Under the pieces are notes generated by a model. The model saw only the letters and a program-made list of their open reading frames with translations. It had not been told where the DNA came from and did not search any database. This document shows, one piece after another, positions 1 through 64,000 of a stretch of DNA of 64,000 nucleotides; within the stretch, counting starts at the first letter, position 1, and each line of letters starts with the position of its first letter. The DNA lies in sequence record MW748999.1. One strand, given 5' to 3'. The DNA comes from Escherichia phage vB_EcoM_Skers. The position numbers were made by a program, and so were the translations under genes.

Positions 1-36
1 GTAATAAATAAAACGGGTACTATACGAGGACTTCTT

Positions 37-291
37 ATGACAGAAGACATTTTGTTAAAACTCTATGATCGTCTGGATAACGAATTAGCAACATTGCGGG
101 GTGAAGTTCTCTATTTGTCTAAATGCAATACAGATCTGCTTAAGCAGATTGCAGAAAGGGATGACCAAATAAAATCCCTTTCAGGTGCATTACGTGATCG
201 CGACAAGGCATTAGAGATTTTACAGCGTGTTACCAATAAGGAAGAATTAAAAGACTTCTTACATGGTTATGCTCATGCTATCGATCTATAA
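37..291 (+). CDS. hypothetical small coiled-coil protein (84 aa)
   Basis: ORF track; charged/leucine-rich heptad-like sequence; followed by hairpin terminator; no family recognised. Confidence 0.45.
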   Translation: MTEDILLKLYDRLDNELATLRGEVLYLSKCNTDLLKQIAERDDQIKSLSGALRDRDKALEILQRVTNKEELKDFLHGYAHAIDL

Positions 292-292
292 T

Positions 293-324
293 AAAAAAGC
301 CCGTCAATGACGGGCTTAATTTTA
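293..324. terminator. bidirectional rho-independent terminator between convergent genes
   Basis: A-run, 7-bp GC stem GCCCGTC/GACGGGC with 3-nt loop, T-run; lies between stop of + ORF 37..291 and stop of - ORF 322.. Confidence 0.6.
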
Positions 325-1350
325 ATATGTATCAGCTAATTTAATTATGTTATCAAGTTCCGTGATTGGTAAAGTTTCTGTGTATCCATCTTTCAACATG
401 GATTTATCAACAACGCCACAATGATAAGTTCTCTTTATTTCCTTTTCAAGTTCCCACGGAATCCTGCCATCAACACTTTGTTTGACGTAAACAAGTTTGT
501 GAACAAACTTAGATTTCTGCATATGTTGTTTCATTCTGGTTTCCGGTAATTCATTGGTTACACCAAACTTTATAAATTTATCATCTAACGTCTGGATATA
601 AAAATATCCCATCTCAGATGGACGATAGCCAGAAGAACTACATTTCGGACACCCTTTAGCATTTCTATTGAACGTACAATATCTTACAGAAAATTCTGCG
701 TCATGTTTTGTACATTTAAGTTTTATCCATGAATTTGCAGTACCTATCCATTCACCATCGACACCTATATATTCATACCCTAACTTTTTACATTTATCTT
801 CTATTCTAGATAGTGCATCTTCCACGGGAACGACATATTCCGTCTTAAATTGTTCAGCCGCACATTTCTTACAACCACATGTACCATGATTTTTAAAATC
901 AAAGAACTTTGTATTCTTCCAAATATGGTCATGTTTCTTGCATCTAAGAATCATCTTAGTAACTTGTGATTTCCAGCCACCAACAAATCCCAAAAATTCA
1001 TAATCAAGATCTTTACATTTTTCTTCAATGAATTTGGTTGCTTCCTCTTCTGTCATAACTCCCCTACATTGAGGGCAACCAACAATAACCTTTTTAGCAT
1101 AGAAACTATTACTGGAAACATCATAGACAGTTCCATGCTTATTGCATTGGATAACAGATCTAGTCAATTTTCCTTTCCATTCTCCAGAAAATCCTAAGAA
1201 TGTATGGTCGACAAGTTTACACCTTTCAATAACTTTATCCGCAAATTCTCTAGGAGATTTTGTTACCTTGTTTACTCTGTATTCTATTTTTTCCGGTTGA
1301 CGAAGATAATAAACGTGGGGATTGCTCCCCACGGAATTAATATTAAGCAT
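322..1350 (-). CDS. putative nuclease with three Cys/His zinc-ribbon repeats and C-terminal GIY-YIG/T5orf172-like domain (homing-endonuclease-like)
   Basis: ORF track 322..1452; probable start at internal Met (MLNINSV) overlapping stop of upstream gene; three repeats of FLGF-G-W...C-K-H...GCP-x-C; C-terminal GYFYIQ...KFGVTN...R...H pattern typical of GIY-YIG-like domains. Confidence 0.55.
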   Translation of the reverse strand: MLNINSVGSNPHVYYLRQPEKIEYRVNKVTKSPREFADKVIERCKLVDHTFLGFSGEWKGKLTRSVIQCNKHGTVYDVSSNSFYAKKVIVGCPQCRGVMTEEEATKFIEEKCKDLDYEFLGFVGGWKSQVTKMILRCKKHDHIWKNTKFFDFKNHGTCGCKKCAAEQFKTEYVVPVEDALSRIEDKCKKLGYEYIGVDGEWIGTANSWIKLKCTKHDAEFSVRYCTFNRNAKGCPKCSSSGYRPSEMGYFYIQTLDDKFIKFGVTNELPETRMKQHMQKSKFVHKLVYVKQSVDGRIPWELEKEIKRTYHCGVVDKSMLKDGYTETLPITELDNIIKLADTY

Positions 1351-2164
1351 CCTTCCACACCTTCCTTGCATCATAGTTTTTACCTTTAGAAACAAATTTA
1401 TATGTGTTAAGGTAGATAATATTGCTCCAGTCTTTCGGGCTAATCTCAACAAGTTTTGTTTTAATGTGTCCCGGTAGATATGCTTTGATCATGTGATCAC
1501 TTCCACGCATACCTTTTACATCGCTCCATTTGATTTTTAAGCGTGTTTTATTGCTCAAGGTAGGAGTAGATGCATATTGCTTTAAAAGTGCTTCCAGAAA
1601 CTGCTGACGGGCTTTAGGTGTTACATAGTGTAAGTTAAGACCCAGCATTACAGTATTACCCGCCTTTGTCTTAGAATCACCCAGACAAATGATCAGCGGG
1701 AAAACATCCCAATATGGCAAAGTGTCTTTATACTTCGCATCATACATAAAGGTATAGATTCGCCCTACTTGCGGTTTTACAATCTGGTGTCCCTTTATTC
1801 CCGCTTTTATTGTTTTAGTAAACCACTCCTGTGATTTTTCTTTAGGACGACTCTTTGATACAGCACGCATAGACGCACGAAAATCATTAATCATCATCAT
1901 TGCGCGTTGCTGCTTATTGAGACCCTTTGCACCTTTCCCTTTTAGTTTTTCAACTTCTAATGCTGTTTTAATTTCGCTGGCATAACGAGACATACTTTTA
2001 GTGAAAGTCGCATAGGCTATTCCCTTAGAATCTGCAAATGCTTTAGCTGTCATGCCTTTGGCTTTTGCTTTCGCAAATTCTACACCCAATTCGACCCACT
2101 GTTTAGACTTTCTTTTTTGGGGAGACGGCTTTTCGTCTTCTGTGATTATTTCAAATACGCTCAT
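1343..2164 (-). CDS. 2: gp2-like DNA end protector protein (assignment by size and position)
   Basis: 273 aa, basic; sits next to gp4-like and divergent from gene 53 as in T4; no direct motif check possible. Confidence 0.5.
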   Translation of the reverse strand: MSVFEIITEDEKPSPQKRKSKQWVELGVEFAKAKAKGMTAKAFADSKGIAYATFTKSMSRYASEIKTALEVEKLKGKGAKGLNKQQRAMMMINDFRASMRAVSKSRPKEKSQEWFTKTIKAGIKGHQIVKPQVGRIYTFMYDAKYKDTLPYWDVFPLIICLGDSKTKAGNTVMLGLNLHYVTPKARQQFLEALLKQYASTPTLSNKTRLKIKWSDVKGMRGSDHMIKAYLPGHIKTKLVEISPKDWSNIIYLNTYKFVSKGKNYDARKVWKDA

Positions 2165-2175
2165 AATATTATCCT

Positions 2176-2649
2176 CTATTTGTTAAGCCCTTTAAAGCCA
2201 AACACTTTCTTTAATGCATGTTCGGTGATGATCTTAAACTCCATGTTATGCTTTTGGCATAATTTCACGGCAGCTAACCATTTTTCAGTATTTTTTGTGT
2301 ATGTCCATACTTCATGCATATATCGTTGCTTTGTCTTCGCGGTCATTCTTTTTGGCTTTTCCGGTGGCCTTGTCTCTTTAGCTGGTTTAACTTCCCATAA
2401 ATGCTCCTTGCCATCATCAAACTTAACGTAAAAATCCATAAAGTATCTGTGTCTTTTTCCGTCTGTTGATGACTCATAAGGAATTACTACGGTCTCAGAT
2501 CCCCATTTTGCAACTCTAGGATTGCGGTCTAGCCACTGCATGATCCATCTTTCCCAGCTTGAACGGTATGTGATTTTACGTATATCCCCTTTATACTTTT
2601 CCTTATTCTCAGGAACATACTTGCCCTTATAAGTGTTAGATCCTCCCAT
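2176..2649 (-). CDS. 4: gp4-like head completion protein (assignment by size and position)
   Basis: 157 aa; divergently oriented immediately upstream of gene 53 as in T4. Confidence 0.45.
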   Translation of the reverse strand: MGGSNTYKGKYVPENKEKYKGDIRKITYRSSWERWIMQWLDRNPRVAKWGSETVVIPYESSTDGKRHRYFMDFYVKFDDGKEHLWEVKPAKETRPPEKPKRMTAKTKQRYMHEVWTYTKNTEKWLAAVKLCQKHNMEFKIITEHALKKVFGFKGLNK

Positions 2650-2663
2650 TTTAGCACCCTTTA

Positions 2664-2673
2664 TTATAAATAC
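2664..2673 (+). promoter_or_regulatory. T4-type late promoter TATAAATA upstream of gene 53
   Basis: exact TATAAATA about 35 nt upstream of the gene 53 start; coordinates approximate. Confidence 0.5.
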
Positions 2674-2704
2674 ATAATACTATTTATCAATTGAGGGTGA
2701 TAAA

Positions 2705-3259
2705 ATGCTCTTTTCTTTCTTCCCTGCCATTGAATACAACGGCAAGATGATTACTGACATTGTGCGCAATTACCGCGCATATTTCAACGCAATAATTTCT
2801 GATTATAACATACAAACATATTACATTCAAGGTAGTCCACGACCGGAACAAGTTGCATATGAAGTATACGGAAACCAACAACTTTATTGGATCTTGCTGA
2901 TGCTTAATGACGTATACGATCCGTTCCATGACTGGATCACCGATCAAGAGACAGCATATGAATCAGCCGAACAACGATATGCAAACGTAGGAGGAAATCA
3001 AGTATTATACCACGTTGATATTGACGGAAACAAGTATTGGAATCTTACCGAATATCCGAAAGGATCAAGCAATTGGTATGATAAAGGGGATATTCATCAC
3101 CGTTATTTGCAGTTTCAGGGTGCATTATCGGCAGTAGACACACTGGAAGATGCGATCCTCCGTAATGAGGAACGACGCAAGATCAAGATCATAGATCCTA
3201 CACAAATTAAACAATTTATTAACGCATTCATTCGAGAAATGGAAAAGGCTGATGTGTAA
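2705..3259 (+). CDS. 53: gp53 baseplate wedge protein
   Basis: 184 aa immediately upstream of gene 5; N-terminus MLFSFF..NYRAYFNAIISDYN resembles T4 gp53 as remembered. Confidence 0.7.
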   Translation: MLFSFFPAIEYNGKMITDIVRNYRAYFNAIISDYNIQTYYIQGSPRPEQVAYEVYGNQQLYWILLMLNDVYDPFHDWITDQETAYESAEQRYANVGGNQVLYHVDIDGNKYWNLTEYPKGSSNWYDKGDIHHRYLQFQGALSAVDTLEDAILRNEERRKIKIIDPTQIKQFINAFIREMEKADV

Positions 3260-3270
3260 GGTGATTAATT

Positions 3271-5070
3271 ATGCTAATGTTTAATAACTCCGTTAAATGG
3301 TTTACCGGAATTGTAGAAAACAGGGAAGACCCATTAATGCTGGGGCGTGTTCAGGTTAGGATTCATGGTATACATCCCTCGCTATCCGCACACGGTGACA
3401 TTCAAGGTCTTCCAACCGAAGATCTATTATGGATTACGCCAGTACAAGATATTACAAGCGCGGCGATCTCCGGTATAGGTCAAAGCCCTACTGGTATTGT
3501 TGAAGGTTCAATGGTATTTGGTTTGGCTTTAGATGAACGTTATTTAAACTGCGTTATTCTGGGTACTATTGCCGGACAATATACAGAGAAACCACTCACT
3601 ACAGAAGGTTTTTGCGACCCTTCTGGTGCATATCCTCGTTATATTGGTAATGATGTTAATATTCTTGCTCGTGGCGGTATTAACCCAGAAACCGGACAAA
3701 CAACAAAACCTGATAGTGTCTATATTCGAGATGAAAACACTGGAGTTGCAGTAAATCCAGACGACGAGCCATTAGACCAAATTCCGGTTGATGATAATCC
3801 TGATTTTACAATAGAAAAAATGCTGCGGGGCGATGAGGGGTATCGCGAGAAATGGTATCTTGATTCAGAAGGATATCCGACAATAGGCATCGGTCATTTG
3901 ATCATTTATAAGAAAACCAGTGATCTTGGTATTATCAATAATGAACTTTCTAAGCTGGTAGGGCGTGAAGTTACAAACGGAAGACTTACAGCCGAAGAAG
4001 TTAGTAAAGTATTTGCTGACGATATAGAAAAGACTCGTCGTGATATGCGCAAACATCCACGAATTGCACCTGTCTATAATAAATGTAATGCCTCACGTCG
4101 TATGGCATTAGAAAATATGGCGTTTCAAATGGGTGTTGGTGGATTGGGTAAATTTAAGAATAGTCTTGCTGCGATGTTAGCGGAAGAATGGAAACAAGCC
4201 TATGATGGATTACGTCAATCTGTATGGGCTAATCAAACTCCAGGACGGTCAAGCCGTGTTTCTAAAATTATTTTAACTGGTAACTTAGAATCATATGGCG
4301 TAATTGCTCCAAAGAAAGAGGAATCAATTTCTGATGATCCGCGAGCACGTTTGAGAAATGCCCGTATTGCTGCCTATAAGACGCAGAGAGCAGAAGAAGA
4401 CCCAGAAGCACCGTTTACCCCACAAGACACACGAATCATGTTTAAAGAGCCTAAGAGTTCGTATTCTGCAAGGTATCCATATAACCATGTATACGAGTCA
4501 GAGAGCGGTCATATTATCGAGATTGATGATACTCCGTCTCATGAGCGATATCATCGTAAACATCCTTCGGGTACATTTGAAGAAACCAGACCGGACGGAA
4601 CGAGGGTAGAAAAGATCGAAGGTGATGATTATCTGATCGTTAAACAAGGCCGGAAAGTAAACGTTAAGGGTAATTTGCAAGTTGTTGTTGAAGGTGACGC
4701 GCAAGTTTATTATATGGGTAATGTGATACAAACCGTTGATGGTAACGTCACTGAATTTATTCGTGGTAATGTTAATCAGACCGTTGAAGGTACTGCTAAC
4801 ATGCATGTTGTAGGTGATGTTATCGCACAGCTTGACGCTAATTTGACGGCTAATGTCAAGGGTAATGCTGAATTAATGATCGAGGGTAACACTACCGAAA
4901 CAATTAAAGGTAACTATGATTTAACCGTTGAGGGTAATTTTAATATGACCGTCAATGGCACTAAATCAGATCAGGTTAATGGTGACTGGTCCCGTAATTG
5001 TGGTGCAAGCGTTAAAGATATTGCATCTGGTACAGTTAAAATTGATGGTAGCCGTATTGATCTTGGGTGA
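3271..5070 (+). CDS. 5: gp5 baseplate hub subunit / tail-associated lysozyme (cell-puncturing device)
   Basis: 599 aa; N-terminal OB domain; central T4-lysozyme-like segment (DEGYREKWYLDSEGYPTIGIGHLI); C-terminal V-x-G-N octapeptide beta-helix repeats. Confidence 0.9.
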   Translation: MLMFNNSVKWFTGIVENREDPLMLGRVQVRIHGIHPSLSAHGDIQGLPTEDLLWITPVQDITSAAISGIGQSPTGIVEGSMVFGLALDERYLNCVILGTIAGQYTEKPLTTEGFCDPSGAYPRYIGNDVNILARGGINPETGQTTKPDSVYIRDENTGVAVNPDDEPLDQIPVDDNPDFTIEKMLRGDEGYREKWYLDSEGYPTIGIGHLIIYKKTSDLGIINNELSKLVGREVTNGRLTAEEVSKVFADDIEKTRRDMRKHPRIAPVYNKCNASRRMALENMAFQMGVGGLGKFKNSLAAMLAEEWKQAYDGLRQSVWANQTPGRSSRVSKIILTGNLESYGVIAPKKEESISDDPRARLRNARIAAYKTQRAEEDPEAPFTPQDTRIMFKEPKSSYSARYPYNHVYESESGHIIEIDDTPSHERYHRKHPSGTFEETRPDGTRVEKIEGDDYLIVKQGRKVNVKGNLQVVVEGDAQVYYMGNVIQTVDGNVTEFIRGNVNQTVEGTANMHVVGDVIAQLDANLTANVKGNAELMIEGNTTETIKGNYDLTVEGNFNMTVNGTKSDQVNGDWSRNCGASVKDIASGTVKIDGSRIDLG

Positions 5071-5078
5071 GGTAACTA

Positions 5079-5645
5079 ATGGTTGAAATTCTTCCGATGA
5101 GTTCAAAATTGGAGGATATCAGCGAGCGAGAAATCTTTGAGGTGGTGTTCTCTTATAAAGCAACGCCACCGGATGCAAATACCACATACACGATTAAAGA
5201 GTTTAAGATAAGCGAGTATCGCCCTAATAAGGGCGTTACCGTTGAAGAAACTAAAATATCTGGTGAGTATAGGGATAGTTTTTCGCTTGGCGCGGATTCT
5301 CTTAAATATATAACGAAAGATAGAATTAAAAAATCTGCCGGAAGTTTTGATGATTTACCAGATCCAACTACCGCAGATCTATATTATTTTAACGCTCCTA
5401 CACGTCTACAGGAGGTTTATACTTATAAAGTCACCCTAACCTATATCCAATCTGTTTCAGAGTCTTCTGGTGGTTCTGGTGAAGGAAATAGTGGTGGTTC
5501 CAATATCCGAGAGGGTGCTGGTGAAACTAATCCGCCTCCGGTAGTAACCGCACACACAATAGAGAAAGTTTATACTCAAACCGTTTTTGGAAATTGGGAT
5601 GTGTGGAGTAAACAGTTAAGAGATTATGTACATAGGGGTGTTTAA
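5079..5645 (+). CDS. gp5.1-like protein (by position)
   Basis: 188 aa ORF directly after gene 5; Gly/Ser-rich segment; no motif recognised. Confidence 0.45.
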   Translation: MVEILPMSSKLEDISEREIFEVVFSYKATPPDANTTYTIKEFKISEYRPNKGVTVEETKISGEYRDSFSLGADSLKYITKDRIKKSAGSFDDLPDPTTADLYYFNAPTRLQEVYTYKVTLTYIQSVSESSGGSGEGNSGGSNIREGAGETNPPPVVTAHTIEKVYTQTVFGNWDVWSKQLRDYVHRGV

Positions 5646-6452
5646 TGGCTGGCGGGTGTCGATGCCCCGCCGTCATAAATAGTTATATAATGATTTAATA
5701 TGAGGTGTTTTATGATTAAAGTGCATGACGATTTCAAAGAACTTTATAATGTATGCTCTGAACGTTTTTATTATGATGAAACGAGCGGAACAATTAGACG
5801 AAAATATGATTGTAAGAGCAATCATTATAAAGCGGGTGATGTAGTAGGATATAAAAGAAAACAAAAAAGAACAAATAGTGAAGATGATGTGTTCTATCTG
5901 TTTACTAAGATTGATGGAGTTTCTTATTCAATTCAACAAATTGTCTTCTTGCTTACCGAAGGGTATATACCCAATTGCATCGATCACATTAACAGAGACA
6001 CACTAGATAATCACCGTGAAAATCTTCGTGATGCATCGCGAAGCGGAAATGCTCGCAATAAATGCAAGGTATATAAAAATGGTTTCGCCTCTTCCGATTA
6101 CATTGGTGTGTCTAAGCGGGGTTCTGGATTTAGGTGTCGTATTAGAATAGACCATGTTATTGCATATGATGAAACGTTCGAAAATGAAACATCTGCTGCA
6201 TATGCATATAACGTAGAATGTATAAAATTAGGTGTCAGTGAATATACCAACTTTAATAAATTTGAAGACGAAGAATCTGTTAGGAAACTTTACGAAAAAG
6301 AGAAAGAAAATAAAGAGTTTCAAGAATATTGGAAGGGAACACATAAACAGGGTAAACGATGGGGTGCTAAAGTTAAGAGTGTGCGTTTGGGTACATTCGA
6401 AACAAGGGAAGAAGCTAGACTAGCTATAATTCGCTACAAAGAGGGGTTTTGA
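5646..6452 (+). mobile_element. free-standing homing-endonuclease insertion (hairpin plus HNH-AP2 endonuclease gene) between genes 5.1 and 5.4
   Basis: HNH endonuclease gene sits between two conserved baseplate genes, preceded by GGCGGG...CCCGCC hairpin and its own SD. Confidence 0.5.
5712..6452 (+). CDS. HNH homing endonuclease with AP2-type DNA-binding domains
   Basis: ORF track 5700..6452; start moved to second ATG, which has a GAGGTG SD; HNH motif [27 protein letters not shown]; two AP2-like segments ([15 protein letters not shown] and [19 protein letters not shown]). Confidence 0.8.
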
Positions 6453-6745
6453 TGGCTGGTTTATCATATGACAAAGCAAAAACTACTGGACATGGTAATT
6501 ACGGTCCGACAATAATTAATGCAACTCAATCTAAGGTATTTGTTGAGGGTATCCCTGTATTAGTCGAAGGAGACCCAATTACACCACATACAAAAACAAC
6601 AAAGCCTTATGATACACACGGGGGAACTACGGTCGCCAGTACCCCGAAAGTATTTGTTACCGGAAAGAAAGCAATTCAAATGGCAGATCGTATTAGCTGT
6701 GGCGATACCGTCGCTATGGCATCACCGAAGGTATTCATAAAATGA
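6449..6745 (+). CDS. 5.4: gp5.4 PAAR-repeat spike-tip protein
   Basis: 98 aa; PAAR-like repeats ([18 protein letters not shown] ... KVFVTGKK ... SPKVFIK); located between gene 5 region and gene 6. Confidence 0.8.
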
Positions 6746-8646
6746 CAAAGCAAAAGATTACACAAATTCCTGATATTTTTAATGCTGCTACATTCGATGA
6801 AATTAAAAGCGCATTAACAGACTGGATGAGAAACCAGGAAGAATTTAAAGATTTTGATTTTAATGGTGCTGGTATTAACGTATTGATGGACTTGCTCGCA
6901 TATAACACTCTGTATATTCAGCAATTCGCCAACGCCGCTCTATATGAATCTTTTATCAGAACGGCAATTAAGCGTAGTTCAGTTGTTCAAGCCGCGCAAG
7001 ATTTAGGATATTTGCCAGCAAGTAAAACTAGTGCATCGACTACAATTATGTTGCACGTATCCCATCCGCGAAATCCGGCAAGTATTCGAATCCCACGAGG
7101 AACTAAATTTATTGCAAGTGTGGATCGCCAGACGTCTTACCCGTTTGTGACTACAGAAGACGTTGTGAGTGTTTTAGGTTCAAATGGTTTATATACGCCT
7201 ATGCTTAAAGTCGCACAAGGTCGTATTGTTCGTACAGAAATGTTATTTGATCCGAAGAAACAAATTCTGATCCGTGATCCTGATATTGACCGCGCTCAGG
7301 TTAAATTGTGGGTAGATGGTGCTGAATGGAAAGACTGGACGCGAGAAAGCATTGTTAATGCAACTGGCGCTAGTAATATTTTCTATATGCGTGAAACCGT
7401 AGACGGCCATACAGAAATCTTCTTTGGTGAAGGTGAATCAACTTTATCTGCTGCTGGTGGGGCGCTGGAAGCAAATTATATTGGTGGGCTTAAGCCGTCA
7501 ACTGGTGCTAATATTGTTATCGAATATATCAGCACGAAGGGCGCGGAAGCAAACGGTTCAGTTAATTTTACATATGCGGATACCCTTGCATCTATCTCTA
7601 TTGTTAAAATTATTGAGAATCCGACAAATGATCGTGATTATGTCGGCGCAGATGGTGGTGGTGATCCTGAATCAATCGAACGTATCCGTGAACTTGCTCC
7701 GGTAATGCGTGAATCTCAGCGTCGTTGTGTTACTGCTTCCGACTATGAGGCTTTTGTGTCTAGCCGGTTTGGTAGTATTGTTCAGGCGGTACAATGTTTC
7801 ACCGACCGAGAAAAACCGGGTTATGCTTTTGTTGCGGTTAAGCCTAAATCTGGCTTGCGCTTGACAACTGTTCAAAAAGAAGATATGCGGGATTATCTGG
7901 CAAAATATAATCTTGCCCCTATCACTCCGAGCATCATTGACCCTAACTATCTGTATATTAAACAGAATATTAAAGTTTCCTATTCAATCAATGACTTGTC
8001 AGAATCAGAGCAGTGGTTGCGCGGTGCGGTTATTGATCAGATTGATGCATATTATACCGACGAAGTGGAAATTTTTAACCAGACCTTTAGTAAGTCTAAA
8101 ATGCTTGCGCGTATTGACAAAGCTGATGTATCTGTGATAGGTTCTAGTGCAGAAATCGAGATGGTGCGAGAGATCGACAACTTCTATAAAGCACCGATGG
8201 CTGGAATCAAGTTTTTAAACCAGTATAAGAGCGGAATCAAGTCTAGTTCGTTCAACTTCGAAAAGGACGGTAAACAATACCCGATCCATTATGTAAGTAC
8301 AGAAATGAAAAAAGAATCCGGTTTAGCTAAATTGCTGGTTGGACCTTTCCCTGTTGGTTCTGCAATCGCTTTACCGCACTATTCCGGCACTGATTTTGAT
8401 AAAGAGGTTATCGACGGTGCGGACCTATACTTTGAGGTTGGAGAGGTTCAGCATTATGAAGACCTTATTTCATGGGATCTGGGTAAACTGAATATCAATA
8501 GCGATCGCTTTACTGGTTCATATATTGAGTTGACAGCTAAACCGATTGCTGATAACATTTTTACTAAAGACGGTTCTTTGATCGTGTTTGAAAACGATCT
8601 CCGTCCTCAGTACACAACTATTAGTCTGGAGGCAATTGCTCAATGA
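6742..8646 (+). CDS. 6: gp6 baseplate wedge subunit
   Basis: 634 aa, size and position as T4 gp6; start overlaps gp5.4 stop. Confidence 0.85.
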
Positions 8647-11600
8647 TTAAAGCGCCTAGTGTAACTAGCTTGACAATAGAAAAATTGTCTGCTAATCAGG
8701 CGTATATCACATGGGATGACGTAGGCGAAAACTTCTTTTATTTTGTGGAGTTAGCCGAAACCAGAACACGAGACGGGGAGATCATCCCCGTCGATGAGTT
8801 AAGCTGGGTAAACCTGGGATATACTGCCGAACAAAACTGGTTTGAGGATAAAAACCTTTTTCCAGAATATTATTACAAGTTTCGTGTAGCAGTAGCCGCA
8901 GAAGGATTTGAACAAAGTAAATGGGTTGAAACAGAAGAGTTTCAGACATTTAAAACAAACGCATATAATTTTTCTATGATGCGAGAGTTCAACCTTGCAA
9001 ATGAGTTTATAAAGGAAAAATTTACATACGATAATCGAGAGTATGTCAAGTTTAATACCGACCTTATTCAAGCATCATTGATGAAGGAAGATTTTGTCTT
9101 TAGTCCTGAATATGCAAACATGACAAATATCTCAAACTACATTGTAGTTGATGAGAACTTTCATGAAATACAGGATCACATAGAAAAAGTTTGTACTGAT
9201 ATAAACCGCACTATGTTAGCGGAAATGAACGGTGTTTTGTACCTTTTCGAACGGTTCCAGCCGATCGTGAAAGTGTCAAATGATAAAGGTCAATCATGGA
9301 AAGCATACAAGGCTTTTAATGATCGTGTCGGCAATCCGGTTTCCCGTACATGCGTTTATCAGTCTAAGACTACTACTTACGTTTTAGGATATGACCGTAT
9401 CTTTTACGGACGACAAGCGAGCGATACTCGATGGAGCGCGGATGATGTTCGATTTAGTGATGATACGATCACTTTTGCAAAGGTTGGTGACGAAAACGAC
9501 TTAGGGTTTGACGTTGAGGTCTTTGGTGTATTTTCCAGATTAACAGGTGATACCACAAAATACGCCGAAGCTATGGCGTGCAGTGATGACTATTTGTGGG
9601 TTGGTGCTAAAGATGTTATTCGCCGGATTCGTCTTAAGAATACTCCAGTTGATACCGTACAGGGTTCGCCTACGTTTGGCGAAAAAATATTCGATCCTGA
9701 TGTTATCCGAGTAACAGGAAATGATAAAGCTGTCATTCAGAAAATGGATGTTATCGACGGTAAATTGCTTGTATTTGTTACGGGTGAAGTTAAACAGCGT
9801 TATCAAGATCCGACTAAACCTGAAAACGTTGTCCCATCAGACGATGCGGGTGTATACTTAATTGGGAGTGATGGCCTGTCTTTTCAGCGTGTATTTGGTA
9901 ATACTCCGCAAGAAAGAGAATATATTCAGCACGGATTTAGTAATATGTCAACAAACGGTGATGAGGTGTTCATAAGCCATTATAATCATCACTTCGAAAG
10001 CATTTTACCAGATCCAGAAACTGCCGCGAAATATGAATTGGGCGAAGCTGTAAAATATTCTCAGGAGCCAACTTATCTAACTGATAAGAAAATACATCAA
10101 ACTACTTTCAGAGCAAGTTATGATGATTTGCGTGTTTGGGAGTTAGGACCGCAAGCGTATTATAATGAGGCCGACTATACATGGATGCGTCGAAATGGTG
10201 TTCGTGTGTGGATCACAAATGATAATCGCCCGTTGGTTGTTTATCCAGAGGTTATCTATACTCAAGAAGTTGATACATCTGGCATTCTTGACCAAAATAG
10301 GGTTAACCGAGAAGTTTATGATAAAGGGACCGTGACCTGTTATCTTAACAATGTTAAATTTGAAGGATTCAAACAATATGCATCCGGTGTAATGTTCCAT
10401 AAAAACACAGGAGAGATCATAGGATTCTATCAATTTAACTATCGCGTTCGTGATCAGGTTGGTGTATATTGGAAACCTACAAATGTAGCATTTGTTGCTG
10501 AATTGCAAAATCAGGTTCGAGAGGTTCCCTGGGTTCCGGTTCACTACGATCGAGAGCAAGATCCAGATTTGCGGCCTTTACTGAATAAGATGACCCCTGA
10601 TAGCTTTTTACTTGAGAACGAAAATTTCAGAAAATTCTCTGAATATTATCTGCAATTCTTAAGCGATGGTTCAGGAACATATTATAATAAACTAAAAAAT
10701 CTGATTAAAAACAAATATCCACGCGAGAAAGATGCATATGAGTATCTTTGGTCAGAGATGAACAAACGAAACATCTATGCAGATAAAAACAAGCGAGATG
10801 CGGTAGTAAGATTCTTTGAATCCCGCAAATCAGATTTTTATTCCACTAAGGGCGTGGAGGCTTCTTATAAGTTCTTGTTTAAGTTACTTTATAATGAAGA
10901 TGTGGAAATTGAGGTTGAATCACAAGCCGGACTAGAGTATGATATTGTTGTTAGTTCAACGAACATTGACGAGGATATCGTAGGTCGCACGATTTATACT
11001 CCAACCGGACGGGCTAACGTGACGTATCTTGAAAGGGAATATGAAGGTGGTCGCCTACGCTGGCGAGTAACCATTCATAACCTGATCGGGCGGTTCGAAG
11101 AAGGACAAGTGATCAAATCAGAGAAAACAGCGTTTGAAGGGATGATCCTTGTTGGTGTACGTGGTAAAGAGTTGTTGAGTAGTTCAATCGACTATATCAA
11201 CCGCTCACGAAGCCAATACACCATGAAGATTAAAAGTGCATTGCCAGTTTCGCGCTATGCAAATGATGTAATGCGATTCGTTCATCCTGTCGGCTTTGGG
11301 TTTATCGGTGTTACCCTGCTTACGATGTTCATTAACAGCGGGTTGAGCATGAAGCACACCGAGACGATAATTCAATCTCTGAAAAATTATAAGTTTGACA
11401 GCGGATTTCCTAGCGTGTATCCTGATCGGGTGGCAGACCTTGACGTTGACGGAAACATTAAGAAAGACCCGCTTACCGGAAAAGCATTATATTTGACTTC
11501 ACCTTTAATCGGTGATGAATTTCCGGTTCCTCCTGAATATGATCAGGAGAACAGCGAATTGTTCCACGGACTTAAAGCAAGCGAACGAAGATTTGCAATG

Positions 11601-11729
11601 AGTCCACTGTTTGACCAGTCGGCGGTAACATTCTCTATGTTCCGTGAGCTTGTGGATAAACGGTTGAAGGATAATATAGGGAATCCACGCGATCCGAAGA
11701 ATCCGACACAGAGGAAAATTAATGGCTAA
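8643..11729 (+). CDS. 7: gp7 baseplate wedge initiator
   Basis: 1028 aa (T4 gp7 is about 1030 aa); between 6 and 8. Confidence 0.85.
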   Translation: MIKAPSVTSLTIEKLSANQAYITWDDVGENFFYFVELAETRTRDGEIIPVDELSWVNLGYTAEQNWFEDKNLFPEYYYKFRVAVAAEGFEQSKWVETEEFQTFKTNAYNFSMMREFNLANEFIKEKFTYDNREYVKFNTDLIQASLMKEDFVFSPEYANMTNISNYIVVDENFHEIQDHIEKVCTDINRTMLAEMNGVLYLFERFQPIVKVSNDKGQSWKAYKAFNDRVGNPVSRTCVYQSKTTTYVLGYDRIFYGRQASDTRWSADDVRFSDDTITFAKVGDENDLGFDVEVFGVFSRLTGDTTKYAEAMACSDDYLWVGAKDVIRRIRLKNTPVDTVQGSPTFGEKIFDPDVIRVTGNDKAVIQKMDVIDGKLLVFVTGEVKQRYQDPTKPENVVPSDDAGVYLIGSDGLSFQRVFGNTPQEREYIQHGFSNMSTNGDEVFISHYNHHFESILPDPETAAKYELGEAVKYSQEPTYLTDKKIHQTTFRASYDDLRVWELGPQAYYNEADYTWMRRNGVRVWITNDNRPLVVYPEVIYTQEVDTSGILDQNRVNREVYDKGTVTCYLNNVKFEGFKQYASGVMFHKNTGEIIGFYQFNYRVRDQVGVYWKPTNVAFVAELQNQVREVPWVPVHYDREQDPDLRPLLNKMTPDSFLLENENFRKFSEYYLQFLSDGSGTYYNKLKNLIKNKYPREKDAYEYLWSEMNKRNIYADKNKRDAVVRFFESRKSDFYSTKGVEASYKFLFKLLYNEDVEIEVESQAGLEYDIVVSSTNIDEDIVGRTIYTPTGRANVTYLEREYEGGRLRWRVTIHNLIGRFEEGQVIKSEKTAFEGMILVGVRGKELLSSSIDYINRSRSQYTMKIKSALPVSRYANDVMRFVHPVGFGFIGVTLLTMFINSGLSMKHTETIIQSLKNYKFDSGFPSVYPDRVADLDVDGNIKKDPLTGKALYLTSPLIGDEFPVPPEYDQENSELFHGLKASERRFAMSPLFDQSAVTFSMFRELVDKRLKDNIGNPRDPKNPTQRKING

Positions 11730-12717
11730 TGAAAATAGTGTGATCTATCGCTCAATCATTACTAGCAAATTCAGAACAGAAAAACTTCTGAACTTCTATA
11801 ATTCTGTAGGCGATGGGGCAAATCAAATTACAATTTATGGAACGTTTGGACGTTCGGAGCCGTGGTCAGAAAACGAAAAAGAGGTGGGCTTTGCCCCACC
11901 TTATCCGACCGATTCAACGGCTGGTGTTGTTGACATGTGGACCCATATGATGGGGGCGGTTAAGATTAACAAATCACTTCTTGATGCGGTTATCCCTCGT
12001 AAAGATTGGGGTGATACCGGACAGGATAACCCGCGCACGTTCTTTATCAATGACATTGTTGTCGTAAACTCAGCACCATATAACCGAACTGATGTTGGTA
12101 GCGGCTGGATGGTGTATCGCGTAACCGATGTTCCTGATCGCGGTTACTGCTCGATTTCAAGCATTGACGCTAAAGTAGAGTGTTTGAAGTTGGGCGGAAA
12201 GTGGACACCCACTCATGAATCAATTGCGCCACCTGTAGGAAAGGGCGATTCTATTGATATGGGTGACGGATATCGTTGGGAATATCTGTACACAATTCCA
12301 CCTGATGCGGCGATCAACCGTTGCACCAATGAACATATTGTTGTACCGTTCCCCGATGAACTGCGACAAGATCCGGCGCGTTGGGGCTATGACAATGTGA
12401 TCACCTGGTATAATGACTATAATCTGCTTTATCGGCTGAAAGTAGTAACTTTGCGTTTTCAGGCTTATATGGACTCTGCGCAATTCCCAACTACCGCGTT
12501 AGTGGGTAATACTGGTTTCCGTCAGTTAAGCATTATCCTTAACCCATTGGAAAAGAAAGCACGCCCTAGCGATCCAGACGTTAAAGCGGTTAAAGATAAG
12601 TACCGACCGCAAGACTTAGAGCCACACTCAGGCGAAATGATCTACATGGAAAACCGACAACCTATCGTTCGGTCATTAGATCAAACAGAACTTGTTTCTG
12701 TATTGTTTGAGTTCTAA
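11722..12717 (+). CDS. 8: gp8 baseplate wedge subunit
   Basis: 331 aa (T4 gp8 about 334 aa); follows gene 7 with overlap. Confidence 0.8.
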   Translation: MANENSVIYRSIITSKFRTEKLLNFYNSVGDGANQITIYGTFGRSEPWSENEKEVGFAPPYPTDSTAGVVDMWTHMMGAVKINKSLLDAVIPRKDWGDTGQDNPRTFFINDIVVVNSAPYNRTDVGSGWMVYRVTDVPDRGYCSISSIDAKVECLKLGGKWTPTHESIAPPVGKGDSIDMGDGYRWEYLYTIPPDAAINRCTNEHIVVPFPDELRQDPARWGYDNVITWYNDYNLLYRLKVVTLRFQAYMDSAQFPTTALVGNTGFRQLSIILNPLEKKARPSDPDVKAVKDKYRPQDLEPHSGEMIYMENRQPIVRSLDQTELVSVLFEF

Positions 12718-12730
12718 GTGTATGATTTTA

Positions 12731-12760
12731 AAAGCCAATTCGAGAGAGTTGGCTTTTTCC
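12731..12760 (+). terminator. rho-independent terminator after gene 8
   Basis: stem AAGCCAA/TTGGCTT followed by T-run. Confidence 0.6.
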
Positions 12761-12770
12761 ATTTTTGGTG

Positions 12771-12798
12771 TTGACAATCTTATTTGGTAAGGTATAAT
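12771..12798 (+). promoter_or_regulatory. sigma70-type promoter (TTGACA - 16/17 nt - TATAAT)
   Basis: perfect -35 and -10 hexamers read directly; AGGAGG-like SD (ACGGAGG) before ATG at 12828. Confidence 0.65.
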
Positions 12799-12827
12799 AC
12801 ACACATCTAAACAACGGAGGATAAATT

Positions 12828-13072
12828 ATGGCACGTCGTAAATTTACAGATAATTGTGAAGCAATTCAGGTATCCCCTTGCGGTTGGGATGTGATCGCGA
12901 ACGGTGAAAAGATCGGAGAGATCATCGATCATACTCATTCATCATTAGCCGATTACACCGATGAACTATGGGAGGGTATCAACTTCATGAATGACACTAA
13001 ACGATTCAAGACTATCGACGAAGCTATCTATTTTGTGTATAATCCAACTTTCGGTATGTGGGGAACTAGAAA

Positions 13073-13085
<13 letters not shown>
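12828..13085 (+). CDS. hypothetical protein (85 aa), early-promoter-driven
   Basis: ORF track; strong promoter and SD; no recognised family. Confidence 0.5.
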
Positions 13086-15226
<2,141 letters not shown>

Positions 15227-15256
15227 GATAATGCATAAAAAGATGAGGAAATTCTA

Positions 15257-17254
15257 ATGACTCTATTATCACCGGGTTTCGAAACGAAAGAAACTACTCT
15301 CTCCACTACCATTGTGCAATCTGCGACTGGTCGCGCGGCGCTGGTAGGTAAATTTCAATGGGGTCCAGCTTTCCAGATTGTTCAAGTAACTAATGAAGTT
15401 GAATTAGTTAATAAATTTGGTCAGCCGGATAATAACACCGCAGACTATTTCATGAGCGGGGCTAACTTCCTCCAGTATGGCAATGACCTGCGTGTTGTTC
15501 GTGTACTCAATAAAGAAAAAGCAAAAAACGCAACTGCCCTAGCTGGTAACGTAGAATTTAGTATTACCAACGAAGGTTCTAACTACAAAGTAGGCGATTC
15601 AATTAAAGTAAAATACAACCGTCAGGAAGTTGAAACCGCTGGCAAAGTAACCAAAGTAGATACAGAGGGTAAAATTAAAGGTATTTTCATCCCAACCGGG
15701 AAAATCATTGCTCTGGCTAAATCCGTTGGCGTTTATCCTAATCTTGGGAATTTCACTGTAGAAATCACTTCCGGTACTGGTAACTCAAATGCGGCAATTA
15801 CCATTTCTAAAATTGTTACTGATTCTGGTCTTCTCTTAACGGATCTGGAAACTTCCCGCGCCAATATCACCAATCAAGAATTTTTGACTAAGCTCAAAAA
15901 GTATGATATGCCAGCGGTAAGTGCAATCTATGCTGGTGAGATCGGCAACTCTCTGGAAGTTGAAATTCTGGCACGTAGCGCGTTCAGTGGCGCGGCAGCA
16001 CCTGAATTAACTAGGTATCCGTTCGGTGGAACTCGTGCCGCAGCACGCAACCTAATTCCATATGCACCGCAGAATGATAATCAATATGCGTTTATTGTTC
16101 GTCGAGATGGTGTTGTGGTAGAATCCTATGTACTGTCTACTCTGAAAGGGGATAAAGACGTATACGGTAATTCTATCTATATGGACGACTTCTTTGCTCG
16201 TGGTTCTAGCCAGTACATCTATGCAACCGCTCAGGGTTGGGTAAACGGTTTCAGTGGTATCATCTCTTTGGTTGGTGGTGTGTCTGCTAACGAAGCAACT
16301 TCTGGTGTTGGTGCTGATCCGTTCATTGGTGCGATGATGCAAGGTTGGGATCTGTTTGCTGAACGAGAATCTATTCACGTAAACCTGTTGATTGCTGGTG
16401 CATGTGCTGGCGAAGGTGATGCATTCTCTACTGTACAGAAACATGCTGTTTCCATCGGTGACGAGCGTCAGGATTGCTTAGTGATGGTTTCTCCTCCGCG
16501 TAGCACTGTTGTTAATATTCCGGTCACTACCGCAATCGATAATCTGATCGCATGGCGAGAAGGAAATAGCAATTATTCAGACAACAACATGAACATTAAT
16601 ACCACTTACGCGGTTATTGATGGTAACTACAAGTATCAGTATGACAAATACAACGATGTAAACCGTTGGGTTCCGTTGGCTGCTGATATTGCTGGCTTAT
16701 GTGCTCGAACTGATGTGGTATCTCAACCGTGGATGAGTCCGGCAGGTTATAACCGTGGTCAGATCATGAACGTGGTTAAACTGGCAATTGAGCCTCGCAA
16801 GGCGCACCGCGATCGTCTGTATCAGGCCGCAATTAACCCGGTAATCGGTGCTGGTGGTGAAGGGTTTATCCTAATGGGTGATAAAACCGCTACGACTGTT
16901 CCTAGCCCGTTTGACCGCATTAACGTTCGTCGTCTGTTTAACATGCTGAAAAAGAATATCGGCGATTCAAGCAAATACAAACTGTTTGAAAACAACGATA
17001 ACTTTACTCGCGCTTCCTTCCGTATGGAGGTTTCGCAATATCTCAGCACGATTCGCTCTCTGGGTGGCATTTATGACTTCCGAGTACAATGCGACACCAC
17101 GAACAACACGCCGGATGTAATTGATCGTAACGAATTTGTTGCTAGTATGTTCATCAAACCAGCAAAATCGATCAACTATATCATGCTCAATTTCACTGCT
17201 GTTGCAACTGGTGCTGATTTTGACGAAATTATCGGTCCAGCTAACCAGGCATAA
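15257..17254 (+). CDS. 18: gp18 tail sheath protein
   Basis: 665 aa (T4 gp18 659 aa); follows terminase and precedes tail tube. Confidence 0.9.
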   Translation: MTLLSPGFETKETTLSTTIVQSATGRAALVGKFQWGPAFQIVQVTNEVELVNKFGQPDNNTADYFMSGANFLQYGNDLRVVRVLNKEKAKNATALAGNVEFSITNEGSNYKVGDSIKVKYNRQEVETAGKVTKVDTEGKIKGIFIPTGKIIALAKSVGVYPNLGNFTVEITSGTGNSNAAITISKIVTDSGLLLTDLETSRANITNQEFLTKLKKYDMPAVSAIYAGEIGNSLEVEILARSAFSGAAAPELTRYPFGGTRAAARNLIPYAPQNDNQYAFIVRRDGVVVESYVLSTLKGDKDVYGNSIYMDDFFARGSSQYIYATAQGWVNGFSGIISLVGGVSANEATSGVGADPFIGAMMQGWDLFAERESIHVNLLIAGACAGEGDAFSTVQKHAVSIGDERQDCLVMVSPPRSTVVNIPVTTAIDNLIAWREGNSNYSDNNMNINTTYAVIDGNYKYQYDKYNDVNRWVPLAADIAGLCARTDVVSQPWMSPAGYNRGQIMNVVKLAIEPRKAHRDRLYQAAINPVIGAGGEGFILMGDKTATTVPSPFDRINVRRLFNMLKKNIGDSSKYKLFENNDNFTRASFRMEVSQYLSTIRSLGGIYDFRVQCDTTNNTPDVIDRNEFVASMFIKPAKSINYIMLNFTAVATGADFDEIIGPANQA

Positions 17255-17287
17255 TCAGTAAATTAGCATAGATTAAAAGTTAAATCA

Positions 17288-17310
17288 AGCGGGGATTTTC
17301 TCCCCGCTCT
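17288..17310 (+). terminator. GC-rich hairpin (GCGGGGA-TTTTC-TCCCCGC) after gene 18, terminator/attenuator-like
   Basis: 7-bp GC stem read directly; weak T-tract, so probably partial terminator or RNA-stability element. Confidence 0.45.
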
Positions 17311-17327
17311 ATTAAGGAATATCAATT

Positions 17328-17822
17328 ATGGCACTCGATTTGAATGATATTACACGCGGTTTCGAGTCTGGCGATTTTGCTCGTCCTAACCTGTTTGAAG
17401 TTGAGATCCCGTATCTGGGGCAAAACTTTAAGCTGATGTGTAAGGCTGCGACTGTCCCGGCTGCTACCGTAGAAAAAATTGCTGTAGGCTATCAAAACCG
17501 TAAAATTAACATCGCTGGCGACCGTGTATACGACGACTGGACCATCACTGTATTCAACGATGACGCACACAAGATCCGTGATGCTATCGTTGCATGGAGC
17601 GATCAGACACATGGCACAGGTTCGGCGATCACTGGTGCAACTCCTGCACAATATAAGAAACAAGCTATTGTTCGTCAACTTAACCGTAACACCGAATCAA
17701 CTAGCGAAAAAACATTGTACGGTATTTTCCCGACCAACGTTGGTGAAGTAACCCTCGATTGGGAACAAAACAACGAAGTTGAAACGTTTGAAGTTACTTT
17801 TGCTATCGATTGGGTAGAATAA
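17328..17822 (+). CDS. 19: gp19 tail tube protein
   Basis: 164 aa (T4 gp19 163 aa); position between sheath and portal. Confidence 0.9.
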   Translation: MALDLNDITRGFESGDFARPNLFEVEIPYLGQNFKLMCKAATVPAATVEKIAVGYQNRKINIAGDRVYDDWTITVFNDDAHKIRDAIVAWSDQTHGTGSAITGATPAQYKKQAIVRQLNRNTESTSEKTLYGIFPTNVGEVTLDWEQNNEVETFEVTFAIDWVE

Positions 17823-17834
17823 ATATATTATCAT

Positions 17835-17853
17835 GCGGGGAGAAGTTCCCCGC
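17835..17853 (+). terminator. GC-rich hairpin (GCGGGGA-GAAGT-TCCCCGC) after gene 19
   Basis: same stem sequence as the hairpin after gene 18; followed by TTAATTTCTCC. Confidence 0.45.
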
Positions 17854-17880
17854 TTAATTTCTCCCAATTCGAGGTGAATA

Positions 17881-19446
17881 ATGTTTAGTAGATTAAAAAT
17901 GCTTGCGCGTTGGGCTGATTTTGACAACGACAAATACGAAGAACAAATTAAAGATAAAGCAGAGTCTATCGCCGCACCTAAAAACAATGATGGTGCTACG
18001 GAAGTAGAAATTAACGATAATTCACCTGCTAGCTCGTGGAACTCTCTTACCCAGCAATTTTACAGCACCGACCAGAAAATCAGCACAACTAAGCAATTAG
18101 TTAACACATATCGCGGTTTGATGAATAACCATGAAGTCGAAAACGCTGTACAAAATATAGTTAACGATGCGATTGTATTTGAAGAAGGTTATGAAGTTGT
18201 TTCATTAAATCTTGAGGCGACTGGCTTTAGTGAATCTGTAAAAGAGCGCATTCATGAAGAATTTAAAGATCTTTTAAACACTATCCAGTTTGATAGGCGC
18301 GGTCAGGATATGTTCCGTCGCTGGTATGTCGATTCGCGTATTTTCTTCCATAAAATCATCGGCAAAAATCCAAAAGATGGTATCGTAGAATTACGCCAGC
18401 TTGACCCACGAAATCTTGAATATGTTCGCGAGATCATTACAGAAGACACACCGGAAGGTAAAATTTATAAAGCAACGAAAGAATATTTCATTTACACCGT
18501 AGGTAATAGCTCTTATTGCGCAGGTGGTCAAGTATTCTCTCCTAATAGTCGCGTTAAAATCCCGCGTAGTGCTATTACATACGCTCACAGCGGCTTGATG
18601 GATTGCGATGATAAATATATCATTGGTTATTTGCATCGGGCTGTTAAGCCAGCAAACCAGCTTAAACTGTTGGAAGACGCAATGGTCGTTTATCGTATCA
18701 CGCGTGCACCGGAACGCCGAGTGTTCTTTATTGATACCGGAAACATGAACAACCGCAAGGCTGCACAGCACATGAACTCAGTGGCACAGTCTTTTAAAAA
18801 CCGCGTTGTTTATGATGCATCGACTGGTAAACTTAAAAACCAGCAAGCAAATCTATCAATGACAGAGGACTACTGGTTACAGCGTCGAGATGGTAAAGCA
18901 ATCACCGACGTTACTACTTTACCCGGTGCATCCGGTATGAGTGATATCGATGATATTCGCTACTTTAACCGTAAATTGTATGAAGCGTTGCGTGTGCCAT
19001 TGTCACGCAGCAATCTCTCCGATGCTAATATGGTGATCGGTGGTGATGGTTCAGAAATTACTCGCGATGAGTTGGAATTTTCGAAATTCATTAGAACTCT
19101 GCAATCACAGTTTTCGGAAGTATTGCGCGATCCTCTGAAATATAATCTGATTCTCAAAAATGTAATTACGGAAGACGATTGGGATCGTGAAATAAATAAT
19201 ATCAAGGTGGTTTTCCATCGGGACTCTTACTATACAGAAGTTAAAGACGCGGAAATTTTAGAACGTCGAATCGGTCTAATCGAACGTATTACACCTTACA
19301 TTGGTAAATATTTCTCTAACCAGACAGTGATGCGTGACATTCTGAAATATACCGATGACCAGATGGACACCGAGAAGAAACAGATCGAAGAAGAAGCGAA
19401 CGATCCGCGCTTTAAACAAACTCCCGATGAAATAGAGGATTTTTAA
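17881..19446 (+). CDS. 20: gp20 portal vertex protein
   Basis: 521 aa (T4 gp20 524 aa); conserved position. Confidence 0.9.
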   Translation: MFSRLKMLARWADFDNDKYEEQIKDKAESIAAPKNNDGATEVEINDNSPASSWNSLTQQFYSTDQKISTTKQLVNTYRGLMNNHEVENAVQNIVNDAIVFEEGYEVVSLNLEATGFSESVKERIHEEFKDLLNTIQFDRRGQDMFRRWYVDSRIFFHKIIGKNPKDGIVELRQLDPRNLEYVREIITEDTPEGKIYKATKEYFIYTVGNSSYCAGGQVFSPNSRVKIPRSAITYAHSGLMDCDDKYIIGYLHRAVKPANQLKLLEDAMVVYRITRAPERRVFFIDTGNMNNRKAAQHMNSVAQSFKNRVVYDASTGKLKNQQANLSMTEDYWLQRRDGKAITDVTTLPGASGMSDIDDIRYFNRKLYEALRVPLSRSNLSDANMVIGGDGSEITRDELEFSKFIRTLQSQFSEVLRDPLKYNLILKNVITEDDWDREINNIKVVFHRDSYYTEVKDAEILERRIGLIERITPYIGKYFSNQTVMRDILKYTDDQMDTEKKQIEEEANDPRFKQTPDEIEDF

Positions 19447-19686
19447 ATGAAACAATTTATCGAAGCAATTAAAACTCGCGATCTAACGCTGATCGAAAAA
19501 GAATTTGATAAGATCATGGAGGCTAAAAAAGCCCAGATCATCGAATCCCAGCGTGTCGAAATCGCATCCAGTGTCATGATCGAAGGTGAAGAAGAAAAAG
19601 ACCGCGATGATGAAGATATGGATTATGAGGACGACGAAGACGAAGATCGCAAAGACGATAAAAAAGACAAAGAAGACGACGAATAA
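19447..19686 (+). CDS. 67: gp67 prohead core protein
   Basis: 79 aa with highly acidic C-terminus; position between 20 and 68. Confidence 0.65.
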   Translation: MKQFIEAIKTRDLTLIEKEFDKIMEAKKAQIIESQRVEIASSVMIEGEEEKDRDDEDMDYEDDEDEDRKDDKKDKEDDE

Positions 19687-19698
19687 TAGGAAGCCAAC

Positions 19699-20106
19699 AT
19701 GATTAAAGATTTTACTCCTAAAGCTGACTTAGAAACTTTTCTGCCGGAAGCACAGGAAAAATTGGACATGTTGGCTATGTTTGAGTCAGAAGAACTATTG
19801 AAAATCGTTGAAGGTATCTCCGAGGATGAGCCTGAACTGGCGGTAGCAATGCTGTCTATCATCGACGGAATTACTGTAAATGAAGCAATGGTTAAACATG
19901 TAAACGCACGCGGGGAAGTTGCACGTAAGAAAGATCGCAAAACCCGTGAGCGTAATGCTTACATGACTACTGGCCTAAGCAAAGCTAAACGCCGTCAAAT
20001 TGCCCGTCGTGCTGCAAAAACCAAACGTGCAAATCCATCTATCGAACGTCATGCGGAACGTAAGCGCAAAAAAGCAATGCGTAAACGTAAGGCGTTAGGA
20101 TTATAA
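19699..20106 (+). CDS. 68: gp68 prohead core protein
   Basis: 135 aa, basic C-terminus; position between 67 and 21. Confidence 0.65.
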   Translation: MIKDFTPKADLETFLPEAQEKLDMLAMFESEELLKIVEGISEDEPELAVAMLSIIDGITVNEAMVKHVNARGEVARKKDRKTRERNAYMTTGLSKAKRRQIARRAAKTKRANPSIERHAERKRKKAMRKRKALGL

Positions 20107-20117
20107 CAGGAAACAAC

Positions 20118-20813
20118 ATGGAAAAGAACGAATTACTGATCGAACAATGGGGCGTTCCTTGTGCTCGCGGTAGTTCGTCATTGCTTGAATCATTTGATGA
20201 TAAGGCTACAGGAAATCTCTATATTCAAGGGATTTTCCTGCAAGCCGAAACAGTAAACCGCAATAAACGCTGGTATCCTCGCAGTGTTCTAGAAAATGCG
20301 GTTACTAAATACATACATGAACAAGTTGAGACACATCAAGCTCTAGGCGAACTTAATCACCCAGCAAGAGCAATGCCAGATCCATCTAATGCTTGCATCA
20401 TAATTGAAAAATTATGGTGGGAAGGTAATAACGTGATGGGTAAAGCCCGTGTTATTGAAGGGGATAAAGGCGCAGGTGATAAACTTGCTGCACTGATTCG
20501 CGCTGGCTGGATTCCTGGCGTTTCATCCCGTGGATTGGGTCGTTTGAAAGACTCAGGTCGCGGATACAATATTGTACAGGAAGGTTTTGTGTTGACGGTT
20601 GGTGTTGATGTTGTATGGGGTCCGAGCGCACCGGATGCGTGGGTAACTCCGGTGGTTGAGTCAACGGATAGCGATTCTAGCGCGTCAGACGCACCAGAAA
20701 GCGATAAAACCGAAAAAGTGACTAACCCTACAGCCTCACAACAAAACATCGTAGAATCGAATAATAGCGCGTTTATGGCGCTCGCAGAAGCGTTATCTAA
20801 ACGCTATAAATAA
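20118..20813 (+). CDS. 21: gp21 prohead core scaffold / maturation protease
   Basis: 231 aa; strong similarity to T4 gp21 as remembered (GIFLQAE.VNRNKR.YP..LGELNHP..ARVIEGD.G.GDKLAA.IRAGWIPGVSSRGLG..VWGPSAPDAWVTP). Confidence 0.9.
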   Translation: MEKNELLIEQWGVPCARGSSSLLESFDDKATGNLYIQGIFLQAETVNRNKRWYPRSVLENAVTKYIHEQVETHQALGELNHPARAMPDPSNACIIIEKLWWEGNNVMGKARVIEGDKGAGDKLAALIRAGWIPGVSSRGLGRLKDSGRGYNIVQEGFVLTVGVDVVWGPSAPDAWVTPVVESTDSDSSASDAPESDKTEKVTNPTASQQNIVESNNSAFMALAEALSKRYK

Positions 20814-20844
20814 TAACGTCGTTATCAACAAGAAGGTTATAACC

Positions 20845-21639
20845 ATGCTTAAAGAAATGCTGCTCGAAGAAGCAAAACAGATCACCGTAGACGTTGCTCT
20901 CGATGACCTGTTTGAATCCGTCGAACTGTCGCCGGAAGTAAAAGAAAATTTTGGTACTATCTACGCTCAGGCGGTAAAAGCTAATGCTGTTGCTCTGGCA
21001 GAAAGCCACATTGAAAAAATCGCCGCTAAAGCCGATGAACTGGTAGAATCAAAGGTCGAAGAAGCACGCACCGAGATTGAAACCAAACTGTACGAAGATG
21101 CAGATAAATTCCTGAATCACTTAGGCGCTAAATGGCTGGCAGAAAATAAAGAAGCCGTTACCCGTAATATTAAAGCGGATCTGTGCGAATCCCTGATTGG
21201 TTCTCTGAAAGATGTTTTCGTTACTCACAATGTTGTAGTACCGGAAGAATCTGTAGACGTTGTTGCTGAACTTGACGAAGCACTCAAAGAAGAAAAAGAA
21301 AAAACCTCTGAACTCTTTGATGCCAAACTGCAACTTGAAAGCGAAATTCGTGGCATGAAGCGCGAACAAGCGATCAATGAAAGCACTCGTGATCTTTCCG
21401 ATACTCAGAAAGAAAAAGTAACCGCGCTGATTGAAGGACTGGAATATAGCGAAACTTTCGATAAGAAATTAACTGCAATTGTCGAAATGGTTGCTAAGAA
21501 AGAAGACAAACCAGCGAAGATTGAAGAATCACTAAATACTGATGCCGACAAGCTGAATGTTATTGCAGAAGCTGTTGAAGAATCAGAGAAAAAGGCAACT
21601 GTAGATTCCGGCGTATCCCGCTACCTGAATTTCATCTAA
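20845..21639 (+). CDS. 22: gp22 prohead core scaffold protein
   Basis: 264 aa, Glu/Lys-rich helical; position before major capsid gene. Confidence 0.75.
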   Translation: MLKEMLLEEAKQITVDVALDDLFESVELSPEVKENFGTIYAQAVKANAVALAESHIEKIAAKADELVESKVEEARTEIETKLYEDADKFLNHLGAKWLAENKEAVTRNIKADLCESLIGSLKDVFVTHNVVVPEESVDVVAELDEALKEEKEKTSELFDAKLQLESEIRGMKREQAINESTRDLSDTQKEKVTALIEGLEYSETFDKKLTAIVEMVAKKEDKPAKIEESLNTDADKLNVIAEAVEESEKKATVDSGVSRYLNFI

Positions 21640-21656
21640 TGTAATTCAAATCTACT

Positions 21657-21666
21657 TTATAAATAC
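21657..21666 (+). promoter_or_regulatory. T4-type late promoter TATAAATA upstream of gene 23
   Basis: exact TATAAATA about 35 nt upstream of gene 23 ATG; coordinates approximate. Confidence 0.6.
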
Positions 21667-21698
21667 TTTAGGTTAACAACAAACAAGGTTTAAAGAAC

Positions 21699-23285
21699 AT
21701 GAAAACTACCAAAGAACTGATGGAAAAATGGTCCCCGCTGCTGGAGAACGAAAAACTGCCGGAAATCGCAACTGCGTCTAAGCAGAAACTGGTTGCTAAA
21801 ATTCTGGAATCTCAGGAAGCGGATTTTGCTGTAGACCCGATCTATAAGGATGAAAAAGTTGTTGAAGCATTCGGTGGCTTTATCGCAGAAGCAGAAGTTG
21901 CTGGCGACCACGGTTATGATGCATCTCAGATCGCGGCTGGTCAGACTACTGGTGCAATCACCAACGTAGGTCCGGCTGTTATCGGTATGGTTCGCCGTGC
22001 TATCCCTAACCTGATCGCATTTGATATTTGTGGCGTTCAGCCGATGAGCACTCCGACCAGCCAGATCTTTGCAATCCGTTCTGTATACGGTCCAGATCCT
22101 CTGAAATCTGGTGCTCGTGAAGCATTCCATCCGATGTATGCACCTGATGCGTTCCATAGCTCTCTTGCTGCTAAAGGTGCATCTGTAGGTTCTCCGACCG
22201 GGACTCCGTTTGCTAAACTAACTATCAATACTCAGATTGAAGCAGGTGATATTGTACACCACACCTTCGCAGAAACTGGCATTGCATATCTGCAAAACGT
22301 TACCACTGGCGCAGTAACCCCGACCAAAGCTGGCAGCGAGTCAGATGATGAAGTTGTCATGAAGCTGATGGAAGAAGGTAAACTGGCTGAAATCGCTTTC
22401 GGTATGGCGACTTCCATTGCCGAAATTCAGGAAGGCTTTAACGGTTCCAGCAATAACCCGTGGGCTGAAATGTCAATGCGTATTGACAAACAGGTTGTTG
22501 AAGCGAAATCTCGCCAACTGAAAGCCCGTTACTCTATCGAAGTTGCGCAGGATCTGCGTGCTGTACACGGTATGGATGCTGACGCTGAACTGAATGCTAT
22601 CCTGGCTAACGAAGTTCTGCTGGAAATCAACCGTGAAATCGTTGACGTTATCAACTTTACCGCTCAGGTTGGTAAGACTGGTATGACTCAGACCGTTGGT
22701 TCTAAAGCTGGTGTATTTGACCTGCAAGACCCGATCGATACTCGCGGTGCTCGTTGGGCTGGTGAATCCTTCAAATCTCTGATCTACCAGATCGACAAAG
22801 AAGCTGCTGAAATCGCTCGTCAGACTGGTCGCGGTGCTGGTAACTTTGTTATCGCTTCCCGTAATGTTGTAAACATTCTGGCTTCTGCTGATCAGGGTAT
22901 CAGTCTTGCTATGCAGGGTGCTGCAAAAGGTCTGAATACCGACACCACTAAAGCTGTTTTCGCTGGTGTTCTGGCTGGTAAGTACAAAGTGTTCATCGAC
23001 CAGTATGCTCGTCAAGACTACTTCACCGTAGGTTACAAAGGCGACAACGAAATGGATGCTGGTATCTACTATGCTCCGTATGTTGCTCTGACTCCGCTGC
23101 GTGCAACTGATCCGCAGTCTTTCCACCCGGTTCTGGGCTTCAAGACTCGCTACGGCATCGGTATTAACCCGTTTGCAGACAGCAAATCCCAGGCACCGTC
23201 CGCTCGCATCACCTCCGGTATGTTGAGCAAAGACAGCGTAGGTAAAAACGCATACTTCCGTCGTGTATGGGTTAAAGGTTGCTAA
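21699..23285 (+). CDS. 23: gp23 major capsid protein
   Basis: 528 aa (T4 gp23 521 aa); typical gp23 segments (AIRSVYGPDP, YKVFIDQYARQDYFTVGYKGDNEMDAGIYYAPYVAL, RITSGMLSKD). Confidence 0.95.
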   Translation: MKTTKELMEKWSPLLENEKLPEIATASKQKLVAKILESQEADFAVDPIYKDEKVVEAFGGFIAEAEVAGDHGYDASQIAAGQTTGAITNVGPAVIGMVRRAIPNLIAFDICGVQPMSTPTSQIFAIRSVYGPDPLKSGAREAFHPMYAPDAFHSSLAAKGASVGSPTGTPFAKLTINTQIEAGDIVHHTFAETGIAYLQNVTTGAVTPTKAGSESDDEVVMKLMEEGKLAEIAFGMATSIAEIQEGFNGSSNNPWAEMSMRIDKQVVEAKSRQLKARYSIEVAQDLRAVHGMDADAELNAILANEVLLEINREIVDVINFTAQVGKTGMTQTVGSKAGVFDLQDPIDTRGARWAGESFKSLIYQIDKEAAEIARQTGRGAGNFVIASRNVVNILASADQGISLAMQGAAKGLNTDTTKAVFAGVLAGKYKVFIDQYARQDYFTVGYKGDNEMDAGIYYAPYVALTPLRATDPQSFHPVLGFKTRYGIGINPFADSKSQAPSARITSGMLSKDSVGKNAYFRRVWVKGC

Positions 23286-23369
23286 TATAAGCCATTCCTG
23301 AAAACTCCGGTCGGGTGCAATACCCGACTTATCATAAACCTTATGACAGTGTAAAGTGTTAATTCCAAA

Positions 23370-23400
23370 GGGAAGACTCGAAAGGGTCTTCCCTTTTTGC
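23370..23400 (+). terminator. strong rho-independent terminator after gene 23
   Basis: stem GGGAAGAC/GTCTTCCC with 7-nt loop followed by TTTTT; a second weaker hairpin lies about 50 nt upstream. Confidence 0.7.
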
Positions 23401-23413
23401 GTATTATAACCCG

Positions 23414-23423
23414 TTATAAATAA
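23414..23423 (+). promoter_or_regulatory. T4-type late promoter TATAAATA with no adjacent ORF
   Basis: exact TATAAATA directly after the gene 23 terminator; next plausible SD/ATG is about 360 nt downstream. Confidence 0.45.
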
Positions 23424-23782
23424 GGTTGCAAGCCTATATTCTATTGTGAGCGAAAATAGATACACACAACAAAGACAGGAAGATGCAGAACATCGGTGGG
23501 TTGCTAGCCTAAATCCGGTGGCTATGATATGTGATTTCTTTTGATGCTGGATTTATTAAAACACAACAAACAATTCCACCAATTTTCGTAGTAACTGCAT
23601 GGCAAAGGGACCAATGAATGAAATGAGCGTTCATGTTGATATTGGGTCGGATAGATTTGGTAGATATACAGATCTGATGTATGCCGACCTTGTTATGACA
23701 TTCCGGTGTGACGCTAGCGGTAATTTTTGGTTTTGGTACGCTGTTCCCTGAATTAACCCAAAATTCTCCATAAGGAGGAATG

Positions 23783-23935
23783 CATGAGTAAGAAAGAAAA
23801 CAGCTATGTTATGACTCGTAAGGAATACAACAAATTGATGTTAGCATTAGCTTATGCAATTATTCGTTCTGATCATGCAATTAATCTGGTAAACAAAGTT
23901 AACCGTAGCGTTGATAATGTTTCTAGGAAGAAGTA
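23783..23935 (+). CDS. hypothetical small protein (about 50 aa) between genes 23 and 24
   Basis: hand-translated (MSKKENSYVMTRKEYNKLMLALAYAIIRSDHAINLVNKVNRSVDNVSRKK); strong SD AAGGAGG 5 nt upstream; below ORF-track length cutoff. Confidence 0.35.
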
Positions 23936-23945
23936 AGTTTATTTT

Positions 23946-23973
23946 GGAATCCTTCGGATTCCTTTTTCTTTTT
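23946..23973 (+). terminator. rho-independent terminator upstream of gene 24
   Basis: stem GGAATCC/GGATTCC (loop TTCG) followed by TTTTTCTTTTT. Confidence 0.6.
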
Positions 23974-23983
23974 GTATAAATAT
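23974..23983 (+). promoter_or_regulatory. T4-type late promoter TATAAATA upstream of gene 24
   Basis: exact TATAAATA about 35 nt upstream of gene 24 ATG; coordinates approximate. Confidence 0.6.
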
Positions 23984-24018
23984 GATATATCCATTAAGCA
24001 AATACAGGATTCATAAAC

Positions 24019-25260
24019 ATGACTCATATTTTTACTGAACTGTTGCGGGAATCTACTTCCTCAGTAGCTAACCAGACAGCGCGACCGCAACTATTATCAT
24101 TAACTCGCGCGGTAAACAACCTGATTTTCTCTGATCTGGTAGCAATCCAGCCAACGGATCAACCAGTATCGGCATTGTACGGCCTACGTTATCTTAATCG
24201 TGATGGTCAGATGACTTTCCGAACTGCTGCGACCTACGGTGGCGCGGCTGGTGATCGCACAGAGATTGAAGAGTTTTCAAAAGAAAAATCTTATGACGAA
24301 GGCGCACTGTTCAAATCAGGCGATGTTGTATACGAAGTTGTGACCGCTGGTACAGTCGGTGAAGATGCCGAAACTCCAGAAGCTGCGATCTTTAAAGGCG
24401 TAATGACAAACAAAATTCGTTTCTATAGCGATTGTGCATCGGTAGAATACTTTGAAGATAAAAACACCGAAATTGCGTCTACCTCTATGCAGTTTGACAA
24501 GTGGCAAGTTAATGTAGGTTCTCGTAAACTGAAAACCTCGTTCACCACTGAATTAATGCAGGATCTTGAGGCAAGCCAAATCAACTCTGAAAACTCTGTA
24601 ATTGATCTTCTGGCTACTGTTGCTTCCGAAGAGATCAACAAAGATATTATTCAGAAGTTGATCACTGTATCATCTCGCTATAAAATTAAAGGGATCACCC
24701 CTGATGGCGTACTTTCTCTCGTTAGCGTTCAGGATGCACCAACACAAGCGCGTGAACTTTACCGCTATGCTTGCGAGATGAGCAATCAAATGTTGCGGAC
24801 TTCCTCCTTTGCTGGTACATACGTTTTGGCGTCTTCTCGCGTGGTTGGCCTCCTGCAATCTACCGGATGGATGGAAGAAACCGACAATGCTCTAAGCGAA
24901 GGTCGTCTACGTTGCGGTCTGGAAGTGTACGCAGACACGACAACACCTTTCGATTATATGCTCGTTGGTTGTAAGCACATGATCGGTGATATGGAGAGTG
25001 TAGGTTCTCTGTTCTACTCCCCATATACAGAAGCCGACGGCGCTGGCGCGTATAAGAGCGTAATTGACCCTAATAGCTTCCAGCATCATGTAGCTATTAT
25101 GAATCGTTATTCACTCTCTGTCAACCCATACACATCAAAAGTTGATCAGGAAGAACACCAGGTCATCAAGGGTGACGATTGGGGTAAAATGGCTGGACGT
25201 TCAGAAATGTCCTACATTTTAGGAATCGAACTGCCACCGCTTGAGATTGACAACGCTTAA
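24019..25260 (+). CDS. 24: gp24 head vertex protein
   Basis: 413 aa (T4 gp24 427 aa); gp23-like fold segments; position after gene 23. Confidence 0.9.
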   Translation: MTHIFTELLRESTSSVANQTARPQLLSLTRAVNNLIFSDLVAIQPTDQPVSALYGLRYLNRDGQMTFRTAATYGGAAGDRTEIEEFSKEKSYDEGALFKSGDVVYEVVTAGTVGEDAETPEAAIFKGVMTNKIRFYSDCASVEYFEDKNTEIASTSMQFDKWQVNVGSRKLKTSFTTELMQDLEASQINSENSVIDLLATVASEEINKDIIQKLITVSSRYKIKGITPDGVLSLVSVQDAPTQARELYRYACEMSNQMLRTSSFAGTYVLASSRVVGLLQSTGWMEETDNALSEGRLRCGLEVYADTTTPFDYMLVGCKHMIGDMESVGSLFYSPYTEADGAGAYKSVIDPNSFQHHVAIMNRYSLSVNPYTSKVDQEEHQVIKGDDWGKMAGRSEMSYILGIELPPLEIDNA

Positions 25261-25848
25261 CTAAATATCTAACCAAGACAAGTCAGATCCGCCCAAGATT
25301 TTTTCGACGGCGGATCTATTTTCTTGATGATATAAGTTAAAACATGGTATCCCATGTCTACGGGCAACATAAACAGCAATTCTAGTTCCTCCAGAAACGA
25401 TTCCATTAACTTCTTTCGCCCAGAATATCACACAATCTACAGGATCATCAAGTGTCTCACCTAAGACTTGAGCAACATTTCTAGAAAACAGATTTTGCAT
25501 GTATAACGGTATAGAACGAGGATTATCATAAACGTGTTCTAATTCATCCATCGCCAGATTTTTTTGTTCTAAGGTTTGCCATGCAATCACATCATGACCG
25601 TTATGCTTGTGGTCATAAAACTTCCAATTTGGAATGAAAATTTTTCTATAATCTGGATCGTAATACTTCATGAAAGCATTGTCCATACCGTAAGCCCCTC
25701 CAGAATGCGCTACAACGCGATTTTCTGACAATACCCTCCCAATGGTACTAGCCATTATCAAAATGTCGCTAGGCGCTTTTCTAGAGCCGATTAAAGCACA
25801 TCTACGAAGTTGTTTTACTCCAAATAGATCTTGTAACTGGTCAAACAT
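25261..25848 (-). CDS. DprA/Smf-like Rossmann-fold (SLOG superfamily) protein
   Basis: 195 aa; motif ALIGSRKAPSD...VVAHSGGAYGMDNAF resembles the DprA/LOG nucleotide-binding core (GSR-x-x-S ... SGGA-x-G-x-D); family assignment by motif only. Confidence 0.55.
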   Translation of the reverse strand: MFDQLQDLFGVKQLRRCALIGSRKAPSDILIMASTIGRVLSENRVVAHSGGAYGMDNAFMKYYDPDYRKIFIPNWKFYDHKHNGHDVIAWQTLEQKNLAMDELEHVYDNPRSIPLYMQNLFSRNVAQVLGETLDDPVDCVIFWAKEVNGIVSGGTRIAVYVARRHGIPCFNLYHQENRSAVEKILGGSDLSWLDI

Positions 25849-26002
25849 AATATTTCCTCCATAGAAAGCAATATCATACTACAAGTTAATAACAAATACA
25901 AGTATCCGCGTAGCGGAAGCGAGCACAGCGAGCAATAAAAACACTTCCAGTAATTGATTAATAAATGTTCGAAACAAATTTTTATTATTCTATAAGATAA
26001 GT

Positions 26003-26186
26003 CTTCGTTTTGATCATAATTTAATCATACATGTAAAAACTACACAAAAGGATATCGCTTCGCGAACTCCTACGGAGTATAACATTTGTGTTACAATATG
26101 TAGTGATTAATAATTAACCAAAGATACATTTTCTATGTTCTAAAGATCTTTCTTCGTTTTGATCATAATTTAATCAAACAGTATTA
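26003..26186. repeat. two copies of a 25-bp direct repeat (CTTCGTTTTGATCATAATTTAATCA) about 159 bp apart in a 410-bp intergenic region
   Basis: identical 25-mers at about 26003-26027 and 26162-26186, each followed by a CATGTAAA-containing segment; read directly. Confidence 0.6.
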
Positions 26187-26230
26187 ACATTGTGCACATG
26201 TAAACTAAAATTATGTTAATAACAGATACA

Positions 26231-26254
26231 AAAAAGCCGTCCCGAAGGACGGCT
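26231..26254 (-). terminator. rho-independent terminator after minus-strand gene 26263..26700
   Basis: minus-strand reading GCCGTCC-TTCG-GGACGGC followed by TTTTTTG. Confidence 0.7.
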
Positions 26255-26262
26255 AATGTTAA

Positions 26263-26700
26263 TTATTTGTTGATAACGATCTGATTTCGGCGAATGGTAA
26301 CATTACTCTTAGAGATGATCAGATCATCCGGCACTACGTTAGTTTTGTATGGCTGGAAGCGAACAAGCATCTGATTGCGTTTAGACCCTTCCTTAATCTT
26401 GATTTCCATCTGGATATTGTTGCCTACGTGAGCAACCGCAATTTCACCTTTATTCTCATAGACCCACTTGCTGGTAACGTCTCCAGCAAAAGCCTTAATA
26501 ACTTGCAATGCTTCGTCGTATGCGGTAGAGCTATGAACTTTCAGAAGGCCAGCCGTAGCAAGACGGGAGCAGGTGATCGCCGGAGATTGCCAAACATCAA
26601 CATTAATTTGCTCAATCAGAGTAACACCGCCTTGATCAACTGCTTTGAATGCTTCGAACATTGCCTTTTTCATTGCTACGTGGTTTTTACGGAATTTCAT
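26263..26700 (-). CDS. hypothetical protein (145 aa)
   Basis: ORF track; followed by a clear terminator; no family recognised. Confidence 0.5.
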   Translation of the reverse strand: MKFRKNHVAMKKAMFEAFKAVDQGGVTLIEQINVDVWQSPAITCSRLATAGLLKVHSSTAYDEALQVIKAFAGDVTSKWVYENKGEIAVAHVGNNIQMEIKIKEGSKRNQMLVRFQPYKTNVVPDDLIISKSNVTIRRNQIVINK

Positions 26701-26746
26701 AATTAGTCACCTCTATTGATTAGTTATTCAGAATATTAATTACAAA

Positions 26747-27022
26747 TCAGGACATTGCCCGTTTGAATGCGTCCATTATAACAGTGTTATTTGGCTTGTC
26801 AACACGTTTTTGAACTTTATTTTTAAATTTTTTGTTGATGTGGTGTTTACGATAAACAACCTTTTCACGGTTGGCGTAAGCCTCGCGTGCATCTTTTACC
26901 ATCAACCATGCCTTAGCCGCATCTTGTCCGCTGATCCCGCCAATCTTCTTAGCAATATCAACAAAATTAAGACCGTGGTCTTCGCGTAGCATGTAAACCC
27001 TTAACGCTGTTTTCTTGTCCAT
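26747..27022 (-). CDS. hypothetical basic protein with helix-turn-helix-like segment (about 91 aa)
   Basis: ORF track 26747..27130; start placed at internal Met (MDKKTALRV) forming a TGATG stop/start overlap with the upstream ORF; LNFVDIAKKIGGISGQDAAKAW resembles an HTH. Confidence 0.4.
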   Translation of the reverse strand: MDKKTALRVYMLREDHGLNFVDIAKKIGGISGQDAAKAWLMVKDAREAYANREKVVYRKHHINKKFKNKVQKRVDKPNNTVIMDAFKRAMS

Positions 27023-27219
27023 CACTTCGCCCCATTGACGATTAACAGGATAGTGATCAGTACCGGAAACTGGATCATGACAGTACCAATAAACCGGATA
27101 AACGCATTTTCTGACTTCCACACATGACATGCGACTAGCTGATAGACCATTGTTGCAACCAAAGCCAGAAAATACATCTCGATTGGTGCTTCTTTGATCA
27201 ATCGTACAATCTCATTCAT
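27022..27219 (-). CDS. hypothetical small membrane protein (65 aa)
   Basis: ORF track; hydrophobic stretches (YFLALVATMVYQLVA, VMIQFPVLITILLIV); GAGGTGA SD upstream. Confidence 0.4.
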   Translation of the reverse strand: MNEIVRLIKEAPIEMYFLALVATMVYQLVACHVWKSENAFIRFIGTVMIQFPVLITILLIVNGAK

Positions 27220-27375
27220 ACTTCACCTCATACATTCATAAACACAACAACGAATAGGACAGTAACAGTTATTAAAGCCATTTTCAACCCCATATTCATA
27301 ATATTTTCCTCATAAGGTAACGCCCTGTTGATGTGTGCCATTATAAGCCACTAAATCACACTGTCAAGCACTAAA

Positions 27376-27407
27376 AACAAAAAAGCCACCCCGAAGGATG
27401 GCTGATA
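27376..27407 (-). terminator. rho-independent terminator after hoc
   Basis: minus-strand reading GCCATCC-TTCG-GGGTGGC followed by TTTTTTGTTTTT. Confidence 0.7.
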
Positions 27408-27414
27408 GATTTCA

Positions 27415-28629
27415 TTAAGCAGGATGCGTTTCACGAATGCGTAGAACTCGCTCTAACGTATCTCGGTCCAGTTTATGTAACTCTTTGGAATGATACATGA
27501 AACCATTGCGAGATTCCATGCAAGTGCAATCACTATATTTTTCTTCCGCTGCCGCGATTGTCTCCAGATCTTTGGCGTACTTGCTGGTAGAATAAACTTC
27601 TCGGTCACGCCACTCTAACCCAGCCTCATTGAATTTAACAATCTCGTCAAATACCCACCATCCAATGTAGATAAATGAAGTTTTGCGCCACGGGATCGGG
27701 TGTACGTAACGAAACATTTTAACAACTTCCATTGAACATTTTCTACTTGTACTTGTTGCAACTTCTACTGTTTCATCTTCGATCTGTTGATATAGTTTAG
27801 CAACACACCAGAATTTGGCTGTGTCATCGTAAGTAGCACTCTCTTTGAACAGATGACCGTCTGGCATGATAGAAAATCCTTCCAGTGCTTCGCCGACCTC
27901 ACTACCGATTAGAGTCGGTGACATTTGCCCTTCGCGCTGCAAATACCAGTTATATTTGATCGTCAAATTAGGCATACCGCTAGAATCGCCTACAATGTCC
28001 TCTGACACAACATAATTAAGTAAGATCTCATTACCTAGTGCCACGGTCTTTGATTCCACCACATCCTGTTCTACGTTCATTGTTGCCAGCATGATTTTAG
28101 TCGATGCGCTAGCGGCTGAATCTTCCGACTCACCCCACACTTTTACAGTATACACGCCGTTTTTATCTGCTGTAAATTCTTGGATTGTAATGTCCTGTTT
28201 TGTGTCTATAACTTCTTCGCCCTTACTCCAACTATAATGTAGTTCATAGTCGTCTGCTGGAGTCTTCCCACCCGAAAATTTTACTGTTGCATGTAATTCT
28301 ACGTCTTTTTGTGATGATACGTAGAAATGCTGCGGTTCGGTGATATTTACGATTAATTCAGCTTCTTCCATGAGGAAAACGTCAGATTCTACTGATTCCA
28401 TCGTATCGGTATCTTGTACCGTTACTTTATAGCTACCCGCATTTTCACTTGTTGCACCTACTACAGATAGCGTAGCTGTGCTATTTTCATGTGGTTGGTC
28501 GTCTTTTGTCCATGTATATGTCAAATTGCTGGGTAATGGTTCGTCACCCGCTACAGTCGCCGTTAAGGTGAAACCATCTCCAGCAAGAAAGCATCTTTTG
28601 TCAGATTTAATTGATACTGTGAAAGCCAT
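27415..28629 (-). CDS. hoc: Hoc-like head outer capsid decoration protein with Ig-like domains
   Basis: 404 aa; tandem Ig-like segments (LTYTWTKDDQ..SENAGSYKVTV; YELHYSWSKGEE..KNGVYTVKVWG); position between gene 24 region and uvsW as in T4. Confidence 0.7.
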   Translation of the reverse strand: MAFTVSIKSDKRCFLAGDGFTLTATVAGDEPLPSNLTYTWTKDDQPHENSTATLSVVGATSENAGSYKVTVQDTDTMESVESDVFLMEEAELIVNITEPQHFYVSSQKDVELHATVKFSGGKTPADDYELHYSWSKGEEVIDTKQDITIQEFTADKNGVYTVKVWGESEDSAASASTKIMLATMNVEQDVVESKTVALGNEILLNYVVSEDIVGDSSGMPNLTIKYNWYLQREGQMSPTLIGSEVGEALEGFSIMPDGHLFKESATYDDTAKFWCVAKLYQQIEDETVEVATSTSRKCSMEVVKMFRYVHPIPWRKTSFIYIGWWVFDEIVKFNEAGLEWRDREVYSTSKYAKDLETIAAAEEKYSDCTCMESRNGFMYHSKELHKLDRDTLERVLRIRETHPA

Positions 28630-28893
28630 ATAAAGCCACTCCCATAGAAAATCCGAATTTAATTAATTGAAATAGTTGATTGCCATCAACCAGATAACCA
28701 TTGCGAGATTCCAATACATGAGTATTAGAATAGTGATGCAACGAGGCCGAAATAGTATCGATCACGTCTGGGTATTTGTTCTGTTTGATGTAATACATTG
28801 ATTTTGTTAGACATGTAGTATCCTCTTTTAATTGCATAACGGAACTACAATTAAAATTATAACAAATATTTCACAACTTTTATCACCCAAAAA

Positions 28894-29619
28894 TTACTTG
28901 AGTGTGTGGAATTGGCTATGTTTAGTCTCTCGCACCTTGACAGACCCATCGCGTTTGATATAATAGATCAGTGACTTGAGGGTGTCGTGTACATACGCGT
29001 GCGGGAAACGCTCTGGATACTTCTTCCAATCTGGAGTATTAACGATCCAGTCGAAAATCCACCACGGGCAGGAGTAGTAACCACGACCGCCACCGATCAA
29101 GCAAATGGTCGGACGGAAGCCAGTAAGATCGCAAAATGAATCAGTGTCATTTGCTGGGGAACGATGTTCTGCTTCGTCAGAGAAAATGTTTGCTACCGGA
29201 GATTCCACTTTAACTTCCTGTGCTTCTTCAACATCTGACTTAACTTCTTCGACCACTGGTTCAACTGCTGGAGATTCTTCTTTTGTTTCTTCAATGACGA
29301 TCTCAGGTTCTTTCATTGCTTCAACCAGAGACGGGTCAACTTCGTCGAATACCACTTTATCATCTGCGGTGTCTGCTGCCAGAATAAGATCGTTAATACC
29401 GGTTCCTTCTGCCGGAGTTTCTTCTTCCATTTCGGAAGCAAGTTTAGTTAATTCGGTTTCTACGAACTCGATCATGTTCTCTAGTGATAAAGTCTTTTTG
29501 ACCTTGATATCAAATTGTTTGGCATAATCAGCTAATTCTGTTTTAGCGGTTTTCTGTGCTTCTTTGTCGTCGGACGCCGCAATAGCGCGGAGTTCTTCGA
29601 AATATTCTTTATCAAACAT
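28894..29619 (-). CDS. hypothetical acidic protein at the T4 inh position
   Basis: 241 aa with acidic central region; located between hoc and uvsW where T4 has inh; similarity to Inh not verified. Confidence 0.45.
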   Translation of the reverse strand: MFDKEYFEELRAIAASDDKEAQKTAKTELADYAKQFDIKVKKTLSLENMIEFVETELTKLASEMEEETPAEGTGINDLILAADTADDKVVFDEVDPSLVEAMKEPEIVIEETKEESPAVEPVVEEVKSDVEEAQEVKVESPVANIFSDEAEHRSPANDTDSFCDLTGFRPTICLIGGGRGYYSCPWWIFDWIVNTPDWKKYPERFPHAYVHDTLKSLIYYIKRDGSVKVRETKHSQFHTLK

Positions 29620-29644
29620 GTTATTCTCCTGATTGGGGGTGTTT

Positions 29645-29654
29645 GTATAAATAT
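29645..29654 (+). promoter_or_regulatory. T4-type late promoter TATAAATA upstream of uvsW
   Basis: exact TATAAATA about 40 nt upstream of uvsW ATG; coordinates approximate. Confidence 0.55.
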
Positions 29655-29689
29655 TTGTATACTGTATTTATTGAGTGAGGCTATTCGCT

Positions 29690-31192
29690 ATGCAAGATAT
29701 TAAAATTCACTTTCTGAACTACTCCCATGTTCAAATTGAATGTAGCGATTCAATTTTATTAGAAATGCGAGATTATTTTAGTTTTGAAGTCGAGGGAGCG
29801 CGGTTTCAAAAAAGATTTAAGTATGGTGGATGGGATGGGCGTATTCGTCTTTTAGATTACAACGGAAAGCTGCCAATCGGCCTAACTAAAACTGTGGGAA
29901 TCTTCGCTAAAAATATGGGCTATAGCGTATGGGTAGATCCTCGCTTATTCGAAAAAGAACAAGTTACAGAAGAAGAAATTACAAAATGGTGTAATAACTT
30001 AGAATTATATTCCGGTGCTAACAGGATCACCCCGCATTGGTATCAATCAAAGGCCGTCTTTGAAGGTATTCATCATAAACGCCGCATGTTAGTTTTGCCT
30101 ACGTCCGCTGGTAAATCTGCGATTGCTTGTATGTTGTCTCGTTGGTACTTAGAGAACTACGAAGGGAAAGTGTTGATCATCGTTCCTACCACGTCGCTAG
30201 TGCTGCAAATGCGTGATGACTTTGTTGATTATCGCCAGTTTCCTTATGAAGCAATTCATACTATCATGAGCGGTACTAGTAAACACGTAGGTGATCGCCT
30301 GATCGTTGTTAGTACGTGGCAATCAGCATGTAAACAGCCTCGTGAGTGGTTCCAACAATTTGGGATGGTAATTGTTGATGAATGTCACAAAGCCACTGCT
30401 AAAAACCTGCTAAACATCGTTACTGATATGGATCATTGCCAATTTAAGATCGGCATGACTGGTTCCCCTCGTGACGGGAAAGCTAACATGATGCAGTATG
30501 TCGGGCTTTTCGGTGATATTTCTAAGATCGTGAGTATTGACCGCCTGATGGAAGAAGGGCAGGTGACAAAACTGAAAATTAACTGTCTTTTCCTTCGTTA
30601 TACCGATGAGGAATGTAGCGCGGTTAAGGGTAGAGAATATGCGGAAGAGATCAAGTATATTACGTCTAACCCACGACGTAATAAGTTTGCTTGTAATTTG
30701 GCGCTAAAACTCGCTAAGAAGGGCGAAAACGTATTCCTGATGTTCCGCAACACTAAGCACGGAAAACTTATGTATGATGCGTTACAGAAGGTACACGACA
30801 AGGTTTATTATATTGACGGTGGAGTTAAGACAGAAGAACGTGATGAATTTAAGAAAATGGCGGAGGGTGACACCGGGATCATTTGTGTTGCGTCTTATGG
30901 TGTGTTCTCTACTGGTGTTTCAATTAAGAATTTGCACCATGTTATTTTCGGTCATCCAGTGAAGGAATCAACTATCGTTCGTCAGAGTATCGGTCGTGCA
31001 TTGCGTAAACATGGTTCTAAGGATATTGCAACGGTCTGGGATCTTATAGATCATCTGGCGGTGAAGACAAAGAGCAAGAATGCTAAGAAACAGTTTAGTC
31101 ACCTTAATTATGCTCTTAAACATGCCCTTGAAAGAATAAAAATTTACAACACCGACCGATTCGAATATGTCACGAAAACCATCGAGATTTAA
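29690..31192 (+). CDS. uvsW: UvsW DNA/RNA helicase (SF2)
   Basis: track ORF 29675 starts at GTG; ATG at 29690 aligns with the T4 UvsW N-terminus (MDIKVHF); near-collinear similarity to T4 UvsW as remembered (PTSAGKS Walker A, DECH box, VASYGVFSTG.S.KNLHHV, GRALRKHGSK). Confidence 0.95.
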   Translation: MQDIKIHFLNYSHVQIECSDSILLEMRDYFSFEVEGARFQKRFKYGGWDGRIRLLDYNGKLPIGLTKTVGIFAKNMGYSVWVDPRLFEKEQVTEEEITKWCNNLELYSGANRITPHWYQSKAVFEGIHHKRRMLVLPTSAGKSAIACMLSRWYLENYEGKVLIIVPTTSLVLQMRDDFVDYRQFPYEAIHTIMSGTSKHVGDRLIVVSTWQSACKQPREWFQQFGMVIVDECHKATAKNLLNIVTDMDHCQFKIGMTGSPRDGKANMMQYVGLFGDISKIVSIDRLMEEGQVTKLKINCLFLRYTDEECSAVKGREYAEEIKYITSNPRRNKFACNLALKLAKKGENVFLMFRNTKHGKLMYDALQKVHDKVYYIDGGVKTEERDEFKKMAEGDTGIICVASYGVFSTGVSIKNLHHVIFGHPVKESTIVRQSIGRALRKHGSKDIATVWDLIDHLAVKTKSKNAKKQFSHLNYALKHALERIKIYNTDRFEYVTKTIEI

Positions 31193-31235
31193 TAAATAGG
31201 GGCTTTAATGCCCCTTTATTCTACGGAGATTAAAA

Positions 31236-31472
31236 ATGATTAGCTTTAAACGTTTTTTGGTTGAGGCCGCTATTGACGGTTTCATGCGTAAGATTTATTC
31301 TTGTAATACTATCGAGGGATTAAATGAACTTGAGGCATATTATGAGAAGCGCAAGAAAGAAACAGAATTGAAACCTGCTGATGATATTTCGATCCGTGAT
31401 GCCATCGCTGGACGCCGTAAGCAATTGGAAGCGGACAACGAGCCAGAAGATGAGCCGGAAGAGGATTTTTAA
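31236..31472 (+). CDS. uvsW.1: UvsW.1-like small acidic protein
   Basis: 78 aa immediately downstream of uvsW, acidic C-terminus. Confidence 0.65.
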   Translation: MISFKRFLVEAAIDGFMRKIYSCNTIEGLNELEAYYEKRKKETELKPADDISIRDAIAGRRKQLEADNEPEDEPEEDF

Positions 31473-31477
31473 GATAT

Positions 31478-31510
31478 AAAAAAGCCCCATCAATGATGGG
31501 GCAAAATAAA
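31478..31510. terminator. bidirectional hairpin terminator between convergent uvsW.1 and uvsY transcripts
   Basis: stem GCCCCATC/GATGGGGC flanked by A-run and T-run. Confidence 0.6.
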
Positions 31511-31535
31511 CCAATTAAAATCGGTTATCAACAAA

Positions 31536-31712
31536 TTACATTAACAGCATTGTTTGCTCTACGAGTTGTTCTTGTTCTTCGCCGTTCGCATCTTCACTAA
31601 TCGAACGTTCTGTTACTAGCTGTAAGCAGTAGCCAGTGTGAACAACGCCGTTTTCTGTCTGGACGGCTAACGCATCCTCGACAGGTTGTTTACAACAAAT
31701 ACAGATTTTCAT
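31536..31712 (-). CDS. hypothetical small Cys-rich protein (about 58 aa) downstream of uvsY
   Basis: hand-translated (MKICICCKQPVEDALAVQTENGVVHTGYCLQLV...); SD GCAGGAGG 6 nt upstream; position of T4 uvsY.-1. Confidence 0.35.
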   Translation of the reverse strand: MKICICCKQPVEDALAVQTENGVVHTGYCLQLVTERSISEDANGEEQEQLVEQTMLLM

Positions 31713-31732
31713 AAAATTCCTCCTGCATGTAT

Positions 31733-32140
31733 TTAGCGACCAGATTCAAGCATACGCAATTCTATAGCATTCTTGATCGCAAATCCACGAGATTTAACGA
31801 TATCAAGTGCGCGACCAGCGAAATCCATTACCATCTGGTAGTATGCAATTTTCGTATCAAGTGGTAAGATCTCGTCGTCTGCTGCCATGACAACTTTCAA
31901 TTCTGATTTCTCATACTCAGCGCGACACCAGTCATCACTACGGTTAGTGTAAAAGTCAAGACGATTTTTCATAGCCTTTTTCTTTTTAGCCTCAAGAGCA
32001 ATCGTCTCTCTTTTCGCCTCGCTGTAAATCCTTAACCACTTTGAGTATACTACCGGATTATTCAGCGCCTCCCATTGCAACTTAGTCGCATCGATCTTCA
32101 TGTCAGCTTCTAATTGTTCTTTCAAATCGTTTAGGTCCAT
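31733..32140 (-). CDS. uvsY: UvsY recombination mediator protein
   Basis: 135 aa; similarity to T4 UvsY as remembered (KLQ.EA.NN...YSKWL, KSRGFAIK). Confidence 0.9.
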   Translation of the reverse strand: MDLNDLKEQLEADMKIDATKLQWEALNNPVVYSKWLRIYSEAKRETIALEAKKKKAMKNRLDFYTNRSDDWCRAEYEKSELKVVMAADDEILPLDTKIAYYQMVMDFAGRALDIVKSRGFAIKNAIELRMLESGR

Positions 32141-32187
32141 AATATCCCCTTATTCACACTAAGACCTATATCATATCACACACAAAA

Positions 32188-32586
32188 TCACTTTGCAAGT
32201 CTTATGCGTAGTTGTTCAAGATCATCTGGGTTATCTATTACTGAAAAGTAGATTGATACTATGATTGAGTTATCGTCGTACTGCGGAGTTACTTCTACTG
32301 TCAGGTTTCGGACCCGTGGTTCATAGTTTCGGATCGCCTCATTGATGTTTTTTGATAAAGTGTCTACTGTCAGTGGGTTCATGTTCTCAAACAGTGATTT
32401 ATTGAGATCGCATCCAAACAGTGGATCAAATGGACGAGATCCCTTGCGAGTAGTCACGATCAGTAGAATAGAATCCTTAACCGCTTTAATCCCTATGTTC
32501 TTTTTAACGTCGTTATTCCACGATCTGGATATATTGAGATCCAAATCAGTATACATCTGATTAATAGTTGCCATGTTATACCTCAA
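32188..32586 (-). CDS. 25: gp25 baseplate wedge subunit (LysM-like sheath initiator)
   Basis: 132 aa (T4 gp25 132 aa); motif RPFDPLFGCDL; position next to gene 26. Confidence 0.85.
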   Translation of the reverse strand: MRYNMATINQMYTDLDLNISRSWNNDVKKNIGIKAVKDSILLIVTTRKGSRPFDPLFGCDLNKSLFENMNPLTVDTLSKNINEAIRNYEPRVRNLTVEVTPQYDDNSIIVSIYFSVIDNPDDLEQLRIRLAK

Positions 32587-33212
32587 AGAATTTTAAGGAA
32601 ACTGGATAGACCTGATAATGAATATACACCAGATTCCCCGCATTCGCACTTGATCGGTACTGCCAGCGTGATTTGATTTCTTGTTAGCTCGTCGATCACT
32701 TCTTCCACTTTATCCGTGGTAAGCATATCCAGCACGCGGTCAAAGTCCTGTGCGTTCAGGTCGTCTATATTGAATTGCTGATCGCCGATCACGATATATT
32801 CGATACATGCAATTACCATCTGCATAATATCAACATCTTCTGTAAATTTAGGTTGACGAAACTTGATTTTTACTTGTCCTAAGTCCAGAATATACGGTTC
32901 AACTTCTGGTATCTGTGTGCGTGAAACATCAAGAGAGTATACTTTCTCTTTATTGCATACACCACACACCCAAGTAGCATCAATTTTCATCTTATTGAGG
33001 CTGTGACACCATAAGAGAAGAAAAATATATTCTGCTTCGCATTTCTCTAGCTCTAATGCATTGATCCCCGTACATTCATGTATGATCTCTATAACAACCT
33101 CTGACAGCTTGCCAGTCTCTTTTGCTGCTACCAGTTTTTGAAATTCGCCGAAGGTGAAAGCACGGGCGTGTATCAACTTTTCGCCTAATTGGATCTTGAA
33201 AAAGTATTGCAT
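32583..33212 (-). CDS. 26: gp26 baseplate hub subunit
   Basis: 209 aa (T4 gp26 208 aa); divergent from gene 51 as in T4. Confidence 0.8.
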   Translation of the reverse strand: MQYFFKIQLGEKLIHARAFTFGEFQKLVAAKETGKLSEVVIEIIHECTGINALELEKCEAEYIFLLLWCHSLNKMKIDATWVCGVCNKEKVYSLDVSRTQIPEVEPYILDLGQVKIKFRQPKFTEDVDIMQMVIACIEYIVIGDQQFNIDDLNAQDFDRVLDMLTTDKVEEVIDELTRNQITLAVPIKCECGESGVYSLSGLSSFLKIL

Positions 33213-33253
33213 AATAAAACACCCTTTATAAACACATAGAATTATTTAGTATT

Positions 33254-33263
33254 TTATAAATAC
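33254..33263 (+). promoter_or_regulatory. T4-type late promoter TATAAATA upstream of gene 51
   Basis: exact TATAAATA about 20 nt upstream of gene 51 ATG; coordinates approximate. Confidence 0.55.
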
Positions 33264-33282
33264 CCGAAAGGGGGATTATACC

Positions 33283-34053
33283 ATGAATATTATCCGAATA
33301 AAACTACCGGAAGGTGTGCAGAGATTTAAACCATTCACGGTAAAAGATTATAGAGATTTCCTTCTGGTGTCAACTGAAATTAAGATGAATCCAGAAGAAG
33401 AACAAACGATTCTGGATGAGCTATTAGAAGAAATATATCCAGAAGTAGATCCGGCATTTCGTGAATATATTTTCCTGAATGTCTTTACTAGTTCAATCGG
33501 TAAAACTAAGATACCGCTTTGTTTTACTTGCCCGACTTGCAACAAAGAAAGAAAAATGTTGCTTAACTTACAGGTTGAAGCACTAAAACCAATCGTTCTA
33601 GAGGCCGCAGGGCTTAAAATAACTTTCCGGTATGTTAAACCATCAACCGACTATGCAAAAACGTTTCTGGATGCGATAGAGCGTGTATCTGATGGTATTA
33701 ATGATTATCTATGGACTGAATTACCGGAAGAAGTTAGAGAACAGGTTATCGATTCAATCTCATTTGCTGAATTTGAAGAAGTTGTTAAGCAGATGCACAC
33801 AATCAAGATCGAACAAAAGATATCTTGTTGTGAAAGTCATGACCTGAAATACATAGGTCTTCTTCCATTATTCAAATTGTTGTTGAATCCAGATGAGTTA
33901 TTCATCTTTTATCGAATAAACCATCTATTGGCAAAATCAAATTATTCTATCAGTGATCTTATGGATATGTTACCGATTGAGAGAAACATTGCACTGACAC
34001 TGGTCGAGAAAGACGTAAAAGAGGCAACTAATGCAAAGAACGGGGTTTCCTAA
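33283..34053 (+). CDS. 51: gp51 baseplate hub assembly catalyst
   Basis: 256 aa (T4 gp51 249 aa); position between 26 and 27. Confidence 0.7.
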   Translation: MNIIRIKLPEGVQRFKPFTVKDYRDFLLVSTEIKMNPEEEQTILDELLEEIYPEVDPAFREYIFLNVFTSSIGKTKIPLCFTCPTCNKERKMLLNLQVEALKPIVLEAAGLKITFRYVKPSTDYAKTFLDAIERVSDGINDYLWTELPEEVREQVIDSISFAEFEEVVKQMHTIKIEQKISCCESHDLKYIGLLPLFKLLLNPDELFIFYRINHLLAKSNYSISDLMDMLPIERNIALTLVEKDVKEATNAKNGVS

Positions 34054-35140
34054 TGTCTCAATAAAACTTTATCAGGATTATGAGGCATTTCTAAATCATC
34101 GCTTTATAGAGTTGGGTGCTACCTTTGTTACAATGACTCTGCGTGATTCGATTCGTGGGGTGAATGAAGGATTGTTGCAATTCTATGATAATAAGGCGAT
34201 GCATACAAAATTAAATGGGAGAGAGATCATTCAGATTTCGCTATCCACTGCTAATACAGATGAAGTGTTTAACCGAATCTATGGGATCTCTCATAGTAAT
34301 GTAACAATTGACCAAAAATCCGACAACATTTTAACATTCCAGTTAAAGAGCTATCACGAAACACTAAACCTTAAATTTTCTCGCTCATTAACAAATAACG
34401 CTGTTAATAACGTAACTAGCATGATTGATGCCATCTATAAGGAAGTTCCTTTATGGAAACCTACTATAAAGGGTGATAACGTTGTTATTCCTCGTTGTCC
34501 GTGGGTTAGTACCGTAAATGACTATATGGATTTTGTGAGGGCATACGGGCAAAGCGTAGAAACAGAGTCTTTCGTGTATTGCTGGGAAGATTTTGATGGT
34601 ATAACGATCGCTGGACACGATACATTATTAAAAAATGAGCCAATACCAGCTATAATCTGTGAGCCTAGACTCATGGGTCAATTTATTGATATGTCACCTA
34701 ATCTGATGGTTTTTAATTTCGAGTGGCAGACTAAGAGCAATGCTAAAGTCAAAAACTCGTTTAACAATGTGACATACACAGCTATTGATTTTGTTACTAA
34801 GCAGTATAATAAAATTGTTGTTGGTAATGGGGATAATATTGCACACTTTGCTCATGGTGGCGCTTATGGAGATTTAACTTATAAGAATGCGTTTTTGGAA
34901 GGTTCTAAACTTGCCACAATAGAACAATATGATTCGTATGCTACCGCCGTGTGTCACGGTAATTTTTCGTTGCGCCCCGGTATGGTTATTCGATTCTTTG
35001 ATGAGAAACAACAAGCACGCAATGATTTTATTGTTGACGAAGTTGTGCATGAAATTAGCCGAGAGCAATCATTAACTCACCTGTATATGATCGGTAACAG
35101 CGAAGAATTACAGGAAGTCAAATTTGAAGGTAAGATATAA
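34031..35140 (+). CDS. 27: gp27 baseplate hub subunit
   Basis: 369 aa (T4 gp27 391 aa); conserved position. Confidence 0.85.
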   Translation: MQRTGFPNVSIKLYQDYEAFLNHRFIELGATFVTMTLRDSIRGVNEGLLQFYDNKAMHTKLNGREIIQISLSTANTDEVFNRIYGISHSNVTIDQKSDNILTFQLKSYHETLNLKFSRSLTNNAVNNVTSMIDAIYKEVPLWKPTIKGDNVVIPRCPWVSTVNDYMDFVRAYGQSVETESFVYCWEDFDGITIAGHDTLLKNEPIPAIICEPRLMGQFIDMSPNLMVFNFEWQTKSNAKVKNSFNNVTYTAIDFVTKQYNKIVVGNGDNIAHFAHGGAYGDLTYKNAFLEGSKLATIEQYDSYATAVCHGNFSLRPGMVIRFFDEKQQARNDFIVDEVVHEISREQSLTHLYMIGNSEELQEVKFEGKI

Positions 35141-35658
35141 TGACAGAAACTAAACCTATGTTAAAATTTGTTGTTCCTGTAAAAAAATTAGAGATAAACG
35201 GGAAACATATTAAGATCCCAAAAATGGGGATTAAGCAACATCGATTATTAAAAGATGTTCGTAGCTGTGATGAAACATTAAAGATTCTTCTTGATTCAAT
35301 CTGTCCTGGGTTAAACGCTGCCGAGTCTGAATTGGTTATGCTTAACCTTTGTGCGTTTAATGGTAAGTGTCTGGAAGAAAAAGATGGTCTTAAGCTGTCT
35401 GATGTGTATATTTGTACAGAGACCGAATTTACTTTAAATGGTAAAGTCTTTAAATTTAAAAATCCAATGTATACTTCTGACCCCATTATCGATGACGCTG
35501 ATTTCTTGAGTCATCATTATCACGATCCTAGTGTAGACTTCCATGATTTCCCAGCTTTTATTATGGATTGGGCTACAGGATTAAGAAAAACTATTGCGCT
35601 GGATACGCCGGAAGGCACTATCTATGGTGGAATTAACATATTGGATCGCCTATCATGA
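35140..35658 (+). CDS. 28: gp28 baseplate hub distal subunit
   Basis: 172 aa (T4 gp28 177 aa); start overlaps gene 27 stop. Confidence 0.7.
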   Translation: MTETKPMLKFVVPVKKLEINGKHIKIPKMGIKQHRLLKDVRSCDETLKILLDSICPGLNAAESELVMLNLCAFNGKCLEEKDGLKLSDVYICTETEFTLNGKVFKFKNPMYTSDPIIDDADFLSHHYHDPSVDFHDFPAFIMDWATGLRKTIALDTPEGTIYGGINILDRLS

Positions 35659-37388
35659 ATGACGCATTAACATCATTTCGCGGGATGCGCAAGGAAGCGG
35701 AAGAAAATCCGATTGATAAACTTAACAAGTTAGATAAACTTGATTCTATTGATAATTTGCAAGCCGCTACCGAATTGGTGGCGGAGACAGTAGAACAAAA
35801 ATCTAATGAAGTTGTTGGTGCGGTAGAGGATAACACCGCAGCCAATGAATTGACGGCAGAGAATACCCAATCTACCGCTGGCAATACCCAAAAAACTTAT
35901 GAAGAATTGCAAAAACTCAATAATTTCTCTTCTCAGATGAATGAGAAATTACGTGGTTTTGGTGTTATGATGGAACGTAGATTTGGTGTTGTCAGTAAAA
36001 TGGCTAGCGGTATTGGTGCGATTGAAGAAGCACTGAAAAAACCTGAACAACCGCAAACAATGCCATCACCTCAGCCAGTTTTGCCTACTGTACCGGAACA
36101 GCCTAATAATGACAACTATCAAGGTCTTCCAAAGAAAAAACCAGATGTTGAGGAACGGAAGAAAAAGAACGCCGCAGATAAGCGCAATGCGGATTCTATG
36201 GAAAATCTTCTTAAAGTTGTTCGTGGAGGATTTAAAGAAACCATAGGTATCTCTAATAAGGTCTTAGGGATGTTATTTAAGATCACCTTGACCGCTATGG
36301 CAGAAGCCGCAAAATGGGGCGCTATTTTGATGGGTATTGTTTTTGCCATCGACACCCTTATGATTCATTTCAGATATTGGAGTGATTTATTCGAAACAAA
36401 ATTCGATGAATTTATGGATAAGGCCGGAGAATGGGCTGGACCAATTAGTGATATTCTAACAACTATTCGTCAAGTTCGAGATTATTGGTCTAAAGGTGAA
36501 TATGGAGAATTAATTAAATCTCTTGTTATGGGTATTGGTGATGCATTCTATAAAACCTTTATCCAACTTGATCGAATTATCACTACTGGTATTGCTAAAA
36601 TTCTTCGCATGATCCCTGGTATGGGTGATTATGCCGATAAGTTAGAATATGGTGCTTTAAAATCTGCTGTCGCTCAAGGCTATACGCCAAATGAAAGAGA
36701 ACTCGAATTAATGGATAAGGTCGAGTCTGAACACGAAGAGGACAAATACGGGGAGCGTACTGGCTGGACCGGAAAAGCCCGTGATATTGGTGAGGCTATC
36801 GGTGACTCCATTAAAGATAAAGTTAACGAGGGTCTTGTTAGTCTGGGCTGGAGAGATCAAAAGGATGTTGACGCAGAGAAGCGACAAGAAGAATTAAAAC
36901 GCGGGGAATATGAGTCTGTTTCTGCTGAACAGCGATCTGCTAGTCGTAAACTTAGAATTAAAAGCGAGGGCGCGATCAATAATATTAATGAAGTTATGGA
37001 GAACTTGAGCGGTGACTATGACAAAGAAAAAATTGGAGAGTTGAAAAAGGATATTGATGTTTACCGTGAGCAAGTTCAAGATCCTACATTAGTTGAAAGT
37101 GATCGTTCTCAGTTAGAGCGTCTTATTGAAAAATTTGATGAGATGTATGCTGATAAAACTAAGGGTGTGGTTCCAGCTAAATCTGTTCCGGCAACTGAAA
37201 CGGAAACAGCAAAACAAGCGGAACGTACTGAACAAATGCAGAAACAAGCTGCAATCCAGCAACAAACGACAAATCAGACCTCAAACGTAAATAATACACA
37301 AATTGTAACAAACAATAGAACTATTAAACAGGGTGCACCAACAACTAGAATTGATGCACCAGGTACAATTAATATGGGGAACTTTTAA
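35655..37388 (+). CDS. 29: gp29 baseplate hub / tail length determinator (tape-measure-like)
   Basis: 577 aa (T4 gp29 590 aa); long helical protein with hydrophobic central segment. Confidence 0.85.
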   Translation: MNDALTSFRGMRKEAEENPIDKLNKLDKLDSIDNLQAATELVAETVEQKSNEVVGAVEDNTAANELTAENTQSTAGNTQKTYEELQKLNNFSSQMNEKLRGFGVMMERRFGVVSKMASGIGAIEEALKKPEQPQTMPSPQPVLPTVPEQPNNDNYQGLPKKKPDVEERKKKNAADKRNADSMENLLKVVRGGFKETIGISNKVLGMLFKITLTAMAEAAKWGAILMGIVFAIDTLMIHFRYWSDLFETKFDEFMDKAGEWAGPISDILTTIRQVRDYWSKGEYGELIKSLVMGIGDAFYKTFIQLDRIITTGIAKILRMIPGMGDYADKLEYGALKSAVAQGYTPNERELELMDKVESEHEEDKYGERTGWTGKARDIGEAIGDSIKDKVNEGLVSLGWRDQKDVDAEKRQEELKRGEYESVSAEQRSASRKLRIKSEGAINNINEVMENLSGDYDKEKIGELKKDIDVYREQVQDPTLVESDRSQLERLIEKFDEMYADKTKGVVPAKSVPATETETAKQAERTEQMQKQAAIQQQTTNQTSNVNNTQIVTNNRTIKQGAPTTRIDAPGTINMGNF

Positions 37389-38446
37389 TGAAAATTAGTG
37401 TTATCAATGATGCCGTTGATAGCTTTAAAGCGGGGGTTAAAACCTCCGCTGGTTTTACCTCAAAAAATAAAGGGAAAACATTAACCGCTCAATTCCCCGC
37501 TGAACGTGCTAGCGGTAATGATGCTAGCGGTTATTATATCAACGACTTATATAATAATGGTCTGTTATTCACTGCATACGATTACACATCTCGTACTACT
37601 GGATCGTTGCGTGATTTCAGGAAAAAGAAAAATGTTGCTAGCGGTTTTGGTGGTAGCGTTAATATCGCTGGTTTTGATTTAAATTTGGGTGGGAGAAATG
37701 CTGCATTTGACCGAGAGGCAATTGCTAATATTCTTCTTCCTCGTAGTCAATCTGACGTTGACGCTGCCAGCCATAAGTTTAATGATGTTGGTGAATCTGT
37801 TATTTCTCGCGGCGGTGGTACTTTAGGCGGTGCTCTTTCTAATATGGCATCTACGGCCGTTTTTGGTGGTATCGAAAGTATTACTGGTGGATACCTTGCC
37901 GATCACGGTGAACAGATTTATAATACTGCGCGAAGCATGTATGCGGGTGCTGACGCACGAACGAAAAACTACGTATGGCATCTAACCCCACGTAGTATTG
38001 AAGACCTTCGCAATATTCTGATCATATACGAAACGTTTTTAGAGTTGTCTTATGGTTCTAGTGGTATTTCCAGCACCGCAAAAGAATTAAAAGCGGAAGT
38101 TGATGCGTGGTATAAAAATACACTATTGAGCAAATCCACTCCAGCCGAGGCAAAGAGAAATGATACGCTGTTTGAAGGGATCACCGATTTTCTATCAAAC
38201 GTAATTACTGTATCTAACCCGACAATATGGATGATATCTAACTTCGGTAAGCGTACATCGTTTGAAGGGCGTAGCGATGCATTTGGTCCCGCTCAGATCT
38301 CAAGTGTACGTCTGGACAAGTCGCCTGATGGTAAGTTTAATGGCCTTGCTATTTCTCCTAACTTGCCGAGTACCTTTGTTCTGGAAGTATCATTTAGAGA
38401 GATCTTGACACTTTCCCGTGGTACTATATTTGGGAGTGCGGCATAA
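37388..38446 (+). CDS. 48: gp48 baseplate tail-tube cap
   Basis: 352 aa (T4 gp48 364 aa); conserved position. Confidence 0.85.
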   Translation: MKISVINDAVDSFKAGVKTSAGFTSKNKGKTLTAQFPAERASGNDASGYYINDLYNNGLLFTAYDYTSRTTGSLRDFRKKKNVASGFGGSVNIAGFDLNLGGRNAAFDREAIANILLPRSQSDVDAASHKFNDVGESVISRGGGTLGGALSNMASTAVFGGIESITGGYLADHGEQIYNTARSMYAGADARTKNYVWHLTPRSIEDLRNILIIYETFLELSYGSSGISSTAKELKAEVDAWYKNTLLSKSTPAEAKRNDTLFEGITDFLSNVITVSNPTIWMISNFGKRTSFEGRSDAFGPAQISSVRLDKSPDGKFNGLAISPNLPSTFVLEVSFREILTLSRGTIFGSAA

Positions 38447-39378
38447 TGTTTGATTTAAATGACTTTAACGAACAAGCCGCTAACCTTGACTTTCAGCGAT
38501 CGAACTTATTCAGTGTGGCATTTGCCACCACTCCAAGTAATAAGACACAAGCGATCCTAGAAAGTATGGGCGGTGCGGTATATGATATTATACCAAATGC
38601 ATTAAATGACTATTTCGGGATTACTCGTGGTGATTATACTGACGCATTAACAAATCTTGCTGTACAGGGTGTTAGGCGTGCTGTTGATTCATCCGGTGTC
38701 AAAAAGTATCTTTTAGGTGCAATGTCATCCCGCGTAGTTCAATCTCTTCTGGGGCAATTTGATGTTGGTACATATGCGCTTGACTGGTTCAATATGGCAT
38801 ATAAGACAAGCGGTCTTCTGGTGTATGCTGTTAAGGTTCCAGAAAACAGATTGAATTATGAAATGGACCGTAACCACAATGCGCCGAACATTCGAATTAC
38901 CGGACGTGATTTTGATCCGCTTGTATTGAGCTTTAGAATGGACTCTAGCGCATCAAACTATAGAGCAATGCAGGATTGGGTTAACTCAGTAGAAGACCCC
39001 GTTACAGGGCTTCGTGCGCTTCCTGTTGACGTTGAAGCAGATATTCAGGTCAACTTACATAACCGAATGGGAGTTCCTCACACGATCATGATGTTTAATG
39101 GTTGTGTTCCTGTTGGTGTGAGTGCACCGGAATTAAACTATGAAAACAACAACGAAATCACAACATTCGATGTTACTTTCGCATATCGTTCTATGCAAAC
39201 TGGTGCTGTAGGAGAGCAAGCCGCGCGAGAATGGATTGAGGATAAGGCAATAAACGCAATAACAAACACTTTCGGCAATAATTTACTTGATAGTGGGTTA
39301 TCTGCTGCTGGTAATGCTTTATCGCGTCTAAATGGCGTTGGTGGGCGTGTGGTGAATACTGTCACTAACTGGTTCTGA
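38446..39378 (+). CDS. 54: gp54 baseplate tail-tube initiator
   Basis: 310 aa (T4 gp54 320 aa); tube-like C-terminal domain. Confidence 0.85.
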   Translation: MFDLNDFNEQAANLDFQRSNLFSVAFATTPSNKTQAILESMGGAVYDIIPNALNDYFGITRGDYTDALTNLAVQGVRRAVDSSGVKKYLLGAMSSRVVQSLLGQFDVGTYALDWFNMAYKTSGLLVYAVKVPENRLNYEMDRNHNAPNIRITGRDFDPLVLSFRMDSSASNYRAMQDWVNSVEDPVTGLRALPVDVEADIQVNLHNRMGVPHTIMMFNGCVPVGVSAPELNYENNNEITTFDVTFAYRSMQTGAVGEQAAREWIEDKAINAITNTFGNNLLDSGLSAAGNALSRLNGVGGRVVNTVTNWF

Positions 39379-39385
39379 TAAGCGA

Positions 39386-39416
39386 AAGGCGGGGATTATC
39401 CCCCGCCTTTTTATTT
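39386..39416 (+). terminator. strong rho-independent terminator after gene 54
   Basis: stem GGCGGGGAT/ATCCCCCGCC followed by TTTTTATTTT. Confidence 0.75.
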
Positions 39417-39899
39417 TGCTAAATCATTGCAATATTTTAGTGCCTTAGTTTGAAATTCTGCGCTGTTAAGTTCTTCATAACGGTCATAATCACCGTTTAA
39501 TGCTGCCTTTCTTGCTTCTTGCTCTATCTGCATGTCAGACATGATAATACAGCGATCCCGTGCTTTCATCTTCTCAAGTTGTATAGACTCTTCTTTCTGT
39601 TTGCGCAATTCTTCTTGACGCTTCTTTTCTTCTCGTGCTTTCTCTTCCCGCGCTTCTTTGATTGCATCCTTGAACATCTGCGTTTGTGGTGCTAAACCAA
39701 CTTTAACGCGATCCACGTCTCGACGTTCCATTTTAGAAATAAAGCATGATTCGATCTGACCATCACTTGCATATGCTGCTTTACATTCACGAAGCAAGAA
39801 AACCGGATCTGATTTAGCCTTCATCATAGCTTCCATGTTAGCACAACCATTAAGCATAGCCACTAAAGCCGCAAGACCAATTAGTTTAATCATTTTCAT
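39411..39899 (-). CDS. putative lipoprotein (162 aa) with signal peptide and lipobox
   Basis: N-terminus MKMIKLIGLAALVAMLNGC (lipobox L-N-G-C); Lys/Glu-rich helical middle; start overlaps stop of the upstream ADP-ribosyltransferase gene. Confidence 0.55.
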   Translation of the reverse strand: MKMIKLIGLAALVAMLNGCANMEAMMKAKSDPVFLLRECKAAYASDGQIESCFISKMERRDVDRVKVGLAPQTQMFKDAIKEAREEKAREEKKRQEELRKQKEESIQLEKMKARDRCIIMSDMQIEQEARKAALNGDYDRYEELNSAEFQTKALKYCNDLAK

Positions 39900-40720
39900 T
39901 TAGTCACCTCACCGAAAATTGTAAATTGTCTACGATTCTCATCGCCGAAAGATTCTACTACGTCGTTTACCTTGACGCAAGTCCCGCGCGGTAAAATTAC
40001 TTCACATTCGCAAGGATTCCATGCAATCGACCCAACAACAAAACCTTTATGATCTTTTACGTCAATTACCCATGATACATTACAAGAATGTTGCATCTTT
40101 CCGGTCATCGATTCATATCGATTCTCACAATAAAGGCTAGTGCTATTTGAAAGCCAGCCTCCAAAGATGATTGGTGTCATGCTGGTTGATACAAAGTTTT
40201 TAAAGGTAAATTCCTTATCTTCAATAATACGCTCTATTGTTTGAATGTCAAGATGTTGACCACGATAAAGAGTACCGTTTAACTTTTCGGTTTTATCCAT
40301 GACGCAATCCATCAAATCAACAATTTCGGATATCTCGTCGGTCATGTCTTCTTCCCCTAAGAGAGCACCATTTACCCATTCGTATTGTTCAGACACATAA
40401 TCACAGATTGCATTATATTCTGCTGGGGTTATGTTGTTATGTTTGTAATGTTTGAATACATTATCTCCAAAATCTTCGGAGTGTACTTCATACATCACAT
40501 TAATGATTTTCTTGATAAATCCATAATCTTGTGTCTCACGCTCAAGGAAGCGGATAACCTTCACATAATCATCAAAGTTAATCTGATCACTGATCATCTC
40601 AGTGATCATGTAACCATTAATCCCCTCAATGTCATATGTTTCGATGTAATTATCCATACGTTCCATCATTGATTCGCGTGATTCTTCTGAAAGACGAAAA
40701 TCCTGTAATTTCTTGAACAT
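39896..40720 (-). CDS. second ADP-ribosyltransferase (Alt/Mod-like paralog, 274 aa)
   Basis: R-S-E triad in order: TLYRGQ (Arg), FVSTSM (STS), CECEVILPRG (catalytic Glu), matching the same motifs in the adjacent full-length Alt. Confidence 0.7.
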   Translation of the reverse strand: MFKKLQDFRLSEESRESMMERMDNYIETYDIEGINGYMITEMISDQINFDDYVKVIRFLERETQDYGFIKKIINVMYEVHSEDFGDNVFKHYKHNNITPAEYNAICDYVSEQYEWVNGALLGEEDMTDEISEIVDLMDCVMDKTEKLNGTLYRGQHLDIQTIERIIEDKEFTFKNFVSTSMTPIIFGGWLSNSTSLYCENRYESMTGKMQHSCNVSWVIDVKDHKGFVVGSIAWNPCECEVILPRGTCVKVNDVVESFGDENRRQFTIFGEVTK

Positions 40721-40797
40721 TTTAAACCTCCCATATAACAGAAAACGGGGCTAGTATAAAACTAGTCCCCGTTTGAGTCAACCATTATTTCTTAAAA
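40721..40797 (-). promoter_or_regulatory. early promoter with embedded terminator hairpin (PeSL-like cassette) between alt and the ART paralog
   Basis: minus-strand reading TTGACT - 17 nt - TATACT; the spacer/-10 region forms hairpin CGGGGACTAGT/ACTAGCCCCG followed by TTTTCTG; GGGAGG SD before ATG. Confidence 0.6.
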
Positions 40798-42849
40798 TTA
40801 CATTTTAAATTTATCTGGCATTGCGTCTACAGATACCAGATCAGCGATAAGCTGACGTAGAGTTGCCTTATCTGCTTTCTTACGTTCGGTTTTAGCTTCG
40901 GTAATAAAGCTGGAGAAAGACAGGTCAGAAGCAGGTTTAATAACACCTTCACGGATGAATGCATCACCGTCAGCGATCATCTCGCCAGATTCTTGTAATG
41001 CTGCCAGTTCATTTTTGTTCATAATATGTGCCTCAATGTAATAAGTTTCTTGTGAATCCGTCGATGCCGTAGCACGAGTTACCGTATCAAAGGATAGCAC
41101 AACACCGCGAGGAAGTAAAATCTCGCATTCTTTGTAAGCAAATGCTTTGTTACCTACTGGCAATACAGGGATGTTTTCCGCGCCAGCAATGGAGAAAGCA
41201 ACATTAGCGCCACCTTCACCGCGAGAGCCAGCCATAGAATCAACACCAGCAACGGCACTAGCCACGTTTGCATTCCAGCCGCCAAAAATGTTAGGTGCAA
41301 GGGAAGTGCTCACATAGTTTTTAAAGTAAAACGCTTTTTGCTTACGTGCAGTTTCCCACATTTGCGAACGGAAGTCCATACCACGATACAGAATAGTACC
41401 CGGATCAAGTTTAACGCCATAGTTAGAGAAGGCATTATCCAGTGCATCGCACATCTTGACCAATTCTTCTGGATCTGCGATGCCGTCAAACTCTTCCAGC
41501 TTACGGTCGGTTAGGAAGTTGTTCATATTGATGTATGCTGCATCGGCATATTCGCTCAACACAAAACCTTCCGCGCCCGGCAGATCAAGATCAATATCTG
41601 CCATCATTTCACCCATGTTGCTAGCAATTGCTTCAAACATACCGGAAGCAACATTACGTAGGGCATCGGTTTTAATCTGTGTGATGTGACTACGCAACAT
41701 TTCAGCTTTTACATCTGCTGGCATAGACTGGTCTACTCGATCCATTGCTATGGCAGTGATCTTGTTTTCGAATACGTCCTCGCTCATGATTTCTTTTAAG
41801 CGTTTGATTGATGCTGCGATAACTTCCGCAGACAACGGATCATATTGATCCTGAACTTTTACCAGTTCGCTTACTGCGTATTTTGCATCGGCTTCGCTTT
41901 CAAAAATAGTACGCATGAAACCATAGCGAGTGATAATATCACTTGTCCAGTCATTCAGAGAACGAGCGGTTGAACGTTCTAAGGCTTGACGATCAATCAG
42001 AGTATTAAACTGTTTCTTAGGTTCTGCTTCGGTGATATCTTCTTCCGGTTTAAGATTAATTTTTTCTGGATGATTCACATAGTCGCTGTTATAGGTCGCT
42101 TGAGTTTTCAGCATTTCTTCTTTAGTCAAACGAGATTTAGCCGCTACGCGTTGTTCTGCTTCCGCGTTTCGTTCTTCTTCTGACACAAGACTAGCCGCAT
42201 ATGCCTCATCTTTAGTCAGAGATTCACCAGTAGCCTTAGATACCCAGCGATCACCTAAATCACTTTCTACTTTAGTGAACAAGGATTCATCAAGTTTAAT
42301 CCCTTTAATCTTATCAATCGCCATCCCGCGACGCTTGACAACAACTAAAGCGATCTTTTTGCTGGTCATTACTTCCTGCTGGAATACTTCAAACTTCGGT
42401 GTACGACGCACCAAACGCTCTATAACGCGCTTAACCAGTTCGGTCTTACCCTTCATACGGGATACGTTAAAACGGAACATAACAGCGTCTAATTGCGCTT
42501 TACGGGCTGTTTCCATAACCACATCAAAAGCACTTGCCATAACTGCAATCGGGTTATCGCCTAGACCATTTTTAAGCTGTACAATACGACCGCTTTTGTT
42601 CATTTCGCACAGTACAACATGTGCGGTCTTGTCACCCATACGAATGATTTTAGGTGTTTTGTTGGTGAAGTTACAAAGACGGACAATCACATCTTTATCG
42701 CGTGTCTGTACTGCAAAAAGCTGTTTAGGATTCTGCTTAGGCTTTAAGCACTGTACCGGAGCAATACTGCCAAAGTTTTCTTCCTCTTCCGTCAACAGCC
42801 ATTTCTCGAAAGATTCAATCATTAGATCGTCGATTTCTAAGTTAAACAT
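40798..42849 (-). CDS. alt: Alt ADP-ribosyltransferase (injected head protein)
   Basis: 683 aa (T4 Alt 682 aa); C-terminal ART motifs ILYRGM, YVSTSL, KECEILLPRG; located after gene 54 as in T4. Confidence 0.85.
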   Translation of the reverse strand: MFNLEIDDLMIESFEKWLLTEEEENFGSIAPVQCLKPKQNPKQLFAVQTRDKDVIVRLCNFTNKTPKIIRMGDKTAHVVLCEMNKSGRIVQLKNGLGDNPIAVMASAFDVVMETARKAQLDAVMFRFNVSRMKGKTELVKRVIERLVRRTPKFEVFQQEVMTSKKIALVVVKRRGMAIDKIKGIKLDESLFTKVESDLGDRWVSKATGESLTKDEAYAASLVSEEERNAEAEQRVAAKSRLTKEEMLKTQATYNSDYVNHPEKINLKPEEDITEAEPKKQFNTLIDRQALERSTARSLNDWTSDIITRYGFMRTIFESEADAKYAVSELVKVQDQYDPLSAEVIAASIKRLKEIMSEDVFENKITAIAMDRVDQSMPADVKAEMLRSHITQIKTDALRNVASGMFEAIASNMGEMMADIDLDLPGAEGFVLSEYADAAYINMNNFLTDRKLEEFDGIADPEELVKMCDALDNAFSNYGVKLDPGTILYRGMDFRSQMWETARKQKAFYFKNYVSTSLAPNIFGGWNANVASAVAGVDSMAGSRGEGGANVAFSIAGAENIPVLPVGNKAFAYKECEILLPRGVVLSFDTVTRATASTDSQETYYIEAHIMNKNELAALQESGEMIADGDAFIREGVIKPASDLSFSSFITEAKTERKKADKATLRQLIADLVSVDAMPDKFKM

Positions 42850-42884
42850 TTTATATCCTCTAGTTGATAACCTATAAACCTATA

Positions 42885-42910
42885 TTTATGAAAAAGGGGC
42901 TTAACGCCCC
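42885..42910 (-). terminator. rho-independent terminator upstream of alt (ends the early small-gene transcripts)
   Basis: minus-strand reading GGGGCGTTAAGCCCC followed by TTTTTC; a CATAAATA late-promoter-like octamer lies just downstream. Confidence 0.65.
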
Positions 42911-42915
42911 ATTTA

Positions 42916-43128
42916 TTATAATGCACCATCGAGCAATTGCTCTAAGGTGTATCCTGAATAGTCTTTTTCAATCAGGATATATTTTCCTACTCGTTTAATA
43001 CAACCACGCATTTCAACGTATTCTGCGTAGTTGATGGTACGAGTTGTTCCATCTTCCAGTAATGCAGTACCGATTTCGTTAATGCGGTCATAAGTTACGT
43101 CGGTAATGATGATTTCGATGTTAGCCAT
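42916..43128 (-). CDS. hypothetical protein (70 aa)
   Basis: ORF track; preceded by PeSL-like promoter cassette. Confidence 0.5.
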   Translation of the reverse strand: MANIEIIITDVTYDRINEIGTALLEDGTTRTINYAEYVEMRGCIKRVGKYILIEKDYSGYTLEQLLDGAL

Positions 43129-43199
43129 TTGATACTCCTTAGTAGTTCGTTTCGGTATGGGTGTATTATGATATACACCCTCTGTTATGTCAACAACTT
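43129..43199 (-). promoter_or_regulatory. PeSL-like early promoter cassette
   Basis: minus-strand TTGACA - 17 nt - CATAAT; hairpin GGGTGTAT/ATACACCC around -10; leader ends AAGGAGTATCAA-ATG. Confidence 0.6.
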
Positions 43200-43379
43200 T
43201 TAGAACATTTTTGAAATTAATTCTGCTTTGATTTCGCAGAGAACATCTAAAGATTTCTCGTCACCTGCTTTTGCGGCTTCTGCTTGCATTTTTGAAATGG
43301 CTTCAATGTCAGTGCAATTATAAGCCGCTTGAACTTTAGCGATTGCGATGATTGCCGATTCGATGGTTAAGTGTTTCAT
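43200..43379 (-). CDS. hypothetical small protein (about 59 aa)
   Basis: hand-translated (MKHLTIESAIIAIAKVQAAYNCTDIEAISKMQ...); flanked by PeSL cassettes on both sides; below track cutoff. Confidence 0.4.
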   Translation of the reverse strand: MKHLTIESAIIAIAKVQAAYNCTDIEAISKMQAEAAKAGDEKSLDVLCEIKAELISKMF

Positions 43380-43447
43380 GTTTGATTCTCCTTTCGTTTC
43401 GGTATGTGTGTATTATAGGGGATCGATGATCCCCTGTCAACAACTTT
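43380..43447 (-). promoter_or_regulatory. PeSL-like early promoter cassette
   Basis: minus-strand TTGACA - GGGGATCATCGATCCCC (palindromic 17-nt spacer) - TATAAT; leader ...GGAGAATCAAAC-ATG. Confidence 0.65.
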
Positions 43448-44002
43448 TTAGTTATTTTTTAATTGCTCATCTTGCAATAGGGCAATCACATGCTGGCGAT
43501 GCTCTTCCGATTGAGGCACACCGAAAAAGTTTGTTTTGTAGAAATACTCTAATCGGTCTTCTCGTGTGCTCTCTTCCATCATGATCGCTGGTAGTCCGAG
43601 ATTTCGGAAACGTCGCTTTTCTGCTGGAGTAAAATCACTGTAATACAACATAGAATCATCATTACCAGCAATGCTAAACTCATCCTTCATAAAGGAGAAT
43701 ATTGCGTTTAAACGCTGTTTACCGTCCACGATTTCGATCTCATAGCGAGAGCCATCATCAATCTTAGCCATTGCGATAGCACCAACCGGAAAATCATTAA
43801 TAAGGTTTTCGATAAACATACGTTTGTTTTCTGTGTCCCATACTAAAGGACGCTGATAATCTGGGTTCATGTTGATATAGCCATCTTCTAACCATGCATC
43901 ATAAACAGAGATGACAAAGTTTTTAGTATTGGTATAGTAACGGCGTTTAGGCGTTAAACGGTTCATGTTATAGTCTCCTGAATGGATCATCACGTAAATC
44001 AA
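43448..44002 (-). CDS. DUF262 / ParB-Srx-superfamily protein (DGxQR motif)
   Basis: motifs PDYQRPLVWDTENKRMFIENLINDFPVG and IVDGKQRLNAI match the DUF262/ParB-like N-terminal domain pattern; true start may be an internal Met near 43966. Confidence 0.6.
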   Translation of the reverse strand: MIYVMIHSGDYNMNRLTPKRRYYTNTKNFVISVYDAWLEDGYINMNPDYQRPLVWDTENKRMFIENLINDFPVGAIAMAKIDDGSRYEIEIVDGKQRLNAIFSFMKDEFSIAGNDDSMLYYSDFTPAEKRRFRNLGLPAIMMEESTREDRLEYFYKTNFFGVPQSEEHRQHVIALLQDEQLKNN

Positions 44003-44300
44003 TATCTTTTAAGAACTCCTCCCATGAATGGCGGATATTGTTCTTAATTCTCCAGATAAGAGCAGGGATTGAACGCTCTCCCATCTGGAAGTATGGATCA
44101 TATGATCCATATGCCCAATATGCTACTACAATTCCACAATCAGCGCAATAATATTCTATTTCACTTGCTGGCGACCAAAGTCCATCAATATGATCGGTGA
44201 TCTTGCTTTCGATGTTATGGCTATGACAATCAGGGCAACGGATGCAATGACCTTGTTTATCGTAATTTGACGTTAGAGAATACTTAAACAATCTCATCAT
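43968..44300 (-). CDS. hypothetical zinc-ribbon protein (110 aa)
   Basis: two CxxC pairs (CIRCPDC ... CADCG); co-oriented and overlapping neighbours. Confidence 0.5.
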   Translation of the reverse strand: MMRLFKYSLTSNYDKQGHCIRCPDCHSHNIESKITDHIDGLWSPASEIEYYCADCGIVVAYWAYGSYDPYFQMGERSIPALIWRIKNNIRHSWEEFLKDIDLRDDPFRRL

Positions 44301-45013
44301 AGATCCTTATTTGCTTCAAATACTGCCTTTGCGAATCCTCGCGGGGTAAGTGACCTTATAGTCTTTGTTTTCGTTCCTTTCCCGCCTAGCTTAGAATGCT
44401 GTTTACTGTACCCTTTATTAATCTGCAAAGGTTTCTTTTCTGGCATTATAAAGCCTTGTCCGGTCCATAAGCAAGTCTTTTTCGGGTACATATCACGGGC
44501 GGCAATATACTCAGGAAACGTAGGATGCTTATCATCTTCCGGCAAATAACCGCCATATTCCCACGGATGGAACATATAATCAGGCTTACGCCACATGCTA
44601 GAGATAACGCTTACAGGATTCTCTATCATGTAGGGAACTCCTAGCCATTCACCCAAATACGCGGTTATTTTGGCTGCCCTTACATCATGAACTTGAATCA
44701 ATGGTCCTTGTTCTCGTTTCTTTCGTTCAAAGTGCGCAGCGCCACTAACAGCTAAATTGGTGCACGGTGGGAATGCAAAGATAATATCCGGTTTCCCCCA
44801 TTCAAGGTCCATTGCTCTTTCCAGCCAGTTCAAATCAATCCAGGTGTTTACATAGGTAATGTTTGGATGTTCAAATCGGGTATTATACTTTTTGTATGTG
44901 CCGTGGTCGGCGTCATCCGCATTAAAGCAGACTACCTTATGACCTGCTTTAGCCCATTCTAGCCCCATTATCCCCGATCCGTCAAAGTTGCAGAATATTA
45001 ATTTTTGTTTCAT
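44297..45013 (-). CDS. truncated DNA C5-cytosine methyltransferase-like protein (238 aa; motifs I, IV, VI only)
   Basis: FCNFDGSG (motif I F-x-G-x-G-like), FPPCTNLAVSGA (motif IV Pro-Cys), MIENP (motif VI ENV-like); no recognisable target-recognition domain or motifs VIII-X. Confidence 0.55.
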   Translation of the reverse strand: MKQKLIFCNFDGSGIMGLEWAKAGHKVVCFNADDADHGTYKKYNTRFEHPNITYVNTWIDLNWLERAMDLEWGKPDIIFAFPPCTNLAVSGAAHFERKKREQGPLIQVHDVRAAKITAYLGEWLGVPYMIENPVSVISSMWRKPDYMFHPWEYGGYLPEDDKHPTFPEYIAARDMYPKKTCLWTGQGFIMPEKKPLQINKGYSKQHSKLGGKGTKTKTIRSLTPRGFAKAVFEANKDL

Positions 45014-45255
45014 ATACGCCCCTTTAATCCAACACAGATTTTAGAAGGTTCTTTGCCGTGCCACATTAAGTAAAGTCCGTTAATGCGGCCTTGTTTTGTA
45101 TATGATTCTTTTCTGATCTTCTTATAGTGTCGTGCTTCCTCAACCGATTGTTTAGAATACCAATCATAAAGGAAGAGGCACAAAGGCCAACCATTAGCGG
45201 CCTTAATGCAGTTATTAAGAAATTCCTTATTGCGTTTAATTAATTTTCTTTTCAC
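45010..45255 (-). CDS. hypothetical basic protein (81 aa)
   Basis: ORF track; start overlaps upstream gene stop. Confidence 0.45.
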   Translation of the reverse strand: MKRKLIKRNKEFLNNCIKAANGWPLCLFLYDWYSKQSVEEARHYKKIRKESYTKQGRINGLYLMWHGKEPSKICVGLKGRI

Positions 45256-45503
45256 GCTGCCCCCATTGGTTTGATAGTAACAGAATCTAAAAGACCTTTG
45301 TTAGCCAGTTCGCGGCAAGTTTTCAGATCCGCAACTTCCCAGCCAGCCGCAATCAGGTTATCAATGAGGCTGTTAGCAACTTCTTCGCTCATGAAAGAGC
45401 ACTGTTTGCCGATGGTGTAGCGTACACGCTGTAATTTCAGTTTACGGAAGCCTTTAACGTTCAGGTCTTTAGCGATTTTCTTTGCGGTTTCGATGTTAGC
45501 CAT
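45252..45503 (-). CDS. hypothetical protein (83 aa), first gene of a five-gene operon
   Basis: ORF track; directly downstream of a PeSL-like promoter cassette. Confidence 0.5.
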   Translation of the reverse strand: MANIETAKKIAKDLNVKGFRKLKLQRVRYTIGKQCSFMSEEVANSLIDNLIAAGWEVADLKTCRELANKGLLDSVTIKPMGAA

Positions 45504-45586
45504 TGTTTGATTCTCCTAAGTGGTATCTCGTCTTGATGGTTGTATTGTAGGGGAGTTATCCTCCCCTGTCAACACTTTTTATAAAA
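45504..45586 (-). promoter_or_regulatory. PeSL-like early promoter cassette
   Basis: minus-strand TTGACA - GGGGAGGATAACTCCCC (palindromic spacer) - TACAAT; leader ...TAGGAGAATCAAACA-ATG. Confidence 0.6.
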
Positions 45587-45754
45587 TCATTTGTTAATTT
45601 CTGGTGCGTTGCTAGGATAGTAACCTTCTTTAACTCCGAGGTATTTCGCAACCATCCCTACAATCTTCTGTGCTACTACAATGTCAAATTTCAGATAATC
45701 TTCGCCGTGGGTTTCAATGATATATGCTTCACATGCTGCTTTCGTCTCGAACAT
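45587..45754 (-). CDS. hypothetical small protein, copy A of duplicated 55-aa gene (MFETKAACEAY...)
   Basis: ORF track 45587..45802, start placed at internal Met directly after the PeSL leader; about 85 percent identical at protein level to hand-translated copy B. Confidence 0.55.
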   Translation of the reverse strand: MFETKAACEAYIIETHGEDYLKFDIVVAQKIVGMVAKYLGVKEGYYPSNAPEINK

Positions 45755-45829
45755 TTTGATTCTCCTATATCTCGTTGGTATGTGTGTAGTATAGGGGATC
45801 ACCGATCCCCGTCAACAACTTTTTTAAAA
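45755..45829 (-). promoter_or_regulatory. PeSL-like early promoter cassette
   Basis: minus-strand TTGACG - GGGATCGGTGATCCCC - TATACT; leader ACACACATACCAACGAGATATAGGAGAATCAAA-ATG. Confidence 0.65.
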
Positions 45830-46111
45830 TTATTCGTGATTAGTTTCGATGTTGTGCATTTTGCACCAGTTCAGCCAATCGCCCAGATCCTGATAGTTGA
45901 TGCTTTTATCTGCTGCCATCGTTTTTGTCTTGATACCCATATGTGCGTTATGAGTAAGCATTTTTACAGTGAACTCGATTTTATCGCCTTTAGCTTTAAC
46001 ATCAACCAGTTTGGTCCACTGGCTACCAGCGCCGCGAATGTTCATACCAACGATGTTTCCGATGTATGCTTCTTTGTTTTTCAGGATTTCGGTTGCTTTG
46101 ATGAATTTCAT
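45830..46111 (-). CDS. hypothetical protein (93 aa)
   Basis: ORF track; PeSL cassette immediately upstream. Confidence 0.5.
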   Translation of the reverse strand: MKFIKATEILKNKEAYIGNIVGMNIRGAGSQWTKLVDVKAKGDKIEFTVKMLTHNAHMGIKTKTMAADKSINYQDLGDWLNWCKMHNIETNHE

Positions 46112-46183
46112 TGTTTGATTCTCCAGTTCGTTTCGGTATGGGTGTATTATGCTATGTTCTTACTTTGGTGTCAACAACTTTTT
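46112..46183 (-). promoter_or_regulatory. PeSL-like early promoter cassette
   Basis: minus-strand TTGACA followed by spacer and CATAAT; leader CACCCATACCGAAACGAACTGGAGAATCAAACA-ATG. Confidence 0.6.
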
Positions 46184-46453
46184 TTAGATATTTTCAGAAA
46201 TAAATTTTAAAACTTGACGTAAATGTTTCTCATCTTTGATAGTCGCCGGAAGTTCTTCTTTTACTTCCTGTGCAAGATAGATATTTCCGTTCCAAGTGAA
46301 AGATCCGTCTTCGTTTACGCGATAGCTGAACATCCACTCGCAATCATTTTCGATTTCATATACACACAGAAGGGTGTAATCGTTAAAGCTATTGATTTCA
46401 AGGTCGAAGCCGTGGCGTTTTGCAAAGTTGGTAGTGGTTTTAGTCAGTGCCAT
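46184..46453 (-). CDS. hypothetical protein (89 aa)
   Basis: ORF track; PeSL cassette immediately upstream. Confidence 0.5.
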   Translation of the reverse strand: MALTKTTTNFAKRHGFDLEINSFNDYTLLCVYEIENDCEWMFSYRVNEDGSFTWNGNIYLAQEVKEELPATIKDEKHLRQVLKFISENI

Positions 46454-46530
46454 TGTTTGATTCTCCTAAGTGGTATCTCGTTTCGATGTGTGTATTATGC
46501 TATAGGCGTGATCTGGTGTCAACAACTTTT
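46454..46530 (-). promoter_or_regulatory. PeSL-like early promoter cassette
   Basis: minus-strand TTGACA - 17 nt - CATAAT; leader ...CGAAACGAGATACCACTTAGGAGAATCAAACA-ATG. Confidence 0.6.
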
Positions 46531-46546
46531 TTAATTTTTTGGAAAT

Positions 46547-46571
46547 AAAAAAAGCCGACACTAAGGTCGGC
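46547..46571 (-). terminator. rho-independent terminator after gene 46580..46891
   Basis: minus-strand GCCGAC-CTTAGT-GTCGGC followed by TTTTTTT. Confidence 0.7.
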
Positions 46572-46579
46572 TAATAAAA

Positions 46580-46891
46580 TCATTTAGACAAATAATCATT
46601 CTGTGCAATCCGGTCAGCATGTTCCGGCGTTACGTCAATTGCAATCACTTTAACGCGCGCTTTCTTGACTGAATTTTCTCGTAGCCAGTGCGTGTGAGCG
46701 TGCACATTTTTATATTTTGATGCTGATGCGGTTTCAAAGGTACGGATCGGACCAGGGTAATCAGCGTAAAGGATCTCTAGGTCATCGGTGATGTAAAAAT
46801 ATACATCATAATTACTGTTCTCTAGTTTAAGCAGAGACTTTCGGAACATTGGGAGATTTTCGCGGGTAAATTCAAAGATATTATCTTTCAT
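46580..46891 (-). CDS. H-x-H-W family small protein, member 1 (103 aa)
   Basis: shares YDVYFYITDDLEI and HAHTHW...VKVIAIDVTPEHAD motifs with five other ORFs in this region. Confidence 0.6.
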   Translation of the reverse strand: MKDNIFEFTRENLPMFRKSLLKLENSNYDVYFYITDDLEILYADYPGPIRTFETASASKYKNVHAHTHWLRENSVKKARVKVIAIDVTPEHADRIAQNDYLSK

Positions 46892-46923
46892 AGTATTATC
46901 CTCAATAGTTGGATGAAAAGGGG

Positions 46924-46946
46924 CGTTAACGCCCCCATATATTAAA
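46924..46946 (-). terminator. hairpin terminator overlapping the stop of gene 46942..47229
   Basis: minus-strand GGGGGCGTTAACGCCCC followed by TTTTCAT. Confidence 0.55.
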
Positions 46947-47229
46947 ACAGTCCTTCCTGTACACCGTAGTAGAGTTCATCGCTGATAATTTCATTAATGC
47001 GACGGTGTGCATATTCCTGATTTGCGAAGTTATCAGCAAGTTCTACTTTAGTTTCGCCGTCATGAGTCCATTTAGTGATAACTTTACCATCTGCAAATTT
47101 GAAGTTGAACTCTTTAGCTACCGCATCGCGTACCAGACGTGCAAACTTATTGTTGCGGATTGCATTGTCGGTTTCGTGTGCAGCGTGAGCGAATTTGTTA
47201 ACTTTCAGGGTGATAGTAATGTATGCCAT
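46942..47229 (-). CDS. hypothetical protein (95 aa)
   Basis: ORF track; PeSL cassette immediately upstream. Confidence 0.5.
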   Translation of the reverse strand: MAYITITLKVNKFAHAAHETDNAIRNNKFARLVRDAVAKEFNFKFADGKVITKWTHDGETKVELADNFANQEYAHRRINEIISDELYYGVQEGLF

Positions 47230-47310
47230 AATTTGATTCTCCTAGTTAGAAAGTGTATCTCGTTTCGATGGGTGTATTATGCTATACACCCGATCTTATG
47301 TCAACACTTT
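47230..47310 (-). promoter_or_regulatory. PeSL-like early promoter cassette
   Basis: minus-strand TTGACA - 17 nt - CATAAT, hairpin GGGTGTATAGCATAATACACCC enclosing the -10; leader ...CTAACTAGGAGAATCAAATT-ATG. Confidence 0.6.
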
Positions 47311-47589
47311 TTATAAAATAATTTTTTGATATTTTTCTATGATGTTCGTGTAAGTCACATCAACCGCTAGCACCGTTGCTTCGAATCCACCGTTTAGCCA
47401 ATGGCTATGATCATGATCGTGAAAGAAACCTAGACCAGTACGAAGACCTTCTTTATATTCTGCGCGTACATTCAGTTTGTCGTCGATAAACAGATAAAAC
47501 CATGAATTTTTACTAGGATTGATGATACAACCTTTCAGATTAGGGAGAATATCACGACTAAGAATAAACTTATCACCTACTTTGAACAT
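47311..47589 (-). CDS. H-x-H-W family small protein, member 2 (92 aa)
   Basis: motifs WFYLFIDDKLNV and HDHDHSHW...ATVLAVDVT. Confidence 0.6.
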   Translation of the reverse strand: MFKVGDKFILSRDILPNLKGCIINPSKNSWFYLFIDDKLNVRAEYKEGLRTGLGFFHDHDHSHWLNGGFEATVLAVDVTYTNIIEKYQKIIL

Positions 47590-47603
47590 AATATTTTCCT
47601 CAC

Positions 47604-47912
47604 TTATAAAGTTTGACCGTTGTTTTTCGCATAATGCTTAATGCGTGCTTGATCTGCTTCCGCTGGTGATAGATTCCATGCAACCACTACAACTTCTGAC
47701 GCATCATGATCATTATCACTTACCCAATGATTATGATTCATACAATTGTTTGCTATCGCGTGAGTAAATGATCTCATTACCGGAGACGTATAATCATAGT
47801 AACGGATTTTCAGATTTTCATCAACGTACAAGTAGATCGTATACGGCTTATATTCAGTAACCAGTAACAGACAGTTACGCAATTCTGGGAAAATCTTTTT
47901 AGTTAATTTCAT
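47604..47912 (-). CDS. H-x-H-W family small protein, member 3 (about 102 aa)
   Basis: ORF track 47604..47993; start placed at internal Met (MKLTKK) just after the upstream stop; motifs YTIYLYVDENLKI and MNHNHW...VVVVAWNLSPAEAD. Confidence 0.55.
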   Translation of the reverse strand: MKLTKKIFPELRNCLLLVTEYKPYTIYLYVDENLKIRYYDYTSPVMRSFTHAIANNCMNHNHWVSDNDHDASEVVVVAWNLSPAEADQARIKHYAKNNGQTL

Positions 47913-47913
47913 T

Positions 47914-48123
47914 TTATAATCCTCGGTCGCGGCTATAGTACACTGTACGCCATACAATTTCATGTTTCGTGTCGCTCCAGCACACGATCTCATTTACTCT
48001 TAAATCTTTGTTATCAACAAAAGATGAACATTGTGACGCTTCTTTCATCATTTTATCTGCTGTTTTCTCATCAAATACAGCACAGATTTCTTTATACACT
48101 CGATAATCTTTAAACTTGCTCAT
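47914..48123 (-). CDS. hypothetical small protein, MSKFKDY paralog 1 (about 69 aa)
   Basis: ORF track 47914..48135 with start at internal Met; N-terminus MSKFKDYRVYKEI...ADKMMKEASQCSSF parallels the adjacent paralog. Confidence 0.5.
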   Translation of the reverse strand: MSKFKDYRVYKEICAVFDEKTADKMMKEASQCSSFVDNKDLRVNEIVCWSDTKHEIVWRTVYYSRDRGL

Positions 48124-48125
48124 AA

Positions 48126-48335
48126 TTAACACCAATCAAGAGTTTTTGAAAACACATCTATCCATTGTTGAGTATATGCGGTTTCTTTCCATGACACAAT
48201 ACCAGTCGAATAATGGTTTTTGTTTCCAGAAAAGGACGGGCATTTTGATGCATCTTCCATCATCTTTTCGGCGAACTCTGGTGCGTATACTCGCAGGATC
48301 TGTTGATATGCTTTATAGTCTTTAAATTTGCTCAT
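48126..48335 (-). CDS. hypothetical small protein, MSKFKDY paralog 2 (69 aa)
   Basis: MSKFKDYKAYQQI...AEKMMEDASKCPSF; tandem with paralog 1. Confidence 0.5.
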   Translation of the reverse strand: MSKFKDYKAYQQILRVYAPEFAEKMMEDASKCPSFSGNKNHYSTGIVSWKETAYTQQWIDVFSKTLDWC

Positions 48336-48600
48336 AATCGTTAACTACCTTATCAGCTTCTTTTATTGTTTTTACATCAACTGCGATAATCCGTAAAGGT
48401 TCGTCGAAGGTCCACCAGTGGTCATGAATATCAGCTTGTGATTTATCACCAAAGGAATCACGAATATCATTTTTACATTTATAGCTAATGTGACCTTCAT
48501 AGTCAACATAAAGGTAATTATCGAAAATCGGCGTTTTTAAGATCATACCGAAAAATCTTTCTTTGTGTGTCTTATCCAGTGTTGCAGTAATTCGCATCAT
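48322..48600 (-). CDS. H-x-H-W family small protein, member 4 (92 aa)
   Basis: motifs NYLYVDYEGHI and HDHWW...RIIAVDVKTIKEAD. Confidence 0.6.
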   Translation of the reverse strand: MMRITATLDKTHKERFFGMILKTPIFDNYLYVDYEGHISYKCKNDIRDSFGDKSQADIHDHWWTFDEPLRIIAVDVKTIKEADKVVNDYEQI

Positions 48601-48612
48601 AATATATTCCTC

Positions 48613-48792
48613 TTAGAAAGGGATGGTCATTTCTTGAGCTTGTACATTCTCGTTAGGATTAAACTTCATCCAACCGATATTGTCTACCAGCATATGCACA
48701 TTTTTATCATATCCTACGTGAGTAGTCAACACTAAATGTGCTTTACCTTCAACGATGATTTCCATGTACTTCTGAACTTCGATAGCTTTCAT
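48613..48792 (-). CDS. hypothetical small protein (about 59 aa)
   Basis: hand-translated (MKAIEVQKYMEIIVEGKAHLVLTTHVGYDKNVHMLVDNIGWMKF...); directly downstream of a PeSL leader; below track cutoff. Confidence 0.4.
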   Translation of the reverse strand: MKAIEVQKYMEIIVEGKAHLVLTTHVGYDKNVHMLVDNIGWMKFNPNENVQAQEMTIPF

Positions 48793-48857
48793 TTTTGATT
48801 CTCCGTTTGTTGTCTTGATGGGAGTATATTACTACTCCCTTTAATCATTGTCAACTA
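48793..48857 (-). promoter_or_regulatory. PeSL-like early promoter cassette
   Basis: minus-strand TTGACA - 17 nt - TAATAT, hairpin GGGAGTAGTAATATACTCCC over -10; leader ...CAAACGGAGAATCAAAA-ATG. Confidence 0.6.
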
Positions 48858-49025
48858 TTATTTGTTAATTTCCGGTGCGTTGCTCGGATAGTAACCTTCT
48901 TTAACACCCAGATATTTCGCAACCATTCCGGTGATCTTCTGTGCTACTACGATATCGAATTTCAGGTAGTCTTCACCGTGGTTTGCTACAATGTATGCTT
49001 CGCATTCTGCTTTAGTCTGGAACAT
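48858..49025 (-). CDS. hypothetical small protein, copy B of duplicated 55-aa gene (MFQTKAECEAY...)
   Basis: hand-translated; protein about 85 percent identical to copy A at 45587..45754; below track cutoff. Confidence 0.5.
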   Translation of the reverse strand: MFQTKAECEAYIVANHGEDYLKFDIVVAQKITGMVAKYLGVKEGYYPSNAPEINK

Positions 49026-49096
49026 TTTTGATTCTCCTATATCTCGTTGGTATGTGTGTAGTATAGGGGATCACCGATCCCCTGTCAACAACTTTT
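49026..49096 (-). promoter_or_regulatory. PeSL-like early promoter cassette (near-identical to the one at 45755..45829)
   Basis: minus-strand TTGACA - GGGGATCGGTGATCCCC - TATACT; leader identical to the cassette upstream of copy A. Confidence 0.65.
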
Positions 49097-49399
49097 TTAT
49101 TCTTCGTCTTTATCTTTATATGCGTATTTCATAAATTTGTCTGCTACTTCATCGGCATGTTCCGATTCTACGTCGGATTCGAGAACAATAGCAAGATCGG
49201 TTTCGTCGTTTCCGTCATACCAATGATTATGGGTATCGTTTTCTTCGATATAGAATGAGTCATTTGGAGTTGGACGACAATATACATCTAAATTCTCATC
49301 GATGTAAAAGATCCAATCTTCGTAAAGAATAACCGTATTAGCCAGATTTTTATTGCCTTCAACGAAAGGTTCAGCTACAAATAGCTTAGTTTGTTCCAT
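49097..49399 (-). CDS. H-x-H-W family small protein, member 5 (about 100 aa)
   Basis: ORF track 49097..49456 with start at internal Met (MEQTKLF); motifs WIFYIDENLDV and THNHW...LAIVLESDVESEHAD. Confidence 0.55.
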   Translation of the reverse strand: MEQTKLFVAEPFVEGNKNLANTVILYEDWIFYIDENLDVYCRPTPNDSFYIEENDTHNHWYDGNDETDLAIVLESDVESEHADEVADKFMKYAYKDKDEE

Positions 49400-49415
49400 A
49401 ATATTTTCCTCAAAA

Positions 49416-49607
49416 TTATACAGCTTCGTAAACTTCCCAATGTTCAGCGCCAGCACGCTTAACGAAAAGGTTTTCTTTGATGTTATTCATAAACGTCTGG
49501 ATGGATTTAATGCGGTTGGAAGGTTTCCAGTCTTCGTTGGAATTGCGTCGATACATCATAACATTACCAGATCGCTTATATTCAGCAACCATTTTAAGAC
49601 CACACAT
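49416..49607 (-). CDS. hypothetical basic protein (63 aa)
   Basis: ORF track; own promoter-like element upstream. Confidence 0.45.
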   Translation of the reverse strand: MCGLKMVAEYKRSGNVMMYRRNSNEDWKPSNRIKSIQTFMNNIKENLFVKRAGAEHWEVYEAV

Positions 49608-49685
49608 AATATTATCCTCAATTTGTGGGAGAGTATTACCCTCCCGATTATTGTTATACTACATTACGCAAAATGGCGTGTCAAT
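49608..49685 (-). promoter_or_regulatory. sigma70-like promoter with 5'-leader stem-loop
   Basis: minus-strand TTGACA - 17 nt - TAGTAT overlapping the 3' end of the upstream gene, then hairpin GGGAG...CTCCC and GAGGATAATATT-ATG. Confidence 0.5.
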
Positions 49686-49966
49686 GCTTCTTTTGCTGTT
49701 CCGCTAAGATTCTCGATCTCTCCTGGCATAACATCAACCGCCAGAACTTCTACAACATCCTCTGATCCTAACCAGTGAGTATGACCTTTGTAGAACTTGA
49801 TATCCCATTTATCGCTATCGCTAGCCCACCACACATCACCGTCGATAAAGTTGATGTAAAGCACACTACGACACATTGAATTAATTACTTTCAATACTGC
49901 GCCTTTCATATCTTCCACGGTATGGTCTTCCATTTTGAAGACCTCACCTACCTGAACTTTTGCCAT
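49664..49966 (-). CDS. H-x-H-W family small protein, member 6 (100 aa)
   Basis: motifs VLYINFIDGDV and GHTHW...VVEVLAVDVMPGE. Confidence 0.55.
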   Translation of the reverse strand: MAKVQVGEVFKMEDHTVEDMKGAVLKVINSMCRSVLYINFIDGDVWWASDSDKWDIKFYKGHTHWLGSEDVVEVLAVDVMPGEIENLSGTAKEALTRHFA

Positions 49967-49983
49967 TTAGTCACCTCTCTTTA

Positions 49984-50163
49984 TTACATAACAATCACGC
50001 CAGCCGTTGAAAGTTGATGTTTCAACTGAGCATTTTCTGCTACTGTCAAATCAATGATTTCTTGTGACGCTGCAATCATATAGCCATTGGTGATATTGTT
50101 TTTCATCAGTTCAATGGTTTCTTCGTTGTAGCGGATTTTAGCGATGATTTCGTTGAAGTTCAT
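49984..50163 (-). CDS. hypothetical small protein (about 59 aa)
   Basis: ORF track 49984..50229 with start at internal Met (MNFNEI) directly after the PeSL leader. Confidence 0.45.
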   Translation of the reverse strand: MNFNEIIAKIRYNEETIELMKNNITNGYMIAASQEIIDLTVAENAQLKHQLSTAGVIVM

Positions 50164-50239
50164 GTTTGATTCTCCTAGTTCGTTTCGGTATGTGTGTAGT
50201 ATAGGGGATCGGTGATCCCCTGTCAACAACTTTTTTGAA
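50164..50239 (-). promoter_or_regulatory. PeSL-like early promoter cassette
   Basis: minus-strand TTGACA - GGGGATCACCGATCCCC - TATACT; leader ACACACATACCGAAACGAACTAGGAGAATCAAAC-ATG. Confidence 0.65.
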
Positions 50240-50716
50240 TTATTTTTCTTGATGCTCGCGCTCGTACTTTTCGAAATAAAATTCTACTGGCTGGTCGTGG
50301 ATTGACAGTAAGCCAAAGCGTTTAGCCGCTCGCAATCCCATATTGCGCTGAATGTACTTCTGGAAGTTCTCGCGTATACACTTACGCCAGTATTCTAAGC
50401 CCATACAGCTTTTATAAAGATTGCATTGCACACATGCCGGATTCATGTTATCAAGTATATCATGCTCCGGTTTATGCATTCCTACAACCTTATACTTCCA
50501 CGATCCATCATCATTACGGGCAATTCGTCCATTTTCATCATAGACTACCTTTGAGCGTCGCAATACTGGTTTGATGTGGTCTGCGTGCCAGCGATCCCCT
50601 AGTTCCTCGCCACAATAGGCACAACGTCCACCATATTTCATTTTCAGGATCTGGCGTTGCTCTTTCTTTGACAATTTTTTAGGTTTAGGGGCTTTCGCCC
50701 CTTCATTATCACACAT
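50240..50716 (-). CDS. HNH endonuclease (free-standing, homing-endonuclease-like)
   Basis: 158 aa; HNH core GRCAYCGEEL...WHADHIKPV...NMNPACVQCN (Cys pair, His-x-Asp-His, Asn, Cys pair); start overlaps DNA ligase stop. Confidence 0.75.
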   Translation of the reverse strand: MCDNEGAKAPKPKKLSKKEQRQILKMKYGGRCAYCGEELGDRWHADHIKPVLRRSKVVYDENGRIARNDDGSWKYKVVGMHKPEHDILDNMNPACVQCNLYKSCMGLEYWRKCIRENFQKYIQRNMGLRAAKRFGLLSIHDQPVEFYFEKYEREHQEK

Positions 50717-52208
50717 CGAATACCTCTTTTACTGTATTTGCAGTGGTCTTGTCGTAGCGAATACGTTTGATGATCGGGAGAAATAAAGAGAACTCTGGTT
50801 CATCTTCTTTACGTGATTTGCTGCGGATATACCCGTTGCATGTCATCTCAATGACTTTTCCAATCAGGTTATGACGGTCAGCCCATAACATTTCTCGGTC
50901 AAGTTCATTTCTACGATCGAACGGAATCACACGTTCAATACCATCATCTTTTTCGGTTGTAGTGTCGGTCAATCCCGATCCGGTGTTGGTCATCATTCGT
51001 CCGCACGCACTACGGACAGTAAAACCGCCTACCTTATTAGGATCTTTACTATGCGGATATACATCAACAATTTCCGCGTCGAAGTCAATCACTTCTTTAA
51101 ATTTAACCTGATCTTTACTACGGCGATCTTCAAATACACCATGTAAATTTTTAAGGATAATACCTTCTAAGCCCATGTTTACATAGCGATGATATACTTC
51201 GCGAGCTTCATCTATATTGTTAACTACAGTGTTTTCGATTATCTGAACACGAGGATCGTTAAGTTCTTCAACAATCTGTTTTAGTTCTTCGAATCGATCT
51301 TTATATTGCTTCGTTGCTTTCTCGTTTCCGTAATACACATCACGGTCGATAACATCCCAGACAGTGTAAACAATACATTGGGCTTCTTCTTTTGGAATAG
51401 TTCCTTTCAGTGATTTGTTGAGGATACCATTTCCGGTCTGACGATCTGCAACAACGGATTCTTTTACTGCTTCCGCTACTGGCGTTAATGGCATTTCCTC
51501 TTCTTCAAATATCCATGACAGAGTACCATCATAAACGCTTTCAACGAAGTTCTGCGCTGGTGTTTGCGAAAGGGTAGGCATATATACCAATTCCCCATCT
51601 AGAACAATTCCACGGCCTCGTAGACGCTCTAAAACAGCAAACAAATCATCCAGCCCCTGATAGGTATTACCTGAACGGGTATAGATTGCTAATGTTTCCC
51701 CGTCAATATCAGCCATCCCACGAGCGCCATCGCTTTTAAGTTGTGCATACGCCGGATACTTGATATTAGCAATAGTCTTATCAGAACATGACGATGCAAG
51801 GTGGCACGGTTGCTGAGGGATCAGTTTCTTCCATACCTTGTTTGCAGTGGTAGCGGAACAACCGCATTCCAGATCACGATTCAGGACCATCATTGCAACT
51901 TTAGCATCATCTTCTGACAAGCAAGTCAGAGTATCGGTAACTAGCTGTAATGCTGCATTACCAGTTACTTGACGCGTGGCAAGTTTATTTTTAAAGACCT
52001 GTAATGCACCGGATAAAGACAATACAGACGAATAACGCGATGGTTTATCGTATTTCTTTACGCCAAACGTAACCTGTTTGCAATATGCCAGATAAAAACA
52101 TTCTTTCAGTGTTTCATTGCTTGCAGATTCTTTCAGGATCTTTTCTTTCAGCGATGTTTTGTCTGTTGCTGCAAGCTGGTTAATGATATTAAGAATTGAC
52201 ATTTTCAC
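50709..52208 (-). CDS. 30: gp30 ATP-dependent DNA ligase
   Basis: 499 aa (T4 ligase 487 aa); motif I lysine in AQLKSDGARG (KxDG); located after alt region as in T4. Confidence 0.9.
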   Translation of the reverse strand: MKMSILNIINQLAATDKTSLKEKILKESASNETLKECFYLAYCKQVTFGVKKYDKPSRYSSVLSLSGALQVFKNKLATRQVTGNAALQLVTDTLTCLSEDDAKVAMMVLNRDLECGCSATTANKVWKKLIPQQPCHLASSCSDKTIANIKYPAYAQLKSDGARGMADIDGETLAIYTRSGNTYQGLDDLFAVLERLRGRGIVLDGELVYMPTLSQTPAQNFVESVYDGTLSWIFEEEEMPLTPVAEAVKESVVADRQTGNGILNKSLKGTIPKEEAQCIVYTVWDVIDRDVYYGNEKATKQYKDRFEELKQIVEELNDPRVQIIENTVVNNIDEAREVYHRYVNMGLEGIILKNLHGVFEDRRSKDQVKFKEVIDFDAEIVDVYPHSKDPNKVGGFTVRSACGRMMTNTGSGLTDTTTEKDDGIERVIPFDRRNELDREMLWADRHNLIGKVIEMTCNGYIRSKSRKEDEPEFSLFLPIIKRIRYDKTTANTVKEVFDV

Positions 52209-52668
52209 CTCGTTTTGTTAAACGTTCACGAATATCATTGAGGATACTACAAAATTCCGATTCAGTCAATATAGTCTTTAACGGATCAGTTCCACCTATG
52301 CTATGTCGCAATTTCTTATTTCCGGTCGCGAGTAATGCTTTACAAAATTCTGGGTTATTCCGTGCCATCGTAACAAATGCCAGATGTACCAGTCTGTAAT
52401 AATGCTCACTCATTCGATGAATCGGGCGACCCTGAAAATATAACATGTGATTCTCAATCTTTTCAGTTCTTCCGGTTCTTTTTGCTTTGCCACCGTGCAT
52501 CAAAAAGATTTCTCTTTGTCTCTGAGGGTTCTTAAATCTTAGCCCCTGTAAAAATCCTTCTGTGCTGTTAATATCGCAACCAAATAGACGGAATGGTCTT
52601 TTATTGAAATTACTCAATTCACCCGATGGATAAGGTCCACCCGCATAGATATCAATTTCAGAAGTCAT
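52189..52668 (-). CDS. NADAR (YbiA/DUF1768) domain protein
   Basis: 159 aa; patterns ELSNF...PF, NSTEGFLQGLRF and KALLATG parallel E. coli YbiA segments (DFSNF, PTSEHYFQAQKF, ALLLAT) as remembered. Confidence 0.6.
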   Translation of the reverse strand: MTSEIDIYAGGPYPSGELSNFNKRPFRLFGCDINSTEGFLQGLRFKNPQRQREIFLMHGGKAKRTGRTEKIENHMLYFQGRPIHRMSEHYYRLVHLAFVTMARNNPEFCKALLATGNKKLRHSIGGTDPLKTILTESEFCSILNDIRERLTKRGENVNS

Positions 52669-52822
52669 TGAAACTAATCTCGCTAATCAGAGAGAACGGA
52701 TCATAATCGTCATTAGGAATATCGATAGTAATCGAATGAGGATTTACCCATACACCAAACTGGTCTTCTTCGGTGAATACTTCGGTATGGATTTCGTGGA
52801 TGTTTACATTCATAGTTTTCAT
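52658..52822 (-). CDS. hypothetical small acidic protein (about 54 aa)
   Basis: hand-translated (MKTMNVNIHEIHTEVFTEEDQFGVWVNPHS...); SD AAGGAA upstream; 3' end overlaps NADAR gene start; below track cutoff. Confidence 0.3.
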   Translation of the reverse strand: MKTMNVNIHEIHTEVFTEEDQFGVWVNPHSITIDIPNDDYDPFSLISEISFNDF

Positions 52823-52861
52823 AATAAAATTCCTTAATAATCAATAACTTACAAAATCATA

Positions 52862-52893
52862 TAGCCAAAATATAGGCGGGATTATTTCCCGCC
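52862..52893 (-). terminator. rho-independent terminator after gene 31
   Basis: minus-strand GGCGGGAAATAATCCCGCC followed by TATATTTTGG. Confidence 0.6.
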
Positions 52894-52904
52894 GTTTAAA
52901 ATCA

Positions 52905-53228
52905 TTAACCGTAAACTACCACAATATTCTGTTTGTGCGTTACAGTCCATTTCAGGTCGATCTCTTCTTCCTTCTTAACGCCGTTAATAACGTCTGGATG
53001 AGGAACTTTATTCATCTTTCCATGTGGCAGTAGAACAGTTTTACCCAGCAATTCTTTATCTACCGTTTCACCAATATCAATAATCTTACCTACCAGCGGA
53101 ATCTCGCCCATAGTGCGCTTTTGCTCAATAATGATCCCCATAGAGCTTTTTACTTCGGTCCCTGCGCTTTCTGCTTTAGCTTCGATAATTACATAATCAC
53201 CAAGTGCTTTAGGAGTTTTAACGGTCAT
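52905..53228 (-). CDS. 31: gp31 head assembly co-chaperonin (GroES-like)
   Basis: 107 aa (T4 gp31 111 aa); GroES-like pattern (YVIIEAKAESAG, KVPHPDV parallel to T4 NVPHPFV). Confidence 0.75.
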   Translation of the reverse strand: MTVKTPKALGDYVIIEAKAESAGTEVKSSMGIIIEQKRTMGEIPLVGKIIDIGETVDKELLGKTVLLPHGKMNKVPHPDVINGVKKEEEIDLKWTVTHKQNIVVVYG

Positions 53229-53270
53229 AATTTTTATTACCTCTTCAAATCAATACAGTTTAATGATGAA

Positions 53271-53591
53271 TTATTTATAAATTTCGACGATCTGCGCTGG
53301 AGTCAGCCCGTCTACATTAATCAGACTATCAAGCCCAAAACTACGGAAACCTTCAACTGCAATTTCATATACTGGCAAAGATGTTTCTGATTCTTTACGC
53401 GGTTTTTCAACATTAGGAACTAACCACTTTTCGTATGTTTCAAACGGCATCAGTGCCGGATCTCGCGTGGCGAACATCTCACGGACAGTACCATCTTTCT
53501 TAGTAAACTGTAAAGAGTGAGTACCTACAGCAAGCATTTTCTTTAGTGCTTCACGAAGTGCGATATTATCAATTTGTTCAGTCATTATCAA
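53271..53591 (-). CDS. hypothetical protein (106 aa)
   Basis: ORF track; overlaps cd stop; no family recognised. Confidence 0.5.
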   Translation of the reverse strand: MIMTEQIDNIALREALKKMLAVGTHSLQFTKKDGTVREMFATRDPALMPFETYEKWLVPNVEKPRKESETSLPVYEIAVEGFRSFGLDSLINVDGLTPAQIVEIYK

Positions 53592-54084
53592 TACCCTTCA
53601 AATCAGTCAATAATGCTTTTGGAATACGCGTAACCGTAATGTCGGCTTTATCCAAAATATCAGCCCAATCACGCCCACCATTTCGGTCGTATGTATCGCA
53701 ATAGTATAGATGTTTAATACCACTGTTTGCAATTGCTTTAGCGCAATCTGGACACGGTGAAGCAGTACACCACATACTAGCGCCTTCAATCGATACACCG
53801 CTACGGGCAGCAAACAAAATAGCATTTAATTCAGCGTGGATCTCGTTTTTCTGTGACCATGCACTATGTTCTGGTCGTTTTTCTGGGATCATTTTACCGT
53901 CACCATCCAGCCAACCGCTTTTATGTGCATGACAGCTACAATTTACTTGCCCTGCTGGAGTGCCATTAAATCCAGTAGAAATGATTCGCCCGTCTTTTTC
54001 AATTAGTGCGCCTACCTTCCACGAAACACATTTAGAGTTCTTTGCGATTAGATAGGCGATCTGCATGTAAGTTTGTGACAACAT
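53578..54084 (-). CDS. cd: dCMP deaminase
   Basis: 168 aa; cytidine/deoxycytidylate deaminase zinc motifs HAELNAI and PCPDCAKAI. Confidence 0.9.
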   Translation of the reverse strand: MLSQTYMQIAYLIAKNSKCVSWKVGALIEKDGRIISTGFNGTPAGQVNCSCHAHKSGWLDGDGKMIPEKRPEHSAWSQKNEIHAELNAILFAARSGVSIEGASMWCTASPCPDCAKAIANSGIKHLYYCDTYDRNGGRDWADILDKADITVTRIPKALLTDLKGIDND

Positions 54085-54105
54085 AATATAATCCTCACAT
54101 ATTAA

Positions 54106-54309
54106 TTAACCGTATACGCGAAAGTATTCTACTGATCCGTCGCTATATTGTTTTACATTGAATGTATTCACGCCATGATCATTGCTCATAATGACATACA
54201 CACTGCGACGCTCATCACTAAACGGGTTAACTGGTGCTGGTTCAATTTCAACATTAAAACCACGTTTAGCAAGTGCTTCGCCTAATTGCTTGAGTTTATC
54301 GGTAAACAT
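54106..54309 (-). CDS. hypothetical small protein (67 aa)
   Basis: ORF track; between cd and pseT. Confidence 0.45.
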   Translation of the reverse strand: MFTDKLKQLGEALAKRGFNVEIEPAPVNPFSDERRSVYVIMSNDHGVNTFNVKQYSDGSVEYFRVYG

Positions 54310-55187
54310 TAAAAGTCTCCGTAGTTAACCTGAAAACATTCTACACCAATTGAGCGGTACATGTCAACCACTTGATCACGGTCATCTACTGCCAAAACAA
54401 CATGATATCGCGGTGCAATTTCAGAGAAGAAAATCTCTTTCTTTACTTCATGATCAGGACGACGATCATTAGTTTCACGTTGAAAGTGATCACTAGGTTC
54501 AATACCCTGTTCACGCAACCATTGCAGAGTATCTTCTTCGCAAACATCCTCACGCCCTGAGCATGTAATGATACGATAGCCATTATCACGATACAGTTTA
54601 AGCATTTCGACCACTTGCTGACGTGGTTTATCTTCTTTGACCTTTGTCCAGTCAAACGGATGACGACCGCCCTTATCCGCTAATGTTCCATCAATATCAA
54701 AGATCACTGCCTTTGGCAGCATAGTATTCGGTTTGTATACTTCTTGACCCATATATTCCTGCATCAGATAAAATTGGTTACGCAAATGAGAAAGTGGAAT
54801 TGCTTTCTCGCCGCGATAGAAATTACGTTTCTTTAGTGTCTCAAACGGTTCATTGAACACTTGTTCAGTATACACCGCGTTAAATTCTTTTGCAAGTTCT
54901 TTGTAGAATACACGATGTTTTTCTTTCAGGTTGGTATCAGAGATAATGATACTCAATCCGCGTGATAGAGTCTCGCGAGCAATCATTCTCTGAATAGACT
55001 CTACCAGCTTTTCCTTTTCCTTAGTATATTTGTATTTCAAAAGTGAGTCAACACCAAACAACATAAGACGAAGGTCATCACGATTCACATTACGATAATT
55101 ACTAAACCTTTTACATGTTTCCATAGCCCATGTAGTTTTACCGGACCCAGAACAACCAACGGTTAAAATCACTTCACATTTCGGCAT
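54309..55187 (-). CDS. pseT: polynucleotide 5'-kinase / 3'-phosphatase
   Basis: track ORF 54309..55208; start at internal Met (MPKCEVIL) with GAAGGAG SD; kinase P-loop GCSGSGKTT and HAD phosphatase motif VIFDIDGTLADKG. Confidence 0.9.
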   Translation of the reverse strand: MPKCEVILTVGCSGSGKTTWAMETCKRFSNYRNVNRDDLRLMLFGVDSLLKYKYTKEKEKLVESIQRMIARETLSRGLSIIISDTNLKEKHRVFYKELAKEFNAVYTEQVFNEPFETLKKRNFYRGEKAIPLSHLRNQFYLMQEYMGQEVYKPNTMLPKAVIFDIDGTLADKGGRHPFDWTKVKEDKPRQQVVEMLKLYRDNGYRIITCSGREDVCEEDTLQWLREQGIEPSDHFQRETNDRRPDHEVKKEIFFSEIAPRYHVVLAVDDRDQVVDMYRSIGVECFQVNYGDF

Positions 55188-55639
55188 TATTTCTCCTTCG
55201 GTTTGCACCGTTCCTCATTAAGTTCTTTTCGATAATAACACATGATCAACTTACTTTCAAGTGTATATCTCTTAATATCCGCAAGCCAGACTCTGAATTT
55301 TTGGGAGTCCTCCCACGACATAGAAACTCTAGGTTTACCGTCTATTGTATCCACTTTCAGGTCAATGTCAACTTTTTCTATTGGTGCTGGTAGTGGAGGA
55401 TGTAATTTCGGTTCCTGTGAATAATGGTCCATTGTACACGAAGAAAGAGCAAATACAATAGGTACAGCGCAGACATGGATTATGGCGGTCTGAAAATTCT
55501 TATGTGCTTTCTTAAACATCCAGTGTATCACGAAAATTGAAAACACCATCAGGATAATAATGCTTGCACCTATCCCCAGATAATCAACAAGATTAAAATT
55601 GTTTATCTGCTCTTGCGTAGACAATATTTCTATGCTCAT
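55187..55639 (-). CDS. hypothetical membrane protein (150 aa)
   Basis: TM segment LGIGASIIILMVFSIFVIHWMF; second hydrophobic segment ending in Cys. Confidence 0.5.
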   Translation of the reverse strand: MSIEILSTQEQINNFNLVDYLGIGASIIILMVFSIFVIHWMFKKAHKNFQTAIIHVCAVPIVFALSSCTMDHYSQEPKLHPPLPAPIEKVDIDLKVDTIDGKPRVSMSWEDSQKFRVWLADIKRYTLESKLIMCYYRKELNEERCKPKEK

Positions 55640-55959
55640 TTAGTCGCCTCCTTTAATTCTTCGGTAAACTCCTTAAATGAATCATTAAGCTGTTTCTCTA
55701 CCAACTTGGGTTTTTGTGCTACTACATAGCCTCGTGTAGCGTCTTTCATTGCTTTGTTTTGTTCTTCTGCAAACTTAGTTCTTATTCCGTACATCTCCTT
55801 TTGTAGTGAGTCTACGACCTTCATCTTTTCATCTGTCTTTTTCTTATATTCTGTAAATTCCTGATTCAGTCGATCTACCTCTTTTTTATTTTCCCACCAC
55901 ATATTGCCACCCACCCCCAGCAATACAGATATGATAACAATGTATATCAGCTTTGACAT
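55636..55959 (-). CDS. hypothetical membrane-anchored coiled-coil protein (about 107 aa)
   Basis: track ORF 55636..56010; start at internal Met (MSKLIYIVIISVLL) preceded by GGGGGTAAT SD and located after the rnlA terminator. Confidence 0.5.
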   Translation of the reverse strand: MSKLIYIVIISVLLGVGGNMWWENKKEVDRLNQEFTEYKKKTDEKMKVVDSLQKEMYGIRTKFAEEQNKAMKDATRGYVVAQKPKLVEKQLNDSFKEFTEELKEATK

Positions 55960-55969
55960 ATTACCCCCA

Positions 55970-55997
55970 ACGACAAAAGGCGGGGAACTAGCCCCGC
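55970..55997 (-). terminator. rho-independent terminator after rnlA
   Basis: minus-strand GCGGGG-CTAGTT-CCCCGC followed by CTTTTGTCG. Confidence 0.6.
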
Positions 55998-56003
55998 TTA
56001 TTA

Positions 56004-57173
56004 TTACCAATCAATCTTATCAGCCGGAATAAGTTTCTTATAATTCCGTAGATAGTAAGTTTTCATTGAATCCATAATACGGTCATAATCAAGACCATCA
56101 AATGCAATCATCAGACACATGAAAATATATGCTTGTGCATCACCGTGTTTACGTGATTCGATAGTCGCATTTGATGCATATGTCTTTCTGTCTTCTCCCG
56201 CGTGTGCGTTATAAAATTCTGTTGCTGTCGTGAAGGCATTGCGAAGAATAGACCTGAATGCTTCCTCGAATAGCTCGATTCGTTCCATTGCTTCCGGTTC
56301 GCCTTCATATGCAGCACGCAAATCATCGGTTTCGCTTTCTACGACATAGTAGATCAGGTTATTAGGAAACATCGATGTGTTTTTAATGTTGTGCACACCA
56401 ATATACCATTCACTCTTCACTTTGAACATTTGACCGTCTTTAGTGCGGGCAACAATTCCTTCGATACCTTCTGCGATCCTAACTTCATCAAGAATATTGC
56501 TAAAACGCGCTGAATCAACCTGTAACGCATTTACCAGATGAGGACGTAGGATTGCGTCAGCAAATAGCATTTGATGCGGTACGTACTCTCCTGTGACGTT
56601 ATGGCGTACATTCAGAAGTGTTAGCGACGGTTCAGAATATTCTACAACAATTCGGTTGCTGGGTGCTGTATATTCAAAGTTGAAAGTATAATCAGACCCA
56701 ATATCAGCAATCTTAGCGCGTAGATCCGCATACTTCTCTGAATACAGAAGACCGTTTGCTCTCTCTGCCTGGCTTGAGTACAAGGCCGCTTTAGACTTCA
56801 ACTGAACATAGCCGTTATCAATGTATGTGCTTACTAGACTACCGTCCATTTTGTCCATGACCATTTCCACATCTTCCGGCTTAAAGCGAGCGCGATCATT
56901 CTCGCCCAAATTAAAAAACTTCTCCATAGGACGAGATGCGATGCGGACCGGACGACCTTTATCGTCAATTTCAAACATGATCCCGCGACACTCTAACGCA
57001 TCTGGTTTATTCCACATTTCCGGTTTGCTCAAGTACAGATAGCTAAAAATGCGCATACGGGTTTGCATCGCCGTAATTTCATCTTTGTAATAGAACGTAT
57101 CAGATCCGTCACATAGTGCCATCAGATTTTTGAACAATGCTAAAACTTTTTTGTTGTTTTCTTTTGTTGACAT
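56004..57173 (-). CDS. rnlA: RNA ligase 1
   Basis: 389 aa (T4 Rnl1 374 aa); long similarity to T4 Rnl1 as remembered (LFKNLMALC, PDALECRGIMFE, PVRIASRPMEKFFNL, KMDGSLVSTY, ILLNVR.N.TGEY, IEGIVA..KDG..FK.KS.WY, GEDRKTYA, FLKNYKK). Confidence 0.9.
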   Translation of the reverse strand: MSTKENNKKVLALFKNLMALCDGSDTFYYKDEITAMQTRMRIFSYLYLSKPEMWNKPDALECRGIMFEIDDKGRPVRIASRPMEKFFNLGENDRARFKPEDVEMVMDKMDGSLVSTYIDNGYVQLKSKAALYSSQAERANGLLYSEKYADLRAKIADIGSDYTFNFEYTAPSNRIVVEYSEPSLTLLNVRHNVTGEYVPHQMLFADAILRPHLVNALQVDSARFSNILDEVRIAEGIEGIVARTKDGQMFKVKSEWYIGVHNIKNTSMFPNNLIYYVVESETDDLRAAYEGEPEAMERIELFEEAFRSILRNAFTTATEFYNAHAGEDRKTYASNATIESRKHGDAQAYIFMCLMIAFDGLDYDRIMDSMKTYYLRNYKKLIPADKIDW

Positions 57174-57570
57174 AATTTGTGTTCCATTCTGGTTTAAATT
57201 TGGTGATCAAAACAGGTTCTTCGATATCGGCAGTGCTTATAATATCTTTACCCGTTGGATTCTCAATATATAACTCAAAGCACTGGCGGTAATAGAATGT
57301 TACTGTCTTCCCTTCCTCTAGCGCCTTATGAATATTCTTACTCTTGCGAGTATCCGCCGTTGGTGTCTGTCTGTTAATGCTAGTCCGGTAATAATTGATC
57401 CGCTTTCTGAGATTAACAGTCTGACCAATATATACCAGTTCATCATCAACCACAATAGCGTAAAGAACATTTAAACGGTTCTTCTGAGGCGGTAGAATCA
57501 CATCACCATCTTTACACTCTAAACATGAATATTTAACGAATCCATAGTTTTCTATTAGCTCATTAATCAT
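57109..57570 (-). CDS. denA: endonuclease II (GIY-YIG family)
   Basis: 153 aa; GIY-YIG core VLYAIVVDDELVYIGQTVNLRKRINYYRTS matches T4 EndoII as remembered; 3' end overlaps rnlA start by about 65 nt. Confidence 0.75.
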   Translation of the reverse strand: MINELIENYGFVKYSCLECKDGDVILPPQKNRLNVLYAIVVDDELVYIGQTVNLRKRINYYRTSINRQTPTADTRKSKNIHKALEEGKTVTFYYRQCFELYIENPTGKDIISTADIEEPVLITKFKPEWNTNYVNKRKQQKSFSIVQKSDGTM

Positions 57571-57589
57571 TATCCTTTCCTCACGTCAC

Positions 57590-57613
57590 AACAAAGGCGG
57601 GATTTCTCCCGCC
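57590..57613 (-). terminator. rho-independent terminator upstream of denA
   Basis: minus-strand GGCGGGAGAAATCCCGCC followed by TTTGTTGTG. Confidence 0.6.
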
Positions 57614-57620
57614 CACCTTA

Positions 57621-58019
57621 TTAACTTTCCAGAATATCGCGAGCTTCGTTACGCTCCTTGATGATTTTCAGGACAAATTCCAGTTTTTCTTTGTTCAGTG
57701 TTCCGTTTTCCATTGCTTCTTTGACGGTAAACACTCCGCCACCTTGCCCGTATACAGTGACAGTGATTTCACCTAACATCGTGGTATGAAAACCGCCAAT
57801 TTTCGGTGATTCGAAAGAAACAATTACCTCGCGGACATTATTACCGTCGTTGATTTCTGAGAGGGTAATGTCGTTTTTGTAGGCGGTTGCTTTAACCATA
57901 CGGATCAGCATAGTCTGATCTGGGGAGATGGTCATTTTGTCCATTGCATGTTGCAATGCAGCGTAACCGAAAACTTTAACGAAGTCCAGAACGTCTTTGC
58001 GAGTTTGAAATTTAATCAT
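57621..58019 (-). CDS. hypothetical protein (132 aa)
   Basis: ORF track; PeSL cassette immediately upstream. Confidence 0.5.
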   Translation of the reverse strand: MIKFQTRKDVLDFVKVFGYAALQHAMDKMTISPDQTMLIRMVKATAYKNDITLSEINDGNNVREVIVSFESPKIGGFHTTMLGEITVTVYGQGGGVFTVKEAMENGTLNKEKLEFVLKIIKERNEARDILES

Positions 58020-58089
58020 CTTGATACTCCTTAGTAAGTTAGTTTCGTTTCGATGGGGGTATATTACTACCCCCGTTTCATGCTGTCAA
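58020..58089 (-). promoter_or_regulatory. PeSL-like early promoter cassette
   Basis: minus-strand TTGACA - 17 nt - TAATAT with hairpin GGGGGTAGTAATATACCCCC over -10; leader ...AACTTACTAAGGAGTATCAAG-ATG. Confidence 0.6.
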
Positions 58090-58308
58090 CTACTTTTTAA
58101 TGACAAGTTCGAATTTTGCTACCTTGCGTCCTCGTTTATTGAAAGCAACCCACGGACGGTTTTCAATGTAGAACAATTCTTCACCAATAATGAATACTGG
58201 CTGATTGTAAAGGCGACCCATCAGGTCACGCTGGCGAATGGTAGTAGATTCGTATACTTCTCCTACTACAAAGTGTTTGCTGATAGAGTCGGTGCAAGTA
58301 AATTTCAT
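58090..58308 (-). CDS. hypothetical small protein (72 aa)
   Basis: ORF track; shares FVVGEVYE segment with the ORF at 60713..60880 (FVVGDVYEA); PeSL upstream. Confidence 0.5.
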   Translation of the reverse strand: MKFTCTDSISKHFVVGEVYESTTIRQRDLMGRLYNQPVFIIGEELFYIENRPWVAFNKRGRKVAKFELVIKK

Positions 58309-58377
58309 TTTGATTCTCCTTTGTTTCGTTTCGATGGGGGTATATTACTACCCCCGTTATTCAGTGTCAACTACTTT
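58309..58377 (-). promoter_or_regulatory. PeSL-like early promoter cassette
   Basis: minus-strand TTGACA - spacer - TAATAT with hairpin GGGGGTAGTAATATACCCCC; leader ...CGAAACAAAGGAGAATCAAA-ATG. Confidence 0.6.
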
Positions 58378-58596
58378 TTACTTGTTGTATTCATTCCACC
58401 ATTGAGTGAGCTTATCAATTATTTTTGTGTTTCTATCCAACTTATCCCACCGTTTTCGAGGGTTTATCAACCGGAATAGGTAAGGTGTACTTGTTAAGTG
58501 GACTCGGTCAATATAGTGATTGATGTACTGTTTTTCGATTCTAAGTTTCATCTTTTTACGATGAAAATATGCAATGACTTGTTCTTCTGTTTCCAT
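58378..58596 (-). CDS. hypothetical small basic protein (72 aa)
   Basis: ORF track; PeSL-like promoter upstream. Confidence 0.5.
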   Translation of the reverse strand: METEEQVIAYFHRKKMKLRIEKQYINHYIDRVHLTSTPYLFRLINPRKRWDKLDRNTKIIDKLTQWWNEYNK

Positions 58597-58659
58597 ATGT
58601 TCCTCCGTTTCGATGTGCGTATTATGCTATGGCAAGATCCGATTATCAACACCCAATAA
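58597..58659 (-). promoter_or_regulatory. sigma70 early promoter (PeSL-like, no strong hairpin)
   Basis: minus-strand TTGATA - 17 nt - CATAAT; leader CGCACATCGAAACGGAGGAACAT-ATG. Confidence 0.55.
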
Positions 58660-58684
58660 CAAAAAAGTCGCCACTATGGGCGAC
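58660..58684 (-). terminator. rho-independent terminator after the HAD-like gene
   Basis: minus-strand GTCGCC-CATAGT-GGCGAC followed by TTTTTTGTT. Confidence 0.7.
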
Positions 58685-58696
58685 TTTGAACAAACA

Positions 58697-59173
58697 TTAA
58701 TCATGACCGTGATTTGCAATATCCGCTCGCGTCTTATCTTTGTGATTTCCTACGTCAAAGACACGATAACCATTTTCACGCAAAACTTTAATCACTTCTG
58801 GGTTATCCTCAAAGACTCCGACAACTTCATCTTTATCAAAGGATTTAATTACCTCTAATTTGATGTGATAATCTTTACGGGAATCGGTACGGCCTCTCAT
58901 AAAGATTTTATCAAAACACACCCCGTTAGAAATTAACCAATCAATTGTTTCCATGTAAGCATGTGAACTTCGTCCGGTGAGGATGTAAATCAAATGCCCG
59001 TTGTCGGAAAGAGCATTAATAACACGAATTACATCGTAAATGGGGGAATCTCCCCCACATGCCTTGTTATATTCGATCCATGACTCGACTTTATCAAGAT
59101 TTTCGGTTGGCATCTTTGCTAGTCGATGTGTTGGATCTGTGATCGTAAAATCTAAATCGACAAAATATATCAT
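58697..59173 (-). CDS. HAD-superfamily phosphatase-like protein
   Basis: 158 aa; HAD motif I FVDLDFTIT (D-x-D-x-T), ILTGRS, and C-terminal FEDNPE; follows nrdB. Confidence 0.6.
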   Translation of the reverse strand: MIYFVDLDFTITDPTHRLAKMPTENLDKVESWIEYNKACGGDSPIYDVIRVINALSDNGHLIYILTGRSSHAYMETIDWLISNGVCFDKIFMRGRTDSRKDYHIKLEVIKSFDKDEVVGVFEDNPEVIKVLRENGYRVFDVGNHKDKTRADIANHGHD

Positions 59174-60357
59174 AGATATTTACCGAATCGGTTGTAGTCA
59201 TCGTCTGTTAAATCGGTATTAACCTGAGACACCAGATACATAATCTCTACTTCTTGCGCCGCGTTTTGAACTTCGTCAGAGTTTAACCACTTACGCATCC
59301 ACGGTAACGGATGACGACGAACACTAAACGGGCTTTTCAGTCCGACAGCACGCATACGGGAATCTGCCAGGTATTCTACATAGGTTTTCAGAATTTCCGG
59401 TGACAGGTTAGGAATTGCCCCCATTGCGAATAGGTGGTCTACCCATTCTTTTTCTTGCTCGACAACATCCAGAAAGATTTTCGTTGCTTCGCCTTCAAGT
59501 TCTTCCGCAATCTGTTTCCACTCATCACCATCACCCCCCGTTTGCCATTGACGAATAATGTATTGTGTGCCTTTTAAATGAAGTTGTTCATCACGCGCAA
59601 TAAATTTCATGATCTTCGCGTTACCTTCCAGTAAACCACGTTCGGCAAAGCTGAAAGTACATGCAAAGGACACATAAAAACGGATTGCTTCCAGTGCATT
59701 GACGCAGTGTGCACACAGATAAATCGAAGCCATCAGATCTCGTTTTGTATCTTCAAAAAATCTTCTTGCATCATCTAATTCTGTCTGATCGTCTCGTTCT
59801 TCCCAATAGTGGTGGAGAACTTCTTCTTCCCAATAGCGGAGATCTTCTTTTGCATTCTCATACTTACGAATCCAATAAAGAACATCATCATAATATTTCC
59901 CGATAGATTCCGCTCGCTTCATGATAGCAGGGTTATCGATGATCTGGTCGAACTCACTAGCCGGATCAATGAAACAGTTACGCATAATGTGTGTATAGCT
60001 TCGGCTATGAATCGTTTCGCTGAATGTCCATGTTTGCAACCATGTATCGAGAGTTGGATCAGATACAATTGGACCAAATGCTGCGGACGGTGCGCGACCT
60101 TGAATAGAATCAAGTAATGTCTGATACTTCAAGTTTTCGGTAAAGAAACGCTTTTCAACGTCACCCATATTAAGATATTGTATGCGGTCGGTTGCAAGTG
60201 AAATCTCTTCGGGACGCCAGAAAAATGACAATTGCTTTTCGATCAGTTCTTCAAATACTTGATGACGCTGAATATCATAGCGAGCGATACCCAACCCACT
60301 ACCCAGAAACATCGGTTCGTTCATAATATCAACATGTTCGCGGTTAAATACGCTCAT
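59170..60357 (-). CDS. nrdB: ribonucleotide reductase class Ia small subunit
   Basis: 395 aa (T4 NrdB 388 aa); di-iron/tyrosyl radical protein pattern; continuous ORF with no sign of an intron. Confidence 0.95.
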   Translation of the reverse strand: MSVFNREHVDIMNEPMFLGSGLGIARYDIQRHQVFEELIEKQLSFFWRPEEISLATDRIQYLNMGDVEKRFFTENLKYQTLLDSIQGRAPSAAFGPIVSDPTLDTWLQTWTFSETIHSRSYTHIMRNCFIDPASEFDQIIDNPAIMKRAESIGKYYDDVLYWIRKYENAKEDLRYWEEEVLHHYWEERDDQTELDDARRFFEDTKRDLMASIYLCAHCVNALEAIRFYVSFACTFSFAERGLLEGNAKIMKFIARDEQLHLKGTQYIIRQWQTGGDGDEWKQIAEELEGEATKIFLDVVEQEKEWVDHLFAMGAIPNLSPEILKTYVEYLADSRMRAVGLKSPFSVRRHPLPWMRKWLNSDEVQNAAQEVEIMYLVSQVNTDLTDDDYNRFGKYL

Positions 60358-60372
60358 TAATTCACCTCACTA

Positions 60373-60540
60373 TCACTTTTTAACACAAAAGAACTTAGTA
60401 TTTCTGTTTATTTCGTTATCCTGTTGCAATTCCTGCACGGCTTCAAAACAGCTTTGATGTGATGAAAACTCCACGCTGGTAACAGTTCCTTTATTATATG
60501 ATCCTACGCTAACGGAAAGCAATAACCATAATGTAGCCAT
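60373..60540 (-). CDS. hypothetical small protein with hydrophobic N-terminus, tandem paralog 2 (about 55 aa)
   Basis: hand-translated (MATLWLLLSVSVGSYNKGTVTSVEFSSHQSCFEAV...FFCVKK); TAATG-coupled to upstream paralog; GAGGTGA SD of nrdB follows; below track cutoff. Confidence 0.4.
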   Translation of the reverse strand: MATLWLLLSVSVGSYNKGTVTSVEFSSHQSCFEAVQELQQDNEINRNTKFFCVKK

Positions 60541-60713
60541 TAGTTCACCTTTTGTTTTTCAACGCAATATAGATTCATAAAGCGTTTATTGTCTTCACGG
60601 ATAATCTCGCGAGCTTTAACGCAATCCTGCTTTGTTGCAAACTCAATGCTTGACATATTTCCGTAATTATACATTGAATTGCTTATTGCAATCAATAACC
60701 ATACAGTAGCCAT
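60540..60713 (-). CDS. hypothetical small protein with hydrophobic N-terminus, tandem paralog 1 (about 57 aa)
   Basis: hand-translated (MATVWLLIAISNSMYNYGNMSSIEFATKQDCVKAR...LYCVEK); TAATG overlap with stop of ORF 60713..60943. Confidence 0.4.
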   Translation of the reverse strand: MATVWLLIAISNSMYNYGNMSSIEFATKQDCVKAREIIREDNKRFMNLYCVEKQKVN

Positions 60714-60880
60714 TATCCTACAACCTCAAAACATTTATCATCGGGAAGAATAGCCCATTCTACGCCGTATTCATCCTCAACGTAGTAGCAAGTCCCATCA
60801 TATCGAGCCTCATATACATCACCGACAACAAAGCTATCAGCTAGCTCAAAATCTACAGCAACACATTTTAATTTGGTCAT
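60713..60880 (-). CDS. hypothetical small acidic protein (about 55 aa)
   Basis: track ORF 60713..60943 with start at internal Met (MTKLKCVAVDF) right after PeSL leader. Confidence 0.5.
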   Translation of the reverse strand: MTKLKCVAVDFELADSFVVGDVYEARYDGTCYYVEDEYGVEWAILPDDKCFEVVG

Positions 60881-60948
60881 AATAAAATCCTCACTTGTTT
60901 TTGATGGTTGTATTATAGCGGGGATTTCTCCCCGCGTCAACACTTATT
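60881..60948 (-). promoter_or_regulatory. PeSL-like early promoter cassette
   Basis: minus-strand TTGACG - CGGGGAGAAATCCCCGC (palindromic 17-nt spacer) - TATAAT; leader ...AAGTGAGGATTTTATT-ATG; spacer hairpin is nearly the same sequence as the hairpin after gene 18. Confidence 0.65.
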
Positions 60949-63192
60949 TTACAGCTTGCAAGATGAGCACTCGCTAGCGTCTTCCGTACCATCTGCACCG
61001 TCGCGAACGTTCGCATAATACAGGGTTTTCAGACCGTAATGTTGAGCGAACAACATATCATCTAACACATCAGCAATATCGACTTTACCAGTCTTATAAG
61101 TGCTTGGATCATAGGATGTATTGGAACTAATCGCCTGATCTACAAACTTCTGCATGATCGCTGCCAGTGTCAGATAGGGCTTGTTACCTTTCTTGATCAG
61201 TGTCCAAAGCAGGTCAATAACATCAGCATTATTCTCTACGTTCGGAATAACCTGATTAAATTGCCCTTCTTTCGATCCTTTAACCGATACAATCCCGCGA
61301 GGCGGTTCAATACCGTTTGTGCTGTTAGATACCTGAGAAGACGACTCACAAGGCATCAGAGCCGAAAGCGTACTATTACGAATGCCATATTTTTTCAGGT
61401 CTTCGCGCAGTTCTTCCCAATCCATCTCATACACAGGATCAACCAGTTCATCTACTGTCTTTTTGTACCAGTCGATAGGCAGTTCACCGCGTCCATAACG
61501 TGTTTCGTGCATCAGTTCGCAAGCACCCTTCTCTTTAGCCAGTTGCACACTAGCCTTAATCAGAGCATATTGCAAGCGTTCAAACGTTTTATGCGTAAAC
61601 TCGTTAGCGTCTTCATATGTGAAGAAATTATCCGCTAGATATGACGCAAAGTTAGTAACACCAACACCCAGAGAGCGACGTTTTTTGGCTGTCAGAGCTT
61701 GTTCTACAGGATAATCCTGATAATCTAACAGGTTGTCAAGTGCACGCACCATAACCATAGCAATGCGTTCTACTTCTTCCATGTTTTCGATATCGAAATT
61801 ACCTAAAACATATGCTGCCAAAGTACATAGGCTGATCTCTGAATCATCACGCCCCATCGGTTTAGTAGGCAGAGCAATTTCACAACACAGGTTAGATTGT
61901 TTAATTGGTGCTACATTACGAATAAACGCCCCGTGATTGTTCATGTTGTCTGTGAATGTTGGGTAGATTCGACCAGTGTTAAAACGTTCAATTGCCACCG
62001 CTAAAAACAGGTCTTCGGCTTTAACACGAGTTTTACGAACACTCGGATCTTTTTCCAGTTTTTCGTAAAGCTGGCGGAAACCTTCCTCATCTCGGAAGTA
62101 CAGATCCCACAACAAGCCACCTGCAACATCTGGACTAAACAGAGTAATGTAATCCCGTTTAAGGAATCGCTCTACCATCAGGTTATTAATCTGTACGCCG
62201 TAGTCAAGATGGCGAATGCGGTTATCTTCCACGCCCTTATTGTTCTTTAACACAATCAGACTTTCAAACTCTAAATGCCACATTGGGTAATAGAGAGTCG
62301 CCGCCCCGCCACGAATACCGCCTTGTGAGCATGACTTAACGGCAGTCTGAAAATGTTTCCAGAATGGGATAACGCCAGTATGACGAACTTCACCATGCCC
62401 GATCTTAGATCCTTCCGCGCGAATCATGCCAGCGTTGATACCGATACCAGCACGCTTGCTAATATACTTGATGATTGCATTTGCTGTTTCGTTGATGCCC
62501 TGCAATGAGTCATCACTTTCAATCACCACACACGAACTAAATTGTCGTGTTGGAGTACGCACACCCGCCATAATCGGAGTAGGCAGAGAGATTTGCTTAT
62601 TCGCAACAGCATTATAAAAATCAATCACATGTTCAAGTCGATTTTCTGTCTCTTCTTGATGCAAACACATACCAATCAGCATATACGCAAATTGCGGTGT
62701 TTCGATGATTTTCTTAGTGCTGCGATCCTGAACAAGATATTTCTCTTTTAACTGCATCGCACCAGCATAGGTCATTTTAAAATCAAGTTTATGGTCGATG
62801 AATTTCTCCAGATATTCCACTTCTTCACGGGAATATTTTTGCAGAATTTCGCGATCATATTTTCCGGTTGCAATATTACGCTCAATATGGCTATAAAAAT
62901 CAATAGGTTGGAATTGACCGTATACTGATTTACGAAGCGCGAACATTGCAAGGTTACTTGCTACATATTGATAATCAGGCGTTTCTACAGTAATGTTATC
63001 TGCGGCGACCTTAATCAATACTTTCTGGATATCATTGGTAGACATACCTTCTGTCAGAAGTGGTTCAACCATATCAAACAATTCATATGGATCAACGTTA
63101 TGACCTTCGGCTGCCGCTTCCAGAATTTTCATTACTTTTTCTTTTTCAAACGGAACAGTCAGACCGGAAGACTTAACAACATTTTTAATCAT
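60949..63192 (-). CDS. nrdA: ribonucleotide reductase class Ia large subunit
   Basis: 747 aa (T4 NrdA 754 aa); N-terminal ATP-cone, active-site segment SNLCCEIALP; continuous ORF. Confidence 0.95.
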   Translation of the reverse strand: MIKNVVKSSGLTVPFEKEKVMKILEAAAEGHNVDPYELFDMVEPLLTEGMSTNDIQKVLIKVAADNITVETPDYQYVASNLAMFALRKSVYGQFQPIDFYSHIERNIATGKYDREILQKYSREEVEYLEKFIDHKLDFKMTYAGAMQLKEKYLVQDRSTKKIIETPQFAYMLIGMCLHQEETENRLEHVIDFYNAVANKQISLPTPIMAGVRTPTRQFSSCVVIESDDSLQGINETANAIIKYISKRAGIGINAGMIRAEGSKIGHGEVRHTGVIPFWKHFQTAVKSCSQGGIRGGAATLYYPMWHLEFESLIVLKNNKGVEDNRIRHLDYGVQINNLMVERFLKRDYITLFSPDVAGGLLWDLYFRDEEGFRQLYEKLEKDPSVRKTRVKAEDLFLAVAIERFNTGRIYPTFTDNMNNHGAFIRNVAPIKQSNLCCEIALPTKPMGRDDSEISLCTLAAYVLGNFDIENMEEVERIAMVMVRALDNLLDYQDYPVEQALTAKKRRSLGVGVTNFASYLADNFFTYEDANEFTHKTFERLQYALIKASVQLAKEKGACELMHETRYGRGELPIDWYKKTVDELVDPVYEMDWEELREDLKKYGIRNSTLSALMPCESSSQVSNSTNGIEPPRGIVSVKGSKEGQFNQVIPNVENNADVIDLLWTLIKKGNKPYLTLAAIMQKFVDQAISSNTSYDPSTYKTGKVDIADVLDDMLFAQHYGLKTLYYANVRDGADGTEDASECSSCKL

Positions 63193-63239
63193 ATTACCTC
63201 ACTTCATATTTTAGCAGGAACAAGTTTATCCTCCATATT

Positions 63240-63256
63240 GGGGGCTTTCGCCCCCT
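63240..63256. other. GC hairpin (GGGGGC-TTTC-GCCCCC) in the td-nrdA intergenic spacer
   Basis: read directly; on the coding (minus) strand it is not followed by a U-run, so more likely an RNA processing/stability element than a terminator. Confidence 0.4.
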
Positions 63257-63261
63257 TTTGT

Positions 63262-64000
63262 TTATACTGCCATTTGAGCGGTGATTGCTGGATGGCTTTG
63301 ATAGTTGTGAATTTTAAAGTCTTTCGGAGTCTTTGTCAATACCTCATCTAAAGACTTAAATTCCGGCAACTCAATTGTTGGTTTATCAAACGGAACACGG
63401 CTTAACTGTTCCATAACTTGATCAAAATGGTTTTTGTAAATGTGGCAATCCCCACACTGATAAACCAGTTCGCCAACTTCTAACCCGCAAATCTTCGCGA
63501 TGATATGCGTTAACAGTGCATAGCTCGCTACGTTGAACGGATTCCCTAAAAAGAGATCATTCGAACGCATGAAAAATAAACAACTCAATTTGTTGTCGTT
63601 GGAAACATAAAACTGTACCATCGGATGACATACACCTAACACAGCATTATGCGTTTCCTGTACGTTCCATGAATCAATGATAATACGACGACTATACGGA
63701 TCATTCTTGATCATGTCAATAACTTTTTGTAACTGGTCTTCCCAAATCTTCGGGCGATAGACATATTCTTCATCGTCTTTAGTGCTTGATGTGTCTACGT
63801 CCATACTAGCAAAGATCGTGGTATCTGGTGCTAAAATATCCCCACCCAGATAATCACTATCAAGCAGATAACCGAAATAACCATCATCTACCCATTCCTG
63901 GAATCCCCACAAGCAATATGCATCATTAACAAAATTAGATTGAGTCTTCCAGTGATCGGCTACTAAGAATTGATTATATTCAGAATCAAACTCTTCATAA
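63262..64000 (-). CDS. td: thymidylate synthase (3' portion; gene continues beyond the window edge)
   Basis: TS-family motifs DPYSRRIIIDSWN, LGVCHPMVQFYV (catalytic Cys), MRSNDLFLGNPFNVASYALL, C-terminus KDFKIHNYQSHPAITAQMAV like T4 Td (KDFVLNNYVSHPPIKGKMAV); the TTG start in the track is an artefact, the frame stays open to position 64000; carries an insertion of about 40 aa relative to T4/E. coli TS. Confidence 0.85.
   Translation of the reverse strand, partial: YEEFDSEYNQFLVADHWKTQSNFVNDAYCLWGFQEWVDDGYFGYLLDSDYLGGDILAPDTTIFASMDVDTSSTKDDEEYVYRPKIWEDQLQKVIDMIKNDPYSRRIIIDSWNVQETHNAVLGVCHPMVQFYVSNDNKLSCLFFMRSNDLFLGNPFNVASYALLTHIIAKICGLEVGELVYQCGDCHIYKNHFDQVMEQLSRVPFDKPTIELPEFKSLDEVLTKTPKDFKIHNYQSHPAITAQMAV

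Follow-up and report, generated by a model that had tools for sequence, protein, structure and literature searches.

Zinc fingers of the CapR, DUF723 or DUF4397 type, often repeated, are found in 200 of 229 T5orf172 homing endonucleases, where they always lie at the opposite end of the protein from the nuclease domain (Barth 2023, PMC10448857). CapR itself is a satellite-encoded repressor whose zinc-finger domain has been traced to the N-termini of T5orf172 homing endonucleases from phage ICP1 (Netter 2021, PMC8096241). DNA binding by the CapR finger was demonstrated by EMSA and cysteine mutants, and its cysteine pairs (CxxC...CxC), approximately 24-26 aa apart, coordinate zinc (PMC8096241). 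The nuclease domain is known from Odn (gp88), an origin-directed nuclease of ICP1 that provides experimental proof that a T5orf172 domain cleaves double-stranded DNA: the domain cuts DNA in vitro, and mutation of a conserved glutamate abolishes cleavage (PMC8263062). T4 itself has no T5orf172 genes (Barth et al., PMC10448857), and phages RB49, Phi1 and ECD7 are not mentioned in the available part of the text and supplements of that survey.

The window analysed here, a 64,000-nt stretch of Escherichia phage vB_EcoM_Skers (MW748999.1), comes from an RB49-like T4-type coliphage of the genus Krischvirus; its bases 1-3300 are 99% identical to vB_EcoM_G2248 and ECD7. Near its left end is a minus-strand open reading frame (ORF) whose limits, an ATG at 1350-1348 and a stop codon at 324-322, are exact. 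We take this ORF, at a probability of roughly 80%, to be a free-standing homing endonuclease gene in the CapR/T5orf172 family; the family is known and published, and this member of it is new and unstudied. Its cleavage activity, target site and homing, as discussed below, are predictions drawn from comparative patterns. The ORF and its immediate surroundings are as follows.

322-1350, minus strand: coding sequence of the nuclease ORF, 342 aa (ORF list; PHROG 681; nucleotide identity; RefSeq label)
1343-2164, minus strand: gene 2, encoding the DNA end protector; conserved neighbour in which the homing site is predicted (PHROG 429, E 1.6e-71; RB49, Phi1 and ECD7 annotation)
297-317, no strand assigned: bidirectional terminator hairpin at the junction of ORF130 and the minus-strand operon, the left insertion boundary (terminator scan, both strands)

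The ORF product matches the PHROG 681 'endonuclease' profile (E 3.9e-79), and at the nucleotide level the ORF is 98-99.5% identical to its counterparts in seven other Krischvirus phages and 84% identical to that of Phi1. Phi1 ORF130.1 and ECD7 gp128 are orthologues, and RefSeq labels both 'endonuclease'; an NCBIfam search with the product gave nothing useful. ORF130.1 goes unmentioned in the text of the Phi1/RB49 comparison paper (PMC2839356).

To the right of the ORF, on the same strand, lie gene 2 and then gene 4, while to the left the terminator hairpin is followed by the plus-strand ORF130 (37-291). The gene order in relatives is 1, 3, ORF130, [this ORF], 2, 4, 53, 5, and we regard the ORF as an accessory gene that inserted between gene 2 and ORF130. 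The initial annotation had placed it in the position of T4 gene 3, which proved misleading: gene 3 is intact in RB49, Phi1, ECD7, MIZ4 and Cognac, where it is annotated approximately 0.5 kb beyond the left edge of the window. A conserved structural or morphogenetic protein that replaces T4 gene 3 is exceedingly improbable, with nothing in its favour other than a position downstream of gene 2 in the late-gene cluster. This candidate was ruled out by the presence of an annotated gene 3 in every relative examined and by the absence of the ORF from 48 of 58 related records; in addition, every match within the family is a nuclease or a zinc finger, and Pfam and PHROG profile searches for homology to gp3, the T4 tail completion and sheath stabiliser protein, found no structural-protein match.

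The neighbouring genes have features of their own. The gene 4 head-completion protein (2176-2649, minus strand) matches the Pfam Tn7 TnsA-like endonuclease N-terminal domain (E 4e-21); it is noteworthy that a protein of virion completion should have a nuclease-type fold. Residues 1-75 of Krischvirus gp2 match a separate PHROG, 'HTH DNA binding protein' (E 1.4e-26), and this module of about 75 aa is N-terminal to the DNA-end-protector part of the protein encoded at 1343-2164 (minus strand). Cognac has an extra 340-aa ORF without a Pfam match between genes 2 and 4, on the opposite strand (Cognac positions 4949-5971, plus strand), which may be a further mobile insertion into this small region.

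The ORF product divides into three N-terminal repeats and a C-terminal domain.

1057-1269, minus strand: CapR repeat 1, residues 28-98, with C44, C69-x2-H72 and C92-x2-C95 (CapR E 0.0019; DUF723 E 0.0021)
835-1056, minus strand: CapR repeat 2, residues 99-172, with C112, C137-x2-H140 and C160-x2-C163 (CapR E 1.7e-7)
625-834, minus strand: CapR repeat 3, residues 173-242, with C187, C213-x2-H216 and C234-x2-C237 (CapR E 3.4e-7)
325-624, minus strand: T5orf172/MUG113-type GIY-YIG nuclease domain, residues 243-342

That the protein contains three tandem repeats had been recognized in the initial annotation, and their similarity is real and beyond chance. The whole protein matches the Pfam CapR homology domain (PF21817; model length 67, gathering cut-off 24.2 bits) in three stretches with 55.3 bits (E 7.4e-15). 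Each repeat also matches CapR when isolated, repeats 2 and 3 above the cut-off (31.7 and 30.8 bits) and repeat 1 just below it (18.8 bits). When repeat 2 was used as a tblastn query against the whole window, repeat 1 (E 7e-10, 34% identity) and repeat 3 (E 1.8e-8, 38% identity) were recovered. The same approach found no paralogue of the ORF in the 64 kb; a weak C-domain match at 60229-60330 was dismissed as noise, being on the wrong strand and inside a long conserved ORF (59170-60357).

The repeats recur with a period of 68 and 75 aa rather than the 45 or so first reported, a figure that covers only the core from FLGF to CxxC. Each has an FLGF/YIGV-G-W motif (at residues 51, 119 and 194), a C-x2-H (69, 137 and 213) and, after 19-20 aa, a C-x2-C (92, 160 and 234), which together with an additional conserved cysteine in the preceding helix (C44, C112 and C187) gives four or five candidate zinc ligands. 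Across 29 aligned homologues, C137, C160 and C163 of repeat 2 and C213 of repeat 3 are invariant, and C234 and C237 are conserved in at least 90%. The AF2 model folds each repeat as a helix, three strands and a helix, with the last cysteine pair at a helix N-terminus, and related repeats match Pfam DUF4379, 'Probable Treble clef zinc finger'. Because of the DUF4379 matches and the modelled placement of the cysteine pair, a treble clef is a better fit than the zinc ribbon originally proposed; the description as Cys/His zinc-finger repeats, of the CapR type, holds, but the fingers are probably of the treble-clef kind. A predicted role for the repeats as zinc-binding, DNA-binding modules is supported.

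The C-terminal domain had been described as nuclease-like and of the GIY-YIG superfamily, with T5orf172 explicitly named, and transitive Pfam matches and invariant motif residues bear this out, with the domain being of the T5orf172 type. Conservation within the family peaks in the segment GYFYIQ...KFGVTN...R...H (residues 249-276). The residues proposed for catalysis are Y251, K261/G263, R272, H276 and E302, along with a D321-G-Y-T-E325 motif; Y251, K261, G263, R272, E302, D321, G322 and E325 are invariant in alignments of 29 and 18 sequences. The domain is assigned the beta-beta-alpha-beta-alpha core of the GIY-YIG fold, with Y251 on strand 1, K261-F-G263 on strand 2, R272 at the catalytic arginine position of helix 1 and E302 at the metal-binding glutamate position of helix 2; the second motif tyrosine is replaced by lysine, likewise across the family alignment. 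The R-x3-H of helix 1 (R272/H276) presumably resembles R27/H31 of I-TevI, and E302 would by position, rather than by computed alignment, be equivalent to I-TevI E75 and Odn E180. The I-TevI equivalences are positional because no meaningful alignment came out of hhalign when the C-domain profile was compared with a catalytic-domain sequence of I-TevI.

Pfam searches gave no direct match to T5orf172 (PF10544) or MUG113 (PF13455), whether with the whole protein (E<=1) or with the C-domain alone (E<=10). However, when 18 homologous C-domains with 23-46% identity to this one were excised, 11 matched T5orf172 (best E 1e-7) and nine matched MUG113 (best E 5.5e-8); membership is therefore transitive. 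Full-length homologues (27-35% identity, approximately 90% coverage) bear the NCBI name 'GIY-YIG nuclease family protein'. The only match of the C-domain itself within the GIY-YIG clan is to PF01541 (14.5 bits, E 0.045, below the threshold of 22.6), with residues 249-286 in register with profile positions 3-40. A Seg/Tev-type (canonical PF01541) enzyme was rejected given this sub-threshold score, the reversed domain order and the non-significant hhalign result. A PDB sequence search with the whole protein returned only a chance match to GspE (E 1.4), and one with the C-domain profile returned no match. Foldseek yielded only noise for the full-length model (pTM 0.38), because its domains are flexibly linked, and no significant hit for the C-domain, with the GIY-YIG entries BH0048 and Slx1 at ranks 2-3 (E about 1). 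Since the C-domain Foldseek search was not significant and hhalign failed, the fold assignment is moderately, not overwhelmingly, supported by structure alone.

Relatives of the product were found by tblastn in 467 phage records, among them phage T5, ICP1 tcgB and a Krischvirus gene 32 paralogue. Although the protein had been called unusual, its architecture is the norm for the published family of homing endonucleases that combine CapR/DUF723 fingers with a T5orf172 domain (PMC8096241, PMC10448857). ICP1 gp174, gp165 and tcgB likewise have one to several N-terminal CapR/DUF723 fingers and a C-terminal T5orf172 domain; tcgB, annotated as a 'putative homing endonuclease', is 26% identical over residues 108-342 (E 1e-6, tblastn). 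Like the Skers ORF, the ICP1-type genes are free-standing, adjoin essential genes, vary between close isolates and exchange DNA-binding repeats between alleles. The Skers ORF differs from them in its host, a T4-type coliphage (Krischvirus), in its first zinc knuckle, which is C-x2-H rather than C-x2-C, and in a start codon borrowed from within gene 2.

Full-length homologues also include the T5 'RB49ORF238c-like protein' AAX12067.1 and the ORF238c-type endonuclease BN201_0241 of GEC-3S (29-32% identity over 92-99% of the query; E 1e-25 and 6e-32, tblastn), which have two to four CapR stretches. Unlike the Skers ORF, the T5 gene lies upstream of pb2 and the Krischvirus gene downstream of gene 32, and their repeat numbers differ from that of the Skers protein; both are paralogues, and neither is the same insertion as the Skers ORF. 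The GEC-3S gene (2267-3445, plus strand) encodes a 392-aa paralogue of the RB49 ORF238c type with four CapR stretches, immediately downstream of gene 32. In T4 the position downstream of gene 32 is occupied by segG, which encodes a GIY-YIG homing endonuclease.

With T4 Seg enzymes and I-TevI the Skers protein shares a catalytic superfamily and a predicted lifestyle, but it has a lysine for the second motif tyrosine and uses CapR fingers in place of NUMOD/HTH modules for DNA binding. The reversal of domain order relative to Seg/Tev pointed out in the initial annotation is confirmed, with CapR repeats N-terminal and the nuclease domain C-terminal. Odn belongs to the same nuclease domain family, although its DNA-binding module is of the RepA_N type rather than the CapR type.

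The ORF is distributed patchily. Across 58 matching Krischvirus records compared for its presence, it was found in 10, representing eight phages (ELT3, ECD7, Cognac, FL37, FL38, pEJ01, G2248 and Phi1) among about 50 near-identical genomes, and was absent from 48, including RB49. Three features delimit the insertion and its flank.

316-320, no strand assigned: left TTAAT direct repeat, within ACGGGCTTAATTTTA at 310-324, an imperfect 15-nt repeat (RB49 empty-site alignment)
1337-1341, no strand assigned: right TTAAT direct repeat, within ACGGAATTAATATTA at 1331-1345 (RB49 empty-site alignment)
1343-1412, minus strand: recoded 3' end of gene 2, the last ~23 codons, predicted to be a cleavage-resistant variant of the homing site (RB49 mismatch mapping)

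Compared with the empty site, the insertion is 1021 bp long and is bounded exactly by the ORF130/gene 2 terminator on one side and the gene 2 stop codon on the other; in RB49 that stop codon directly follows the hairpin equivalent to 297-317. The empty site is precise, with RB49, MIZ4 and kvi aligning base-for-base outside the insert, and the GC content of the insert is 0.34 as compared to 0.38-0.41 in its neighbours. The 15-nt boundary repeats match at 12 of 15 positions, and each includes the 3' arm of a hairpin. A GC-rich hairpin also precedes each of them and a T/A-rich run comes after it, an arrangement reminiscent of the stem-loop cassettes through which modules are proposed to be shuffled in Phi1/RB49 (PMC2839356). 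The terminator may have been the recombination site used in the original invasion.

The end of gene 2 beside the insertion diverges sharply from RB49. The window has 66 mismatches to RB49 in 3470 aligned bases, of which 22 fall within 78 nt (1335-1412) and 44 in the other ~3390 nt, that is, 28% divergence at the gene 2 end and 1.3% elsewhere. Most mismatches in this block are 3 nt apart, and only five of the last 23 residues of gp2 are altered. In the seven other carriers of the window-type allele the gene 2 end is 100% identical to the window, while in 39 gene-less records it is RB49-type (75-78% identity). Three recombinants, MIZ4, MIZ5 and kvi, lack the gene yet have the carrier-type end. 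Their crossovers lie between the stop codon and the recoded block but at differing bases, a pattern that would be expected for co-conversion tracts or loss events.

The T4 endonucleases SegF and SegG are encoded by intergenic free-standing genes, cut the neighbouring conserved gene in relatives without the nuclease and co-convert flanking markers. The classic footprint of such enzymes comprises a sensitive site in the neighbour gene of empty genomes, a resistant recoded site in carriers and partial co-conversion tracts. The Skers locus has a presence/absence polymorphism at a single locus with a precise empty site and a divergent flanking tract, and by analogy its recoded gene 2 end would be the usual homing footprint, with the RB49-type sequence at the gene 2 3' end as the predicted target. 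The recoded flank could also have arrived once, together with the insert, by ordinary recombination with a diverged donor. For a homing endonuclease, we envisage that during co-infection the repeats would bind the RB49-type gene 2 3' end of a gene-less genome and the tethered GIY-YIG domain would cut nearby. Recombinational repair off the carrier genome would then copy both the nuclease gene and the recoded, cleavage-resistant gene 2 end into the recipient.

Two alleles of the gene are known among the carriers, and its reading frame is intact in all eight phages. Relative to the window allele, that of Phi1 is a mosaic, at least 97% identical at the nucleotide level over residues 1-75 and 236-342 but only 48-78% identical over residues ~80-235, which cover the end of repeat 1 and repeats 2 and 3. 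In the latter segment dS is saturated (~2) with a dN/dS of 0.18, and dN/dS between the alleles is 0.12-0.18 per segment. The gene 2 end of Phi1 is a third variant, such that the window and Phi1 alleles each adjoin their own distinct variant of its last ~27 codons. The mosaic agrees with the repeat shuffling known for T5orf172 homing endonucleases (Barth 2023, PMC10448857), and suggests, speculatively, that repeats 2-3 carry target specificity. That the two alleles amount to a natural retargeting experiment, in which the repeat 2-3 module was swapped beside distinct gene 2 ends, is a tentative and on balance doubtful proposal.

The swap of repeats 2-3 is also reminiscent of arms-race genes, and with the purifying selection on both alleles it would suit a domesticated derivative of a homing endonuclease that does a job of benefit to the phage instead of homing. 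Such a protein could be a CapR-like DNA-binding regulator, an I-TevI-like autorepressor or an Odn-like nuclease directed at a satellite, a competing phage or host DNA. There are precedents in CapR, a domesticated finger domain of the T5orf172 homing endonuclease family (PMC8096241), and in Odn, a domesticated T5orf172 nuclease (PMC8263062), and Barth et al. caution that sequence alone is insufficient to infer homing (PMC10448857). We nevertheless consider domestication unlikely. CapR lost its nuclease domain, whereas the Skers protein keeps all nuclease residues; its DNA-binding module is CapR-type and not the RepA_N type of Odn; and patchy occurrence at one fixed intergenic site beside a recoded neighbour gene end is the signature of a selfish element.

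The 5' end of the gene bears on how it is expressed.

1309-1350, minus strand: N-terminal extension of 14 codons, to an ATG within gene 2 (ATGCTTAA overlap, 1343-1350) (homologue alignment; pLDDT)
1314-1333, minus strand: terminator-like hairpin in codons 6-12, immediately after the gene 2 stop codon (terminator scan; RNA centroid fold)

The ATG lies in another frame inside the last codons of gene 2, AAG GAT GCT TAA. The first 14 codons are regarded as an extension to this ATG because distant homologues begin at the position of residue ~14 (MLVRQ.../MEIRF...); residues 1-8 have pLDDT <50 in the AF2 model. The hairpin has an 8-bp stem with six GC pairs and a 4-nt loop (CGUGGGGA-GCAA-UCCCCACG, followed by UUUAUUAU), is retained in the RNA centroid fold and is identical in Phi1. 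On the minus strand upstream of the ORF we found neither a T4-type late promoter (TATAAATA) nor a convincing sigma-70-like promoter, and given this and the hairpin the nuclease gene may be poorly expressed. Transcription that reads through from gene 2 into the nuclease gene is probably attenuated at this hairpin, and translation of the nuclease gene may be coupled to that of gp2. Expression of the putative homing endonuclease would thereby be held low by the overlap of its ATG with the gene 2 stop and by the hairpin, through read-through and translational coupling, a damping typical of selfish nucleases.

A hairpin in the 5' coding region of a gene for which no promoter of its own was found could equally belong to a decaying relic that invaded once, now cuts nothing and is being lost or passively carried. 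The minority distribution of the ORF is compatible with this, and MIZ4, MIZ5 and kvi, gene-less but with the carrier-type gene 2 end, could be deletions. Such decay is very unlikely, however, in view of a frame that is open in 8/8 carrier phages, the retention of every family-invariant residue and a dN/dS that stays at 0.12-0.18 even across repeats 2-3, which are highly diverged and saturated for dS.

Elsewhere in the window (5700-6452, plus strand) is a second free-standing homing-endonuclease-like gene, located between gene 5.1 and the PAAR gene 5.4, whose 250-aa product matches Pfam HNH_3 (E 8e-8) and, weakly, AP2. It is missing from RB49 and Phi1 and occurs in only six records (GEC-3S, G2494, Whisky, JEP8, W115), none of which has the gene 2-side endonuclease; Skers therefore combines two patchily distributed nuclease genes.

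Collectively, these data indicate that the correct label for the ORF is CapR/T5orf172-family homing endonuclease, rather than 'hypothetical protein' or a gene 3 substitute. Beyond annotation it matters little, and its value to specialists is modest: it documents the CapR/T5orf172 family in T4-type phages, with a clearly delimited candidate target in the gene 2 3' end. The predicted sensitive and resistant alleles and the recombinant ones are present in sequenced, culturable phages (RB49, ECD7, Phi1, kvi and MIZ4), so a clean homing cross or cleavage assay would be easy. If repeats 2-3 do read the gene 2 end, then three end alleles and two finger sets would provide a first map of CapR repeat-to-sequence recognition; the locus would also exemplify a homing endonuclease in pursuit of an escaping target, with the hairpin in its borrowed 5' end as a built-in expression throttle. 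The swapped-repeat allele pair could help to show how CapR repeats read DNA.

Follow-up and report, generated by a model that had tools for sequence, protein, structure and literature searches.

A putative HNH-AP2 homing endonuclease gene between genes 5.1 and 5.4 of a Krischvirus

The putative endonuclease gene and its product

The window, i.e. the whole stretch of 64,000 nucleotides from sequence record MW748999.1 that was analysed, derives from a Krischvirus (RB49-like, T4-type, Straboviridae). Between the positions 3271 and 8646 it carries the genes 5, 5.1, an extra open reading frame, 5.4 and 6, all on the plus strand. The extra frame, named HEG-A here, codes for a putative endonuclease; it has the same orientation as the late baseplate operon and lies inside it.

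3271-5070, plus strand: gene 5, hub and lysozyme
5079-5645, plus strand: gene 5.1, 188 aa, the conserved upstream neighbour of the endonuclease gene
5645-5676, plus strand: GC-rich stem-loop directly after the 5.1 stop codon, with a GGCGGG..CCCGCC core and 13 pairs in the predicted fold
5645-5698, plus strand: mini-ORF of 17 codons (MAGGCRCPAVINSYIMI, then a stop codon), read from the sequence and kept in all copies
5674-5681, plus strand: late-promoter candidate CATAAATA, matching the T4-type late promoter TATAAATA at 7 of 8 positions
5702-5707, plus strand: Shine-Dalgarno sequence GAGGTG, 4 nt 5' of the HEG-A start codon
5712-6452, plus strand: endonuclease gene HEG-A, 246 aa plus TGA, identical (100%) to the protein cluster P0001
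6452-6745, plus strand: gene 5.4, PAAR spike-tip protein of 97 aa, the conserved downstream neighbour of the endonuclease gene
6742-8646, plus strand: gene 6

Gene 5.1 was recognised by phrog_1168 (E 5e-53) and, on identical contigs, by PF26906 (Phage_T4_Y07E), and it is annotated as 5.1 in RB49 and Phi1. Gene 5.4 matched the Pfam PAAR_motif (E 2e-10) and phrog_281. HEG-A is read from the ATG at 5712 to the TGA at 6450-6452, and its stop codon shares the final A with the ATG of 5.4 (TGATG). An in-frame ATG at 5700, which would give a protein of 250 aa, was rejected as the start; it has no Shine-Dalgarno sequence and is not the start annotated in the relatives.

The stem-loop folded with a free energy of -18.4 kcal/mol and a z of -3.4, and none of 200 shuffled sequences folded as well. 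When the wider region of 101 nt was folded, the result was unremarkable (z -0.71), and the significance is confined to the 40-nt hairpin itself. The hairpin was unchanged in 9 of the 10 copies of HEG-A described below, with a single base differing in phage Whisky. Its GGCGGG/CCCGCC inverted repeat is unusual for DNA with 36% GC. An intrinsic terminator at this place was rejected, as the terminator scan made no call and a T-run is absent. The original prediction had been made for a 246-aa protein with its own Shine-Dalgarno sequence, preceded by a GC hairpin and inserted between the baseplate genes 5.1 and 5.4. The intact frame with GAGGTG 4 nt before its ATG, the stable fold at 5645-5676 and the Pfam and PHROG identities of both flanking genes all agree with this.

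The mini-ORF opens at a relic of the old 5.4 start codon, whose ATG is overlapped by the TAA of gene 5.1 (5643-5645), crosses the hairpin and ends 14 nt short of the HEG-A start. It may serve as a translational relay, and a coupled translation chain running from 5.1 over this leader and the endonuclease to 5.4 is possible. A promoter scan found no sigma-70 promoter upstream of HEG-A. The candidate CATAAATA overlaps the 3' foot of the hairpin. Exact TATAAATA sites occurred 9 times in the window, 8 of them on the plus strand, where 5.8 were expected; an enrichment above chance was not found. Since the exact sites are not enriched in the window, the 7/8 match is weak evidence and CATAAATA is a weak candidate for a late promoter. 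One exact site, at 2665, is located upstream of the gene-53 homologue.

The protein was then analysed with domain profiles and a structure model. Pfam HNH_3 (PF13392) matched the residues 75-115 with 32.2 bits (cutoff 24.8, E 8.1e-8), and phrog_99, 'HNH endonuclease', matched the residues 13-244 (E 2.7e-39). The AlphaFold2 model is confident (pLDDT 93.1, pTM 0.82) and comprises an N-terminal beta-rich domain, the HNH core, a strand-helix unit at 133-172, a helix at 187-207 and a second unit at 210-243. Both units consist of three strands and a helix.

5712-5966, plus strand: N-terminal beta-rich domain, residues 1-85, of the type found in I-HmuI-like enzymes
5967-6065, plus strand: HNH_3 catalytic core, residues 86-118
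6093-6236, plus strand: first AP2-fold domain, residues 128-175, matching the AP2 domains of homologues in each column of the alignment
6270-6332, plus strand: long linker helix between the AP2 domains, residues 187-207, from the AlphaFold2 model
6333-6449, plus strand: second, short AP2-fold domain, residues 208-246, three strands and a helix

The HNH motif is the H-N-N variant that is also present in I-HmuI, and D91, H92, N104 and N113 align with D74, H75, N87 and N96 of that enzyme. These I-HmuI residues are reportedly the general base pair, the motif asparagine and the metal ligand, as described by Shen et al. in 2004. In a family alignment of 32 sequences, i.e. the HEG-A protein and 31 of its shorter relatives, the residues D91, H92, N104, L105, R106, N113 and N116 were invariant. 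The profile of this alignment matched I-HmuI (PDB 1u3e, E 5.8e-9) and also the plant AP2/ERF structures WRI1 (7e-22), TEM1 (9e-14), ERF096 (2e-9) and AtERF1 (2e-7). WRI1 and TEM1 were found by Foldseek as well.

The first AP2 domain is divergent, with F140 in place of the usual tryptophan and D153-E154 in place of the usual Leu-Gly, and the Pfam AP2 profile (PF00847) gave no match to it. The second domain scored 15.9 bits within the whole protein and 20.9 bits alone (E 4.6e-4), against a cutoff of 33.3. The AP2 fold is therefore found twice in the protein, while the Pfam gathering score is reached by neither domain. The HNH motif that had been claimed was confirmed by the HNH_3 score and the catalytic D-H...N...N residues, and the two claimed AP2 segments hold by fold and by family alignment, but not by the Pfam AP2 cutoff. 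At position 75, HEG-A has a glutamine where the family has a nearly invariant histidine (at least 90% conserved). Given Gln75 and the divergent first AP2 domain, the activity of HEG-A may be altered or reduced.

Most of the short family members have one AP2 domain, as opposed to two in HEG-A; the layout with two was also seen in the clusters P0075, P0108, P0127 and P0003. When 1.84 billion representatives were scanned exhaustively with HMMER, 14,794 relatives were collected at E<=1e-3, whereas a word-indexed protein search had returned just 6, and it is by exhaustive search that the family becomes visible. Among the matches listed, the identity to HEG-A was 50% or less. Because its own cluster alone reached E<=1e-30 in the HMMER scan, HEG-A is an isolated lineage of a very large family. 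Within the 64-kb window, tblastn found no paralogue of HEG-A.

The insertion junction and the recoded start of gene 5.4

The occurrence of HEG-A in related phages was analysed with a 3-kb query around the gene, which matched 60 phage records at 95-99% identity. The whole query was present in six GenBank records representing five phages (G2494, Whisky, W115, JEP8 and GEC-3S, the last one twice), and about 45 Krischvirus GenBank records matched the query minus exactly 807 bp. Four assembled contigs encoding the identical protein also have HEG-A between 5.1 and 5.4 in a gene run from 5 to 6, and two of them, of about 55 kb, show gp53 upstream and gp7 downstream as well. All ten copies, from the six records and the four contigs, occupy the same 5.1/5.4 site. 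The gene is rare, being carried by 5 of about 55 sequenced Krischviruses, and carriers and insert-free phages are 97-99% identical around the site. Even a single ICTV species, Krischvirus gec3s, is polymorphic: GEC-3S and JEP8 carry HEG-A, the site is empty in Makalu_002, and another endonuclease gene is present in Makalu_003.

In the insert-free phages RB49, Phi1, kvi, ECD7 and others, the genes 5.1 and 5.4 overlap as TAATG. Since these empty genomes have no spacer between 5.1 and 5.4, HEG-A entered a stop/start overlap. The junctions are marked by a direct repeat.

5645-5652, plus strand: left direct repeat ATGGCTGG, 8 nt identical to the first 8 nt of gene 5.4, at the left junction
6452-6459, plus strand: right direct repeat ATGGCTGG, the functional start of gene 5.4

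The empty junction of RB49 reads ...GTTTAATGGCTGGATTATCC, and its comparison with the carriers gave an indel of exactly 807 bp. In the carriers, the left junction is TAATGGCTGG followed by CGGG and the right one is TGATGGCTGG followed by TTTATC; the register of the junction is ambiguous within the 8-nt repeat. The last codons of HEG-A (GAG GGG TTT TGA) rebuild a purine run resembling a Shine-Dalgarno sequence (AGAGGGG) together with the TGATG overlap. Gene 5.1 is unchanged in the carriers and gene 5.4 has its full length; judged from the sequence, the neighbouring genes keep their expression signals across the insertion. The GC content of the insert is 35.7%, compared to 40.7-41.2% in the flanks.

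The interval that had originally been predicted, 5646-6452, is exactly the 807 bp that are missing from the insert-free relatives. The proposed comparison of the junction in relatives showed a precise presence or absence of this segment, with about 45 empty records versus ten carriers, and an insert-free allele, whose absence from all relatives would have spoken against the prediction, is thus present in about 45 records. The statement that an intergenic site had been invaded holds for the mobile insert but not for the site, which in insert-free phages is a TAATG overlap with no spacer.

Adjacent to the insertion, and just outside the predicted interval, the start of gene 5.4 differs between carriers and empty genomes, and no other feature of the locus is as informative.

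6460-6512, plus strand: recoded block, nt 9-61 of gene 5.4, with 16 substitutions in 14 codons against every empty genome

In twelve of these codons the changes are silent, and the other two lead to P18G and V21I. When the first 79 nt of 5.4 were compared with 58 matching records, 8 were 100% identical, 50 were at most 79.7% identical and none lay between. The eight identical records are the HEG-A carriers plus phage KFS-EC. If changes accumulated at the local background level of divergence (2.3%), 16 of them within 53 nt would have a Poisson probability of about 5e-13. 3' of nt 61 the carriers and the empty genomes are virtually identical again. The recoded block is strictly linked to HEG-A. 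Private markers common to the carriers were found neither beyond nt 61 of 5.4 on the right nor further out on the left. A dimorphic cluster of 7 substitutions, 30-39 nt left of the junction, was rejected as a footprint of the endonuclease gene, as it is unlinked to HEG-A and both of its states occur among carriers and among empty genomes.

The block is probably a nuclease-resistant version of the target that travels with HEG-A. Alternatively, it could be the flank of a donor from a more divergent phage that was brought in by co-conversion, and not a selected immunity; the divergent Krischvirus phiS has about a third of the variant bases. A remnant of a donor flank that had been trimmed by repeated homing would also imply that these bases must be kept. 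As either reading of the block predicts it, a recognition or cleavage site would be expected within the first ~60 nt of gene 5.4 in the empty phages. Searching for a donor lineage with the first 79 nt of 5.4 yielded only Krischvirus records. The block gave no match in exact-pattern scans of IMG/VR and of JGI metagenome contigs; the control scan with the empty-type allele detected only 2 IMG/VR contigs, which means that these collections barely sample the genus.

The polarity of the event could also be reversed, with HEG-A ancestral to Krischvirus and the TAATG overlap generated by repeated precise deletions between the ATGGCTGG repeats, for which the 8-nt direct repeats would be suited. A deletion would leave the recoded block behind, but none of the 50 empty-type records carries it, and the insert has a foreign GC content. 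In addition, the nearest homologue among the matches listed from 1.84 billion representatives has less than 50% identity, and other T4-type genera have other endonuclease genes, or none, at this place. We regard loss from an ancestral carrier as hardly credible.

Proposed homing, selection and possible competition at the 5.1/5.4 interval

The most probable explanation is that HEG-A is a free-standing HNH-AP2 homing endonuclease gene resident in a Krischvirus genome, to which we assign a probability of about 0.8. The sequence features expected of such an element were all found, i.e. the nuclease core, the dedicated DNA-binding domains, the presence/absence polymorphism, the lower GC content, the expression signals kept by the neighbouring genes, the linked substitutions and the intact copies with their synonymous excess, and they support the homing endonuclease of the original prediction.

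By this mechanism, the enzyme would be translated from the late baseplate transcript when a mixed infection has reached its late stage. Its recognition site at the 5.1/5.4 junction of phages lacking the insert would be long and asymmetric, most probably reaching into the first ~60 nt of 5.4. The enzyme would nick or cut this site; in single-HNH relatives, I-HmuI among them, one strand is nicked. With the carrier genome as template, the cassette would then be copied by the T4-type recombination-dependent repair. Two features would protect the carrier itself: its site is interrupted by the insert, and nearly all silent positions in nt 9-61 of its 5.4 are recoded. The recoded block would travel with HEG-A. 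As the sequence shows, the cassette brings along its own hairpin, Shine-Dalgarno sequence and reading frame, and the rebuilt TGATG would keep 5.4 translationally coupled.

Selection on the gene was analysed in the ten copies, which are all intact. Among 23 variable sites, 14 are synonymous and 9 nonsynonymous, with 148 synonymous and 590 nonsynonymous sites available. Because of this synonymous excess (14:9 versus an expected 1:4, binomial P 2e-5), the HEG-A protein is under purifying selection. Among the carriers, HEG-A diverges by 0.4-1.2%, about as much as the flanks do, and for this reason the present distribution could largely reflect an old acquisition followed by ordinary recombination rather than ongoing homing.

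These data bear on the possibility that HEG-A is an inactive relic, which once homed and is now a non-functional passenger, kept since a precise deletion that spares the 5.1/5.4 coupling is rare. The exchange of His75 to Gln at a position conserved to at least 90%, the degenerate first AP2 domain, the scores of both AP2 domains below the Pfam cutoff and the rarity of the gene (5 of about 55 sequenced Krischviruses) would fit a relic. Such a passenger is improbable, as the reading frame is intact in 10 of 10 copies with a synonymous excess at P 2e-5, D91, H92, N104 and N113 are intact and the model is confidently folded.

Purifying selection would also be expected if the HNH-AP2 protein had been domesticated and now served the phage, either as a regulator of transcription or translation that binds the inverted repeat 5' of its own gene or as a weapon that degrades co-infecting relatives. 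AP2 domains are sequence-specific DNA binders, which in plants bind GC-rich boxes (GCC-box), and the family profile of HEG-A matches plant AP2 structures in the PDB. The cassette has the GGCGGG/CCCGCC inverted repeat in DNA of 36% GC, and autorepression by an endonuclease has a precedent in I-TevI. A sporadic distribution within one species is, however, unlike that of a beneficial gene, and the strictly linked recoded block is explained by immunity to a nuclease and not by regulation. The role as a weapon is not really distinct from homing, as competition between phages by marker exclusion is part of the biology of homing endonuclease genes. Taken together, domestication is very improbable, and we retain the homing endonuclease as the preferred explanation.

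A different endonuclease gene was found at the same interval in KFS-EC, MIZ4, MIZ5, Makalu_003, G37-3 and G5211. This gene, HEG-B, encodes 179 aa with HNH_3 and a single AP2 domain. It resembles HEG-A in its HNH_3 plus AP2 class, in its neighbourhood and in 30% identity over the first 190 residues, but it has one AP2 domain, lacks the hairpin and is not accompanied by a recoding of 5.4. Its site is about 17 nt to the left of that of HEG-A, within the last codons of 5.1, where it replaces the C-terminus HRGV by RRSEG. Gene 5.4 is of the empty type in the HEG-B carriers MIZ4, Makalu_003 and G5211. In KFS-EC, HEG-B is followed by GGGGTTTTGATGG, which corresponds to the last 13 nt of HEG-A with its stop codon, now without function; the recoded block of 5.4 comes next. 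The simplest reading of this scar is that KFS-EC descends from a HEG-A carrier in which HEG-B replaced HEG-A. Whisky has, in addition to HEG-A, a third HNH-AP2 frame (184 aa, a paralogue) between 5.4 and 6, and T4 has the GIY-YIG gene segC between 5.1 and 5.3/5.4. From these genomes, the 5.1/5.4 interval is seen as a recurrent target of unrelated homing endonuclease genes, because HEG-A, HEG-B and T4 segC occupy the same interval.

It is tempting to go further and to propose that the two endonuclease genes compete at the junction, with the 53-nt block as a portable immunity cassette and KFS-EC as a case of HEG-B displacing HEG-A. We hold this as a tentative and rather doubtful extension; if true, KFS-EC would be a HEG-B carrier that is also immune to HEG-A. 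As a further idea, the GGCGGG/CCCGCC inverted repeat at the 5' end of the cassette might be an operator read by the tandem AP2 domains of HEG-A itself.

As a discovery HEG-A matters little, since its correct label is in GenBank and the class has been described since 2004. The locus is of value as a clean natural test system for the targets of HNH-AP2 enzymes. Comparisons between carrier and empty genomes, of which dozens are nearly identical, can confine the target to about 100 bp, and the nearly purely silent, linked recoding of 5.4 predicts which bases confer immunity. With two HNH-AP2 genes within 17 nt, the KFS-EC scar and the GIY-YIG gene of T4, the locus is suited to study how selfish nucleases compete for, and converge on, one landing site in an essential late operon. 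GEC-3S, W115, JEP8 and KFS-EC are candidates for therapy or biocontrol, and such elements drive marker exclusion in cocktails.

Comparison with known endonuclease systems

The HNH-AP2 class was reportedly defined in 2004 by Magnani et al. and by Wuitschick et al. Like HEG-A, its members have HNH_3 followed by one or more AP2 domains, are free-standing and occur sporadically in T4-related phages. We know of no HNH-AP2 member with a mapped cleavage site. For RB49-type phages, free-standing homing endonuclease genes of this class have been described (PMC1524935, PMC2993671), and RB49 ORF040c as well as the HNH-AP2 genes of JSE, RB43 and RB16 have been tabulated (PMC2993671).

HEG-A itself corresponds to ORF137 of GEC-3S (BN201_0137, 'Putative HNH homing endonuclease'), which has 246 aa and the same position between 5.1 and 5.4. 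Further copies are W115_207, G2494_00136, JEP8_257 and HFGIMCCB_00133 of Whisky. The GenBank copies are 98-99% identical to HEG-A at the nucleotide level, with only 3-10 nucleotide differences, and the records of GEC-3S and W115 carry the annotation 'HNH homing endonuclease'. ORF137 was published as one of six genes that are unique to GEC-3S within the RB49 group, encoding a putative HNH endonuclease (PMC3528706). That description of 2012 stops at the BLAST label, a homologue of T5 P-TflX (PMC3528706), and mentions neither the AP2 domains nor the junction and the recoded block.

I-HmuI of the Bacillus phage SPO1 (PDB 1u3e) has a similar fold, with just 13% identity in the structural alignment. 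It differs from HEG-A in being encoded within an intron and in having helical modules, not AP2 domains, for DNA binding at its C-terminus. T4 segC shares with HEG-A the lifestyle of a free-standing homing endonuclease gene and the interval between 5.1 and 5.4, but it is a GIY-YIG gene of unrelated sequence and is followed by 5.3, not being fused to the start of 5.4. SegF, SegG and MobE are inserted between conserved genes and expressed with their neighbours; their target is in the adjacent gene of relatives that lack the endonuclease gene, and flanking markers are co-converted. In the literature searched, no paper was found on how the junction is built, on the recoded block or on the scar in KFS-EC. 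In conclusion, both HEG-A and the class to which it belongs were known before, and the junction, the recoded block and the scar are refinements.

Possible gene replacement at the KFS-EC junction

Phage KFS-EC carries HEG-B, the other HNH-AP2 gene (junction at L002 2180-2215, to be compared with window 6438-6470). Directly 3' of HEG-B, the gene of the window is represented by its final 13 nt (GGGGTTTTGATGG), and the recoded block of gene 5.4 comes next. This remnant is a scar, and it suggests that the window's gene was replaced by HEG-B.

The left junction

Gene 5.1 contains a second dense dimorphism at 5607-5616 in the window, which places it 30-39 nt to the left of where the insert begins. 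The two variants, GAGTAAACAGTT vs GGCGCAGCAACT, differ by 7 changes in 10 nt and encode WSKQL and WAQQL, respectively. The endonuclease gene and this dimorphism segregate independently, and the window's variant was found in all four HEG-B genomes examined.

At the junction itself, the relic 5.4 start codon opens a conserved mini-ORF of 17 codons (window 5645-5698), which spans the GC-rich hairpin and ends 14 nt 5' of the endonuclease start. The mini-ORF possibly acts as a translational relay or attenuator. The hairpin has the following arms in the window:

5651-5656, GGCGGG, first arm
5666-5671, CCCGCC, second arm

Both arms are similar to GCC-box type sequences, which are read by AP2 domains. 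It is pure speculation that they could serve as an operator for the tandem AP2 domains of the enzyme itself.

Neighbouring genes and related phages

In the window, 5.4 and gene 6 overlap in an ATGA (ATG 6742, TGA 6743-6745). In Whisky, a third ORF with HNH_3 and AP2 domains (184 aa, L003 2751-3305) is inserted between these two genes, and the window's gene is also present alongside it. The GenBank entries of the relatives contain annotation errors that have spread via similarity: many entries for Krischvirus phages, among them JEP8, kvi and PHB13, wrongly give gp5.4, the PAAR spike-tip protein, the name 'phospholipase', and gp6 is wrongly named a gp9-like connector in the JEP8 record.

In T4, the interval from 5.1 to 5.4 holds segC, a GIY-YIG homing endonuclease gene (L022 4697-5119). 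Therefore, unrelated nuclease families have converged on this junction.

Follow-up and report, generated by a model that had tools for sequence, protein, structure and literature searches.

The closest described counterparts of the hairpins considered here are the promoter-early stem-loop (PeSL) cassettes of phages RB49 and phi1 (Arbiol et al. 2010, PMC2839356; Comeau et al. 2014, PMC4122927), of which each genome carries about 50 (PMC2839356). In these cassettes, a stem-loop that is 'frequently polyG followed by polyC' lies between a -35 and a -10 element, and it has been read as a terminator or attenuator of upstream transcription that is nested in the promoter (PMC2839356). Both promoter and terminator activity were seen in vivo with lacZ fusions of PeSLs 211/210 and 206/205, and one PeSL stem-loop cut lacZ expression as strongly as rrnB T1 (PMC2839356). 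Additionally, the crossover of a mini-circle recombination event was mapped inside the loop of a PeSL stem-loop (PMC2839356). Hairpins of late genes, palindromes, and loop inversion are not mentioned in the PeSL papers (PMC2839356, PMC4122927).

The stretch of DNA analysed here (64,000 nt, hereafter the window) belongs to a Krischvirus, that is, an RB49/phi1/JSE-like phage of the T4 type. Between positions 16000 and 19000 it shares 98% identity with Escherichia phage JSE and 97% with RB49 and about 55 other Krischvirus records, and beyond Krischvirus the next relatives align within the gp19 coding sequence only, at approximately 70% identity. Gene identities were assigned by mapping onto the JSE annotation, and the features relevant to this analysis are collected in the table. 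In comparison to JSE, about 11.3 kb are absent from the window (a DNA methyltransferase gene in its 3' part, g9 to g16, and g17 in its 5' part). The junction of this gap, at which there is a 14-nt overlap, produces a chimeric 605-aa ORF at 13405-15222 and is spanned by none of the 63 matching phage records. A genome of this kind could not produce virions; therefore, the window is either that of a deletion mutant, or misassembled, or edited.

Table. Positions of genes, hairpins, and promoter elements in the window. Free energies are in kcal/mol.
Feature	Position	Strand	Details
Late structural genes		+	g6-g8, gap, g18 onward to g54; JSE annotation mapping
Late promoter motif, upstream of g18	15218..15225	+	TATAAATA; motif search
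g18, tail sheath	15257-17254	+	JSE annotation mapping
Hairpin after g18	17288-17308	+	AGCGGGGA-UUUUC-UCCCCGCU; -15.3; 34 nt past g18 stop
g19, tail tube	17328-17822	+	JSE annotation mapping
Hairpin after g19	17835-17853	+	GCGGGGA-GAAGU-UCCCCGC; -14.1; 12 nt past g19 stop
g20	17881-19446	+	JSE annotation mapping
Hairpin after g54	39385..39410	.	AAAGGCGGGG-AUUAUC-CCCCGCCUUU, then UUAUUUU; -20.4; between g54 (+) and a convergent minus-strand gene
Early genes, including a hyperplastic region crowded with small ORFs	from ~39.4 kb on	-	JSE annotation mapping
Hairpin after gene 31, terminator-like	52875-52893	-	GGCGGGA-AAUAA-UCCCGCC, then UAUAUUUU
Hairpin after rnlA, terminator-like	55980-55997	-	GCGGGG-CUAGUU-CCCCGC, then CUUUUGU
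Hairpin past the gene upstream of denA, terminator-like	57595..57614	-	GGGCGGGA-GAAA-UCCCGCCU, then UUGUUGU
PeSL cassette	60881..60948	-	nrdA stop, -35, 17-nt spacer, -10, SD GAGG, small-ORF ATG
PeSL promoter boxes	-35, 60940-60935; -10, 60917-60912	-	TTGACG; TATAAT; scores 11/12
PeSL stem-loop	60918..60935	-	GCGGGGA-GAAA-UCCCCGC; GNRA loop; -17.5 with flanks; z = -4.8

The window has exactly three copies of the stem GCGGGGA-loop-TCCCCGC, two of them past g18 and g19, respectively, and the third within a sigma70 promoter. After g54, gene 31, rnlA, and the gene upstream of denA there are close variants of it. The first-pass annotation had pointed out the hairpins after g18, g19, and g54 and the one in the spacer of the promoter cassette, all of which are present, and the related stems that it listed after the other three genes were likewise recovered once the genes had been identified through JSE. 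Its string for the cassette carried a spurious terminal G, a trivial slip from mixing the two strands. All of the listed hairpins fold stably as RNA, at -12 to -20 kcal/mol and with z-scores of -2.4 to -4.8.

The three copies of GCGGGGA-N2-8-TCCCCGC in the window compare with none in 100 shuffles, but this is too easy a null, because 31 GC-rich perfect hairpins are present (26 of them intergenic) where block shuffles give 2.25, and hairpins as such are thus under selection. Comparison among the hairpins themselves is more stringent. The loop-proximal arm CGGGGA is found in three of the 26 intergenic GC-rich hairpins, against expectations of 0.08 under a composition null (p = 6.5e-5) and 0.26 under a position-specific null (p = 2e-3). 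The matrix of the latter was built from the same intergenic hairpins, and it is conservative and already includes the tendency for the G-rich arm to come first (21 of the 26 hairpins in the window, with five C-first, and 34 of 45 in JSE), a bias that is valid on both strands because the stems are palindromic. Similarly, in the complete JSE genome, assembled from five pieces for the hairpin count, six of 45 intergenic hairpins have the CGGGGA arm, where 0.13 (composition) or 0.50 (position-specific) are expected (p-values of 5e-9 to 1e-5). Two of these six belong to PeSLs, and the other four lie after g18, g19, g54, and a g36-like tail-fibre gene. For any 6-mer family of such size in JSE, p is approximately 0.015 under the position-specific null. 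The proposal of a shared stem would have fallen if random GC hairpins from the genome resembled one another as closely as these stems do; instead, the stems are moderately but genuinely more alike. Since the over-representation persists under the conservative null, constraint alone is an incomplete account of stem identity.

The motif also occurs elsewhere. GCGGGGA-N3-6-TCCCCGC is present in at least 120 other IMG/VR viral contigs, counted regardless of relatedness. Among the matches listed it is single-copy in all but one contig, and the commonest loops among them are GAAA/TTTC and TTGC/GCAA. At the gathering threshold, no Rfam family matched anywhere in the window.

On the minus strand, the promoter cassette reads TTGACG-CGGGGAGAAATCCCCGC-TATAAT, and its stem GCGGGGA/TCCCCGC (GCGGGGA-TTTC-TCCCCGC on the plus strand) covers the entire 17-nt spacer and reaches one base into the -35 hexamer, namely its last. 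Judged by its sequence, this cassette is a PeSL of the published type. It combines strong sigma70-like boxes, whose 17-nt spacing is within the 16-18 nt of the type, with a stable polyG/polyC stem-loop inside the promoter, and it is intergenic, with a stop codon upstream, an SD and the ATG of a small ORF downstream, and flanks like those of other PeSLs. For instance, the flanks (AAGTGTTGAC ... AATACAACCATCAA) are homologous to those of PeSL 45572, and the stem-loops of the two differ. The stem-loop itself is identical in JSE, RB49, and Whisky, and approximately 14 other PeSL-type promoters in the window have other stems, e.g., AGGGGATC, AGGGGAG, GGGGGTA, and GGGTGTAT. By analogy with other PeSLs, the hairpin would stop transcripts arriving from nrdA, and the surrounding promoter would restart transcription. 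The first-pass annotation had seen one stem put to two jobs, as a terminator and as a promoter spacer. This reading does not stand, because the stem-loop of a published PeSL is already a terminator or attenuator nested in a promoter (PMC2839356), and what is seen is one function in two settings.

No sigma70-like -35/-10 boxes were found around the hairpins after g18, g19, and g54. As DNA, the hairpin after g18 reads AGCGGGGA-TTTTC-TCCCCGCT; its tail CUCUAUUAAGG has no U tract, and a terminator scan of the plus strand gives no flag there. The tail of the hairpin after g19 (UUAAUUUCU) is weakly U-rich and barely passes the same scan. The late promoter motif TATAAATA occurs at 15218 and at no other position until 20805, and a search with this motif found no late promoter between g18 and g21; therefore, g18, g19, g20, g67, g68, and g21 appear to form one late unit that contains both hairpins. 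From this anatomy, and by analogy with the intra-operon hairpins of other systems, the two are most likely attenuators or partial terminators, or else barriers to 3' exonucleases (3'-end stabilisers), inside the late operon. By partly terminating transcription or by blocking 3' exonucleases, they would leave the mRNA of sheath and tube, the two most abundant tail proteins, in excess of the downstream portal and prohead mRNA, a step that we infer.

Intrinsic terminators were recognised as a GC-rich stem-loop with a U tract directly after it (at least 5 U in 8 nt). Such a tract follows the hairpin after g54 and those at 52893, 55997, and 57614; it is borderline for the g19 hairpin and missing from the g18 hairpin (plus strand) and from the PeSL hairpin at 60918-60935, whose tail is UAUAAUAC. 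The U-tailed hairpins after gene 31, rnlA, and the gene preceding denA are terminator-like, and the g18 hairpin, which has no U tract, is not a canonical terminator on its own strand. The g54 hairpin, whose core is GGCGGGG-ATTATC-CCCCGCC at 39387-39406, has an 11-bp stem flanked by an A tract and a U tract, lies where two genes converge, and is predicted to be a canonical bidirectional intrinsic terminator. It occupies the position 'upstream of alt', at which a terminator has been predicted, with conserved position, in five of six T4-like genomes (PMC1524935). The hairpin preceding denA is one G:C pair short of the focal stem and has the same loop as the 60918-60935 PeSL. According to the JSE annotation, the recognition sequence of EndoII (denA) is CCGC; EndoII, restriction, or modification sites in the stem were considered on this basis and set aside, as no pattern spoke for them. 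Searching the literature for terminator or Term-seq data from phage T4 gave nothing relevant.

Hairpins at the same two positions are also found in other genera of the Straboviridae. RB43 has GGGGGCU-GAAA-AGCCCCC after g18 and AGGGGUA-GCAA-UACCCCU after g19; the corresponding hairpins are GGCCUGU-UUCG-GCAGGCC and AUGGGGA-GAAA-UCCCCAU in T4, ACCCCAGG-ACAU-UCUGGGGU and GGGGC-UUCG-GCCCC in JD18, and hairpins with a UUCG and a GUAA loop, respectively, in Aeromonas phage 31. One T4-like contig (L005) has unrelated hairpins at both positions, and another (L006) has a hairpin after g19 only. None of the hairpins at these positions in RB43, T4, Aeromonas phage 31, and JD18 is followed by a U tract. 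The stems in these four phages and in L005 are unrelated to the Krischvirus g18/g19 stem, apart from the GGGGAGAAAUCCCC core that the T4 hairpin after g19 has in common with it. Since position and structure are conserved across genera while the sequence is free, the hairpins at g18 and g19 are likely to be RNA-structural elements.

Within Krischvirus, the g18-g19 and g19-g20 spacers were compared among 16 genomes, including the window and one IMG/VR contig. The stems and the g19 loop GAAGT are invariant in all 16. In the g18-g19 spacer, all five positions of the g18 loop vary, as against two of the approximately 98 other positions. Ten genomes, including RB49, have the g18 loop GAAAA. The window and JSE have TTTTC, the exact reverse complement of this majority form and thus a loop inversion. 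Whisky, MIZ6, and the IMG/VR contig have GAAGT, which equals the g19 loop 546 bp downstream, so that over 20 bp their two hairpins do not differ; UPWr_E1 has TAAAA. The state of the g18 loop is incongruent with the phylogeny of the flanking 2.6 kb, which would be compatible with either recurrent conversion or mosaic recombination. What looks like conversion of the g18 loop could alternatively have arisen by two neighbouring point changes or by phages recombining with each other. All 16 genomes keep g18 to g20 in the same order, and no indel among them ends at the g18 or g19 hairpin. UPWr_E1 has a 273-bp tandem duplication across the g18/g19 junction, for which a hairpin-mediated origin was considered and rejected, as its junctions are in coding sequence.

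Additionally, all 59 GC-rich hairpins of JSE were compared with the window, RB49, LF73P4, and Whisky by BLAST anchoring of their flanks. The comparisons gave 54 identical cases, 27 that were otherwise different, and five flagged as loop inversions. Three of these five, at two sites, are unambiguous: the g18 hairpin (RB49 and LF73P4) and one PeSL (ACC/GGT). The TTA/TAA change at g54 and the GCC/GGC change in a PeSL were discounted, as each is also a single substitution. One PeSL stem has two compensatory pair changes. Overall, the comparison of genomes suggests that the palindromes may take part in templated DNA exchange, which would help the copies to stay alike.

Taken together, the hairpins are probably ordinary intercistronic RNA stem-loops from the G-run-then-C-run repertoire of RB49-like phages, with no sequence-specific factor required. 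The same repertoire would supply the stem-loop half of PeSL cassettes. The near-identity of the stems may then reflect in part the small sequence space of strong 7-bp stems with a G-rich 5' arm and an A-U pair closing a GAAA-like loop, and in part an occasional exchange of sequence between short palindromes through templated events (loop inversion and loop copying). A bolder proposal, which we regard as unlikely, is that the hairpins are primarily DNA-level recombination modules, that is, a dispersed palindrome that spreads and is homogenised by gene conversion and by shuffling of the PeSL kind. The g18 loop has been inverted and copied and a PeSL loop inverted, in three genomes the g18 hairpin matches the g19 hairpin over 20 bp, and the published mini-circle crossovers lie inside a PeSL loop. 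PeSL 60940 has the flanks of PeSL 45572 around another stem-loop, as if this were a swappable sub-module, and the stem family is over-represented even under the position-specific null. However, the copies at g18, g19, g54, and the PeSL have no similarity beyond stem and loop, the order of g18 to g20 never varies, no indel ends at a hairpin, and the junctions of the UPWr_E1 duplication are in coding sequence. Furthermore, numerous other viral contigs (at least 120 in IMG/VR) carry the motif as well, and an RNA function explains the positions, because the hairpins that other genera have there are built from unrelated stems. The extension of this proposal to the late region, where near-identical 19-20 bp repeats bracket g19 and might permit its excision as a mini-circle, is just as doubtful, and so is an actively exchanging palindrome family whose loops are flipped or copied across hundreds of bp to tens of kb. 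If such a family did exist, palindromes would extrude or template-switch during T4-type recombination-dependent replication, PeSL shuffling would extend beyond the hyperplastic early regions to the conserved late structural module, and g19 would be a cassette between 20-bp direct repeats, excisable as a mini-circle.

Pure convergence, in which selection that favours G-first stems of great stability and GNRA-like loops would arrive at the same 7-mer again and again with no copying between sites, is slightly less probable still. It would account for the exact motif in the other IMG/VR contigs (at least 120, with GAAA/TTTC loops commonest among the matches listed), for the GGGGAGAAAUCCCC core in the T4 hairpin AUGGGGA-GAAA-UCCCCAU after g19, and for the strong G-first bias. 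Yet under a null that includes this bias, the expected copies number 0.26 for the window and 0.50 for JSE, where three and six are observed, and in three genomes the g18 loop is exactly the g19 loop while the surrounding 100 nt are almost invariant. Common origin, which the first-pass annotation had proposed, is plausible, either as such or as continued copying, in view of the g18 loop that equals the g19 loop in three genomes and is inverted in the window and JSE. Chance resemblance among a few GC-rich hairpins can hardly be credited: the stems are only 7 bp long and drawn from a biased alphabet, but no match arose in 100 shuffles, and the p-values lie between 6.5e-5 and 2e-3 for the window and between 5e-9 and 1e-5 for JSE. 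Only a little better placed, and very improbable, is the other suggestion of the first-pass annotation, a sequence-specific RNA-binding or processing factor that would co-regulate early and late transcripts, whether RegB acting on GGAG or an unknown phage protein. JSE does encode regB, and in the g19 hairpin, the PeSL, the 57614 hairpin, and the majority form of the g18 hairpin a GGGGAG runs across the border of stem and loop. However, the RegB/S1 site is 11 nt of single-stranded RNA, rich in A and poor in C, with GGAG at its 5' end (GGAGRAYARAA), and structured GGAG sites resist RegB/S1 (PMC1702504), whereas the GGAGs of these hairpins are half buried in stems of -14 to -17 kcal/mol and followed by UCCCC. 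The g18 hairpin of the window and JSE, with its flipped loop, has no GGAG, and neither do the g54 hairpin and the g36-like hairpin of JSE; RegB/GGAG-directed processing was rejected on the single-strand requirement and on the window's g18 hairpin. Any shared factor would also have to contend with the unrelated stems of other genera at the same positions, the flipping of loop orientation between viable phages, the occurrence of the same motif in at least 120 other IMG/VR contigs, and the lack of any Rfam match in the window, and the suggestion finds no support.

The PeSL part of these observations, including the arrangement of the spacer, is already published, and the hairpin family does not reveal a new regulatory system. 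What is new is modest: the late-operon hairpins appear to fall within the PeSL stem repertoire, and their loops appear to invert or convert between strains. Reading the hairpins as ordinary RNA stem-loops ties those of RB49-like late operons to the hairpin repertoire of the published PeSLs and offers a concrete, testable picture in which a single late transcript would still yield sheath and tube mRNA in excess. Near-invariant intergenic DNA has its fastest-changing positions in the loop of the g18 palindrome, which is relevant to the recombination of T4-type genomes. Possible uses include compact terminator parts and strain markers.

In comparison to known systems, the hairpins after g18, g19, and g54 have only the stem-loop in common with PeSLs, from which they differ in having no promoter boxes and in their location in the conserved late module. 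REP elements are hairpins that stabilise mRNA 3' ends in polycistronic operons, and the Krischvirus hairpins resemble both these and intrinsic terminators in placing a GC-rich stem-loop downstream of a stop codon. In contrast to intrinsic terminators, the hairpin after g18 lacks a U tract and the one after g19 has a weak tail, so that the attenuator or stabiliser class fits them better than that of efficient terminators. Minute inversions of hairpin loops between inverted repeats were reportedly described by Kelchner and Wendel in 1996 for chloroplast non-coding DNA, and quasipalindrome template switching has been described in T4 and E. coli. The likeness to minute inversions lies in a loop that is exactly reverse-complemented between perfect arms with its flanks unchanged (GAAAA/TTTTC at g18 and ACC/GGT in a PeSL), although for Krischvirus the mechanism is one read from the comparison of genomes. 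Tuerk et al. are said to have described, in 1988, intercistronic T4 hairpins with C(UUCG)G and GNRA tetraloops, and the hairpins considered here are similar in being short, very stable, and placed just past highly expressed genes. Unlike those, the Krischvirus g18 and g19 hairpins have loops of 5 nt rather than canonical tetraloops, and whereas no such identity is seen in the other genera examined, the stem after g18 in Krischvirus is the same as the stem after g19.

Relative to JSE, the window is without about 11.3 kb. Missing altogether are g9, g10, g11, the tail collar fibre gene, wac, g13, g14, a homing endonuclease gene, g15 and g16; of the DNA methyltransferase gene EpJSE_00146 the 3′ part is absent, and of g17 the 5′ part. 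A chimeric methyltransferase::terminase ORF crosses the junction, which has a 14 nt overlap; no phage record among the 63 that match carries this junction. Either the gap is a deletion, which would be non-viable, or the sequence was misassembled or edited. Separately, a tandem duplication in Escherichia phage UPWr_E1 takes in the g18 3′ end and the hairpin and reaches into g19, of which it includes the first 30 nt. The annotation makes part of the duplicated stretch a second, small ‘tail sheath protein’ CDS; this duplication may be an assembly artefact.

Positions of the features discussed (window coordinates unless marked)
Feature	Position	Strand	Detail
Chimeric ORF	13405-15222		605 aa
Junction of the chimeric ORF	13585-13598
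Hairpins after g23	23310-23396		two, in succession
Late promoter	23415		TATAAATA
C(UUCG)G terminator	23946-23962	+	U tract
C(UUCG)G terminator	26235-26254	minus	U tract
C(UUCG)G terminator	27384-27403	minus	U tract
GATC-stem PeSL	43417-43435		+ strand loop GAT
GATC-stem PeSL	45794-45810		+ strand loop ACC
GATC-stem PeSL	49065-49083		+ strand loop ACC
GATC-stem PeSL	50203-50221		+ strand loop GGT
Second-subclass PeSL	43159-43180	minus
Second-subclass PeSL	47269-47292	minus
Second-subclass PeSL	48826-48854	minus
Second-subclass PeSL	58061-58089	minus
Second-subclass PeSL	58342-58370	minus
Rearranged hyperplastic region	45000-50300
UPWr_E1 (PP418985.1) tandem duplication	L138 (UPWr_E1 locus) 1095-1640		273 bp

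Canonical C(UUCG)G tetraloop terminators, a type first described in T4, are present in the window alongside the G-run/C-run hairpins. Of the two hairpins that follow g23, the major capsid gene, the first is GUCGGGU-GCAAU-ACCCGAC and the second, with a U tract, is AAAGGGAAGAC-UCGAAAGG-GUCUUCCCUUU; the late promoter lies downstream of both. These hairpins occupy the same position as the conserved post-g23 terminator (Nolan et al. 2006, PMC1524935).

The promoter-early stem-loop cassettes (PeSLs) include four with the common stem (A)GGGGATC/GATCCCC(T), which holds two GATC Dam sites. Their ACC and GGT loops are mutual reverse complements, and the opposite loop orientation (ACC versus GGT) is seen at orthologous sites of other strains. 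In a second subclass, the -10 box is overlapped by the stem-loop (GGGTGTAT.../GGGGGTA...), and for one member, two compensatory base-pair changes separate the stem in JSE from that of its RB49 orthologue. The hyperplastic region has several indels and rearranged blocks in comparison to JSE, with PeSL repeats at the boundaries, and this sequence arrangement is consistent with the published PeSL-mediated shuffling.

Follow-up and report, generated by a model that had tools for sequence, protein, structure and literature searches.

The DNA analyzed here, hereafter the window, is a stretch of 64,000 nucleotides from a Krischvirus, i.e., an RB49-like T4-type phage, and the region under study is the spacer at positions 23286-24018, located between two head genes. 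The upstream neighbor is gene 23, encoding the major capsid protein (21699-23285, plus strand; a 528-aa ORF annotated as gp23 in RB49 and relatives), and the downstream neighbor is gene 24, encoding the capsid vertex protein (24019-25260, plus strand; a 413-aa ORF annotated as gp24 in relatives). Directly after gp24, on the minus strand, is RB49ORF164c (25261-25848), a 195-aa ORF annotated in some relatives as a “DprA-like DNA recombination-mediator protein”, which is an unusual neighbor for head genes. Matches to the spacer itself were found in 57 phage records, with identities of 90-99%; these are all Krischvirus, and phage E26 is the closest (99.2%). A preliminary description of this DNA had listed two terminators, two late promoters, and several small ORFs between the two genes, and our analysis found every one of these elements in place; it also confirmed that no ORF of 60 aa or longer occurs between the first late promoter, at 23415, and a 50-aa ORF (23784-23936) preceded by a strong Shine-Dalgarno (SD) sequence. 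Both late promoters and both terminators had already been predicted in RB49, in the supplementary files of Nolan et al. 2006 (PMC1524935), so that these signals are real, but not new.

Both terminators consist of a GC-rich hairpin with a U-run directly after it. Terminator 1, the terminator of gene 23 (23367-23398, plus strand), is a hairpin of 10-13 bp with a GAAA loop, followed by UUUUU. It folds with a dG of -20.9 kcal/mol (z = -5.0), and an equally good fold was obtained for 0 of 200 shuffled sequences. This terminator was overlooked by a simple terminator scanner; in RB49 it corresponds to a TransTerm prediction at 94951-94974 (PMC1524935, supplementary files), and it is annotated in the TB34, GEC-3S, and G2248 records. 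In an alignment of 11 genomes that carry the same type of spacer (scar-type genomes, see below), which we used to study the evolutionary pattern of the region, terminator 1 is unchanged (pi of 0), and JK32 retains the hairpin with its stem altered on both arms. Terminator 2 (23946-23972, plus strand), which ends the transcript of the cassette described below and of the 50-aa gene, contains a 7-bp stem (hairpin at 23946-23962) and a T-run, with a dG of -9.2, a z of -3.2, and the U-run UUUUUCUUUU; its counterpart in RB49 was predicted by TransTerm at 95531-95547 (PMC1524935, supplementary files). A further hairpin, this one without a U-run, is located directly 3′ of the gp23 stop codon (23309-23329, plus strand; dG of -13.1 kcal/mol, z = -3.4). 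This 9-bp hairpin is kept in JK32 and G2248, and may serve to stabilize the mRNA 3′ end, or in its processing, ahead of the true terminator.

Exact copies of the T4-type late promoter octamer TATAAATA (positions -13 to -6) are present on the plus strand at 23415-23422 and 23975-23982, and correspond to the RB49 predictions Pl:94970 and Pl:95534, respectively (PMC1524935). The octamer occurs nine times in the 64-kb window against 5.8 copies expected, which is not a significant excess; eight of the nine copies are on the late-gene strand, and relatives keep both spacer copies at the orthologous positions. The second of these, the late promoter of gene 24, lies 37 nt before the gp24 ATG and is invariant in the 11-genome alignment. 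The first, with a predicted transcription start near 23428, is the promoter of a former operon: in G2248, Brandy, and JK32 its orthologue precedes the SD and ATG of a 102-aa gene by ~30 nt, a conserved placement directly ahead of a late gene, and in the window this first gene behind it is dead. All 11 scar-type genomes retain the ATAAATA core of this promoter, with JSE and phiS carrying a T to C change at position -13 (CATAAATA). These two variants mean that a strict requirement for this promoter may be doubtful, though -13 is the least conserved position of RB49-type late promoters, with A or T common there (Nolan et al., PMC1524935).

The same segment contains a sigma-70-like site on the minus strand (TTGCAA-17-TATAAT, 23403-23431; 10 of 12 matches), which overlaps the late promoter and is directed back into terminator 1 and gene 23. 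The heptamer TTGCAAG at 23426-23432 is invariant even in L017, a divergent genome whose remaining intergenic region has changed, and this heptamer could be either an antisense promoter or part of the start region of the late transcript.

The 50-aa ORF, orf50 (23784-23936, plus strand), belongs to the RB49ORF162w family (phrog_16600, E = 2e-37) and is the last gene of the former operon. Its SD, AAGGAGG (23772-23778, plus strand), ends 5 nt before the ATG and is invariant in the 11-genome alignment. Orthologues of 43-50 aa are present in every relative, including a 43-aa version at the same place in the divergent L017, and these share the conserved motif Y..L.L...YAI...D....L..K(V/T)N.S. A comparison of orf50 with its orthologue in G2248 gave a dN/dS of 0.18, and comparisons with JK32 and L017 gave pN values of 0.25-0.45 with pS at 0.93-0.95, i.e., saturated. 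With a similar length in all relatives, conservation at the protein level, and an SD, orf50 is, judged by how its sequence has evolved, a genuine small protein gene under purifying selection. When 1.8 billion representative proteins were searched with a profile, just four further small clusters were identified (48-50 aa, all from the same clade), and a scan of IMG/VR found orf50 at two loci only.

Our comparison of this region between phages demonstrated that a number of relatives contain a far longer interval at this position. A cassette of ~3 kb is present between genes 23 and 24 in the GenBank genomes of Brandy, G2248, SSG23, SFHK24, UPWr_E1, and JK32, and in metagenomic genomes, where the late promoter is followed in turn by genes encoding 102, 570, and 310 aa, by the 50-aa gene also found in the window, and by a terminator. 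A sensitive blastn search of 50,697 phage records with the spacer returned 59 matching records, and this search separated relatives into three classes, with 42 records containing a full-length, single-piece match to the spacer, 10 containing the same match without ~85 bp, and 6 matching the right-hand part of the spacer only (the right-hand third in JK32). Searching by tblastn showed that full 570-aa and 310-aa genes are present in only 6 records, and that ~48 others retain just residues 252-309 of the 310-aa protein. The cassette is also present in the IMG/VR contig L009 and in L017, a divergent metagenomic genome of 169 kb, where gp23 is followed by genes encoding 100, 561, 303, and 43 aa and then by gp24, and where the 303-aa protein is 55% identical to its G2248 counterpart. 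No displaced copy of a cassette gene was found elsewhere in the window when the cassette proteins were searched against the whole of it by tblastn.

Two of these cassettes have features of their own. JK32 contains an additional gene of 614 aa (1628-3472 of the JK32 sequence), encoding a coiled-coil protein labelled “tropomyosin-like” and inserted before orf50. The N-terminus of this protein (~60 residues) is 47% identical (22 of 47) to residues 15-61 of the 307-aa protein, with 37% identity over the full 116-column BLASTP alignment of these two proteins, and this shared N-terminus suggests modular swapping of fibers on a common anchor. In Brandy, the annotation divides the 570-aa gene (984-2713 of the Brandy sequence, L004) into ORFs of 251 and 328 aa, and tblastn also matches it in two pieces; this split is either a frameshift resulting from ongoing decay or a sequencing error.

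Pairwise blastn of the spacer against Brandy, G2248, SSG23, UPWr_E1, and L009, and more weakly against JK32, demonstrated that the spacer is made up of three collinear pieces of the intact cassette. Piece 1 (23286-23468) spans the gp23 terminator, the late promoter with its leader, and codons 1-3 of the 102-aa gene; from 23302 to 23468 its identity is 95%. When this piece was aligned to Brandy, G2248, and JK32, its translation start of the 102-aa gene (23443-23468, plus strand) proved to be dead: the promoter, SD, and ATG are all intact in genomes carrying the cassette, and in the window the SD has changed from AAGGGGAG to ATTGTGAG and the start codon from ATG to ATA (23460-23462), with three codons left behind it. 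At deletion junction 1 (23468/23469), codon 3 of the 102-aa gene is joined to the interior of the 570-aa gene, and ~1.5 kb is missing, with window 23101-23468 corresponding to 322-676 of Brandy L004, and window 23469-23631 to 2161-2321. We found no clean microhomology at this junction; an offset GATGCACAC repeat occurs near both Brandy breakpoints, but is not conclusive.

The middle piece (23469-23612, plus strand) is an internal fragment of the 570-aa gene (~residues 394-445), with 88% identity to Brandy and 72-77% to the remaining alleles. This fragment is frameshifted and contains stop codons, so that tblastn matches to the 570-aa protein fall in two frames, and relatives show independent deletions within it of 85, 22, and 13 bp. 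Deletion junction 2 (23613-23631) is an imperfect 19-nt direct repeat (AATGA..AAAT.AGCGTT), at which ~1.2 kb is missing; this repeat is present at both breakpoints of the intact cassette, i.e., window 23613-23631 corresponds both to Brandy 2303-2321 and to Brandy 3501-3519. The right-hand piece (23613-23773, plus strand) is the 3′ remnant of the 310-aa gene (~residues 252-309), which is 94-95% identical to Brandy, SSG23, UPWr_E1, and L009 (tblastn E = 2e-11); at this level of identity, the match runs on through orf50, terminator 2, and the promoter of gene 24 as far as 24018. It is frameshifted by a 1-nt insertion near the end of the gene, and this insertion creates an ORF of 50 aa at 23599-23751, distinct from orf50.

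The alignment of the 11 scar-type genomes showed that the region containing these fragments evolves very differently from what surrounds it. Across the debris (23431-23767; 337 nt), pi is 0.026-0.045, and we counted at least 12 indel events, as opposed to none in orf50 or in 1 kb of gp24. The deletions measure 85, 22, 13, 12, and 11 bp, the insertions 4 and 2 bp, and several further indels involve a single nucleotide; JSE, 011D4, and phiS are natural deletants of the 85 bp. In the block formed by the SD, orf50, terminator 2, and the gene 24 promoter, pi is 0.002. Comparison of the 310-aa remnant with Brandy gave a pN/pS of 0.78, against 0.14-0.29 between intact alleles, with small counts. For the middle fragment, derived from the 570-aa gene, the pN/pS is 0.35 rather than 1, a value that is again based on small counts and that includes divergence in part older than the deletion. 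The debris in the spacer has the properties of a pseudogene: collinear homology to intact genes, lost start signals, truncation, frameshifts and stops, and relaxed constraint.

With respect to the near-invariant block (23768-24018), 0 of the 50 third-codon positions of orf50 are variable among the 11 genomes, and the third positions of gp24 have a pi of 0.033 in the same genomes; synonymous changes are present in the orf50 of G2248. The near-invariance of this block may reflect a recent shared origin, and not constraint at the RNA level.

We consider that the spacer is the deletion scar of a late, three-gene, fiber-like operon that is intact in a few relatives, with the orphan promoter and the tiny ORFs being its leftovers, and we assign this reading a probability of about 0.9. 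According to this reconstruction, the ancestor of this Krischvirus lineage would have contained the gp23 terminator, the TATAAATA promoter, genes encoding 102, 570, 310, and 50 aa, and a terminator between genes 23 and 24. Two internal deletions, of ~1.5 kb and ~1.2 kb and together removing ~2.7 kb, the second occurring via the 19-nt imperfect direct repeat, would have left behind 144 nt from the interior of gene 2 and the final 160 nt of gene 3, together with the operon's promoter, the disabled start of gene 1, and an intact orf50 that kept its SD and terminator. These fragments would then have drifted, acquiring frameshifts, stops, and lineage-specific deletions, while the flanking signals and orf50 would have stayed under selection. 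The finding that 42 of the 59 records contain the spacer as a single-piece match, and that 10 more differ by one further deletion of ~85 bp, points to one ancestral scar.

In the present-day window, terminator 1 would end most gene 23 transcripts, and the promoter at 23415 is predicted, from its sequence, to still fire late. The resulting RNA would be ~540 nt long, running from ~23428 to ~23965-23972; the leading 356 nt would be junk that is not translated, its sole product would be the 50-aa protein, translated using its own strong SD, and it would end at terminator 2, immediately ahead of the promoter of gene 24. The survival of the promoter core in front of an eroding stretch of DNA would be explained by selection for orf50 expression. 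This arrangement can be compared to a T4-type late transcription unit, in which an TATAAATA octamer read by gp55/gp33/gp45 is followed by an intrinsic terminator (PMC2988020, PMC1524935): in relatives with the cassette, the octamer is spaced as expected, and the Krischvirus cassette likewise ends in a hairpin/U-run terminator. Unlike in a typical unit of this type, the predicted promoter at 23415 in the window is separated from the sole remaining gene by 356 nt of pseudogene debris. The scar also has the same features as other pseudogenes and deletion remnants formed via short direct repeats, i.e., truncated and frameshifted fragments, a 19-nt repeat at a junction, an excess of indels, and a relaxed pN/pS. 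It is otherwise a textbook example, but phage genomes normally purge such debris quickly, and the Krischvirus scar is common to ~50 sequenced isolates. In summary, the spacer is a case of ordinary, well-resolved gene decay.

The direction of change follows from the fragments themselves, since internal, out-of-frame pieces of cassette genes in the spacer mean that the cassette is older and that the spacer is a product of deletion; the same gene order in JK32 and the divergent L017 likewise identifies the cassette as the older state. The converse, in which the short spacer is ancestral and a minority of Krischviruses acquired the 3-kb cassette by a later insertion, would fit with the low number of carriers (6 of 59 records), but an insertion cannot create an internal, frameshifted piece of gene 2 and a truncated 3′ end of gene 3. 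In addition, carriers have the gene 1 promoter, SD, and ATG in intact form where the spacer has mutated versions, and the most divergent relatives, JK32 and L017, both carry the cassette, making the converse extremely improbable. The preliminary description had offered, as one of its alternatives, that the region is the decayed remnant of an inserted gene, and had named a homing endonuclease as the candidate. Gene remnants are indeed what is present, but they derive from a resident late operon of three genes, and not from an inserted endonuclease. The one point in favor of a homing-endonuclease remnant, of the Seg type (GIY-YIG) or another, is the positional analogy to T4, which carries segD between genes 23 and 24. 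A six-frame Pfam scan at E <= 10 found no GIY-YIG, HNH, or other endonuclease family in the spacer, every segment of which is assigned to cassette genes without nuclease domains. Moreover, blastn in distant mode matched essentially only Krischvirus, with the sole match outside this group being a chance-level hit of 35 nt (E = 5e-3) to an unannotated part of phage UGJNEcP1. We therefore give an endonuclease origin practically no weight.

The stretch of ~360 nt behind the promoter had been proposed to encode a late noncoding RNA or to form a long leader, and an exact late promoter that is kept in most scar-type genomes, with ~356 nt between it and the next real start codon, speaks in favor of such an element. 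However, this sequence is out-of-frame coding debris of known origin, from which relatives have independently lost 85, 22, 13, 12, and 11 bp, and the downstream orf50 explains why the promoter at 23415 is conserved. Neither its folding nor Rfam indicates a structured RNA: the minimum free energy of 23424-23785 gave a z of +1.0 for the plus strand and -0.5 for the minus strand relative to shuffled sequences, and the only match to Rfam, which we searched at a permissive E-value with the spacer and at the gathering threshold with the whole window, was a chance match to fstAT (E = 0.36) over terminator 2. The alignment holds too few substitutions for covariation, and shows the large deletions given above. 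We thus regard a functional late noncoding RNA or regulatory leader at 23428-23780 as very unlikely; what stands of the proposal is the trivial sense in which the debris would be the 5′ leader of orf50 if the promoter fires. An ORF of ~45 aa near 23616 had also been singled out, and this ORF does exist, as the ORF at 23599-23751 with an internal ATG at 23614, but it overlies the frameshifted remnant of the 310-aa gene. Its retention as a functional micro-protein, either in full or as the 45-aa version starting at 23614, might be argued from its annotation as a hypothetical protein in many genomes, its own PHROG (phrog_20809), and a weak AGGGA upstream of the ATG at 23614. Set against this, the start, length, and frame of the ORF vary between genomes, where it is annotated with 45, 52, or 62 aa or is absent, indels of 1, 4, 11, and 12 nt occur inside it, and the pN/pS of 0.78 indicates relaxed constraint, all of which makes a micro-protein highly improbable. 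The small ORFs in the spacer other than orf50 are pseudogene fragments. As for phrog_20809, this PHROG has 45 positions and covers the ORF at 23599-23751 and its orthologues; it appears to consist of ORFs that are remnants of the 310-aa pseudogene, and treating it as a protein family is probably inadvisable.

Judging from fold similarity and control by a late promoter, the two larger products of the lost operon, of 570 and 310 aa, were most likely accessory fibers of the virion with a trimeric structure. The lost proteins look like such fibers, with a collagen-like run and, from fold predictions, a putative TNF/C1q-like head and pyocin-fiber-like tip. The 570-aa protein contains a (G-X-Y)x5 run in which four glycines are invariant and the fifth is nearly so, and both it and the 310-aa protein have weak matches to PHROG tail-fiber families. 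A Pfam search with the cassette proteins found nothing significant save an alanine-zipper coiled coil, and PF27308 is listed as a precomputed assignment for some homologues of the 570-aa protein. We also ran PADLOC on the cassette proteins and orf50, which returned coiled-coil noise and a weak match to Cas6 (E = 0.003, over 36 residues) that we judged to be due to chance. The closest systems for comparison are trimeric fibers with a collagen-like stalk and a C1q/TNF-like head, for example BclA, PRD1 P5, and phage receptor-binding proteins, and the tips of R-type pyocins or phage tail fibers, with the cassette proteins lacking membership of these families at the sequence level. Unlike tail-fiber genes, however, the cassette genes are located in the head-gene cluster, and not in the tail-fiber cluster. 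Our search of the literature on these phages found no mention of the cassette genes, and nothing relevant on RB49-like transcriptomes or describing the cassette beyond the signal predictions of 2006. The location of the cassette can be compared to the T4 gene 23-segD-gene 24 interval, and to the “plastic” regions of T4-related genomes (PMC2993671), in that the same slot contains optional cargo that varies between phages; unlike in the segD slot of T4, the cargo in Krischvirus is a late, fiber-like operon, and in the window this cargo has been deleted with recognizable fragments left behind.

The main value of these findings is for annotation. The ~50 deposited Krischvirus genomes each contain between one and five “hypothetical proteins” in this spacer, and in all of those whose annotations we inspected (the window, RB49, TB34, GEC-3S, JSE, Phi1, MIZ6, Makalu_002, 011D4, and phiS), the annotations other than the 50-aa gene overlie debris or noncoding DNA. 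The apparent orphan late promoter is explained without invoking a new RNA gene, and the region provides a clean, datable case of how T4-like phages shed cargo by deletion at short repeats, with the flanking transcription signals being kept. The one lead that we consider worth pursuing is the fiber-like operon itself, which is uncharacterized, variably present between genes 23 and 24, and a candidate host-range factor. As a tentative proposal, and one that we hold to be less than probable, the cassette could be an undescribed accessory-fiber module, made up of a collagen-like, C1q-headed protein of 570 aa, a coiled-coil protein of 310 aa, and a 102-aa partner, the presence or absence of which, together with its expansion in JK32, would be a determinant of host range or adsorption, with orf50 having a role independent of the cassette. 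If this were the case, most isolates grown on laboratory E. coli would have discarded the cassette, and orf50 would have a role in late infection.
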